From Desulfobacteria bacterium (GTDB taxonomy: Bacteria; Desulfobacterota; Desulfobacteria; Desulfobacterales; C00003060): DNA of 40,026 nucleotides. The stretch spans positions 1 through 40,026 of the forward strand of contig JAQYWL010000106.1 in the NCBI GenBank assembly GCA_030145035.1, read 5' to 3'. Every line of letters begins with the position of its first letter. The first letter of the stretch is position 1. Under the pieces are notes generated by a model. That model worked only from the letters and a program-made list of their open reading frames with translations, had not been told where the DNA came from and ran no database searches. The position numbers were made by a program, and so were the translations under genes. Shown piece by piece: positions 1-40,026 of the stretch.

Positions 1-1
1 A

Positions 2-160
2 GAGGCAAGGAGCCTGCTGTTTTACTGGGCAGTTCGTGAGTTAGGGTTGAGCGGGACTTCGCTGGCGAAACGATTTGAAATGAGCCAACCGGGGGTCGTC
101 TACGCAGTGAACAAAGGGGAAAAGATAGTCAAGGAAAAAAACTATCGATTACTCGAATGA
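2..160 (+). CDS. 3' end of a transposase-family ORF (DnaA-C-like helix-turn-helix tail seen in IS200/RAYT-like Y1 transposase homologues); the 5' part lies outside the window
   Basis: Frame 2 is open from the window edge to TGA at 158-160. It reads EARSLLFYWAVRELGLSGTSLAKRFEMSQPGVVYAVNKGEKIVKEKNYRLLE. The pattern ARxLxxYWAxxELGxSxxxLAxxxxxSQPxVxxAVxxGE matches the HTH tail of this family from memory only. Confidence 0.4.
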   Translation, partial: EARSLLFYWAVRELGLSGTSLAKRFEMSQPGVVYAVNKGEKIVKEKNYRLLE

Positions 161-661
161 GCTACTTATTTACAAATGGACGTCCCCAAACTCCCCCAAA
201 CTCCCCATAAATTCTGCCAGGTCAGCATCAAGATCAATGATGCCCGCTTTTTGTTTTTCGCGGTTAGGGGCAGACTGATCGGCCGTAGCGTATAAGCCAC
301 CATGTCTGGTTTTCTTCCGTTTAGACCCACACTTCTTCTGAAACGATGGATCCAAAACGATATGCGTCAAGCCTATATATCGGCATGGCCGTCAGGCCTG
401 CCTCTTCGTAACGTGCAGTGATCATCTTCTGCACTCTTGCTAACCAGAGCGAGTGCACATATCACTATTCATAGTTCTTAGGTGCTTCGCTTCGACCAGA
501 AATTTGACCTGGCCATCCAATAATAGATCATCTTTAGGTGATGATGAGAATTTATTCTACTCGACATTGATTTGGGCGCAATGAAGTCTTTTCTTTCGTT
601 TCGAGTCTTCCCGGCTGGTATTTTTTGTGACTTATCCGAGGGGGCATTCCTTGCCCCTCCG

Positions 662-2122
662 CTACTGATTAATCAGCAGCACGTCAATGCGGCGATTCTT
701 AGTCCGGCCATCCTCTGTCTCGTTGGTGGCGACAGGTTTTGATTCTCCATATCCCTCAGCCGATATGCGGGACGGATCAATATTTCCAACTTCCTTGAGG
801 AACTTCGCAACGTTATCGGCCCGCTCCCTTGAAAGCCGCAAGTTTAATTCTGTTGAGCCGATGGAGTCAGTATGTCCCGAAATCTCTACGCGGGAGTTGG
901 GAAACTGGTGGATTGAGTTTATGATCTTGTTAAGGAGACCAAAGTTTTGGGGAAGGATAATGGTGCCGCCTACAGGAAAAAAGAATCCTGCTACAGAGAT
1001 AAGGACATTGTTGCCCTTCCGAAAGACCTCTGCTTCTTCGGGGTTAAATAAAGACTGTACATATTCAAATCGCTGACTGGCCTCTTTCTCTCGGTGCTCC
1101 TTTTCTGCCTGCTTCCTTGCCTGGGCTGAGAGCCGGCCTTCGTACTGTTTCTGCATATCGTCGAGCTGGGCACGGAGCTCCTGAATACGATTTTGCTGTT
1201 TTTCGATAATCTCAAGGTCGTCCTTCTGAGATTGCACCAGAGAGGATGTTTTTTCCTTAATGGAGCTAACCACCATGCGGTGCGGCTGTCTGAAATTGAG
1301 CGGGCTCCCGAGAGGCTTGTTAACTTCTGTCAATTGTTCGTGATGCCAGAGAATAATATCTTCATAGGAATATTTCCTTCGGTCAAAAATCCTAGCCAAC
1401 TCTGTTATCTGTTCTGCTTCCTGAGCCAACTTGTCTGCAAGTTCAGCGTGCTGGTTTGCTTTTTCCGCTTGGGTGGGATCTTCTTCCAGGGTCGATGTTG
1501 CCAGGTTGAGTTCTTTTTCGGCTCGCCTAAACGTTTTTGGTGCATGATCATCGGCGTTCTGGGCCTTGGCTCGTTCAAAGGATGCTTTCGCCTTGGCCAT
1601 CGTCCCCTCCTTCAGTGTCCTAATTTCGAGGTTGCTGTAAGATTTTAAAAGGGGAGGGCGGCGATCTTTTGCTCGGTTAATCTCGTCGCGCTCAACCAGG
1701 CGGTTGGCTTCGCGAAACATATCCTCCACATTTCTAAACTCTTCTTTGAATATTCCCGGTGCTCCTGCTTTTCGAGCCCGTCCTCGATATTCAAGCACCT
1801 CCCACATGATATCGCGTGCCTGCTCGGCATCCTTCTCTGCATTTGAAAGGACATTAACACCCTCGTTGGCCGCACGCTTGGCTTCCGCCTTTTTACCTTT
1901 ACGAGCTAATTCGAGGGATTCGTCAAACAACTTCTTCGCACGGGCGAATCCGGCTGGTGCCAGGACATTGATTTCGCTTCCTTGTGCTGCGGTCAGCCGT
2001 TTGTCGAGGGTCCCAATGGATTCGTAATCTCTAAAGATGTCGGAGTCGCTCGCAGGCCTCATAGTAGCACAGCCACCAGCGACAACAAGCAAGCAAGCCA
2101 AAGTACTCATTATTTTTTTCAT
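662..2122 (-). CDS. OmpA-family lipoprotein with a long coiled-coil (DUF4398-like) N-terminal region and a C-terminal OmpA/peptidoglycan-binding domain
   Basis: The C-terminus reads ISGHTDSIGSTELNLRLSRERADNVAKFLK...AEGYGESKPVATNETEDGRTKNRRIDVLL. An internal ATG at 2122 is preceded by GGAGGAGAAGCT and gives MKKIMSTLACLLVVAGGC, a signal peptide with a lipobox. The 539-aa ORF start at 2281 is therefore probably too long. Confidence 0.85.
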   Translation of the reverse strand: MKKIMSTLACLLVVAGGCATMRPASDSDIFRDYESIGTLDKRLTAAQGSEINVLAPAGFARAKKLFDESLELARKGKKAEAKRAANEGVNVLSNAEKDAEQARDIMWEVLEYRGRARKAGAPGIFKEEFRNVEDMFREANRLVERDEINRAKDRRPPLLKSYSNLEIRTLKEGTMAKAKASFERAKAQNADDHAPKTFRRAEKELNLATSTLEEDPTQAEKANQHAELADKLAQEAEQITELARIFDRRKYSYEDIILWHHEQLTEVNKPLGSPLNFRQPHRMVVSSIKEKTSSLVQSQKDDLEIIEKQQNRIQELRAQLDDMQKQYEGRLSAQARKQAEKEHREKEASQRFEYVQSLFNPEEAEVFRKGNNVLISVAGFFFPVGGTIILPQNFGLLNKIINSIHQFPNSRVEISGHTDSIGSTELNLRLSRERADNVAKFLKEVGNIDPSRISAEGYGESKPVATNETEDGRTKNRRIDVLLINQ

Positions 2123-2411
2123 AGCTTCTCCTCCTGGAAAAATGGTCTGCAGTTTTGTGTCCTGTGATGCTCGTGTTAATACAGCTCCGCAAAGAGGTCC
2201 CTTTCTTACCAGAAAATCCCGGAACAGAGCACGGTTTTGTCGTATCCATTTTCGGGAAATCCTAGTTGCTCGTCTTGCCATAGATAGTCTCCTTACATTT
2301 ACTATTGTTCCACCTCCTTTCTACTTTTGTTAGGGCCATCTCTTGCTCGAGTCTAAAATCGTCCCCGATCATGCAGCCCACCACATCAACCGGCACCCGT
2401 ATGTGCCAACA

Positions 2412-2586
2412 AATCGGTTTCAACTGAACCCTTCGGTTCTTGGCCCGTCCTTCTTTGGTCTCGGTCGAGGCAATAGGTCTTGAGAGGCCGTACCCAACAG
2501 CAGTAAGCGGTTCTTTTGCAAGACTTTTTTCTTACCAAGAATGGAGGGGCACTTCCATAGGGTGAAGGGTGTATTTTACCAGACAA
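2412..2586 (-). pseudogene. Remnant of a second OmpA-domain gene (C-terminal about 50 codons, frameshifted, no usable start)
   Basis: One minus-strand frame reads LAKEPLTAVGYGLSRPIASTETKEGRAKNRRVQLKPI, the typical end of an OmpA domain. It is preceded by a TAA. The adjacent frame reads ...PPFLVRKKS, where an intact gene would continue. Confidence 0.4.
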
Positions 2587-2850
2587 AAGACTGTATTTTG
2601 GGGTCAGGCCAATTGGTCAGGATAGACTACATCGTAGTTGTGAAGGCCCCCCTGTCTTGCCTTAAAGATCGGATAAGCGTAAGGGTTCGAAATACCAAGC
2701 TTTGTTAGGCAAGGGATAATTCTTTTTGTCGCCTGAAGGCCCAACGAGGAATTCAATTGACTTCAATAAGTCGCTTTGGGCATAGGCAAATTCTTTTTCC
2801 TTCAGTTAGTCTTTATAGATCAAGGACGTAACGAGCCTTGATTGTCGATA

Positions 2851-3807
2851 CTATCCTCTAATAATGAGAAAGATAATATAACCTATATAGAAAATAACGA
2901 ATATCATGCCTTCCCATCTGTCTAAAGAGCGTTTTTTTCCGGTAAACATATAAGCAAACAATAGCAAGCTGGCGAGAATCACCACGCCTATGTCCACATT
3001 GTTTGTCATGCTGAAAGGTAGCGGCTTTACGAGGGAACTGATTCCCAGGACGAAAAAGATATTGAAGATATTTGAACCAACCACATTACCGACAGCGATT
3101 TCAACGTTTCTTTTCTTAGCAGCTACAGCCGAAGTGGCCAGCTCAGGAAGTGATGTGCCTACTGCCACAATCGTCAATCCGGCCAAAGCCTGGCTCATCC
3201 CTAGAGTCGAAGCCAGATACACGGCACCATCGACTATCCACTGCCCGCCGAGTGTCAATCCGAACAAACCAACAATAAGAAGAAGGGATGCTTTTACCAT
3301 GCCGTGCTCCTTAGCAGGTATATGTTCTTCCATGCCTTCTATCCTCTTTGCGATACTAAATGAGTAATACATGAATATTACAAAGAACGAGAGAAAAATG
3401 AGTCCGTCTATCCGGGTTAATGCAGAAAACTCCCTTTTATCTATCAACTGATCATTTGCCAGAAAGCCCAAGACGACAGCGGCCAAAAGGCTCAAGGGAA
3501 TCTCTTTCCACACGGTCCCTTTCCCGACAGTCAAAGGATAAATAATGGACGAGACTCCTAGGATAAGGAAAATATTAGCAACGTTGCTTCCCAGCACATT
3601 TCCAATAGCAATTTCGGTATTCCCCTTGATGCTAGCGATAATACTCACAAATAACTCAGGACTTGATGTGCCGAAGGCAACAACCGTGAGCCCAATGACG
3701 AGGTCCGAAACATTGAATCGCCTGGCGATCGACGAGGCTCCATCAACGAGCCAGCCTGCTCCTTTAATAAGAAGTCCAAAACCTATGATGAGTAAAACAT
3801 ATGGCAA
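2851..3807 (-). CDS. Ca2+/cation antiporter (CaCA family, YrbG-like Na+/Ca2+ exchanger)
   Basis: Two alpha-repeat signatures are present: GTSSPELFVS...GNVLGSNVANIFLILG and GTSLPELATS...GNVVGSNIFNIFFVLG. About 10 hydrophobic segments are visible. The proposed TTG start at 3807 follows GGAGG plus 8 nt and gives MPYVLLIIG and 318 aa. The longest ORF starts at ATG 3924 but adds a non-hydrophobic 39-aa leader. Confidence 0.85.
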   Translation of the reverse strand: MPYVLLIIGFGLLIKGAGWLVDGASSIARRFNVSDLVIGLTVVAFGTSSPELFVSIIASIKGNTEIAIGNVLGSNVANIFLILGVSSIIYPLTVGKGTVWKEIPLSLLAAVVLGFLANDQLIDKREFSALTRIDGLIFLSFFVIFMYYSFSIAKRIEGMEEHIPAKEHGMVKASLLLIVGLFGLTLGGQWIVDGAVYLASTLGMSQALAGLTIVAVGTSLPELATSAVAAKKRNVEIAVGNVVGSNIFNIFFVLGISSLVKPLPFSMTNNVDIGVVILASLLLFAYMFTGKKRSLDRWEGMIFVIFYIGYIIFLIIRG

Positions 3808-3994
3808 CCCGAAAGCCTCCAGGCTAATCGAAATTCCATTGAACCGCAAAAGCGAGCATATTCCCCGCAGCTTGTTGGAGCAAAGTGGAGACCCCGTTTC
3901 AAGCGCGGCTGCGGGGAGCTTCAATCTTGCCCTTCCTTTTGGTGCATGAATGGCTTAAACGATAAGGATTCGCCCAAGCGTCAACAAAGAAAAT

Positions 3995-4999
3995 TCATTC
4001 GTCATATTCGTCCTGAATGCTGCCAACCAGTTCCTCCAGGATGTCTTCAAGGGTGATCAGTCCCGCTACCTCGCCCGTATTGTCCAGTACAACGGCTTGG
4101 TGGAGTCTTCTAGCCTGAAAGCTTCGCAGCTGGATATCGATTGTCTTGTCAGCCGAAATAAAGTAGGGCGGCCTCATGATTTTCTGCAAAGAAGCGCTTT
4201 GTCTGTCTTCCAATAAACGAAACAGATCCTTGCTATGTATGAAGCCCACGATATTCCAGGTATTGCCTTTCCTGACCGGGAAGCGAGAGTAGCCGGTTCT
4301 TAAAACGGCACTGATCGTCTCATCCAGGGAAGCATTCAGATCGAGCACCGCCATCTTCGACTTAGGTACCATCAGTTCAGCTATCTTCCTATCATTGAGG
4401 GTGAAAACCCGCGAAAGCATACGTCTTTCCTCAGCGGTGATAGCCCCTTCATCCCATCCCATCTTAATACACGTTCTAACCTCGTCTTCAGTCAGGAGAG
4501 GCCTCTTTATCTTGGATACGTCCACTCCAACGACTAACAGAAGTTTGCCGGTTATGAAAGTGACAAAAGTTACTACTGGACCGAAAAGAGCCATGATTGC
4601 ATTGAGAACTGGAGCTGTTATCAGGGAAACCTGCTCATTGAAATACTTCGCGTAAACTTTCGGCGTGATTTCCGCGAATATCAGGATAGCCAGGGTTAAT
4701 ATGCCCGTAACGTAGGCGATCCCCTTCTCTCCCCAAAATGAGATAGCCAAGGCTGTGGAAAAAGCAGACATGGCAACGTTAACAAGATTGTTCCCCAGCA
4801 GAATGGTCCCTATAAGCCTTTCGGGTTTTTTCAGCATCTGTTCAACAAGTCTGGCTCTGACCGGTTTAGTTTCCGCCAAGTGCCTTAAGCGAAGCCTACT
4901 CATGGCCATAAGAGCTGTCTCCGAGCCAGAGAAAAAGGCTGAAAAGCCCATAAGTACCACAATTATTATCACCACCAGTATGGGATTCGTCAGTGCCAT
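3995..4999 (-). CDS. CNNM/CorC-type transporter-associated protein (DUF21 membrane domain plus CBS pair, no C-terminal CorC_HlyC domain)
   Basis: The sequence contains FFSGSETALMA...LLGNNLVNV...FAEITPK followed by CBS-like repeats, and ends EDILEELVGSIQDEYDE. ATG at 4999 is preceded by GGAGAG and gives MALTNPILVV. Confidence 0.85.
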   Translation of the reverse strand: MALTNPILVVIIIVVLMGFSAFFSGSETALMAMSRLRLRHLAETKPVRARLVEQMLKKPERLIGTILLGNNLVNVAMSAFSTALAISFWGEKGIAYVTGILTLAILIFAEITPKVYAKYFNEQVSLITAPVLNAIMALFGPVVTFVTFITGKLLLVVGVDVSKIKRPLLTEDEVRTCIKMGWDEGAITAEERRMLSRVFTLNDRKIAELMVPKSKMAVLDLNASLDETISAVLRTGYSRFPVRKGNTWNIVGFIHSKDLFRLLEDRQSASLQKIMRPPYFISADKTIDIQLRSFQARRLHQAVVLDNTGEVAGLITLEDILEELVGSIQDEYDE

Positions 5000-5325
5000 T
5001 GTCTGTCTCTCCTGGAAATGATCCTGCTGAAAACGTGAGTCACACAAGCAGCTTTAAGTTGTCCAATTTGCCATCAAATCATTCTCCTTGAAACCCGATC
5101 CCCACAACAGCTCCTCAACATGCAACTCTTCCCGGTGTTTTATGGATCTTGTCGGATATCTTTATGGCAAAGGCCTGGTGGGAGGCAATCCGATACAGCA
5201 CAAACAAGGAAATTGCCACAATTCGAAATCTTTCTCCCTGACCATGCGGTAAAGGGAAAATACCAGCCGAGTGTCCGCCCCCAGGCGTTTCAAGGCTCCT
5301 GGGAGCGCACCGGATACGGTAGCGT

Positions 5326-5460
5326 CTATTTTCCTTCTTTCTCCAAGATCATTGACTGATCGCAGCAAACGAGTTCTCCCCCACCAACCTTCTTGACCTC
5401 CACCACATTCCCGCAGACTTCGCACCTGTAAACTTCCCCTACTTTCTTGACATTGGACAT
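5326..5460 (-). CDS. Desulforedoxin (small Fe(Cys)4 rubredoxin-type protein), 44 aa
   Basis: This gene is not in the ORF track because it is under 60 aa. The translation is [44 protein letters not shown]. The CxxC...GGGxLxCC layout matches Desulfovibrio gigas desulforedoxin (..[29 protein letters not shown]..). An AAGGAG lies 8 nt upstream of the ATG, and the stop is TAG at 5326-5328. Confidence 0.75.
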
Positions 5461-6307
5461 GACACGATCTCCTTTCATTTAGAAGATGAGTCGCTCCTGT
5501 GCGACTCCCCGGGTAACGACAGATTAAACTCACTCGAACATTGGGCACAGAAACAGTATCTCTTATCCATGTGTGGAACCACGGAAACAAGATGGGTATT
5601 TGCAGACCCCTATAGTAGCCCCTGGGCACCAGTTGGAATTGCCTCGGGTTTGTGCGGCGGATCAACCGGCTAAATCGTAAAATCCAGTATGGTTGGCGTA
5701 TGGCAGTCCTTGCTGCAAACCACGCCCATCGATACTATCAAGTTAAGACGGAAATGTGATAAATGTCCATACGGTCAACACAGTATTTCTTCAGAAGAAA
5801 TACCCCGTTCCGAACGAACATATTGCTGTACGCGCTTCGAGCCGGAAAGAGGATTCGATTCAACTAACTTCAATGATGCTTGAGAATTTGGTTGATCGTT
5901 CTCTATGCCTTATAGAACAAAGGTTATGTGGTCTGGTGCAGCGTCAAGAACCCTTTGTATAGACCTGAAGAAAAAGATTTTAGGGTTCCAAGCGGGTGTT
6001 CCGACGCGAGAGGTACATACAAGACCAATCTTCAACATACAGTCTTTTTTTATAAGAATACAGTGACAACCCCATTGACCCTAAGCAGCTTTTTGGTAGG
6101 AAGATACTTGGTTGGATCCATGCACTTACCATGCAACGAATCTGGTTCTTATGTATGGTGTTTGTTATTTTTGCCATGGCCGTCAATTGGGCCACCCGGT
6201 TTCAATACTTTGTCATGAGTGTGGTCGGCGCGGCGAAAAAACCCAGGATCCGAGAAAGGCAAAAAGCTGGGGCTGGGGCTGAACAGTGTATGGGAGGGCA
6301 AGACTAT

Positions 6308-6535
6308 ATGAGACCATCTAAAGACTCTGGCATGCAGAGAATGATTGTTAGCCTCCTTGTCGCCGTGGTGCTCTTGAGTTTTTTTCAAGCGGGCCCTGAG
6401 ACCATCATGGCAGAACAACAGACCGGGACCGTGCCTTCAGCCGAAGACGGTCAATATGCGGCGCTGTTCGGGTCACGCTTGTGTGGATTTCGTAACTGTT
6501 TCCTGTTTCGTTGGCCTTCGAATGCCATCTGCTAA
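6308..6535 (+). CDS. Hypothetical small secreted Cys-containing protein (75 aa)
   Basis: ATG at 6308 follows GGGAGGG plus 9 nt. The product is MRPSKDSGMQRMIVSLLVAVVLLSFFQAGPETIMAEQQ..., a charged n-region followed by a hydrophobic core. The C-terminal part has 3 Cys. I recognise no family. Confidence 0.35.
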   Translation: MRPSKDSGMQRMIVSLLVAVVLLSFFQAGPETIMAEQQTGTVPSAEDGQYAALFGSRLCGFRNCFLFRWPSNAIC

Positions 6536-6585
6536 TCATATAACCCTACAACGTCACTTGTAAGTTTTGCGGCTACATATAGTGC

Positions 6586-6613
6586 TTGACATAATCAAAA
6601 CATACGATATGTT
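6586..6613 (+). promoter_or_regulatory. Sigma70-like promoter candidate for corA
   Basis: TTGACA at 6586-6591, a 16-nt spacer, then TATGTT at 6608-6613. This sits about 50 nt upstream of the corA ATG, which has GGGAGG as its SD. Confidence 0.3.
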
Positions 6614-6664
6614 GTGTCAAAAACGCTAAATGGCGTTGTAAGGATAAACGGGAGGTAAGTTGCA

Positions 6665-7729
6665 ATGCCTAGATTTATTAAGAGAAGTTCAAGAAAGATT
6701 GGCCTTCCTCCTGGAACACTCGTCCATGTAGGCGAAAGAAAGACTGAAAAAGTAAGAATGACCCTCATGGACTATGATCAGGAACGTTTTGAAGAAAAAG
6801 AGATAAAGGCCATTGAAGAATCCTTTCCTCTTAAGGACGAGCCGACTGTCACGTGGATCAACGTAGACGGTCTTCATCAGGTTGACCTTGTAGAGAAAAT
6901 TGGAAAACAGTTCCAATTACATCCCCTTATTTTGGAAGACATCTTACATACCGGCCAACGGCCAAAAATGGATGATTTTGATGACTATATTTTCGTTGTT
7001 TTAAAAATGCTCGATTATGATGAAAAAGAAGAGCAAGTAAAAGCCGAACAAGTGAGTTTGGTCTTGGGACCGCATTTTCTCATCTCGTTCCAAGAGATCA
7101 AGGGAGATGTATTCAGCACCGTGAGAGAAAGAATTAGAAAGGGCAAAGGGCGCATCAGGAAGATGGGAAGTGACTATCTTGCGTATGCGCTCATAGATGC
7201 CATTGTTGATCGTTATTTCATCATACTTGAGATCTTTGGAGAAAAGATAGAGTCTTTGGAAGATGAGCTCATATCAGATCCGAAGCCTCGCACATTGGAG
7301 AACATTCACGACATAAAACGAGAGATGATATTTCTTCGCAAGCACGTGTGGCCATTAAGAGAGCTCATTGGCGGCATGGCAAGAGGAGAAACATCACTGA
7401 TTGGTGAAACAACCGCCGTGTATCTCAGAGACGTTTATGATCATACCATACAGGTGATCGATACCATAGAGTCATACAGAGACGTGCTGTCCGGCATGCT
7501 CGATCTTTATCTTTCCACGATCAGCAATAAGATGAATGAGGTGATGAAAGTATTGACCATTATTGCCACAATATTCATTCCCTTGACATTCATAGCGGGC
7601 GTCTATGGAATGAATTTTAAATTCATGCCGGAACTTGAGTGGCACTGGGCTTACCCTGTGGCTATGCTTCTGATGCTCGCCATAGCCATTTCAATGTTGT
7701 TTTTTTTTAGGCGGCGAAAGTGGCTTTGA
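6665..7729 (+). CDS. corA: Magnesium/cobalt transporter CorA
   Basis: The protein is 354 aa. It carries the YGMNF (GMN) signature in ...AGVYGMNFKFMPELEW... between two C-terminal TM helices. The N-terminal soluble domain resembles Thermotoga-type CorA. Confidence 0.95.
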   Translation: MPRFIKRSSRKIGLPPGTLVHVGERKTEKVRMTLMDYDQERFEEKEIKAIEESFPLKDEPTVTWINVDGLHQVDLVEKIGKQFQLHPLILEDILHTGQRPKMDDFDDYIFVVLKMLDYDEKEEQVKAEQVSLVLGPHFLISFQEIKGDVFSTVRERIRKGKGRIRKMGSDYLAYALIDAIVDRYFIILEIFGEKIESLEDELISDPKPRTLENIHDIKREMIFLRKHVWPLRELIGGMARGETSLIGETTAVYLRDVYDHTIQVIDTIESYRDVLSGMLDLYLSTISNKMNEVMKVLTIIATIFIPLTFIAGVYGMNFKFMPELEWHWAYPVAMLLMLAIAISMLFFFRRRKWL

Positions 7730-7786
7730 GAGGCGAAGTGAGGCCTTTTTACCCGGATCTGAGACAGCCCTTATGGAACTGGCTCC

Positions 7787-10504
7787 TTAAGCCTTAGGCG
7801 CACTCGGCTGACGATCCGGCATCCGATGTAACCGTTGGGTGATCTTTTTGCGAATGTAATCGAGGCCGAAAATCAGAGGGATGCCGAACCACGCCAGAAA
7901 GTAGACCTCTCCGGGAACAGGCCCGGTAGCCAACACGTTCTGTACTGCAGGAAAGTACAGGACCGCCCAAGAAAATACAATCTGAATAAGAATTCCGAAA
8001 AGGATCAGTTTGTTCTTGAAGATGCCCATATCCAGGCCTGAACGATAACCGAAGCGCCGTCCCAGAAGGTTGCCGATCTGCATAAGGAGAATCGTGACCA
8101 GTGCGATGCCCGTTGCCGAGCGGTAAAGAGCATCGTTTGACGCAAGTTCCTGGCCGTATTCCCATCCTCCCCGCACGAGGACATAGAAAAACAAAGAGAT
8201 CGACCACAGTGCTTCAAGCAACCCCAGAAACAAATAACTGTGCACGATGAGAGGCGGCGTAAGCAACCCCTCGTTTCGGTCCCGTGGCGGACGACGCATC
8301 TCCTCGGGGTCGGGTGGTTCCTGCCCCAGCCCCATGGACGGAATGATGTCCGTTCCCAAATCAATCGAAAGGATTTGAATCACCGTCAGGGCCAAAGGAA
8401 CAGGCAACAAGATGTAGATCAGATAAGGAAAAATTTCCGGCCCGTTGCTGACGAGCACGTAATTGGTGAATTTTTTGATGTTGCTGAAAATTGCGCGCCC
8501 TTCTTCGACTCCTGCTACAATGGAAGCGAAATTGTCGTCGAGTAGGACAATCTGCGCCGACTCCCGCGCCACATCGGTGCCCTTTTTCCCCATGGCGACA
8601 CCAACGTCGGCTGCCTTGAGAGCTGGAGCATCGTTCACCCCATCGCCGGTCATAGCCACGACTTTGTCCATGGCCTTCAGAGCGGCGACGATTTTCATTT
8701 TCTGCTCGGGAGTCGTTCGAGCAAAGACCGACACACCTTTGCTCAGTTCCCCTATGAGCTGTTCCTGGCTCAACTGCTCCAGGGTGTCTCCTGTGAGAAC
8801 TCCGCTCTCGTTGCCACCATCCACCGCGATACCGCTCTTACGAGCAATGGCAACGGCCGTATCCGGGTGGTCGCCAGTGATCATAATGACGTCGATACCT
8901 GCACTTTGACATTTTTCGACGGCGGGTGGGACTTCTCTGCGAATGGGATCCTCGATCCCCAGAAAACCGGCCAGGATAAGATTCTGCTCCAAGTCTTCTT
9001 GTTTGGCATCCGCATAGTCGCCTTGCTCAAGCCTTCGGTAAGCCACGGCAATGACGCGCAGGCCCTTTGCAGCCACCCTGGCCATTGCGGCTTCAGCCTT
9101 TTCAAGAGCCTCTTCATGAACCGCGACCGGGTCCCTTGCCAAGTCGGCCTGCACATGGGAAACAAACGGGCGTATGGCCACCCAGGCCCCTTTGACGACA
9201 AAGAACTTCTGAGAATTTGCCGAGTAGATGCCGGCTGATCTTCTCTTGTCGACATCGAAGGCATAATGTTTCTCTATGGTTTTTTCAAAATCAGAAAAAT
9301 CCCCGCCTTTGCGTGTGTAGGAATTCGCGACCGCAACATCGAGAGGATCTCCCGAAAACCCCTCTTCCAGTTTGCGGACTTCAGACGCACTGAGGGCAAG
9401 CTCCAACAGAAAGACCTCCGATCTCTTATCCTGTAACTTTTCGCAGATATCGGCATCGCCCAGGTACGTAATGGTCAGTTGGTTATGAGTCAGCGTTCCC
9501 GTCTTATCGGTGCAGATGACATGGACCGCACCTAATGCCTCCACGGCCCTTAGCTCCTTAACCAGGACATTCTTCTTGGCCATCCTCAACCCACCGATTG
9601 CCAGAGAAAGGGTAAATGTAGGTAGAAGCCCTTCAGGAACGTTCGCCACGATAATACCCATCATGAATACCAGATTTACCCATAGCGACCGACCGCTGAA
9701 AACCCCATAGAGAAAAAACGAAAATCCCATGCTAACCGCAATCAAGGTCAGGACCCTTACCATGCGGCCCGTCTCGCGCTCCAGGGGAGACGGACTCCTT
9801 TGGATGGCCTGAGAAAGATGCGCCAGTTTGCCAAACTCTGTCCGAATGCCGGTTGCAAAGATCACCGCCTCGCCGCTGCCCTTGAGGGCTGAGCATCCGG
9901 CAAAAACGAGGTTTTCACTCTCGGCCATACGTGTGTCTACTGCGGACTCCTTAAGGCTTTGGGCCTTGGACTCTCCGGTGAGGGGAGCGTTGTTTACGAC
10001 CAGATCGTCGCATTTCACCAATCGGCCATCGGCCGCAATACGGTCGCCTTCTGATACAATGAGAATGTCTCCCGGAACCAGATCTTCGGCAAGAATTTCG
10101 ACATTCCTTCCCTCTCGCCTAACCCATACATGGGGAGGCAGAAATTTCTTCAGGGCCTCCATCGCCTTTTCGGCGCGATATTCCTGTATGAAACTGAAAA
10201 GAGCATTCAGGAAGGATACTCCGAGCAGCGCCCAACCCAATACATCCATACTCTCGCCCGGTTCTATTTTGTCGGCGACAAAACAGATAATGGCCGAAAC
10301 ATTCAGAAGAATAGTAAAGAAATTGGTGAACTGTTTTGTGAAGGAACGGACCCATTTCCATCTGTCGCGCACCTCCACTGTGTTCTTGCCAACTTCCAGA
10401 AGCCGTTCTTCGACCTCATGTTGGGTTAAACCCTCCGGTCGACTCTCCAGGTAGTCATAGACCTCTTCAGGGTTAACATGTTGTATTTCTTGCGCTTTAC
10501 TCAT
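7787..10504 (-). CDS. Cation-transporting P-type ATPase (P2-type; Ca2+ or Na+/K+-like specificity unresolved)
   Basis: Motifs present: TGES, VPEGLLPT in TM4, ICTDKTGTLT (phosphorylation site), MITGDHPDTA, and TGDGVNDAPALKAADVGVAMG. The protein is 905 aa. Confidence 0.95.
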   Translation of the reverse strand: MSKAQEIQHVNPEEVYDYLESRPEGLTQHEVEERLLEVGKNTVEVRDRWKWVRSFTKQFTNFFTILLNVSAIICFVADKIEPGESMDVLGWALLGVSFLNALFSFIQEYRAEKAMEALKKFLPPHVWVRREGRNVEILAEDLVPGDILIVSEGDRIAADGRLVKCDDLVVNNAPLTGESKAQSLKESAVDTRMAESENLVFAGCSALKGSGEAVIFATGIRTEFGKLAHLSQAIQRSPSPLERETGRMVRVLTLIAVSMGFSFFLYGVFSGRSLWVNLVFMMGIIVANVPEGLLPTFTLSLAIGGLRMAKKNVLVKELRAVEALGAVHVICTDKTGTLTHNQLTITYLGDADICEKLQDKRSEVFLLELALSASEVRKLEEGFSGDPLDVAVANSYTRKGGDFSDFEKTIEKHYAFDVDKRRSAGIYSANSQKFFVVKGAWVAIRPFVSHVQADLARDPVAVHEEALEKAEAAMARVAAKGLRVIAVAYRRLEQGDYADAKQEDLEQNLILAGFLGIEDPIRREVPPAVEKCQSAGIDVIMITGDHPDTAVAIARKSGIAVDGGNESGVLTGDTLEQLSQEQLIGELSKGVSVFARTTPEQKMKIVAALKAMDKVVAMTGDGVNDAPALKAADVGVAMGKKGTDVARESAQIVLLDDNFASIVAGVEEGRAIFSNIKKFTNYVLVSNGPEIFPYLIYILLPVPLALTVIQILSIDLGTDIIPSMGLGQEPPDPEEMRRPPRDRNEGLLTPPLIVHSYLFLGLLEALWSISLFFYVLVRGGWEYGQELASNDALYRSATGIALVTILLMQIGNLLGRRFGYRSGLDMGIFKNKLILFGILIQIVFSWAVLYFPAVQNVLATGPVPGEVYFLAWFGIPLIFGLDYIRKKITQRLHRMPDRQPSAPKA

Positions 10505-11337
10505 AGCCCCCTATAGATCCCCATGTCGCAAGGTGTTCCTCGCAGAATCCGCTCCAGCGAATTTGCGTAGATGGCGTGGCCAAGGCGGGTTCGCTCCGAT
10601 GCGCCAAGTAGAATCATTTGCGCTTTCAACTTGCTACCGTGGACGAGGATTTCTCTCGGCCAGTCGTTACTTACCACGACACGACAGTCCAGCCTGAACC
10701 TGGCAGACCCGCATCCCTGCTTAATGTCCTGCATAACAGCACCGAGGTATTTCAACCCCTTTTTTCGCAGTCCCTGGATACGTTGCACAGAAATTTGGTG
10801 AAGCCGAAAAGAACTCACGGTCATAACCCGCAGGAGGTAGACCTCTTTCACTGCGGGCAGAAACAGCCTGAAAAAGGGCCAGGCAGATTGAAAGCCCCTC
10901 GGATGTCCTGCCAGTGGAATCAAGAATTTCCCAGGGCTTGCAAGCAAACCTGGCTGCACGACCCGCACTGCCAGGACATTGAACTTGTTATCGTTGAGGA
11001 GCTTTTCGGAAATAGTCCCTGACAAGAAAGCCTGCCTCTTCGAGCGAATTCGCGTTCCGCACACAACGAAGCTCTCCGTGCTCCAAGGAATGGCCTCCAG
11101 GAGAGACTGACGGACGTTCTTTTTTAGCGGAAGGATTTCACGGTGAAGCTCTATGCCCTGAACATTGCATTCTCGCTCGATCTTTTCGATTTTCTCGGCC
11201 AGTCGCACAGGAGAGACGCTGCCGTCATGAATGTGGACCAGTGTCAGTCTTTTTTCAGGCGTATGGGTCGCAAGACGAATGGCGTACCGGGATACCCAGT
11301 CGCCATTAAGCGACCCGTCGTAGGCAAGATAGATCAT
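10501..11337 (-). CDS. Tandem universal stress protein (Usp) domain protein, translationally coupled to the P-type ATPase
   Basis: The 278-aa protein has two Usp-like halves (MIYLAYDGSLNGDW...; ...LIPLAGHPRG...ILLGASERT). Its TGA overlaps the ATPase ATG in an ATGA at 10501-10504. Confidence 0.7.
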   Translation of the reverse strand: MIYLAYDGSLNGDWVSRYAIRLATHTPEKRLTLVHIHDGSVSPVRLAEKIEKIERECNVQGIELHREILPLKKNVRQSLLEAIPWSTESFVVCGTRIRSKRQAFLSGTISEKLLNDNKFNVLAVRVVQPGLLASPGKFLIPLAGHPRGFQSAWPFFRLFLPAVKEVYLLRVMTVSSFRLHQISVQRIQGLRKKGLKYLGAVMQDIKQGCGSARFRLDCRVVVSNDWPREILVHGSKLKAQMILLGASERTRLGHAIYANSLERILRGTPCDMGIYRGL

Positions 11338-11392
11338 TTTCGGAACTCTGACCTCCGTATGGGTACATATTTCTCATGCACTTGAGGGAATT

Positions 11393-11698
11393 TCAAATTT
11401 CTTGTTTAGATTTGCGTGGCCGAAGACGTATCTGGTGTTTCCTTTCTTCACGGCTGCTTAAGATCGGTAGTACCTGAATCTGCGTGTGTATTCTTCTGGC
11501 CATAAGGTTGTCTCTGACGTCGATTCTATACTGCTTAAGCAGAAAGTCCTCCAGAACAGACGTCAGCTTAATGACTAACCATGCCATTGAGACAATCAAG
11601 AGCGAGCTAAGAACCTGGGTCAAGAAAGTCAAAATTCCGGAAGGCGCTTTGACGAATGGCAGAAAGAAATGAAAGGCCAAAATGTCTTGTACTTCCAA
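11393..11698 (-). pseudogene. N-terminal fragment of an MscS-family mechanosensitive channel gene
   Basis: The ORF reads ...LIVSMAWLVIKLTSVLEDFLLKQYRIDVRDNLMARRIHTQIQVL and then turns into unrelated sequence and a stop. The pore helix and beta domain are absent. An intact MscS gene lies at 37885-38835. Confidence 0.45.
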
Positions 11699-11731
11699 TC
11701 CGGGAGACTCGGCCTTGACGAGAATGAAAGG

Positions 11732-11902
11732 TCAGAGCTTGCGGCTGTACTGTCGTTTGAGCCGTCTACTCAGCCCGTCAAGGCCTGGAAACAGCACTCG
11801 CTCTGTAATGTTGGCCTGATCCAACTGGTCTCGAATTTCCTTCCAGTCTATCCACCAGCCGTCCACATGATACTCAGATGAGGAATTCCGTTTAGGGCTG
11901 CC
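11732..11902 (-). pseudogene. C-terminal fragment resembling the end of an FRG-domain protein
   Basis: The frame is open only from 11902 and has no start codon. It reads ...[45 protein letters not shown]. The LFPxLDGL tail is recalled from FRG-domain proteins, by memory only. Confidence 0.3.
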
Positions 11903-12090
11903 TTACATGGGTCTTTCATAAATCTTCGTCCGGGATGTTGTCAATCAATTCCCACTTTCACTCTCCACCAAAGAAATCATTCAAAACGAATTTCAGCTTT
12001 CTTCTAAGATTGGCGTATGAGGAATGTATAAGTTTTTTTGAGGCTTGGATTTTTGCCTCCTGACCATAACAACGCCGTAAGCTCGATTTG

Positions 12091-14925
12091 CTAAAACGTG
12101 TAACCTACTGAAAAATGCAGCCGCCCGGGGCTTTCGCGTTCTTGTCGGTCAAGCTTCATTCCGTAGAGAAAGCCGATCGGTCCGACCGGAGTGACGTACC
12201 GTAAGCCCACCCCGACCGAGGAGCGAAATTCGTCCGGTCCGATCTCATCAAACGTATCGGTCACACGTCCCACGTCGTAGAACGTAGCGAGTTCAAAGTT
12301 GTGACCTAAATCGATCCTTGCCTCCATACTCCCTACCACTGCGGTACGGCCGCCTACAGGGTTTCCAGCTCCATCAAAACGGAGCAGATTCTCATCGAAT
12401 CCTCTCACGTCTGAAGTGCCCCCGAGGAAAAAAAGCTGATCCTCCGGAACCCTCTCTATTGAGCCGTAAGGATCGATGTAACCCGCCCGCCCAAGCCAGG
12501 CAAAGGTCAACCGGTGCAGGGGGCTCCAATAGTATCTCAGGTTGAGGCGGTATTTGAAAAAATCATCTAAAGCGTTCGTCAGCCCCCTGGAAATATCAAC
12601 AGATAAGGACGAAAAAATCCCTTTCCTAGGACGAATAAAAGAATCTCTCGTGTCGTAACTAATGGAAGGTGTTGTAACCAGGATGCTTCTTGGCTCGAAT
12701 TCATCGATATCATCTTCCAAGATCCGTGTTGCCGAATCCTCTGAATCGCGGCTAAACTGGTCTCTTCTTTCGAAACGAAATCCCAAGCCTGTGGTAACAT
12801 GTCGAAACCATTTCCGGCTGAATCCAAGGGATGAGCCAAAAATCGTCGTCCCGAAATCCTGATTAAACTCTTCCCTTCGCTCCGCAAAAAGGCCAAAGGT
12901 CGCAGAAATGCGGGACCCCAAAAGTCTCGGTTCGGTGACCCCCAATTCGCCGTCATAGCCGATCTGGCTCCACCCCCCTCCCAACCAACCGTCCTTGTTT
13001 GTCCCAAAGAGATTGTGATCCCCCAGCTTTGAGCGGACAAAAAATCCCCGATCAGTTTCGTATCCCCCACCTGCCTGGACGAAATAAGGTTTCTTCTCCT
13101 CGACTTCAACGAAAAGATTGATTTTCTCGTTCTTCTCCTTGAGTCCGATCGTTTTAAACTTCACGGAGTCAAAGATCTCCAGGTTTCGGATATTTCGTTG
13201 TCCCTGGAGCATCTTGGCGGGTGAGAAGGGCTCTCCAGGCTCGATCTCAAGCTCGTTTTGCAGGATTTTGTCCTTGGTTCGAAAATTGCCAGTGTAGTAG
13301 ACCTGGCCCATCTCCACGTATGGTCCTTCGTTAACGCTGTATACGACCTGGACTTTCGATTGGCTCTCGCTGAACGAGGCTTCCCCTTTTACCCCTACAT
13401 GGGGATAACCCTTTTCAGAAATCAAGGCAGACAAGGCGTTTTCATCGCTTCGAATCAAGTATCTTCGAAAGGGCTCTCCCTCTTTTAGCAGGATCGTGCC
13501 ATAGGCATTTTCCTTCGAGAGGACCGTGATCCCAATGATTTTCACTGAAGAGACACGCGTTTGAACTCCTTCATCGATTCTAAGGCTAACGGTGACATGC
13601 CTTTTGTCCTCACTCCACTTCACTTCTTCCTTCACCTTTGCATCCATATAGCCTTGTTTGACATAAAGCGATTTGATCGCATAAAGGTCCTCTTCAAGCG
13701 TTTCGGGCACAAAGGCCCCCTTTTCCCGAAATCCAGGCAATCGGGTCAGCATCTGTTTTTTTATCTTCTCGTCGTCAAATGTGTAGTTTCCCGCAATCTG
13801 GATAGACTGGACAATCGAACAGGGCCCTTCATCAATAACAAACCGCAGCATCCGGGCTGTTCGCTCCTTATCGGTCTTCGTCGTCTGTTCGATCTTCACT
13901 CGGGTCTCAAGATACCCCGCCATCCTGTAACGCTCTTTGATCTTTTTTGTGCTCTTTCTTAGTCCAAGATTGTATCTGTTCCCCTCTTTAAACAGGACCA
14001 GGTCTTTTCTCAGGGTACGGTCCCAAAATTTTTGATTACCAACAAATTCAACGTCATATCTGGCGCCTTCATCAATGGTTACAAAAACACAAACGCACTG
14101 TGTTCCGGCATCTTTTTCGATCTTGAAGTTGATGGTAGCATCTGGGTAATGCTTTTTCCAATAGTATGCCGTTAGTCTGTTAATGTCTTGCTTAAGGTCT
14201 TTCTCGATAAAACGTCCTGGGCTTCCAGGGAGGGACGATACGCGCCAGATTTTCATTTTTAATTTGAGCTTTGTGTTCGAAAACACGCGATTCCCGTTAA
14301 TCTCAAGCCGTTCCAAAGTCCAGTAAGGGCCCTTATCGATTTTTACACGAATGGCGAAATGACCATCTGCTGGATCTTGCCGCGCCGTTACTGTGACCCT
14401 TGGAGCGATGAAGTCTTCCCGCCGGAAAACTCCTTCAACCAACGCCTCTTGTTTGGGGAGTTCCCCTTGAACAAAAACATCACCGGGATAAACGGTCATC
14501 ACATTGAGAACCTCACGCTCAAAAAGGGGAAATTCTCCGTCTATCTCGATATCCTTGATTAGCCGAAAAGGGGCAAGGTGGAACAGGAGTGTAATCCGTT
14601 TGTTCTCCTCTTTGGATTCGACATTGATTTTTCGAAACTTCTTGGACAGTTTCAATGCTGCAACGGACTCTTGTAGCCGGGTAGCGGAAAATCGATCCCC
14701 CTCGCGGAGAAAGATCACGTTTTTTGCCATCTCGGTCCACTCGGTTTCATGATTCGCACAATCTCGAAGCTCAACAAGAATCCTGGCAACAATGGGGGAG
14801 GCAGCAGATTCAGGCTTAGAGCCGTCGTCTTCCGAGTCGGCATAGCCGAAGGGAATATTGGCCCCAAAAACGAATAGAAAAAATACACAGGATAAACCAG
14901 TCTGAACAATGTTCCTGGATCGCAT
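12091..14925 (-). CDS. BamA/TamA-family outer-membrane protein (multiple POTRA repeats plus an Omp85/D15 beta-barrel)
   Basis: ATG at 14925 gives the signal peptide MRSRNIVQTGLSCVFFLFVFGANIPFGYA. Repeated POTRA-like units are present (I.I.GN..F....L). The C-terminal barrel ends ...GRLHFSVGYTF with a terminal aromatic residue. The gene starts 4 nt after the tamB stop. Confidence 0.9.
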   Translation of the reverse strand: MRSRNIVQTGLSCVFFLFVFGANIPFGYADSEDDGSKPESAASPIVARILVELRDCANHETEWTEMAKNVIFLREGDRFSATRLQESVAALKLSKKFRKINVESKEENKRITLLFHLAPFRLIKDIEIDGEFPLFEREVLNVMTVYPGDVFVQGELPKQEALVEGVFRREDFIAPRVTVTARQDPADGHFAIRVKIDKGPYWTLERLEINGNRVFSNTKLKLKMKIWRVSSLPGSPGRFIEKDLKQDINRLTAYYWKKHYPDATINFKIEKDAGTQCVCVFVTIDEGARYDVEFVGNQKFWDRTLRKDLVLFKEGNRYNLGLRKSTKKIKERYRMAGYLETRVKIEQTTKTDKERTARMLRFVIDEGPCSIVQSIQIAGNYTFDDEKIKKQMLTRLPGFREKGAFVPETLEEDLYAIKSLYVKQGYMDAKVKEEVKWSEDKRHVTVSLRIDEGVQTRVSSVKIIGITVLSKENAYGTILLKEGEPFRRYLIRSDENALSALISEKGYPHVGVKGEASFSESQSKVQVVYSVNEGPYVEMGQVYYTGNFRTKDKILQNELEIEPGEPFSPAKMLQGQRNIRNLEIFDSVKFKTIGLKEKNEKINLFVEVEEKKPYFVQAGGGYETDRGFFVRSKLGDHNLFGTNKDGWLGGGWSQIGYDGELGVTEPRLLGSRISATFGLFAERREEFNQDFGTTIFGSSLGFSRKWFRHVTTGLGFRFERRDQFSRDSEDSATRILEDDIDEFEPRSILVTTPSISYDTRDSFIRPRKGIFSSLSVDISRGLTNALDDFFKYRLNLRYYWSPLHRLTFAWLGRAGYIDPYGSIERVPEDQLFFLGGTSDVRGFDENLLRFDGAGNPVGGRTAVVGSMEARIDLGHNFELATFYDVGRVTDTFDEIGPDEFRSSVGVGLRYVTPVGPIGFLYGMKLDRQERESPGRLHFSVGYTF

Positions 14926-14929
14926 GCTT

Positions 14930-17900
14930 CTAACGAAACTCAAGTCGAAACTGCAACTCTCCGCCAAAAATTCCCTTGCTATCCTGAAAACCGCTAAGCA
15001 AGATATTTTCAAGGAGTTTGTACTCCGCAATCGCGCTCTGGACCATCTCGGCCGCCTTCGATTCAACGGCGTATTTCACAGTGATTCGCTTGGAAAGCTC
15101 TTTACCGATGGTCACTTTGAGGCGGTCCGAAGCCTCTTCATCTCCAGGTTCTTGCGTCTCAATCTCTAAGATGTCAAGGCCCGTGGCCTTCTTGATATCT
15201 TCGCCGAACGTCATTGAAACGAGTTCGGCAACCATTTGCGCTGTGGACCGGGAGGTTCCCCCCTCCCCTTCAATCAGCTCGTGTGTCGTTCTTCCAAACA
15301 AAAGAAGAGACAGAATATCCCCCTCCTCTTCCGGAGGATCAGAGGTCAGCCTAAACGTCAGCCGATCCGGCGTACCTGAAATCTCCAAAAATACCGTCCA
15401 CGCTCGGATCCGGACCTCACTTTCTATGTCCAGGGCAGGTTCGATCTTGTAGGGGTTCAAAAAGTCTACCACGCCTTTGTTAACGACAAATCTCTTTTTC
15501 CGGTAGAAGATCGTTCCCGAATCAATCTCGGCCCGGCCGCTCACGATCGGATTATTTAGCTTCCCCGTCAGGCGAAGATCTGGACTGATTTCCAACCGGG
15601 CCAGGTTATTGTCTACAAGAAAAGGATTCCGACGTTTTATGGAGATATCAAGGCTCATATTCTTGAGAAAGGGTTGTGTGATCTCCCTGGGTAGCGGAGT
15701 CTCTTCCCGCTTTTTTTGTCCGACCGCCTCCAAGAGGCTTAAATTCACATCCTTGTAATAAGTTCCCTCAAGAATAACGGCCTCCCCTTGAATCATCGAT
15801 TTTTTCCGTGTCCCATGAATCCTAAGCTTGGTATTCAAGACCACATCGAGCGTATCGGGAACTTGTAGCGGGAGCGCGTGTGCATCGAGGTTCATAAGTA
15901 CTTTGGAAGGCTGAAACGCTTCAAGGTCGATCTTGCCCACGAGATCAAAGCGCCCGGTATCGAGCTGTCCTTCGATCCGATCGATCGTGATCGCATGCGG
16001 GTTGACCTGAATCCGACCATGTAAATTGTGCAGCTTTTGTAGGAGTAGAGGGACGGTGAACCCGACACGATTCAAGGCGATCTCAGCCTGGATATCAGGC
16101 TGAGGATGGGTTCCCCCTATTCTAGCAGAAACTAGAAGGTCTCCCGTGCCATCGGCAAGGCTTTCAACGAATAGACCTGCCAACCCCACGGGAACAGTGC
16201 CTTCCAGTTGGAAGGCCAGAGGACCATTACGCTTTCCTTTTCCTTTGATATCGAATTCTCCTTCTTTAAGAAGAAGAAGGTGAAGCCCATGAATTAAGAT
16301 CTCTTCTTCCTGGAGAGACACCTTGAAGTCGCGGGCGTGAAGAAGCTCTTTTTCTTTGTAAAACAGATATAGCTTTGAGAAATCGAGGAAAGCTTGAATC
16401 CGATCGATTGCTCCTGCATTGCCTTTGGCTTCAATTTGTCCTGTTAACGTCCCATTCAGATCGGGCCGGCCTGCAATCTTAAGGTAGGGAGAAAGATCGG
16501 TCTCGTCGAAGAGAATGGACACCGAGAAGTCCTTTTTCTGTAAGTGGAATGATCCACTGAGATCAAAATTCAGCTTTCCTGAAATCCGGGCCAACTCATT
16601 GTCAAGATCCAAGTGGAGGTAGAAATCATCCAACGGCTTCCCCTTAATATGAGGAGCCTTTATGGCAATTTTTCCGCTAATTTTGGGGGCCTCGAGCGTG
16701 CCCTTTCCTGAGATATCGAACACGAGTTTCCCGTCTGCGATGTTCTGCTCACGAATCTGGTCGATATGCTGCAAAGAGACCCCCTCGGATACCAGAGAAA
16801 TCGCATACGCCTTTTGAAGGGAAAACCAGCCCGTAGCCTCAATGAGTTCGCCTGGGGCCACGACGATTTGAAGCGGATCGATCCAGATCTTTTCCCCGTC
16901 TAGCTTGGAAGACAGCTTGACTTCTGCGAATTTCTGGACGCCCAGATCCAGATTCTTTCCATGGAGATTCATCGTACCCCTGGGTTTTGTAAAACTTCCC
17001 CCGATGTTGGAAGCCAGCGAAAGCTTTCCTTTCAACTTAGTTGTAAAATCCTCCATGAAAATCGTGTCGGCTTCCAAGGCCACCTCAAACCGCGGCTCCC
17101 TGAGGAAATGCATCGCATCTCGCTCCAAGATTTGTGCAGTGCCCGAGACACGAAGTGCTGAGTTCTGGTTGCGAACCAGAAGCTCTGGGATTCGCAAGGT
17201 TCCTGATGGATCCAAGCTGGCATTTAACCGAACCTTTCCGACGGTTATCTCCTGAAAACGGAGTTGATCCCCATTTAAGGCAAAATCGAAAACGGGGTGT
17301 TCAATCGAGCCAGAAGCGATGGCCTTGAGGCTGCATTCTCCGTGCACGTCGCCTATGCCAAAAGACGACAGCGCGGCGTCGAGGCTTGGCGCATCTAACG
17401 TGAACCTCGCGGTCATATCCTTGGAAGAAAGATCGAGACGTCCGTCAGCCTTAAGGTTGATGCCGCCCCCTTCCGCTTCAAGGTGTTTCAGGGTTGCGAC
17501 GCCCTGATCAACGCTCGCTTCCGTTTTAAACCGGAAATCGACCGGAGCGGCGACCTGATTCGTTGTCAGTTGCCCCACAAAGACTCCCATGGCAACCCTT
17601 GCCATGAGGGTTTGAGGAGAAATTCCCTTGCCGTAAAAAGAAAGACTCGAGCTAACCGTCCCTTTTAGCCCCTTAGGCTTCTCGCACAGTTCTTCAAGCT
17701 CTATCCCTTTTTCTTGAAGGAGAATCTTGTAAGATATGGCTTCCAGATCTCTTGGAGGAGAGAGAAACCCATTTGAAAAGGCGTCTTGTAAGTCGACTTC
17801 TCCTTGTACATTGAGGTCGCCTGAAGCAGCGTCCATGCGCAGGTTGTTGAGGGTCAGGAGCCGCTCTTTCAGGTGGCAGTTCATGTCGATCTGGTCGATC

Positions 17901-18844
17901 CGATTCCCTGCAAGGCTTCCTCCCCCATAATCAAGATGCAGTGTCACTTCAGGATTATCTGGGGTGCCTTGAGCGGTCAAATGAGCTGCAACTTGCCCTG
18001 TCAGGCTCGGCTCCATATGAAGGCTATCTTGGAGCTCAGGAAGCGAAACCGAAAGCTCAAGAGCTAAGTCTAAGAACGGCTTGGTCAAAACATCGCTTAT
18101 ACTTCCAGACAGTGTGAGCTTGGACGAGTCGGTGCCTATCCGCAAAACCAGCGGCTCGATCCGACCCTTGCTGAGCGTTGCCTCCAGTTTGAATTGGTCA
18201 AGTTCGGTTCGAATCTTCGGACTGTCCACGCGCCCTTTGCCAATTTGAAAGGTGAGACTTCCCGATTGTTGCAAAAGATTCCCATCGCCAGTGAGATCGA
18301 TTTCCCGGGCTAATGCCTTTACATCTCGGGCAACCATCTCATAGCGGACAAAACCTTGCGAGACTTTGAGCGACTTGACGACAATATTTATGGGAAGGCT
18401 TTCATCTCTTTTTTTCTCTGGCTTCTCCTGTGGCGCTGTTTCCTCAAGCCTGGGTGCAGCAAACGCGCGCATCAGGTTGACTTCTCCTTCACTGTCCACT
18501 TGAAACTTTGCCCGCGGTTGTTCCAGAACAAGAGCTGCGACTGTGAGATCCCCTTTAAGAAGTGTGTTCCAAGAAAGATCGATAAAAAGGCGATCAAAAC
18601 CCGCAAGTTCGTCATTGGACGGGCTTTTGAGCAGAAAGTTTTCTATTTCGAATTCACCTTTAAGTAAAGAAAACCGAAGTCTTTTCCATGAAATCGCCCC
18701 GGGAATGGATGCACTGACTTTGGCCTGAACGAGACGCTGGGCATGGTCCGTCTTTAAGTAAAAGACGGCCCCGGCCGCGAATAGGAGAATCAGACCGGCA
18801 AGAATTCCCGTACCTACCAAAATATGTTTGATTCGCAACGTCAT
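14930..18844 (-). CDS. tamB: Translocation and assembly module protein TamB (AsmA-like, DUF490 C-terminus)
   Basis: The protein is 1304 aa with an N-terminal membrane anchor MTLRIKHILVGTGILAGLILLFAAGAVFYL. It has long beta-rich repetitive sequence and a C-terminus ...LSGFQDSKGIFGGELQFRLEFR. It lies immediately upstream of the Omp85-family gene. Confidence 0.9.
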   Translation of the reverse strand: MTLRIKHILVGTGILAGLILLFAAGAVFYLKTDHAQRLVQAKVSASIPGAISWKRLRFSLLKGEFEIENFLLKSPSNDELAGFDRLFIDLSWNTLLKGDLTVAALVLEQPRAKFQVDSEGEVNLMRAFAAPRLEETAPQEKPEKKRDESLPINIVVKSLKVSQGFVRYEMVARDVKALAREIDLTGDGNLLQQSGSLTFQIGKGRVDSPKIRTELDQFKLEATLSKGRIEPLVLRIGTDSSKLTLSGSISDVLTKPFLDLALELSVSLPELQDSLHMEPSLTGQVAAHLTAQGTPDNPEVTLHLDYGGGSLAGNRIDQIDMNCHLKERLLTLNNLRMDAASGDLNVQGEVDLQDAFSNGFLSPPRDLEAISYKILLQEKGIELEELCEKPKGLKGTVSSSLSFYGKGISPQTLMARVAMGVFVGQLTTNQVAAPVDFRFKTEASVDQGVATLKHLEAEGGGINLKADGRLDLSSKDMTARFTLDAPSLDAALSSFGIGDVHGECSLKAIASGSIEHPVFDFALNGDQLRFQEITVGKVRLNASLDPSGTLRIPELLVRNQNSALRVSGTAQILERDAMHFLREPRFEVALEADTIFMEDFTTKLKGKLSLASNIGGSFTKPRGTMNLHGKNLDLGVQKFAEVKLSSKLDGEKIWIDPLQIVVAPGELIEATGWFSLQKAYAISLVSEGVSLQHIDQIREQNIADGKLVFDISGKGTLEAPKISGKIAIKAPHIKGKPLDDFYLHLDLDNELARISGKLNFDLSGSFHLQKKDFSVSILFDETDLSPYLKIAGRPDLNGTLTGQIEAKGNAGAIDRIQAFLDFSKLYLFYKEKELLHARDFKVSLQEEEILIHGLHLLLLKEGEFDIKGKGKRNGPLAFQLEGTVPVGLAGLFVESLADGTGDLLVSARIGGTHPQPDIQAEIALNRVGFTVPLLLQKLHNLHGRIQVNPHAITIDRIEGQLDTGRFDLVGKIDLEAFQPSKVLMNLDAHALPLQVPDTLDVVLNTKLRIHGTRKKSMIQGEAVILEGTYYKDVNLSLLEAVGQKKREETPLPREITQPFLKNMSLDISIKRRNPFLVDNNLARLEISPDLRLTGKLNNPIVSGRAEIDSGTIFYRKKRFVVNKGVVDFLNPYKIEPALDIESEVRIRAWTVFLEISGTPDRLTFRLTSDPPEEEGDILSLLLFGRTTHELIEGEGGTSRSTAQMVAELVSMTFGEDIKKATGLDILEIETQEPGDEEASDRLKVTIGKELSKRITVKYAVESKAAEMVQSAIAEYKLLENILLSGFQDSKGIFGGELQFRLEFR

Positions 18845-19028
18845 AGGCCGTATTTTCGCAGTTCCTCAGGGGTCTCTGTGTTCGACGACATGTGGAATTT
18901 CTCGAACATCATTCACAACCACTTTGTTCCGTGTGGAGCCGAACCAGACGTTTCTCAAGCTGTTCGAGGAAGTTTCGGACTGTATAAAGAGGGAAGAGGC
19001 AACCTCCTTCCTTTAAGTATAAACGTGT

Positions 19029-20141
19029 TTAATCAGGAAGGCCGCGAAATGCAACACGGATCATGCACAAAGGATGATTTGTGGGAGGGCAAGAAAGCGA
19101 CTTCTTCATGAACAATCCGGGCCAAATAGCTCCCGATGTCCAGGCAGTCCGTTTTTTCAGATCTTCCTGACGAGAGTCGCAGAGGTGGCGCCGGCAAATT
19201 GGACAATCCGGATCAATACATGGGTCCATGTGAATCAGCACACTGGCGGCTCCTCCAAAATGATCTTTCATGATCTTTTCCACTTCCTTACCTTCACTAT
19301 GTGCGTGATCTAAGGTCAAGTCGCGAGGCAAGATCAAGTGGAAATCTATATGCACGAGGTTGCCCGAACGCCAGGCCCGAAGCTGATGCACATCGATCCA
19401 GATATCCTTGCGGTGTTTAGCGAGCAAGGTAGAGATCTCCTTAAGCAGGTCAGGGTCGGAAGCATCCATGAGCGCTGCGATGGACTGGCGGACCAGTTTT
19501 CCCCCTGAGACCAGAATGTTTAGCCCCACCAAGCATGCGACGGTGCCGTCCAGCCAGTACCACCCGGTTTGATGGACTAAGAAAAGACCCAACAACACCG
19601 CTGCGGATGTATACACATCGGTCAGCACATGTTTGCCATCGGCGGTTAGGGTAGGTGAGCGAGTTCGCTTGCCCACCCGTATAAGCCCAACTCCCAAAAG
19701 GAGGTTGACGAAACTGGCACCGAGGAGAATGAAAAGCCCATTTTGAAGATGAGGGAGTTGTTGGGGATGGAGAATATGAGACAAACCCGTCTTAAAGATT
19801 CCAAAAGCTGCGAGTATAATCAGAGCACCCTCAAAACCCACTGAAAAATATTCAATCTTACCATGTCCGTAAGGATGGCTCTCATCGGGGGGGTTGGCTG
19901 CAAGTAAAATGCTGCCAAGGGCAAAAGCACTGGCCACTACATTGATAATGGATTCGAGAGCGTCAGAAAGGATAGCAGAAGAGTGGGTGAGTAGGTAAGC
20001 GTAAAATTTTACGGCCATCAATGACACGCCAACCACAAACGACAAACTGATAGCGATAAGGCGAGCTCTGATGTGATCTCTTTCAGGAAATTTTGTTTCA
20101 TTTTTCCCTTGGGACGATTTGTTAGTCAAAAAACACTCCAC
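19029..20141 (-). CDS. Cation diffusion facilitator (CDF) family metal efflux transporter, FieF-like, with a Cys-rich C-terminal tail
   Basis: The sequence contains SAILSDALESIINV...HPYGHGKIEYFS...LTADGKHVLTDVYTS, six TM segments and a cytoplasmic domain. The track start at 20141 is GTG. A TTG at 20129 preceded by GGAG is an alternative start. Confidence 0.9.
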   Translation of the reverse strand: MECFLTNKSSQGKNETKFPERDHIRARLIAISLSFVVGVSLMAVKFYAYLLTHSSAILSDALESIINVVASAFALGSILLAANPPDESHPYGHGKIEYFSVGFEGALIILAAFGIFKTGLSHILHPQQLPHLQNGLFILLGASFVNLLLGVGLIRVGKRTRSPTLTADGKHVLTDVYTSAAVLLGLFLVHQTGWYWLDGTVACLVGLNILVSGGKLVRQSIAALMDASDPDLLKEISTLLAKHRKDIWIDVHQLRAWRSGNLVHIDFHLILPRDLTLDHAHSEGKEVEKIMKDHFGGAASVLIHMDPCIDPDCPICRRHLCDSRQEDLKKRTAWTSGAIWPGLFMKKSLSCPPTNHPLCMIRVAFRGLPD

Positions 20142-20428
20142 TTTCTTTAGACATGTGCAGATGTGATTCTTCTTAAAATAAATGCTCAGGCTCAGTTTTT
20201 GGTAATGTCGGTGGCCCGTTGTTAGTAGTCCGTTGTATCAATATTTTCATAGGCTTACGCCAAATATTAGGTGACTAGAACCCCTTCTTGTTATCTATCT
20301 AAATTCACCGCATTTTCCGGTCTTGGCAACAGGCAACTGACAACAACAACGGACGCTACACAGTTTTTCTTATGGGAAAAAATCGGAACAAGCCTGGCCT
20401 ATCCTTGTGTGCAAGGTGCCTTATTATT

Positions 20429-21004
20429 CTACTTTGGATTTAGACTCGTGTAAGCGCTGATAAATGTCTGTACCTGCTCCGTCACTTCGGCTTGGATACG
20501 ATCCAAACGACGAAAACCGAGCGAGCCGGTCGACCAAGTCGTCGATAGTCCTTTAGCATTAGGGTCTCGCAAAAGGCAAACCGTCTGGCGAAGCTCAACA
20601 TCGATCCTGTAAAGGTATCTCTCTATGGGACCACCTTTGGGAACTCGCTCACCATCAACCGTGTAAGTGTACTTCTGCAGGGTCTCGGGCATGAGAATGC
20701 GGACATTCACGTAAAGCATGCCCGCGAAATCTGATTTCCTAAATTCTTCGCACGAGAGCACCTTGATGCTTGCTACCTCAAGCTTCCGTTCGATAACGGT
20801 CTGTAATGTCTCTTCTGTAAGCCCGCCCTTTTTGAGTTCCTTTTTGAGTTCAGGGTCTAAATTCTCTACCTGAACACAGACGGCCTGGAGCCCCCGGAGC
20901 GTCGAACGGGATTCTCTATTATCCATTGCCAATAAGGAGAGAGGCATCTCTAAAGTAACCAAAACCATAACCATCCAAACAAAGCAATGTTTCCTTTTCG
21001 TCAT
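20429..21004 (-). CDS. Hypothetical exported protein
   Basis: An AGGAGG lies 9 nt upstream of the ATG. The N-terminus MTKRKHCFVWMVMVLVTLEMPLSLLA is signal-like. I recognise no family. Confidence 0.55.
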   Translation of the reverse strand: MTKRKHCFVWMVMVLVTLEMPLSLLAMDNRESRSTLRGLQAVCVQVENLDPELKKELKKGGLTEETLQTVIERKLEVASIKVLSCEEFRKSDFAGMLYVNVRILMPETLQKYTYTVDGERVPKGGPIERYLYRIDVELRQTVCLLRDPNAKGLSTTWSTGSLGFRRLDRIQAEVTEQVQTFISAYTSLNPK

Positions 21005-21106
21005 ATTCTTTGGCCTCCTTCCTTTATGCCTGATCGTACCACAGTTTTGCGTCGCATGATATTCCCTCTCGTGACAGCGCTTGCAGTCACCGAGGGCGTT
21101 CTGGCA

Positions 21107-21634
21107 TCAAAGTCTTTTTTTTTCAAACCACCAGAAAAGGGTTAATCCTCCCATCACAAATAGGGGGATAATGACCCAGTGGTTCAAACCCAGCACCTGG
21201 GGTATGGTGATTTTACCGAAATCGCCCCAGGTCAAGACCGTTTTCTTAAGGCTCGGGTAGGCTTCTGCGAAGAGGCCCGCACCAACCAGCATTCCTAAGA
21301 CACCCCATAACCCGTCCCATCGGCCTTCGCCCAAGGCGCCGACCGCAGTCCCTGGACAATAACCTAACAGTCCCCAGCCGAGCCCAAAGACCAGGCCGCC
21401 CAAAATATTGCCACCTAATACGGTAGGCTTGACAGAGAGTTGGGCTAATCCAAGATCCAAAAGTGTGTAAACACCCACCATGCTCACCAGGATGCTCGAG
21501 AGCATAAACTTGACAATCGTCATGTCCATCAAACGCATGGCCCCCAGTTGCTTGTCGTAGCGAATGACCCGGGCCTTTTGCAGGAAGAACCCAAAGAGCA
21601 TGCCGGCAATTAGCCCATAGACGAGTATTCTCAT
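21107..21634 (-). CDS. YeeE/YedE-family (sulfur/thiosulfate-transport type) membrane protein, second half-protein
   Basis: The sequence reads MRILVYGLIAGMLFGFFLQKA...GGLVFGLGWGLLGYCPGTAVGALGEG, which carries the conserved GYCPGT. Its ATG overlaps the stop of the upstream half-gene in an ATGA at 21631-21634. Confidence 0.85.
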   Translation of the reverse strand: MRILVYGLIAGMLFGFFLQKARVIRYDKQLGAMRLMDMTIVKFMLSSILVSMVGVYTLLDLGLAQLSVKPTVLGGNILGGLVFGLGWGLLGYCPGTAVGALGEGRWDGLWGVLGMLVGAGLFAEAYPSLKKTVLTWGDFGKITIPQVLGLNHWVIIPLFVMGGLTLFWWFEKKRL

Positions 21635-22155
21635 TTGCCATCATCTCCCCCATAAAGAGCACGAGCAACGACAATTCCGCCTACAAAAAAACAAACGAGA
21701 GCAATGTATCCGCTCACGGCTAGCTGGAGCGAACCGCCCAGCCCGTGGCCGCTCGGTCACCCATCGGCCAGGCGAGCTCCGAACATGGCTATGAGCCCAC
21801 CCGTAAAGGCGACGACGCCTCTCCTGATTCGGCTTGGGCCAAAACGCGCTTCCCACATGTCCGGCAGTGCCGTCCATCGAAAGGTGCCCGAAGAGGTTGA
21901 CGCAATGAGGGATCCGATGAAGATACCCAGCACGAACATGCACTGCCAGTCAATTTTTGGCGCCTCCTTGACGAAGTAATCCATTTTGGCCACCCGCTCG
22001 GCGCTGAATAGTCTCTCGACCATGCCGACTGATCGGACAAAGGTGGTTGATGCGCCGACGAACTTGCCTGCGAACCACACCGATAGAATAAATACGACAC
22101 CGCTCAAGGCGCCCCCTATGTATGGACTCCAGCCTCTGTCGTCCGCAGTGTTCAT
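21631..22155 (-). CDS. YeeE/YedE-family membrane protein, first half-protein, with in-frame UGA (candidate selenocysteine) at 21757-21759
   Basis: ATG at 22155 follows AGGAGG plus 9 nt. The translation is MNTADDRGWSPYIGGALSGVV...FTGGLIAMFGARLADG-[TGA]-PSGHGLGGSLQLAVSGYIALVCFFVGGIVVARALYGGDDGK. The UGA sits where family members have the Cys of G-C-x-S-G-H-G. The frame stays open and ends in an overlap with the next gene's start. Confidence 0.7.
21727..21754 (-). promoter_or_regulatory. Candidate bacterial SECIS-like hairpin 3' of the UGA
   Basis: The mRNA reads UGA CC GAGCGGCC ACGGGCUGGGC GG U UCGCUC. An 8-bp stem (one G-U pair, one bulged U) starts 2 nt after the UGA and has a G-rich 11-nt apical loop. 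It was folded by eye only. Confidence 0.35.
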
Positions 22156-22386
22156 GATTGTACACCTCCTGTGCTGATTAAGGCGTAGCTTGCCATTCAG
22201 TGTAAACAGCAATCTACTCACATGGACTTAGGCAAGCACGGATCCCAGCTTGTACGCCGCACCCTAAAATTATTAGTTACTAAAAACGTAAAAAAAAGAA
22301 ATAGGGTGGAAAAAGTATTTGTAAAAGAAAAAGACCGTATTTTTCAGATGAAGACATAACTCAGTGGAAAAAGGCGATTTCTTGCC

Positions 22387-23385
22387 TTACCCCAATAATC
22401 GGGCAGCTGTCTCAGCCAGACGTGTGGAGTAACCCATTTCATTGTCGTACCACGCAGCCACCGAGACCAGCGTTCCATCGATAACTTCCACCAAGGGAAG
22501 ATCGATAATTGAGGAATGTGTCTCCCCTACGATTCGCGAGGAAGCCCACTCATCCTCGAGCACGGCCATCACGCCCTGAAGGGGCCCGCTTGCAGCGGCA
22601 CTTCGGAATGCCTCTTTTACCTCTTCTCTGGTGATCGTCTTCTCGACAATTGCGTTGACCTCGGCGATACTCCCCGTGCGCACTGGCACGCGATAAGCCC
22701 TACCTGTGATGTGCAAATCCGGCCAGATGAAACGCAGTGCTTTTGCCGCCCCAGACGAAGACGGAATGATGTTCTCAGCTGCAGCCCACGAGTCGCGTCT
22801 GTCCCGCATCGGCTGGTCCGTCAGTGCCTGACTGTTGGTATAGGCATGGACAGTGGAAAATAAACCCGTTTTGATACCGAACCTTTCGATAAGCACTTTG
22901 ATGACAGGCGCCAGGGCATTGGTGGTACAACTTGCCATACTGATGACCCGGTGCCTCTCAGCGTCAAACTGCTCCAGGTTAATTCCAGGAACGAGAACTG
23001 CGTCACAGTCCTGCAACGTCTTGCTTGGGGCGCTGACAAGTACATGCTTAGCACCCCGTTCCAGATGGGCTTGCGCCCCTGCCCGCACCGTTGCCCGACC
23101 GGTACAATCAATCACCAGACTCACTTCCAAGGCCCCCCAATCCGGGAGGTCTCGGCTGGCGTCAAAGTACTTGATCTGTCGGCGTCCAATCACAAAGCCG
23201 TCTTGTGTAGCCTTCACCTCTTCATGCCAGCGGCCGTAGTTAGAGTCGACCTCAAAAAGCGCTGCCAAGGTCGGCATATCTTTGACATCGGAGATGTAAG
23301 TCGGAACGAACAGGCCGCCCTTCAGCGCTGCCTTGAGGGTCGAGCGCCCTATACGACCAAACCCGTGGATAGCAGTGTTGCCCAT
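22387..23385 (-). CDS. gap: Glyceraldehyde-3-phosphate dehydrogenase family (type I, divergent)
   Basis: ATG at 23385 follows GAAGGAGGAGCT and gives MGNTAIHGFGRIGRSTL. The active site is SCTTNALAP, followed by ...WYDNEMGYS. The longer ORF start at 23493 lacks homology. Confidence 0.9.
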   Translation of the reverse strand: MGNTAIHGFGRIGRSTLKAALKGGLFVPTYISDVKDMPTLAALFEVDSNYGRWHEEVKATQDGFVIGRRQIKYFDASRDLPDWGALEVSLVIDCTGRATVRAGAQAHLERGAKHVLVSAPSKTLQDCDAVLVPGINLEQFDAERHRVISMASCTTNALAPVIKVLIERFGIKTGLFSTVHAYTNSQALTDQPMRDRRDSWAAAENIIPSSSGAAKALRFIWPDLHITGRAYRVPVRTGSIAEVNAIVEKTITREEVKEAFRSAAASGPLQGVMAVLEDEWASSRIVGETHSSIIDLPLVEVIDGTLVSVAAWYDNEMGYSTRLAETAARLLG

Positions 23386-23534
23386 AGCTCCTCCTTCCTC
23401 ATACACATACTCAACAGGCGCAATTGAAAACCGCCAATATGTCCCTTTGGTCCTTGTTTGTTGTGTCGGGCGGGCTCTATAAAACGGCGCCAAAACCCCG
23501 GGAGCATGATTGTGAACATCTCTACCCCCATAAT

Positions 23535-24239
23535 CTAGTCCCGACCCCGACCAAAGATCCTGAGGAGCAGCAAAAAGAGGTTTATAAAGTCAAGATACAG
23601 GGAGAGTGCACCCAAAATGGCTCCTTTTCTGATCACAGCACCGTCGAGGCCGTCGGGCTGCGTCAGGGCCATGCCCTTCAACTTCTGAGTATCGTAGGCG
23701 GTCAAGCCTACAAAGATAATTACTCCTATATAGCTCACAATCATACTCACAGCGCTGCTGCGAATGAACAGATTGACCAGAGAAGCGCCAATGATCCCAA
23801 TTAGCCCCATCATGAGAAATCCGCCCCAAGAGGTTAGATCTTTCTTTGTCGTCCAGCCATAAATACTGCAAGCCAAAAAGGTGGCTGAACAGATAAAAAA
23901 AGTACTTACTATTGATGCGCGAGCATAAGCCAGAAATATAAATGATAACGTCACACCGTTGAGCGCGGAGTAGGTGACGAAGAGCGTGGTGGCGGTCCCC
24001 GCGCTCATCTTGTTCACCCTACTGCTTATGGAAAAGACCAAGGCGAGTTCGGCTATGATCAACCCGAAAAAAATGAGAGGGCTGCCGAAAATCAGGCGCA
24101 TCATGGTCTCACTGGTGGAAACGTACAAGGCGATAAAACCGGTCAGTGCAAGTCCTATACACATCCAGTTGTAAACACTTCTTACAAAATCATTGACGAG
24201 AACCTCTGTCCTTTCTCTTGTCACAGGAACCGATTCCAT
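23535..24239 (-). CDS. Bax inhibitor-1/YccA family membrane protein
   Basis: Seven hydrophobic segments are present, and the C-terminus is ...GALSLYLDFINLFLLLLRIFG, typical of BI-1/UPF0005. ATG at 24239 is 7 nt after AGGAGG. Confidence 0.9.
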   Translation of the reverse strand: MESVPVTRERTEVLVNDFVRSVYNWMCIGLALTGFIALYVSTSETMMRLIFGSPLIFFGLIIAELALVFSISSRVNKMSAGTATTLFVTYSALNGVTLSFIFLAYARASIVSTFFICSATFLACSIYGWTTKKDLTSWGGFLMMGLIGIIGASLVNLFIRSSAVSMIVSYIGVIIFVGLTAYDTQKLKGMALTQPDGLDGAVIRKGAILGALSLYLDFINLFLLLLRIFGRGRD

Positions 24240-24397
24240 CACATCACCTCCTGCTGGATCTTAGGAAATCTCCAACACTCTAATTTCAACATCTCCGTGA
24301 AACCTGACTTGCGGGGCTGAGAATGGATATTTCGCGGAGTCTGCAAGCGACCCAAGGCTTCACTCTCGTGGGAAGAAGAAACGGGATTCATCAATGA

Positions 24398-24661
24398 TCA
24401 TAGGAGCTTGCGAATGCGATCGTACCCATGCTTAATTTCCTTTGCCAGTTGCTTTGCAGCAGCCCCTATGTCTTTTGATGCGTCTCCTGCCTCGGTCCCA
24501 AGCACAGGCGTTTTTGCCTTGAGTTGCTCCCACTTTTTCTCAGCCTTCTCCCATTCATCGCCAGCCTCAGCCTTTGCGAGATTGAGCTTCACTTTGAGTT
24601 CATCCCGTTGTTGTTTCAGGGTTTCTACAAGTTTTTTCACATCGTCATGTGTCTGAGTCAC
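24398..24661 (-). CDS. Small (87 aa) charged coiled-coil protein, function unknown
   Basis: GTG at 24661 follows GGAGGGAGAC. The product begins (M)TQTHDDVKKLVETLKQQRDELKVKLNLAKAEAGDEWEKAEKKWEQLKAK.... A degraded paralogous copy lies near 32470-32640. Confidence 0.55.
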   Translation of the reverse strand: MTQTHDDVKKLVETLKQQRDELKVKLNLAKAEAGDEWEKAEKKWEQLKAKTPVLGTEAGDASKDIGAAAKQLAKEIKHGYDRIRKLL

Positions 24662-24802
24662 GTCTCCCTCCTTTCTGCTTGTAGGCTCGAATTCTGACCG
24701 CCTGGTAATAAACGCATTATGGACTGACCAAGGTCTGACGTAAGCTGTGGGCAAAAAGACAAGTGACGATCCTTTAGATATCCAGACCTTTGATAACGTT
24801 TT

Positions 24803-25543
24803 TCAGAACATTGGCTGAAGCTTGCAGCTATGTCTGCTAAGGAGATATCTGAATCGCGCGGTATCCAAGACTGTCCCTGATCCGATGACCCTATTCATAG
24901 GATATCCTGAAACCTTTAAGGCCACATAGGTCAAAACATCAACCGGATTGGAGACGATGAGTAGGATCCTCGGATTGTATTTAGCGATCTGAGGGATAAT
25001 ATCCTTGAAGATATCTGCGTTCCTTCGAACCAAATCCAGCCTCGTTTCGCCCGGTTTCTGACTGGCGCCTGCAGTCACAACGACGATACTTGCATCCTTG
25101 CAATCCGAGTAGTTTCCAACATAAATGCTGGAGGGCTGGACAAAGGAAAGGCCGTGATTAAGATCCATCACGTGTCCCTCTGCTCGCTCAGTAGCTTGAT
25201 CAATGAGAACGATGCTCGTGGCCAAGCCGCTGATCATGAGAGCAAAGGCAAAGGTGGAACCCACCTGACCTGTACCCACGATGGCTACTTTTCTTTCCTG
25301 GACAAAGTCTGCTTGCAACAGCTTCAAATATTTTTCCGGATCCTCTTCAAATGAGGCCTTACATCTCATGGCACAGAAATAATATGTCTTGTCCATATAT
25401 TGAACTTGGTGTTTGACCTGATTCTCATCTACCTCCATGCCGCATACCGGATCTTTGACCATAATCCTTCTCGCTTTCTCTCTCGAACATGATTTGTCTT
25501 TGAATTTACACATATGGGCACGTGATGTCCCGGTTTCTCCCAA
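24803..25543 (-). CDS. YHS/TRASH-like metal-binding domain fused to the N-terminal NAD-binding half of an L-lactate/malate dehydrogenase; truncated before the catalytic half (possible pseudogene)
   Basis: The YHS-like part is [42 protein letters not shown]. The LDH-like part is [18 protein letters not shown]...GETRLDLV..N...SNPVDVLT...[18 protein letters not shown], followed by 8 unrelated codons and a stop. The GEHGDS catalytic region is absent in all frames downstream. The start is uncertain (25543, 25513 or 25462). Confidence 0.6.
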
Positions 25544-25711
25544 AACTGTGATGGACCGTCCTCATAATTGATAGCGCGGCGCCTCCCTCACAGGACATAC
25601 CCATTTATGCTCCGGCTGAGAGGTCTAACGATCAGATTTCCATACACCCCCTGGTCCAAACCGGTACTGGACGCATGCCCCACACATATAGCTCTCAGTG
25701 GGCCTCGCGGC

Positions 25712-26431
25712 TCACACATTGGCGAGGTTCTCTGCAACGAAGTCCCAGTTGACCAGGTGATCCAGGAAAGCTGCGATGTAATCCTTGCGCCGGTTCTGGT
25801 AGTCGAGATAATAGGCGTGTTCCCAGACATCAATCGTCAGAAGCGGCGTCTGACCATAAGCGAGAGGCGTAAACGCGTTGCCGGTTTTGACGACCTTCAG
25901 GGACTTCCCATCTGAGGTCAGCCAGGCCCATCCACTACCAAATTGTGTTGTGGCAGCCTCCGTGAATTCCTTCTCGAAGTTTTCAAAACTCCCAAACGCT
26001 GCTGTGATTTTCTTTTCCAATTCTCCGGAAGGAGCACCGCCGCCCTTTGGCCTCATGCACTTCCAGTAGAATGTATGGTTCCATGCCTGAGCAGCATTAT
26101 TGAAAATCGCGAGTCTTTTCTCATCACCAGCCGTGGTTTTGATAATTTCCTTAAGAGAGGATTCGGCCAGGTCCGAACCTTTGACCAGTTCGTTGACCTT
26201 ATCAATGTAGCCACGATGATGCTTGCCGTAATGGAAGCTCAGCGTGCGGCTTGAAAGGTATGGAGCCAACGCATCCTCAGGATAGGGAAGGGGAGGAAGC
26301 TCAAAGGGCGCTTCTCATTGGGCAAAGGCCTGAAAGCCCATGACACTGCCAGCTAGTGCGGCTGAGGCGGCCACGGTGGTGGCGAGGAATTGGCGGCGGT
26401 TCATGCTGAGGGATTCAATATTGTCTTTCAT
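25712..26431 (-). CDS. sodB: Fe-superoxide dismutase with a twin-arginine signal peptide, interrupted by an in-frame TGA at 26315-26317
   Basis: The SOD core contains FHYGKHH, FNNAAQAWNHTFYW and DVWEHAYYLDYQNRR. The same frame extends upstream through one TGA to ATG 26431, which has a GGAGG SD. That extension encodes MKDNIESLSMNRRQFLATTVAASAALAGSVMGFQAFAQ-[TGA]-EAPFELPPLPYPEDALAPY. The uninterrupted ORF in the track is 25712-26269. Confidence 0.8.
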
Positions 26432-26581
26432 TGGCAATACCTCCTTCTGTTCATATTAAATCCTAAATCCGCCTTGATCCCTTTGTTTGAAAAAATCAGG
26501 CGGGATGCACAAGAGAAAACTTCGGGGGTTCCACAGCCCTCGGAGTAGACAGGTCTTTTCACCGCCGAATTCCAATAGCAC

Positions 26582-27121
26582 TTATTCTGAATCGCTCATT
26601 TTAAAGTCAGCTTTCGAATGGGGCAAGAGCCTTATCTGAATAAAAGCTCCGGTGATCACTAACAATAGGAAAACGATTACTCTCATCTCTTGTCCTAAAC
26701 CTGACGCTTCGACTATCGTTCCAGCTCCAAGCAGGCAAGAAAGCACAATGATTACCCAATCCATAATCAGGGTTGCAAACACCGCCCCAATCACTCCAAC
26801 AACTGCGAACAAAACTATGCTATTTCTTCCTGAAGCAAATGATTGAGATAGAATCAGGGCGAGGTGAAAACCTCCATAAAACCCTGCGAGAACAAAAGCA
26901 ACGCGCTGAGCCAATACCGCGAGCAACGCTCCGAAAAAACCTGCACCAAGAGCAAACAAAACCTGTATCCATTGTGGTTGATCTGGAAAAACCAGACCCG
27001 CAAACCCCATACCGAATAGGAACCCCACGATTGAAATAAAAAGCCAAAAAAGCTTTCTCCCAAATACAAGCAAGATGACACCTAATATGATGCTTGAGAT
27101 TCCCATCCCGCCTACTGTCAT
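26582..27121 (-). CDS. Hypothetical polytopic membrane protein (Gly/Phe-rich, DUF4203/TM7S3-like)
   Basis: The 179-aa ORF has 5-6 hydrophobic segments (ILGVILLVFGRKLFWLFISIVGFLFGMGFAGL...). The start is uncertain because the SD abuts the first ATG. Confidence 0.55.
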   Translation of the reverse strand: MTVGGMGISSIILGVILLVFGRKLFWLFISIVGFLFGMGFAGLVFPDQPQWIQVLFALGAGFFGALLAVLAQRVAFVLAGFYGGFHLALILSQSFASGRNSIVLFAVVGVIGAVFATLIMDWVIIVLSCLLGAGTIVEASGLGQEMRVIVFLLLVITGAFIQIRLLPHSKADFKMSDSE

Positions 27122-27260
27122 CTCCTGGCCATTTCCTTCATGATTCAGAGTAGTTCTTGCAAATACGTTCCCATTGATATGGCTCTTATGGCTTTCGCCC
27201 TCGTTCCTTTACCCATTTTGATCGTTCCATGGCTTGCTACGTCAAAATTGAAAAACTCGC

Positions 27261-27332
27261 CCCGCTACGCGGGACTCAGACAGTTTGAAGATCCCTGCGG
27301 CAAGTTGCAGGGTATCTTCCACCGTAAGGAAG
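27261..27332. repeat. Three tandem short GC-rich hairpins in an intergenic region (REP-like or terminator-like element)
   Basis: The stems are CCCGC-tac-GCGGG (27261-27273), CCCTGC-8nt-GCAGGG (27293-27312) and CTTCC-7nt-GGAAG (27316-27332). On the minus strand the last-transcribed hairpin (27273-27261) is followed by GCGAGTTTTTCAATTTT. Confidence 0.3.
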
Positions 27333-27546
27333 CCTGACATTTTTGGATTCACTCGGTGCCACCACAACCCGCGAAGCACTGCCGTCAGGCGGAAGTCACA
27401 AGAGCCTCGCCATGAAATAGATAACGGAACGTTATCCTGAGAGTCACTATATCTGTTTACTCCTTGACAAGCAGCCCTCTTTGAAATGCCCTATCTTGTC
27501 CACAGATCGGCTATCAGTCTATGTCTGTTGAAGGGGCCTCGCCAAG

Positions 27547-28194
27547 TTAAGCGGTTCGGTCCAGCTTATACAATATGACTATCAATATCACCGCACCCAT
27601 CAGCATCCAAGAGGGGCCGAATAACCATAACATGAACGGCACTGAGAAGTAATACCCTCTCATGCCTAATGTGTAATGGGTGCCTCCTCGATTAATGATT
27701 TTTGTAACAGCATCATAGGTCACAATCGGGTCGCGTGAGGCAGGCACATTGATTGCAAAACTGGCATGGTTGTAATAGCGAATCGAAAGGGTAAAGTTAA
27801 AAAATGCAAAGAAGAAATCGATGATTAATACCATTAGTTTGATCAACCACATTGCCCCACTCTTGGTGCCGAACAGATTGAGAGCCTGGGAGCATTCGGC
27901 AAGTTTTTCCGTTCTGAAAGCCGCATTGAGTACACCTAGGCCGATGAGCATGGCCGCTGAGGCGAGGAAGCTGGATGCCATAACCCAATTTCGAAGGGTC
28001 TGAACTGCCAGGATGTCTTTCTTTCCCTCCATGATTGCCTGGACCCAGTCACGACGCAGCCGGTTAGTCAGGCCAAATGATGTCGTCAGCGGCGCTTTGC
28101 GCACCTGATAAAACAGATGACTGTGGTAAAGTACCAGTATCAAGCACGCTGCTGACGTGAGGATTATCTCCGGCCACGGATTAGTTGGCATCAA
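27547..28194 (-). CDS. DUF599-family membrane protein
   Basis: The 215-aa protein contains ...RRDWVQAIMEGKKDILAVQTLRNWVMASSFLASAA...FFNFTLSIRYYNHASF.... This matches my recollection of DUF599 architecture. Confidence 0.7.
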   Translation of the reverse strand: MMPTNPWPEIILTSAACLILVLYHSHLFYQVRKAPLTTSFGLTNRLRRDWVQAIMEGKKDILAVQTLRNWVMASSFLASAAMLIGLGVLNAAFRTEKLAECSQALNLFGTKSGAMWLIKLMVLIIDFFFAFFNFTLSIRYYNHASFAINVPASRDPIVTYDAVTKIINRGGTHYTLGMRGYYFSVPFMLWLFGPSWMLMGAVILIVILYKLDRTA

Positions 28195-28361
28195 AAGTTT
28201 CCTTTTTGTTCAGGCAGGGCCTCACTCTCTGCGTAGAAGACGCGGGTTTCTTCCCTTTGCTCTAAACCGTTCTTTTGAAAGTCATTCGTGCTACGCAAAA
28301 CAATAGGGCAAGTAATCTATTTATCAAATGTTTAGGTCTGGTACCTTTCCAAGTTATAGAT

Positions 28362-28412
28362 GTTGGGGAGGCTTCGCAAGCTTCGCCGAAGGGGCTCGCT
28401 CGCCTCCCCAAC
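28362..28412. repeat. Perfect 11-bp inverted repeat (GTTGGGGAGGC ... GCCTCCCCAAC) with a 29-nt structured loop
   Basis: Read directly from the sequence. The repeat lies about 30 nt downstream of the stop of the 28444-28695 gene. It lacks a clean U-tract, so it may be a terminator or a REP-like element. Confidence 0.35.
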
Positions 28413-28443
28413 TTTGACCCCAATGGTCTCACAACCCGTAAGG

Positions 28444-28695
28444 TTATGGCATTCTCTCTATGTTCGACCTGAGTTGGGCAATCTGCAAACCCAAAGAGAC
28501 GCACTGCTTGCCTTCAATACACTCGTCCGCTTCCTCAGGTTCCAAGTGTGTCTTCAGCTCATGCTTGTCCTTTTTCAAATCCACAACCCAGGCCTTTTTT
28601 GTTTTGTCATAGTCCACATCTACATCAATCCCGCATTCCCCGATGTCCGGGTAGATCGATTTGATTTTTGAACATAGTTCTTTTTTGTCATGCAT
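28444..28695 (-). CDS. Conserved hypothetical small protein (83 aa, Cys-containing)
   Basis: AGGAGG lies 8 nt upstream of the ATG. The product is MHDKKELCSKIKSIYPDIGECGIDVDVDYDKTKKAWVVDLKKDKHELKTHLEPEEADECIEGKQCVSLGLQIAQLR.... Confidence 0.6.
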   Translation of the reverse strand: MHDKKELCSKIKSIYPDIGECGIDVDVDYDKTKKAWVVDLKKDKHELKTHLEPEEADECIEGKQCVSLGLQIAQLRSNIERMP

Positions 28696-28838
28696 CGTCC
28701 AATCCTCCTATGCTAGACGTAGTCTGAAACGCTGGTTGCCACTCTTTGTCTCCACCTTTCAAGTCTCAAGCCGGTGGCTCAAAAACTATAAGAACACAGT
28801 CCGACCAAAAGAGACACCGCCTTGAGAATTTTTTCTTC

Positions 28839-29483
28839 TCAGTCTTCAGCCAGTCTTTCAATTTTTTCCCCTAGATCCTTGAGTGCTTTGCCCACCTCGT
28901 CACCTGTCCAGCGGGTGCCCTGGATCAGCTTTTCGCCGACGTCATGGCCTATCTCCATCACCTTAACAACGGCTGCCTCAATCTCGTGGCCGCTCCAAGC
29001 TAAGGCCCTCTCAAGATGCGACGCTGCAGCTTTAAGCGCATGACCGGCCTTCGAGGTCTCTTTCTTTGCCCAGGCTTCTGAGGCCTTCAAATGGTGATGC
29101 ACGGCAAGGGCATGGTGGGCCCGCGCAAAAGCCTTGCCCAGGTCATTGGTTGACTTGACAGCACCTTTCTCAACATCCGACGCGAGCTTTTCAAGCTCGT
29201 CTATGGATGTGGTGAGGGCCTTCTTTCCGTCCCCCGTCGCCCGAGCCGCTTCCAGTTTCATGAAGCCTACAGCCTTTCGCATATGGGCGGCTGCGGCTTT
29301 GAAATCCTTTTTCAGGAAGTTTTCATGGGCTTGATGGAACTGGGCCCCCGGTTCATCCGGAAAAAGGATCCAGATGTCTTCCTCTACGAGGATCCAGCCA
29401 TCCGGGGCCTTGGGTGCGGTTCTTGGATCGTCGGTTTTTGCCAAGGCAAGATGGGACGTGGTCAGCATCAATACAAAGGCCAT
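28839..29483 (-). CDS. Hypothetical exported His/Ala/Lys-rich helical protein; the ancestral start is probably ATG 29507, separated by an in-frame TAG
   Basis: The ORF begins MAFVLMLTTSHLALAKTDD, which is signal-like. Upstream and in frame is AGGAGG-6nt-ATG AAT TGT CGA GTT CTT TAG GCT ATG. The only good SD therefore serves a start that runs into TAG at 29487-29489. Confidence 0.6.
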   Translation of the reverse strand: MAFVLMLTTSHLALAKTDDPRTAPKAPDGWILVEEDIWILFPDEPGAQFHQAHENFLKKDFKAAAAHMRKAVGFMKLEAARATGDGKKALTTSIDELEKLASDVEKGAVKSTNDLGKAFARAHHALAVHHHLKASEAWAKKETSKAGHALKAAASHLERALAWSGHEIEAAVVKVMEIGHDVGEKLIQGTRWTGDEVGKALKDLGEKIERLAED

Positions 29484-29599
29484 AGCCTAAAGAACTCGAC
29501 AATTCATTTTGTTCCTCCTTTTCTTGCCGGTCCCTGAGATAGGGTTCCGGACGTTCAGGTTGTTTAAATAATGGGTTCTTGAGTCTCTTGTGTTACCAA

Positions 29600-30114
29600 T
29601 CATGCAGGGTGAACAGTCACGTCTACAACTTCAGTGTTCTTTATGATGTCATGTGCCCTGTTTACCTCATCCTGCGTCCCGTGGGCAATGACCAAGAATT
29701 TGTCAGCCTTGAGGGCGGTTTCATACTAAATGATACTATCTTTGGGAATGCCAATACTGTACAATCCGGCTCCAAGCGCACTCAGACCACCTGCTATAGC
29801 CGCACTTTCCAAAGCTCCAAGCATCCAGGAAACCAGGGGGCCGCCCACAAGTAATGGACCAACGCCTGGTACCCAGAAAAACGCTGATCCAAAGAGCATG
29901 GCCCATATACCGCCCCAAAAGGCGCCCAGTTTGCCCCAGTACTTCATGCGGTCGCCAGCATTGTAGTAGCCAACGACGTGTTTCTCGGTGTGGTAATCCT
30001 TACCCACAATGGAAGTTTCTTCATGTCAAACCCGGACTTCTCCAGTTGTTTGACGGCTTCTTCGGCCTTGTCGTGGGTATCGTAGATACCGATGACAGCA
30101 TTTTTTTGTTTCAT
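29600..30114 (-). pseudogene. Disrupted gene for a small stress-type membrane protein (soluble N-domain, Gly-zipper TM region, soluble C-domain; YflT/DUF1269-like)
   Basis: GGAGGAGGGAA precedes ATG 30114, which gives MKQKNAVIGIYDTHDKAEEAVKQLEKSGFDMKKL. A 1-nt deletion lies near 30011-30013. The next frame reads (I)VGKDYHTEKHVVGYYNAGDRMKYWGKLGAFWGG...LYSIGIPKDSII. After TAG at 29726-29728 it continues YETALKADKFLVIAHGTQDEVNRAHDIIKNTEVVDVTVHPA*. The total length of 515 nt is not a multiple of 3. Confidence 0.6.
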
Positions 30115-30377
30115 GGCGTTTTCCCTCCTCCAAAATGATGTTCACAGCATCCGATGTCCCCGCTCTATTCCAGTCAAAATAGCCATCCTTCCTTTCGCCT
30201 ATTGATTCTTGGGACTCTCGATAGTCCGAATTCACCTCCGCTTCTGTACACAGCTTGATGACCACGCACATAGCACCGGTACCGCCTTGTCCGGCACAAC
30301 CAGTGAGCTGACTTTTTTCTTCTTTTCGGCGCCTTCGCTGCAAGTCATGCCACAAGTACGCTTCCTATGTTGAGGCG

Positions 30378-30680
30378 TCACTCGTTGGAAGCACGTTTAA
30401 GAACAACGTAGAGCGAAGATCCTCCCCGTTTTATGTGAAAGAGCAAGCTTTGGCTTTTGCCGACTCTTTGAATGGCCTGCGTGTAATCAGCAAGGCCCTT
30501 GATTGCCCGGCGATTCACCTCCCGGATCAAATCGCCACGCTGCAAGCCGGCATCGAAACCCGAACTTCCCGGCTCAACGTCAGTGACGATGACGCCCTTG
30601 TCCCCCGCATCCAACCCAAGCTGTTCGGCCAATTGAGGCGTGACTTCTTGTACTGCCAGCCCCCAAGCGGTATTCTTGCT
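30378..30680 (-). pseudogene. Orphan PDZ-domain remnant of an HtrA/DegP-type serine protease (protease domain missing)
   Basis: The frame opens just after a TAA. It reads NTAWGLAVQEVTPQLAEQLGLDAGDKGVIVTDVEPGSSGFDAGLQRGDLIREVNRRAIKGLADYTQAI...LLFHIKRGGSSLYVVL, a typical HtrA PDZ. There is no ATG or SD, and no trypsin-like domain lies upstream. Confidence 0.5.
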
Positions 30681-30722
30681 TTACCCATTACGTTGTTGGA
30701 TTTCATGTTGATATCTCCATTC

Positions 30723-31061
30723 CTATTCACCATGTGCACCATGGCCCATGATGAAATCAGCTAAAGCCTTCCTGCCTCCATCAGAAAGGGCCTTTGTTTT
30801 TTCAATTGCCCTTTTCATCAGGTTGCCGTCGGCAGGCCATACAATGGATCCAGCCTCCCCCTTGAGATACTTGACCAATTGGTCTTCCTTTGCCTGATAA
30901 GCACCTGCAATTTCCTTCAAGGATGGAGATGCAGCAGAAACATCCGACTTGTGACAACCGCCGCAGTGCAAGGCCTCAAAAATGTCTCCTTGCTGTTGTG
31001 CAAGAACGTTTGCTGCTAACCATAAAGAAGCCACCACAAGAACCAAACCGATTTTTTTCAT
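30723..31061 (-). CDS. Monohaem class I c-type cytochrome, exported
   Basis: AGGAGG lies upstream. The signal peptide is MKKIGLVLVVASLWLAANVLA. The haem motif CGGCH is present, with a distal Met candidate in the C-terminal part. Confidence 0.85.
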   Translation of the reverse strand: MKKIGLVLVVASLWLAANVLAQQQGDIFEALHCGGCHKSDVSAASPSLKEIAGAYQAKEDQLVKYLKGEAGSIVWPADGNLMKRAIEKTKALSDGGRKALADFIMGHGAHGE

Positions 31062-31183
31062 CTTTCTGCCCTCCTTTGTTGACTAGTAGTCTGGCTGCGT
31101 CCCCTTACCTGAATCGGAGCCCCGAAATTGCCTAACTCTTCATCAAATCATACGGAATTTCAGTATCCCAATGACCGCCTGTG

Positions 31184-32275
31184 TCAGGAGCTCTTTGCTC
31201 CCCAACCTTTCAGGGCAGCTTGAATCATAAAGTAGCGGCTAATACCTTCCAGGCAGAGCATTCCCTTTAATCGCCCCCGATCCACAACGGCCGCAGCCGT
31301 CTTGTGGCCGGACAAAAGCTGCTGGTATATTTGGTCAAGGGGGATGTGTGGATCGACCGAAATGAAGTTTCTATCCATGACCTCGGACACTGGAAGCGTC
31401 GTGCCCTTTTGGTGGATGGCAGAAAGAACACCCGTGCGGGTTAAAATACCTTGGATACCCTTATCTGTCACCACTGGAAAATCCTCTTGGCATCCATGAT
31501 ACACGTGTTCCAGTGCACGTGATAGGGACTCGTCAGGCCGCAACGCCCGGAAGTCTGTCGCCATGGCTTCGGTGGCTGGAACCCGGTGGAGAACAGAGCG
31601 AAGCATAACTTGTTGCTTTTCGCTCCCAGCGCCCATGTGAAGGAAGAGCCCTATCACGGCAAGCCACCAGTTGAAGAATATGCCGTAAAGGATAAACAGC
31701 ATGGATAGGGCCTGTCCAATAGAAACTGCAGCGGATGTTGCCTTGGCATAGTCCATTTTTAAGGCAAGAATTCCTCGCAAAACCCTGCCCCCGTCCATGG
31801 GAAAGGCCGGTAGCAGGTTGAAAACTGCCAGCATAACGTTGACACCAATGAGCCCCGCAAAGAACGCTTGAGCTGATTCGGGATAAAGATTCGGAGCGCT
31901 CACTCCGGACCATTGCCCAACCAATAGGTAGAGGATACCGGCAATGGCCAGATTGATGAGGGGGCCTATGGCGGACATTGCGATCTCCTGGGCCGGCTTC
32001 TCCGGCATCTCTTCCATAGTGGCTACGCCTCCGATAGGCAGAAGCGTGATGCTCTTGGCTTCCTTGCCAAAACGACGCGCAATCAGACTGTGGCCGAGTT
32101 CGTGAATCAGGACGCAAGCAAAGACAGCTGAGATAAAGAGCACGGCCCTCACGGCATATGCAGAGCCTTTCTGTGAGTATGCTGAAGCATAGATAAAGAA
32201 AAGCAGGAGCAGAAATGTCACATGAATTCTGAATTCTATTCCCAGTATCTTTCCTAGTCTAAGAGACCAACTCAT
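31184..32275 (-). CDS. Site-2 protease family (M50) zinc metalloprotease with a C-terminal CBS pair
   Basis: HELGHSLIARRFG (HExxH) and FNLLPAFPMDGGRVL are present, followed by two CBS-like repeats. Confidence 0.9.
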   Translation of the reverse strand: MSWSLRLGKILGIEFRIHVTFLLLLFFIYASAYSQKGSAYAVRAVLFISAVFACVLIHELGHSLIARRFGKEAKSITLLPIGGVATMEEMPEKPAQEIAMSAIGPLINLAIAGILYLLVGQWSGVSAPNLYPESAQAFFAGLIGVNVMLAVFNLLPAFPMDGGRVLRGILALKMDYAKATSAAVSIGQALSMLFILYGIFFNWWLAVIGLFLHMGAGSEKQQVMLRSVLHRVPATEAMATDFRALRPDESLSRALEHVYHGCQEDFPVVTDKGIQGILTRTGVLSAIHQKGTTLPVSEVMDRNFISVDPHIPLDQIYQQLLSGHKTAAAVVDRGRLKGMLCLEGISRYFMIQAALKGWGAKSS

Positions 32276-32297
32276 TTTCGGCAGCCCCTCCTTTCGT

Positions 32298-32650
32298 TTA
32301 GCAACAAGACGTTAAAACGGGAATGTTTAGCCATTGTCCATGCACAAGAAACTTGTACTCGTACCTTCCCGGCACAAGCATCACGCTCTTTGTCCACAGC
32401 CCCCTTTCACCTCCGCCAACCTCCTTGATTTCCACCACGTTCTCACAAACTTCACCCAGAGTTGTCTTGCAGCCGCTCCTACGTCTTTTGTGCGTTCCCT
32501 GCCTCGGTGGCAAGGATACGCGTTTTTGCCTTGAGTCGTTCCCATTTTTCTTCTGCTTTCTGCCATTCATCCTCAGCGTCCGCCTTTCCGAGATGAAGCT
32601 TGAGCGGATCCCCGAGGTAAGTTCTGGCCAAAGAGGGAGGTTGTTGCCCC
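32298..32650 (-). pseudogene. Mosaic remnant: a frameshifted paralogue of the 24398-24661 coiled-coil gene joined to the 3' end of a CBM48/glycogen-binding-like domain
   Basis: One frame reads DPLKLHLGKADAEDEWQKAEEKWERLKAKTRILATEAGNAQKT*. Compare DELKVKLNLAKAEAGDEWEKAEKKWEQLKAKTPVLGTEAGDASKD in the intact gene. A second frame continues KDVGAAARQL. A third frame reads ...GERGLWTKSVMLVPGRYEYKFLVHGQWLNIP. Confidence 0.4.
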
Positions 32651-33183
32651 ACCCGGTGGTCAATATGGGTAGGATGAGACCTGATATCGAAAGATAGACC
32701 GCACCTTCCCTAAGTTGCCAAATAGTCGGGATGGCTGGCGATGGCAATAGGGTGAAAACTGTATTTTGCTGCAAGCAGCACTGTATTCTAAGGTTCTATA
32801 GACTGTACCAAGATGTTCACACATCGGGTCGTCTCATGGCCACACTCGGTAAAATCTGAAGGTCTGCTTGACAGGTCAGATCGAAAAGCCCGGCCTGGAA
32901 CAGGGGCCATTATGCCATGGACGCCCTAATCAAAACCCGAACCTGGAAGGGTCTTATATACATATGCAGACATTTTTGATTAATGAAAAGTATGACCACT
33001 GAAAGCCCCGTCACTTAACACATGGCATATGTTCAGGTCCTTTTATGGCCCAGGTACCTATCTGGGGTCTGCTTGAGAACCACGTAAAGTGTAGATCTCC
33101 CCTGTTTGATGAGGAGCAACAAGATTTCGCTTTTCTTGGAGTTCTTGGTGGAAAGCCGCGTGCGTCAGGCAAAAGCAGGATTT

Positions 33184-33792
33184 CTAACCGGACAGACGAC
33201 CATGGATAAACGACTCGACGCCCTTGCGCACCATCATGACAGCAATCGCCGCAAGAAGTAGACTGGCGATTTTCGATGCGGTCTTCGCACCGGCGTTTCC
33301 TATACCGCGATTGATGGCCTCGGCAAAGTAAAACACAATGCCTGCAATCAAAACGTTTGGTATAAGCGCCGCAGCAGTGACGACAATACCATGTTCATTC
33401 AGCAGAAGGATAGACGTCGTAAGCACTGCCGGCCCTGTAATCAGTGGTACGCCGAGCGGCACTGCTCCTAAACTCTCCGGATCAACACGTCTCTGTACTT
33501 TTTCAGCCCTTAAAAGATCGCTCACAGATATCACGAACAGTAAGCTTCCTCCCGCCACCATGAAATCACCAACGGTAATACCGAGCAGTTCCAGTATGGC
33601 TTTGCCAAAGACCAGAAAAGACATACCAACCACTGCGGCAGTTACAACGGACTGATAAATGATGCGGCGCAACGCAGGTGACTCCATGCCTTCTGTTAAG
33701 CTCATGAACATTGGCAGAACGCCGATTGCATCCACGGCCACAAATAACGGGACGAAACAGAGCCAGAATGATCTAAGTCCTTCCTCCATCAA
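33184..33792 (-). CDS. MarC-family (UPF0056) integral membrane protein
   Basis: The 202-aa protein contains FVPLFVAVDAIGVLPMF...PLGVPLITGPAVLTT..., typical MarC motifs. Confidence 0.85.
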   Translation of the reverse strand: MMEEGLRSFWLCFVPLFVAVDAIGVLPMFMSLTEGMESPALRRIIYQSVVTAAVVGMSFLVFGKAILELLGITVGDFMVAGGSLLFVISVSDLLRAEKVQRRVDPESLGAVPLGVPLITGPAVLTTSILLLNEHGIVVTAAALIPNVLIAGIVFYFAEAINRGIGNAGAKTASKIASLLLAAIAVMMVRKGVESFIHGRLSG

Positions 33793-33808
33793 CCTTCCCC
33801 CATTGTTC

Positions 33809-34321
33809 TTACCGTCCTATCAGAAGATCCAACAGGCCGGATGCCATCATGGTTTGCGGAAAGTCCTTTTCCAAGGCTTCGAGAAACCTAACCGCATCGA
33901 TTTCCAGTCTTTCAGCAAAAGCCATGTGAGATCTTGCTTTGAGCTTGGCCCCTTTTGAGTCCAAATAGAAGGTCGAGAACTGTGACGTTCGGTTGGCCGT
34001 GTTTATCGCTTCCAATAACTCGGCCCTGTTCTCCCGTCTATGTGATTCCACTTTCCAGGAATGCCCAAAGTTTATCAGCCCAAGGTCCCCCCGAACAACC
34101 ACGGCAACATCCATCTGACCGGGACGCCTTACCCAGAACCGGTCTTCGTCGCTTTCTACCACCTCGATGCTGAGTCCAGCCCCAGTCAGCTCTTCCTTTA
34201 ACCATTGTGTATCTATTTTTTGGACCTTTTGATCGAGATCCGGCGGAGCGACCGGATATCCACAATTGAAACAAGACTTGGCTCCGATTATCAGTTCACT
34301 GCCACACTCCGGACAATGCAT
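33809..34321 (-). CDS. Zinc-ribbon protein with a YbjN-like (putative sensory/chaperone-like) C-terminal domain
   Basis: ATG at 34321 is 5 nt after AGGAGG and gives MHCPECGSELIIGAKSCFNCGYPV (CxxC...CxxC). The alpha/beta region that follows resembles YbjN-type domains, by weak recognition only. The longer TTG-start ORF to 34402 lacks an SD. Confidence 0.55.
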   Translation of the reverse strand: MHCPECGSELIIGAKSCFNCGYPVAPPDLDQKVQKIDTQWLKEELTGAGLSIEVVESDEDRFWVRRPGQMDVAVVVRGDLGLINFGHSWKVESHRRENRAELLEAINTANRTSQFSTFYLDSKGAKLKARSHMAFAERLEIDAVRFLEALEKDFPQTMMASGLLDLLIGR

Positions 34322-34415
34322 GTCGTCCTCCTTATCCCCATCATGAGTCTGGGCTCGAGGAGCCGCATATTTGGTCGCCGCCCCGGCCTTTGGCTTTGAC
34401 AACAGCCATATTCTT

Positions 34416-35138
34416 CTATGATAATGCCTCCACTCCCGTCAATACGTCTTCGAACCGCGAAACGGCATAATCCGCAGTCACGTCCTCATATGACTGTTTC
34501 CCCTGATTTGAGGCAATGAAGATGGTTTTTATACCTAACATGGAGGCCCCGTATATATCCCGGAACATGTCGTTGCCCACGCAGATGACCTCGCTTGGAG
34601 CAAACGACATGATTTCCAAAGCATTTTGAATGAGTCGCGGGTCTGGTTTACGAAATCCGTAAGCGGCAGAGATAATGATCGGATCGAAATATCCGTCAAG
34701 TCCCACCGCTTGGATCTCGGGCAAGGCATAACAGGGCTGAGCATCGGAGATGAGCGCCAGTCGGTAAGTGGCTCTCAATTTATCGAGGACATTCTTTACA
34801 GAAGGATAGAGTTGCAGTCGCTTGCGGGATATCCCCCGGTAGATGTGTGCCAGCGTTCTGGCCAGTTTCTTGCGTGCAGTGGCTACTTTCATACCCTCTT
34901 GTCTGAGAAAGGTGTTCCAGACAGACTCCACGTTTATCTCCGGATATTCCTCTCCACTTTGCTCTTTCTGCTGCTTCATGATCTGGTAGTAGAGGTCCCT
35001 CACCTCCCACCGATGGAGGTAAACTCTGTGATAGGTCAGGAAGTGAGCGATGCCACGGTATATCTCCTCCATAGACTCGTCGGTCTCAATATCAATGAGG
35101 GTTCCGTAAAGGTCGAAAATGATGCCCTTTATTGCCAT
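34416..35138 (-). CDS. HAD-superfamily hydrolase (subfamily IA-like)
   Basis: Motif I is IIFDLYGTLID. The sequence also has ...LISDAQ... and ...VGNDMFRDIYGA. Confidence 0.85.
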   Translation of the reverse strand: MAIKGIIFDLYGTLIDIETDESMEEIYRGIAHFLTYHRVYLHRWEVRDLYYQIMKQQKEQSGEEYPEINVESVWNTFLRQEGMKVATARKKLARTLAHIYRGISRKRLQLYPSVKNVLDKLRATYRLALISDAQPCYALPEIQAVGLDGYFDPIIISAAYGFRKPDPRLIQNALEIMSFAPSEVICVGNDMFRDIYGASMLGIKTIFIASNQGKQSYEDVTADYAVSRFEDVLTGVEALS

Positions 35139-35145
35139 GGATCCA

Positions 35146-36135
35146 TTACCTTAAACTTTTTTTGGTCTCTTTCAGCAACCGCTTGCGATGTCTATTGCCT
35201 ATCCAGGAATTACGGGCGATACGGAGCAGGTTAAGACTCATGTAAAAAGGGACTCGCCTTGTAATGGAGGCAAAGGCGCTGCGGCGGTCGGGAAAGTGAC
35301 AGGCGTATTCCCAGAGGAAGTGACCGATAAAAGGTTCAGCCAGTCCTTTGTCTCCAGCGTACTGCATAAAGTAATGCTTCAGTTCACCAGCCACCCTTCC
35401 CAGGTCGAAGGCCCTGTCCGCAAGCTTCATCCGTTCAAGGTCTACGACGATTACCCAGAGCCCATCGCCGAAAAATATATTGGTCGGCGTGACGTCCCCG
35501 TGGACAAGGACTTGCTGGTCCTCCCACATGCAGCCCTTTTCTCGCCACCGGTCCTTGAGCCAGTATAGCTCTTGCGATTCATCACTTCCTATGTACCCAC
35601 GCTTTCTCAACTGTTTCATAATGTTATCAAAGTAAGAGCAATCCTTGCCAAAGTCTACCCCGATGCCGTTAGCCGTACGGTTGTGCATGGTAGCCAGAAA
35701 ATAGGCAAGGGCAGTGAGCTTCTGGAAGAGGACTTCTCTGCCTCCCCGCTGGATCGCGTTGAGGATTAAATCGTGGAGCGGTGTTCCATAGCAGAATTCC
35801 TCCACAAGGACGCAGTTAAGGTTGACATTGTGACCAAGAGGGCGAGCAATGTAATGGGGATACCGGCAAAAGCCCATGCCGCGCATATTGTTGAGGTTAT
35901 GAAACTCCTGCTCCATGTGGTGAAAGGCAGACTGCGGCGAGCGGTTTGTTCTGAAAAACTTTCCGATGACGCGGGCTTGGCTGTGCCTGTCTTCATAGAG
36001 ATAGACATTGTTGGACGCCTTGATCTTGTATACTCTGAAGTCAGGAGTGCCATGCACTCCTACCTGCGGGAGAATGTCATATCGGAGATACCCATAGAGG
36101 GGATCGTTCCGGTGGAGATGGGCGAGGTACTTCAT
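35146..36135 (-). CDS. Aminoglycoside-phosphotransferase-fold (APH/choline-kinase-like) kinase
   Basis: The catalytic loop is LVHGDVTPTNIFF, followed by VVDLERMKLADRAFDL. Only 7 nt separate it from the HAD gene. Confidence 0.8.
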   Translation of the reverse strand: MKYLAHLHRNDPLYGYLRYDILPQVGVHGTPDFRVYKIKASNNVYLYEDRHSQARVIGKFFRTNRSPQSAFHHMEQEFHNLNNMRGMGFCRYPHYIARPLGHNVNLNCVLVEEFCYGTPLHDLILNAIQRGGREVLFQKLTALAYFLATMHNRTANGIGVDFGKDCSYFDNIMKQLRKRGYIGSDESQELYWLKDRWREKGCMWEDQQVLVHGDVTPTNIFFGDGLWVIVVDLERMKLADRAFDLGRVAGELKHYFMQYAGDKGLAEPFIGHFLWEYACHFPDRRSAFASITRRVPFYMSLNLLRIARNSWIGNRHRKRLLKETKKSLR

Positions 36136-36401
36136 GAAAATGTTAGTTCCTGATCGATCGACTTTTTGATGGGCTGCTTAGCTTCAACCACAAACGGAAT
36201 AACTGCTGTCGCAAAACCGAGTGGACCTTTCGTTCTCCCATCAAGCGAGCATTGCAGGCCAAGAAAGGACTCGTTACTCCATAGGCGGATAGAGCGCTGA
36301 ATACACAGAGGGGGAACGAAGCCGCTCCCCAGTCAACACCAGAGATAAGTTCACCCAGAATATTGTCTCTGAAGATGGTCAGTTTTACAGGGACTTACTA
36401 A

Positions 36402-37328
36402 TTACAATTTCGAAATCTGGACGAGCGGCAAGATCTTTTCTACATCAGCGCGATGGCAGAGTTCGGTGCCGGGTGTCTGAGCGGTGGCTGTGCCGGCGGC
36501 ACAGGCAAGACGAACGCACTCGCTCAGATCCTTGCCCTGGGAATGGGCCAAAACAAATCCAGCCACTGCCGAATCACCAGCCCCTACAGTGCTATCGACT
36601 TCTACTGGAGGGGCAACGGCCTTGATTTTCTCTTCTCTTGCCGAGAGGATCAAACCATCTTTTCCTCTTGAGACTAAAAGGCAAGGGATTCCCCTCTGAT
36701 GAATCTCTTCACAGGCTGTAATAATCTCTGATTCACTCTCCAATTCCCTCCCGACCAAACGAGAAAGTTCAAAACGATTGGGTTTTATACAAGTGGGCTG
36801 ATATTCGATCGATTCTTTCAGCGCTTTTCCGTCGGCATCCAGCATGACAAAGGCCCCTTTCTTTCTGCCGGCTATAATAAGTTGTCCGTAGAGATTTGGG
36901 GTCACACCTCGCGGCAGACTTCCACTCATGACCAGATAACCCATGTCATGGATTTGAAGAACATGCTGATAGAATCGCCCTATGTCCGTGGCAGTGACAT
37001 CTGGCCCCGCTGCACTGATGACAAATTGCTGACCTGTGGTCTGCTCCTTTAGGATAATATTTGTGCGAGTTTCGCCGGAGATTCTGGTAAGGCTGCTCAT
37101 GACCCCGGTATTGATGAGTAAGCCTTCCAACTGCAAACCGTCATATCCACCGACGAGTCCCAAGACGACGCTGTGTCCTGCCAATTCTCTTATGACCCGA
37201 GAAACACCAATGCCTTTGCCTGCTGCGTAAAGCGTCTCGGAGAGCACCCGGGTCGTGTCCTCAGCCAGCAGGCGCTCTACGACAATGGCCCGATCCAATG
37301 CCGGATTCAATGTGACTGTGTAAATCAT
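36402..37328 (-). CDS. PfkB-family sugar kinase of the 1-phosphofructokinase/tagatose-6-P kinase type
   Basis: The N-terminus is MIYTVTLNPALDR. The sequence also has ...GGKGINV-like AAGKGIGVSR... and the C-terminal motif VDSTVGAGDSAVAGF. Confidence 0.9.
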   Translation of the reverse strand: MIYTVTLNPALDRAIVVERLLAEDTTRVLSETLYAAGKGIGVSRVIRELAGHSVVLGLVGGYDGLQLEGLLINTGVMSSLTRISGETRTNIILKEQTTGQQFVISAAGPDVTATDIGRFYQHVLQIHDMGYLVMSGSLPRGVTPNLYGQLIIAGRKKGAFVMLDADGKALKESIEYQPTCIKPNRFELSRLVGRELESESEIITACEEIHQRGIPCLLVSRGKDGLILSAREEKIKAVAPPVEVDSTVGAGDSAVAGFVLAHSQGKDLSECVRLACAAGTATAQTPGTELCHRADVEKILPLVQISKL

Positions 37329-37560
37329 TTAAGGCTCCTCTTTACAGGATGTAGTCAGTAGAAAGAAAATTGGACTTACGCTTTCTTACAATACTTGTTA
37401 TTATTGCCTTGTTGATCTCTACTTCCTTCGCCGCCACAAGGGTTCTTATTGAGAATACCCGGAGGGCATCCGACGATAATCCCAACTATACCTGCTGAAG
37501 CCAAAATGCTTGTGCCCGGCTGACGAACCTTTTCAAAGGTCATCAGGATTGTTGCCAGAG

Positions 37561-37836
37561 CTATTCTTCTGCGTACTTGATGGCGACAGTCATTGTCGAA
37601 AGGAACTGGGCAATAAGCCGCATGCCGATGTACACCAGGATAAAGATACCCAGCACAAGCAGGTAACGCCACCAGGTGTATTGCCACAGCCACTGGGGCA
37701 AAAAGGCCTTTTGTGTATAGATGACCACAGTTGCTATGCCAACGAGAATAGCGATCCTCAGGAACCCCGCGAACTTCTTGAGCGCGTCTTCTGAAATCGT
37801 GTCTTGAACACGTTTGGGTAAAGCGCCATGTCTCAT
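37561..37836 (-). CDS. Hypothetical small membrane protein (2 TM), downstream of mscS
   Basis: The 91-aa ORF starts 48 nt after the MscS stop. It has two clear hydrophobic helices (LRIAILVGIATVVIY; YLLVLGIFILVYIGM). The SD is weak. Confidence 0.35.
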   Translation of the reverse strand: MRHGALPKRVQDTISEDALKKFAGFLRIAILVGIATVVIYTQKAFLPQWLWQYTWWRYLLVLGIFILVYIGMRLIAQFLSTMTVAIKYAEE

Positions 37837-37884
37837 TCGTCGTCCAAGCCTTTTGGACTGAGAACACGAGCTGATTGAGTGGGG

Positions 37885-38835
37885 TCACAAGCTATCCTCT
37901 TTCTCTGATAAAGCATCCGGTTTCACTGTTTTACTGGTTAGCCGCAGGTCAAACGGCGGTGTGTGCACAAGGTCGATGTCCATGGAGGTGGATGCAATTC
38001 TGACACGACCATCTGTCTCTTCAAACGCTTCCAGAATCCGACTAAAAAGCTGGTCCTTCGTGGATCGGCGGCTTTTGTAGTCAACAATGTAACGCAAGGT
38101 GAATTCCATCCAATTCTCGTCGACGCTCACCGTCACTGTTGGTTCTACTCCTGCCTCGTAGATCATATATTTCTCAACGACCTGTTTCCAAGCAGTCTTG
38201 GACCTGGCAGCATATTCTCCCAAGAGCTCGTGGGCAATACTTTGGAGGATCTCTCTGGCTGTCTTGGGGTCGCTCCCAAATCGAACGGGCACGATAATTT
38301 CATCCCACAGAAAAGGAAAATCTGCAGAGTAGTTATATACCGGCTCCTTAAAGACAAAGCTGTTGGCAACTCTCACAATTCGGCCGTTGTACAGGTCCCC
38401 TCGAACCCACTCGCCACACTCCATCAATGTCGTACGCAGCAGTCCAATATCAATGACGTCGCCTTTAGTACCTCCGAGCTGGATGCGATCGCCAGTCCTG
38501 TAAAAGCGGCCCAATGAAACGGCAACCCAGCCAGCAATACTTGCGATCACCTCCTGAAGAGCAAAGGCAATGCCGGCGCCAGCAACGCCAAAGGCAACAG
38601 TCAACTTTCCAAGTCGATCGCTAAAAATGATCCCAAGGAACAGCATTCCTGTGAGGTATCCTATAAAATTGACAAATTTTCTGACACGGTAACGCGTGTC
38701 AGAATCCTTTACGTACCGAGTAAGCGATCGTTGCAGAAAGCGCACAATAACGAAAATGATCAATATCCCGACGGCAGTGGCAATTAATTTGCCAACAGTC
38801 GGGTCCAAGAGCCAGCGTTTTACAAAGTCTTCCAT
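37885..38835 (-). CDS. Small-conductance mechanosensitive channel (MscS family)
   Basis: The sequence contains ...GVAGAGIAFALQEVIASIAGW...FYRTGDRIQLGGTKGDVIDIGLLRTTLME... followed by a C-terminal alpha/beta domain. Confidence 0.9.
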   Translation of the reverse strand: MEDFVKRWLLDPTVGKLIATAVGILIIFVIVRFLQRSLTRYVKDSDTRYRVRKFVNFIGYLTGMLFLGIIFSDRLGKLTVAFGVAGAGIAFALQEVIASIAGWVAVSLGRFYRTGDRIQLGGTKGDVIDIGLLRTTLMECGEWVRGDLYNGRIVRVANSFVFKEPVYNYSADFPFLWDEIIVPVRFGSDPKTAREILQSIAHELLGEYAARSKTAWKQVVEKYMIYEAGVEPTVTVSVDENWMEFTLRYIVDYKSRRSTKDQLFSRILEAFEETDGRVRIASTSMDIDLVHTPPFDLRLTSKTVKPDALSEKEDSL

Positions 38836-38914
38836 ACGCTAAATCCTTGCCCTTTAAAAAGTAAGCCTGTTTACGATCTTGAGAAGCTCATCATTTGTTG
38901 ACTCGATACGAGGT

Positions 38915-39937
38915 TTACGTGCCTTGAGAAAAAACGATCAGAAACACAAGAGCCGTCAACAGCAAAACCCACAGGAGCATCGCTCTGCGCATAGCTTTTT
39001 TGGCCCGAGCAGCCTCCCACCAGGTCAAGGGTCGAATACCCTGAACCAAGAAAGTTGCGACCCCGGAAAGATTGACACAGATGAGGTTAGTCAGAAACAG
39101 GAGCAAAGCACCCATCGCCATAGTCTCATGACCAGCCCCCACGAGCAGCCCGAACGTGACCAGTGGTGGAAGGAGAGCTACTGCCACCATGACACCAACC
39201 AGTGTGGTTGATGGGAGTCCACTGGTAAAGGCCAGGGTCCCCGCCGTCCCTGATGCCAGGGCAAGAATGATGTCGCCGAGGCCAACCTTCGTCCTGGACA
39301 CAATTTCAGGAATGGTCGGATCGAAAGTGATGACTAGCCCCAAAACAAGGGAAACCGCGAGAACCACAAGGATGCCAGAGATATTCGTCTTTAGCGTCTT
39401 ACGAGCCAGAGTGGCATCTGCGAGAGCGGTGGCTAGGGATAGCCCGACATTCGGCCCCAGTAGAGGGGCGATGACCATGGCTCCTATGATAATGGCCATA
39501 CTGTCGCGCAAGATGCCGATGGCGGCAACAAGCGATGAGAGTACGACCATAACCATATAGATTCTCGAGAACCCAGCCACGTCCTGAATATCCGCGTAAA
39601 GTTCCTCGCGTGATATTCGGCCTCCTACGGTCTTTGGATCCGGTTCGGGCTGGACTTTCTTTTCCCTCGAGGATGGTTCCGGCTCTGGCTCGGGTCGAGG
39701 GATAGAGGCTTCAACTGGAAGGAGAGTGATTCTAAAGACTTCTTTTGATGAAAAGCGTTTTTCTAGGGCGTCCAGCACCGGTTCGGTCTTTTCTGCTGAA
39801 AGGAGCAGCTTAATAAAAACGCCTTTTTCATGGCCCCTTTCGTGCCAAAAATGTATGACATCAAATCCTTTCAATAAGTCCTGTGCCGCTTTCTCATCCT
39901 CTTCGGGAAGGACTATTTCAAGCAACCGGAGTGCCAT
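38915..39937 (-). CDS. DUF389/TIGR00341-family membrane protein
   Basis: The protein has a soluble N-domain (MALRLLEIVLPEEDEKAAQDLL...) and a Pro/Glu-rich linker. Six hydrophobic segments follow (...IIGAMVIAPLLGPNVGLSLA...). Family recognition is by memory. Confidence 0.75.
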   Translation of the reverse strand: MALRLLEIVLPEEDEKAAQDLLKGFDVIHFWHERGHEKGVFIKLLLSAEKTEPVLDALEKRFSSKEVFRITLLPVEASIPRPEPEPEPSSREKKVQPEPDPKTVGGRISREELYADIQDVAGFSRIYMVMVVLSSLVAAIGILRDSMAIIIGAMVIAPLLGPNVGLSLATALADATLARKTLKTNISGILVVLAVSLVLGLVITFDPTIPEIVSRTKVGLGDIILALASGTAGTLAFTSGLPSTTLVGVMVAVALLPPLVTFGLLVGAGHETMAMGALLLFLTNLICVNLSGVATFLVQGIRPLTWWEAARAKKAMRRAMLLWVLLLTALVFLIVFSQGT

Positions 39938-40026
39938 TTGATTACCTTAAAGCTCACGAGAGGATGTCCCGAGTAAATTTGAAAGAAGAGAGCACATCTA
40001 TTGAGATCTCCTGACATGGCATTTTC

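What the first reader, a model, noticed from the sequence alone, without database searches (positions are those of the whole stretch)
21631..22155. In-frame UGA at the conserved cysteine of a split YeeE/YedE transporter: candidate selenoprotein
The track ORF stops at ...FTGGLIAMFGARLADG-TGA (21757-21759). The same frame then continues PSGHGLGGSLQLAVSGYIALVCFFVGGIVVARALYGGDDGK. It terminates at 21631 in an ATGA overlap with the start of the next gene, which is the second YeeE/YedE half-protein and carries GYCPGT. Family members carry G-C-x-S-G-H-G at this position, so UGA replaces a conserved Cys. That is the classical Sec/Cys-pair signature, not a random nonsense site. A hairpin with a G-rich loop can form 2 nt after the UGA (21727-21754). 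The gene also has a strong SD at its real start (22155). YedE-type proteins are linked by comparative genomics to selenium metabolism, which makes a Sec-containing member notable. I cannot say from memory whether such a family is already catalogued.
Basis: partly seen in the sequence, partly recalled or inferred. Interest (0 to 1): 0.75.

Follow-up and report, generated by a model that had tools for sequence, protein, structure and literature searches.

The report
Selenocysteine codon in split sulfur transporter
The in-frame UGA is almost certainly a real selenocysteine codon replacing an essential pore cysteine in one half of a two-gene YeeE/YedE-type sulfur transporter, but this selenoprotein family is already listed in the literature, so the window holds a new member rather than a new kind of thing.

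Summary
On the minus strand an ORF (ATG 22155) runs through TGA 21759-21757 and stays open 41 more codons to TGA 21633-21631, overlapping (ATGA) the start of a second YeeE/YedE half-protein gene.

The selenoprotein reading is strongly supported:
- All 120 closest homologues have Cys at that column.
- At least 120 species genomes carry TGA at the same codon with the downstream frame kept (dN/dS 0.14).
- An independent metagenome assembly, and a 43-member cluster of close relatives truncated at the same point, carry the same stop.
- TGA forms, but not TGY forms, carry a conserved covarying hairpin that meets the published bacterial SECIS criteria.

The Sec aligns with Cys293 of Spirochaeta thermophila YeeE, an essential substrate-contacting residue. 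The partner subunit always keeps Cys at the Cys91 position.

- The conserved hairpin is 21743-21722, not 21754-21727.
- The pair is not an orthologue of the selenium-linked YedE/FdhT.
- The family (motif GUxSG) is already catalogued (Peng 2016 supplement; 2022 and 2026 reviews).

Sec machinery could not be checked, because the window is the whole contig. Verdict: a real but known kind, of modest interest.

The parts
22165..22170 (-). Shine-Dalgarno sequence AGGAGG, 9 nt upstream of the ATG at 22155
   Evidence: Read directly from the sequence. The gene call in the independent contig L001 starts at the same ATG and gives a 132-aa product.
21631..22155 (-). Full selenoprotein ORF: 174 codons (Sec at codon 133) plus a TGA stop. 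It is the PmpA/YedE1-like subunit, which resembles the C-terminal half of full-length YeeE.
   Evidence: PF04143 at E 2.7e-23, profile positions 175-309 of 310. It aligns to S. thermophila YeeE residues 235-328. It has four hydrophobic segments, with Sec133 between the third and fourth.
21757..21759 (-). In-frame UGA, read as selenocysteine, in the motif G-U-P-S-G-H-G
   Evidence: Cys in 120 of 120 homologues. TGA at the same codon in at least 120 species genomes. It aligns with Cys293 of StYeeE. The closest Cys form has TGC here.
21722..21743 (-). Core of the bacterial SECIS-like hairpin: a 9-bp stem with one bulged U and the apical loop GUU at 21734-21732, 22 nt after the UGA. In this sequence a lower stem extends the structure to 21752-21716.
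   Evidence: Covariation at pairs 18-37 and 19-36 of alignment A1, with 38 double-change cells against 7.7 in shuffles. The core stem is intact in 85% of TGA forms against 17% of TGY forms, and mean MFE is -11.8 against -5.3 kcal/mol, p 5e-31. All four bSECIS criteria are met.
21107..21634 (-). Second subunit gene (175 aa), PmpB/YedE2-like, resembling the N-terminal half of YeeE. Its conserved Cys93 (TGT, 21358-21356) lies in GYCPGT. Its start overlaps the first gene's stop (ATGA, 21634-21631).
   Evidence: PF04143 profile positions 17-151, plus DUF6691. It aligns to StYeeE residues 4-182, with its Cys opposite Cys91. This position was Cys (TGC or TGT) in every one of the 107 TGA-form loci where the motif could be read, and never TGA.

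Best explanation
Genes 22155-21631 and 21634-21107 encode the two halves of a PmpAB/YedE1E2-type split member of the YeeE/YedE (PF04143) sulfur-transporter family. Together they probably form a heterodimer equivalent to one full-length YeeE. Codon 133 of the first gene is UGA and is decoded as selenocysteine. An mRNA hairpin 13 nt downstream (21743-21722, loop GUU) would serve as the bacterial SECIS that recruits SelB carrying Sec-tRNA(Sec), so the ribosome inserts Sec and goes on to translate the last 41 residues, which include the final transmembrane helix. The Sec occupies the position of Cys293 in S. thermophila YeeE. That is the outward-facing, substrate-contacting cysteine at the pore constriction. 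The partner subunit keeps an ordinary Cys at the Cys91 position. By inference, the selenolate serves as a more nucleophilic first acceptor for a sulfane-sulfur or thiosulfate-type substrate, which then passes to the partner Cys and into the cytoplasm. Shown here: the Cys/Sec pair, translation of the tail in frame, the Sec-specific conserved hairpin, and the homology mapping. Inferred: actual selenium incorporation in this organism, heterodimer formation, the substrate, and the relay chemistry.
For: 1) All 120 closest homologues have Cys at the UGA column.
They span Thermodesulfobacteriota, Desulfuromonadota, Nitrospirota, Synergistota and Firmicutes, and include the isolates Malonomonas rubra DSM 5091, Syntrophorhabdus aromaticivorans UI, Desulfatibacillum alkenivorans DSM 16219 and Hydrosulfovibrio ferrireducens CB1MN. 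In almost all of them the frame stays open for about 36-47 codons encoding PSGHGLSGSLQLAVSG..., and it usually ends in the same ATGA overlap.
3) Among TGA forms only, the 36 codons after the TGA have dN/dS 0.14 in frame, against 1.2 and 3.2 in the other two frames.
4) The hairpin shows compensatory changes at synonymous positions: 18-37 has GC 73, AU 16, CG 5, UA 2, and 19-36 has CG 98, UA 12. There are 38 double-change cells against 7.7 in shuffles (0 of 500 reach it), and 83.6% of cells are paired against at most 48.7% when the partners are slid.
5) Control with 111 TGY (Cys) forms of the same split architecture: the core stem is intact in 17% against 85%, and mean MFE is -5.3 against -11.8 kcal/mol (p 4.7e-31). 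The loop Gly codon is GGU in 26 of 111 against 100 of 113, and the Leu codon is CUG in 38 of 111 against 97 of 113.
6) The published bSECIS criteria are met by the window and by 95.6% of TGA forms, against 26% of TGY forms.
7) TGA is an ordinary stop for 8 of 24 well-supported genes in the window, so UGA is not reassigned genome-wide.
8) Independent assemblies keep the TGA.
9) The Sec aligns with StYeeE Cys293 and the partner Cys with Cys91. Both are essential, and Cys293 contacts thiosulfate at the periplasmic site (PMC7449682). In split YedE1E2 the single Cys of each subunit is essential for zero-valent sulfur import (PMC10812762). PmpA and PmpB were mapped to the C-terminal and N-terminal halves in the same way (PMC11582611).
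10) The family is already listed as a selenoprotein with motif GUxSG.
Against: No selA, selB, selC or selD, and no tRNA, lies in the window. The window is the whole 40,026-bp contig, so this organism's Sec machinery remains unverified. On the single sequence the hairpin is not more stable than shuffled controls, and no Rfam family matches. The support for a SECIS is therefore entirely comparative. The TGA and TGY sets come from different collections and their members are phylogenetically related, so the p-values overstate independence. The closest Cys form also keeps the hairpin, so presence of the hairpin alone does not prove current Sec decoding. There is no experimental evidence of selenium incorporation for any member of this family in the literature searched. 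The substrate and the relay chemistry are inferred from distant homologues.
Confidence: 0.88

Rival explanations
1. The TGA is a nonsense mutation or an assembly or sequencing error, so the gene is broken or really has TGC/TGT here.
For: The contig does carry other damaged genes: a frameshifted small membrane-protein gene at 30114-29726 and an LDH-like gene without its C-terminal domain at 25543-24803. The closest full-length homologue differs at this codon by a single base, TGC.
Against: The same TGA is present in an independent assembly from another sample. It is implied by a cluster of 43 close relatives truncated at the same point and is present in at least 120 species genomes. The tail is under strong purifying selection among TGA forms (dN/dS 0.14). 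A Sec-specific hairpin accompanies the TGA.
Confidence: 0.02
2. The UGA is read through without selenocysteine. Either a near-cognate tRNA inserts Trp, Cys or Arg at the leaky UGA-C context, or the gene has outlived loss of the Sec machinery in this lineage. The hairpin would then merely stimulate read-through or be a relic.
For: Sec machinery is unverified for this genome. UGA followed by C is a weak termination context in bacteria (established knowledge, not tested here). Sec and Cys forms interconvert often (at least about 45 changes on a 319-taxon tree), and a close Cys relative keeps the hairpin. Hairpins can therefore persist without Sec decoding.
Against: The hairpin has the loop, spacing and stem expected of a SelB-binding bSECIS, and the loop GGU codon is nearly fixed only in TGA forms. 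TGA forms occur mostly in Deltaproteobacteria/Thermodesulfobacteriota, Synergistetes and Firmicutes, groups reported as selenoprotein-rich. About 10 TGA-form loci sit next to a peroxiredoxin gene that also has TGA at its catalytic Cys. The named BamA relatives of this contig are Thermodesulfobacteriota.
Confidence: 0.07
3. Translation really ends at the UGA. The functional product would be the 132-residue protein, and the downstream 41 codons would be untranslated or made separately.
For: Gene callers annotate a 132-aa product.
Against: A 132-residue product would lack the GxPSGHG motif and the last transmembrane helix, which are invariant in the family. The tail evolves as coding sequence in the same frame. 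It begins directly with Pro-Ser-Gly, with no start codon after the UGA.
Confidence: 0.02

Closest known systems
Catalogued 'YeeE/YedE (thiosulfate transporter) family' selenoprotein, PF04143, motif GUxSG, representative WP_012471001.1 (reviews PMC9312934 and PMC13188914; Peng et al. 2016 supplement, 5 organisms)
   Same: Same Pfam family and exactly the same Sec motif, G-U-P-S-G.
   Different: Nothing essential differs, so this is another member. The literature found gives only a table entry. It has no SECIS description, no mapping of the Sec onto the structure and no note of the two-gene architecture. The distribution found here (at least 120 species) is far wider than the 5 genomes counted in 2016. 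No direct alignment with WP_012471001.1 could be made.
PmpA/PmpB (Serratia sp. ATCC 39006) and YedE1/YedE2 (Cupriavidus pinatubonensis, Sinorhizobium meliloti): split YeeE-family zero-valent sulfur importers
   Same: Two adjacent genes. One resembles the C-terminal half and carries the Cys293 equivalent; the other resembles the N-terminal half and carries the Cys91 equivalent. Each subunit has one conserved essential Cys.
   Different: The subunits here are about 175 aa rather than about 130-140 aa. The C-half-like subunit has Sec instead of Cys. No PDO, rhodanese, TusA-like or ArsR-type neighbour lies in the window. Sequence identity to PmpAB itself was not measured.
TsuA/YeeE thiosulfate transporter (S. 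thermophila structures 6LEO and 6LEP; YeeE-YeeD complex 8J4C and 8K1R)
   Same: Homologous fold family. The pore cysteines Cys91 and Cys293 are conserved, as Cys and Sec respectively.
   Different: TsuA is a single 9-helix chain with a third Cys (Cys22) and needs the partner TsuB/YeeD. Here there are two chains, the Cys22 position is Ile, and no YeeD gene is adjacent. NCBIfam scores are 35-44 bits against cut-offs of 400-645.
YedE/FdhT selenium-metabolism membrane protein (TIGR04112, NF033796)
   Same: Same superfamily.
   Different: The scores of 24-31 bits fall far below the cut-offs of 200-350, and there is no yedF or selD context. The selenium link of that family is by gene neighbourhood, not by containing Sec.
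Bacterial SECIS consensus (bSECISearch model, as summarised in PMC13188914)
   Same: The loop is 3-6 nt and starts with G followed by G or U. The stem is 9-10 bp. There are 22 nt between the UGA and the loop. MFE is well below -7.5 kcal/mol.
   Different: It is not related in sequence to the E. coli fdhF element or to any Rfam SECIS family. It lies entirely within the codons for the conserved G-L-S-G-S-L-Q-L.

Membership tests
Bacterial selenoprotein gene (Sec-UGA plus bSECIS) | In-frame UGA aligned with a conserved Cys in homologues (Cys/Sec pair) | tested here: met
   120 of 120 homologues have Cys at the column.
Bacterial selenoprotein gene (Sec-UGA plus bSECIS) | TGA-containing orthologues in other organisms, with the downstream frame conserved as coding sequence | tested here: met
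   At least 120 species genomes. Tail dN/dS is 0.14 in frame, against 1.2 and 3.2 out of frame.
Bacterial selenoprotein gene (Sec-UGA plus bSECIS) | Downstream stem-loop meeting the bSECIS model: loop 3-9 nt with G in its first two positions, stem 4-16 bp, 16-37 nt from the UGA, MFE at most -7.5 kcal/mol | tested here: met
   Window: loop GUU, 9-bp stem, 22 nt spacing, -21 kcal/mol for the 45-nt fold. 95.6% of TGA forms pass, against 26% of TGY forms. Covariation supports it.
Bacterial selenoprotein gene (Sec-UGA plus bSECIS) | selA, selB, selC (tRNA-Sec) and selD present in the same genome | not testable with these tools
   None is in the window.
Bacterial selenoprotein gene (Sec-UGA plus bSECIS) | Selenium actually incorporated at the UGA position | not testable with these tools
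   This needs 75Se labelling or mass spectrometry.
YeeE/YedE superfamily (Pfam PF04143 Sulf_transp) | Match to the Pfam model above its gathering score | tested here: met
   83.4 bits for the first gene and 52.4 bits for the second, against a cut-off of 27.
Catalogued YeeE/YedE-family selenoprotein (GUxSG) | Sec within the motif G-U-x-S-G of a PF04143 protein | tested here: met
   The sequence reads ...ADG-U-PSGHG.... The motif is as listed in PMC13188914.
Catalogued YeeE/YedE-family selenoprotein (GUxSG) | Direct sequence similarity to the listed representative WP_012471001.1 | not tested
   That sequence cannot be fetched by accession with these tools.
PmpAB / YedE1E2 split transporters | Two adjacent genes. 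One matches the C-terminal half with the Cys293 equivalent, the other the N-terminal half with the Cys91 equivalent. | tested here: met
   Pfam profile ranges 175-309 and 17-151. Alignments to 6LEO. Definition from PMC11582611.
PmpAB / YedE1E2 split transporters | Subunits of about 130-140 aa, each with four transmembrane helices | tested here: inconclusive
   The subunits are 174 and 175 aa. Hydropathy gives four hydrophobic segments in the Sec subunit and about five in the partner. The AlphaFold monomer model has low confidence.
TsuA/YeeE thiosulfate transporter | NCBIfam TsuA models scored above their cut-offs | tested here: not met
   35-44 bits against cut-offs of 400 and 645.
TsuA/YeeE thiosulfate transporter | Single nine-helix chain with three conserved cysteines, and an adjacent TsuB/YeeD gene | tested here: not met
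   There are two separate genes. The Cys22 position is Ile. The neighbours are a 191-aa protein with no family match and GAPDH. No TusA-like cluster appeared among the neighbours of 119 loci.
YedE/FdhT selenium-metabolism membrane protein | TIGR04112 or NF033796 scored above their cut-offs | tested here: not met
   24-31 bits against cut-offs of 200 and 350.

The most novel reading that the evidence does not exclude
The selenocysteine sits in the translocation pathway of a membrane transporter, at the outward-facing entry site. It is always paired with an ordinary cysteine one step further in. This would make the pair a chalcogen-relay importer: the selenolate attacks extracellular polysulfide, sulfane sulfur or a selenium species, forms a covalent Se-S (or Se-Se) intermediate, and hands the atom to the partner Cys. 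It would be a catalytic transport mechanism for which no selenoprotein precedent has been characterised. The variant is widespread in anaerobes (at least 120 species) and switches often with the Cys form, possibly tracking selenium supply or sulfide stress.
Probability: 0.3. Interest if true: 0.6.

Novelty: new member of a known kind. Interest (0 to 1): 0.3.

Why it matters
For annotation, the gene is currently called as a 132-residue hypothetical protein in this contig and in dozens of related assemblies. It should be a 174-residue selenoprotein.

For biology, the family is catalogued but uncharacterised. Three findings here could guide experiments. The Sec form is common in sulfate-reducing, syntrophic and Synergistota lineages. 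The Sec always replaces the Cys293-equivalent entry-site cysteine and never the Cys91 equivalent. A well-defined SECIS is embedded in the conserved GLSGSLQL codons. Together these could inform work on how YeeE-type transporters use their pore cysteines (hydrogen bonding versus covalent relay). They also give a compact natural SECIS-plus-membrane-protein test case, and several cultured strains carry it.

None of this changes current understanding of selenoproteins, so the finding is of modest interest.

Tried and rejected
1) Single-sequence folding of the region after the UGA gave z-scores of only -0.5 and -1.0 against shuffles, which is uninformative. Comparative analysis replaced it.
2) Rfam gave no match at gathering thresholds over the whole window, or at E up to 10 around the UGA.
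It has only 8 double-change cells, and its own 5' arm shows almost no Sec-specific codon restriction. It was rejected in favour of 21743-21722. The two share a 3' arm and cannot form together.
4) Finding the rest of the genome failed. An exact look-up of the P-type ATPase found nothing. The cluster look-up showed that the window is a complete 40,026-bp NCBI contig. No retrieved locus is the same species; the best is 74% nucleotide identity.
5) A search for a second selenoprotein gene in the window found no convincing in-frame-TGA candidate. The flagged 29.7-30.4 kb region is a frameshifted gene instead.
6) The AlphaFold2 model of the closest Cys form as a monomer had mean pLDDT 61.9 and pTM 0.37, and the Cys loop was below 50. 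Foldseek against the PDB gave nothing (best E 7.6). No structural conclusion was drawn.
7) Gene-neighbourhood analysis of 119 TGA-form loci found no strongly conserved partner. The most frequent neighbour, a pyridine-nucleotide-disulfide oxidoreductase, occurs in 18 loci. This gives only weak functional hints.
8) The main texts of the two primary papers cited by the reviews do not mention the family by name. Only the supplement of Peng 2016 does.
Full report
OBSERVATION

On the minus strand an ORF starts at ATG 22155, with AGGAGG 9 nt upstream at 22170-22165. It reads ...GARLADG and then meets TGA at 21759-21757. The same frame continues PSGHGLGGSLQLAVSGYIALVCFFVGGIVVARALYGGDDGK and ends at TGA 21633-21631. 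That stop overlaps the ATG (21634) of the next gene, which is 175 aa and carries GYCPGT.

With U read as C, the 174-aa product matches Pfam PF04143 (Sulf_transp) at E 2.7e-23 over profile positions 175-309. The second gene matches positions 17-151.

IS THE UGA MORE THAN A CHANCE NONSENSE SITE?

Five lines of evidence say yes.

- All 120 best database homologues (169-179 aa) have Cys at the aligned column, within an almost invariant A-[DG]-G-C-P-S-G-H-G-L.
The genomes are mostly Thermodesulfobacteriota (Syntrophorhabdus, Syntrophales, Desulfobacterales and others). Desulfuromonadota, Nitrospirota, Synergistota and some Firmicutes also appear. Four are cultured isolates.
- In almost all of these loci the frame stays open for about 36-47 codons after the TGA, encodes the conserved tail, and usually ends in the same ATGA overlap with a second-half gene.
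- Among TGA-bearing genomes only, the 36 codons after the TGA have dN/dS of about 0.14 in the gene's frame. The other two frames give 1.2 and 3.2. The 60 codons upstream give 0.29. The tail is therefore translated in frame.
- The TGA is not an assembly error. A JGI contig from another sample is 99.87% identical and keeps the TGA, while differing by one amino acid elsewhere. The truncated product also belongs to a 90%-identity cluster of 43 members; of the 15 listed, 13 are 132-133 aa and two are 151 aa, from many assemblies.

TGA terminates 8 of 24 well-supported genes in the window, and it also ends this gene itself. UGA is therefore not reassigned genome-wide.

THE RNA ELEMENT

On the single sequence no hairpin beats shuffled controls, and Rfam finds nothing. 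The comparative evidence is clear, though.

I aligned 113 distinct 66-nt segments starting at the TGA (A1). They share a hairpin at columns 16/17-25 paired with 29-38/39. In the window this is 21743-21722.

- The apical loop is usually GUU. Where the peptide is GLA instead of GSL, the loop is GGUCUG.
- Pair 18-37 occurs as GC 73, AU 16, CG 5 and UA 2.
- Pair 19-36 occurs as CG 98 and UA 12.
- These columns are the third position of a Gly codon, the first positions of two Leu codons and the third position of a Gln codon. Protein constraint cannot explain the coupling.
- There are 38 double-change cells, against 7.7 in column shuffles (0 of 500 reach it). Pairing is 83.6%, against at most 48.7% when partners are slid by 1-3 columns.

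As a control I retrieved 111 distinct TGY (Cys) forms with the same split architecture.

| Measure | TGA forms | TGY forms |
|---|---|---|
| Four core pairs all intact | 85% | 17% |
| Mean hairpin MFE (kcal/mol) | -11.8 | -5.3 |
| Loop Gly codon is GGU | 100 of 113 | 26 of 111 |
| Stem Leu codon is CUG | 97 of 113 | 38 of 111 |
| Residues at +9/+10 | restricted to SL, LA, TL | varied (MM, LM, ...) |

The MFE difference has a Mann-Whitney p of 4.7e-31.

The published bacterial SECIS model requires a loop of 3-9 nt with G in its first two positions, a stem of 4-16 bp, 16-37 nt between the UGA and the loop, and MFE of at most -7.5 kcal/mol (PMC13188914). The window meets all four criteria: loop GUU, 9 bp, 22 nt, -21 kcal/mol. 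So do 95.6% of TGA forms, against 26% of TGY forms.

It pairs about as often but shows little covariation, and its own arm has no Sec-specific codon restriction. I regard it as a competing pairing, not the functional element.

WHAT THE PROTEIN IS

The Sec aligns with Cys293 of Spirochaeta thermophila YeeE/TsuA (6LEO). The Cys of the second gene aligns with Cys91. The Cys22 position is Ile.

In the crystal structure, Cys293 contacts thiosulfate at the periplasmic entry site. Cys91 lies about 7 A further in. Both are essential (PMC7449682).

Short two-gene relatives (PmpA/PmpB) have been mapped in exactly this way, to the C-terminal and N-terminal halves, and are proposed to form a heterodimer (PMC11582611). 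The homologous YedE1E2 pair imports zero-valent sulfur. The single Cys of each subunit is essential, and a persulfide relay has been proposed (PMC10812762).

The window pair therefore works like a PmpAB/YedE1E2-type split transporter, although its subunits are longer (174 and 175 aa).

It is not a TsuA orthologue. It scores 35-44 bits against cut-offs of 400-645, has no adjacent YeeD and is not a single chain. It is also not the selenium-linked YedE/FdhT, scoring 24-31 bits against cut-offs of 200-350.

In every one of the 107 TGA-form loci where the partner's motif could be read, the Cys91 equivalent is TGC or TGT and never TGA. Sec is therefore specific to the entry-site position.

Gene context is variable. 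In 18 of 119 loci a pyridine-nucleotide-disulfide oxidoreductase lies directly downstream. In about 10 loci a peroxiredoxin gene that itself has TGA at its catalytic Cys lies next door. In the window the neighbours are a 191-aa protein with no family match and GAPDH.

MOST LIKELY MECHANISM

SelB with Sec-tRNA(Sec) would recognise the 21743-21722 hairpin as the ribosome reaches UGA 21759-21757. Sec is inserted, and the last 41 residues are made. These include the final transmembrane helix.

The two subunits would assemble into a YeeE-like pore. Sec133 of the first subunit would lie at the outer constriction and Cys93 of the second behind it.

The selenolate is more nucleophilic than a thiol and is deprotonated at physiological pH (established chemistry). 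It would capture a sulfane-sulfur or thiosulfate-type substrate and pass it inward.

- Shown: the decoding signals, translation of the tail, and the positional homology.
- Inferred: selenium incorporation in this organism, heterodimer formation, the substrate, and covalent versus hydrogen-bond chemistry.

SEC MACHINERY

There is no tRNA and no sel gene in the window, and the window is the entire contig.

The indirect evidence is favourable. The named BamA relatives of this contig are Thermodesulfobacteriota, Deltaproteobacteria and Desulfobacterales. The TGA forms occur mainly in three groups reported as selenoprotein-rich: Deltaproteobacteria, Synergistetes and Firmicutes (PMC5029168).

EVOLUTION

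Sec and Cys forms are interleaved. An NJ tree of 319 sequences needs at least about 45 state changes, against about 91 for shuffled labels.

The window's nearest relatives are Cys forms. One of them, P0002, is 87.6% identical in nucleotide sequence. It has TGC yet keeps the hairpin, with a compensatory G-C to A-U change. This points to a very recent switch between Sec and Cys.

NOVELTY

A 'YeeE/YedE family' selenoprotein is listed in the supplement of Peng et al. 2016, in 5 organisms. It also appears in the 2022 and 2026 reviews, with motif GUxSG and representative WP_012471001.1.

The window gene has exactly this motif, so it is a new member of a known kind.

The literature I could search gives no SECIS description, no mapping onto the structure, no note of the split architecture and no experiments. 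The much wider distribution, the Sec-specific hairpin and the positional specificity found here are useful increments, not a new phenomenon.

DEAD ENDS

The AlphaFold2 monomer model had low confidence and the fold search gave nothing. No second selenoprotein gene was found in the window. The source genome could not be reached.

Noticed in passing
window 29726-30114 (minus strand): Two overlapping ORFs look like one small membrane-protein gene interrupted by a frameshift near 30007-30015. One is 56 aa (MKQKNAVIGIYDTHDKAEEAVKQLEKSGFDMKKL...). The other is 93 aa (...GKDYHTEKHVVGYYNAGDRMKYWGKLGAFWGG...). This is either a pseudogene or an assembly error.
   Followed up: partly
window 24803-25543 (minus strand): This ORF combines an N-terminal YHS metal-binding domain with only the NAD-binding domain of lactate/malate dehydrogenase. 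The catalytic C-terminal domain is missing, and the next ORF (24398-24754) is unrelated. The gene is truncated or an unusual fusion.
   Followed up: no
L005, L007, L010, L019, L024, L045, L047, L062, L075, L102 (about 950 nt upstream or downstream of the YeeE TGA): In about 10 genomes the Sec-form YeeE pair sits next to a same-strand peroxiredoxin gene that also has an in-frame TGA at its catalytic cysteine (GDFTFV-U-ATE or -PTE). Two selenoprotein genes are therefore clustered there.
   Followed up: partly
L242:1919-2443 (protein P0002), compared with window 21631-22155: The closest Cys-form relative (87.6% nucleotide identity) has TGC instead of TGA. It still retains the SECIS-like hairpin, including a compensatory G-C to A-U change. 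This looks like a 'fossil' or very recently switched SECIS.
   Followed up: partly
window 20429-21004 (minus strand): The 191-aa protein directly downstream of the transporter pair has a hydrophobic N-terminus that looks like a signal peptide (by eye, not tested) and no Pfam or NCBIfam match. It is conserved only in close relatives (a 26-member cluster, 191 or 235 aa). Its relation to the transporter is unknown.
   Followed up: no
alignment A1, columns 28-33 (window 21732-21727), compared with the TGY forms: In TGA forms the residues at +9/+10 after the Sec are restricted to S-L, L-A or T-L. Cys forms mostly have M-M or L-M. The RNA structure appears to constrain the protein sequence of the pore-adjacent helix.
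   Followed up: partly
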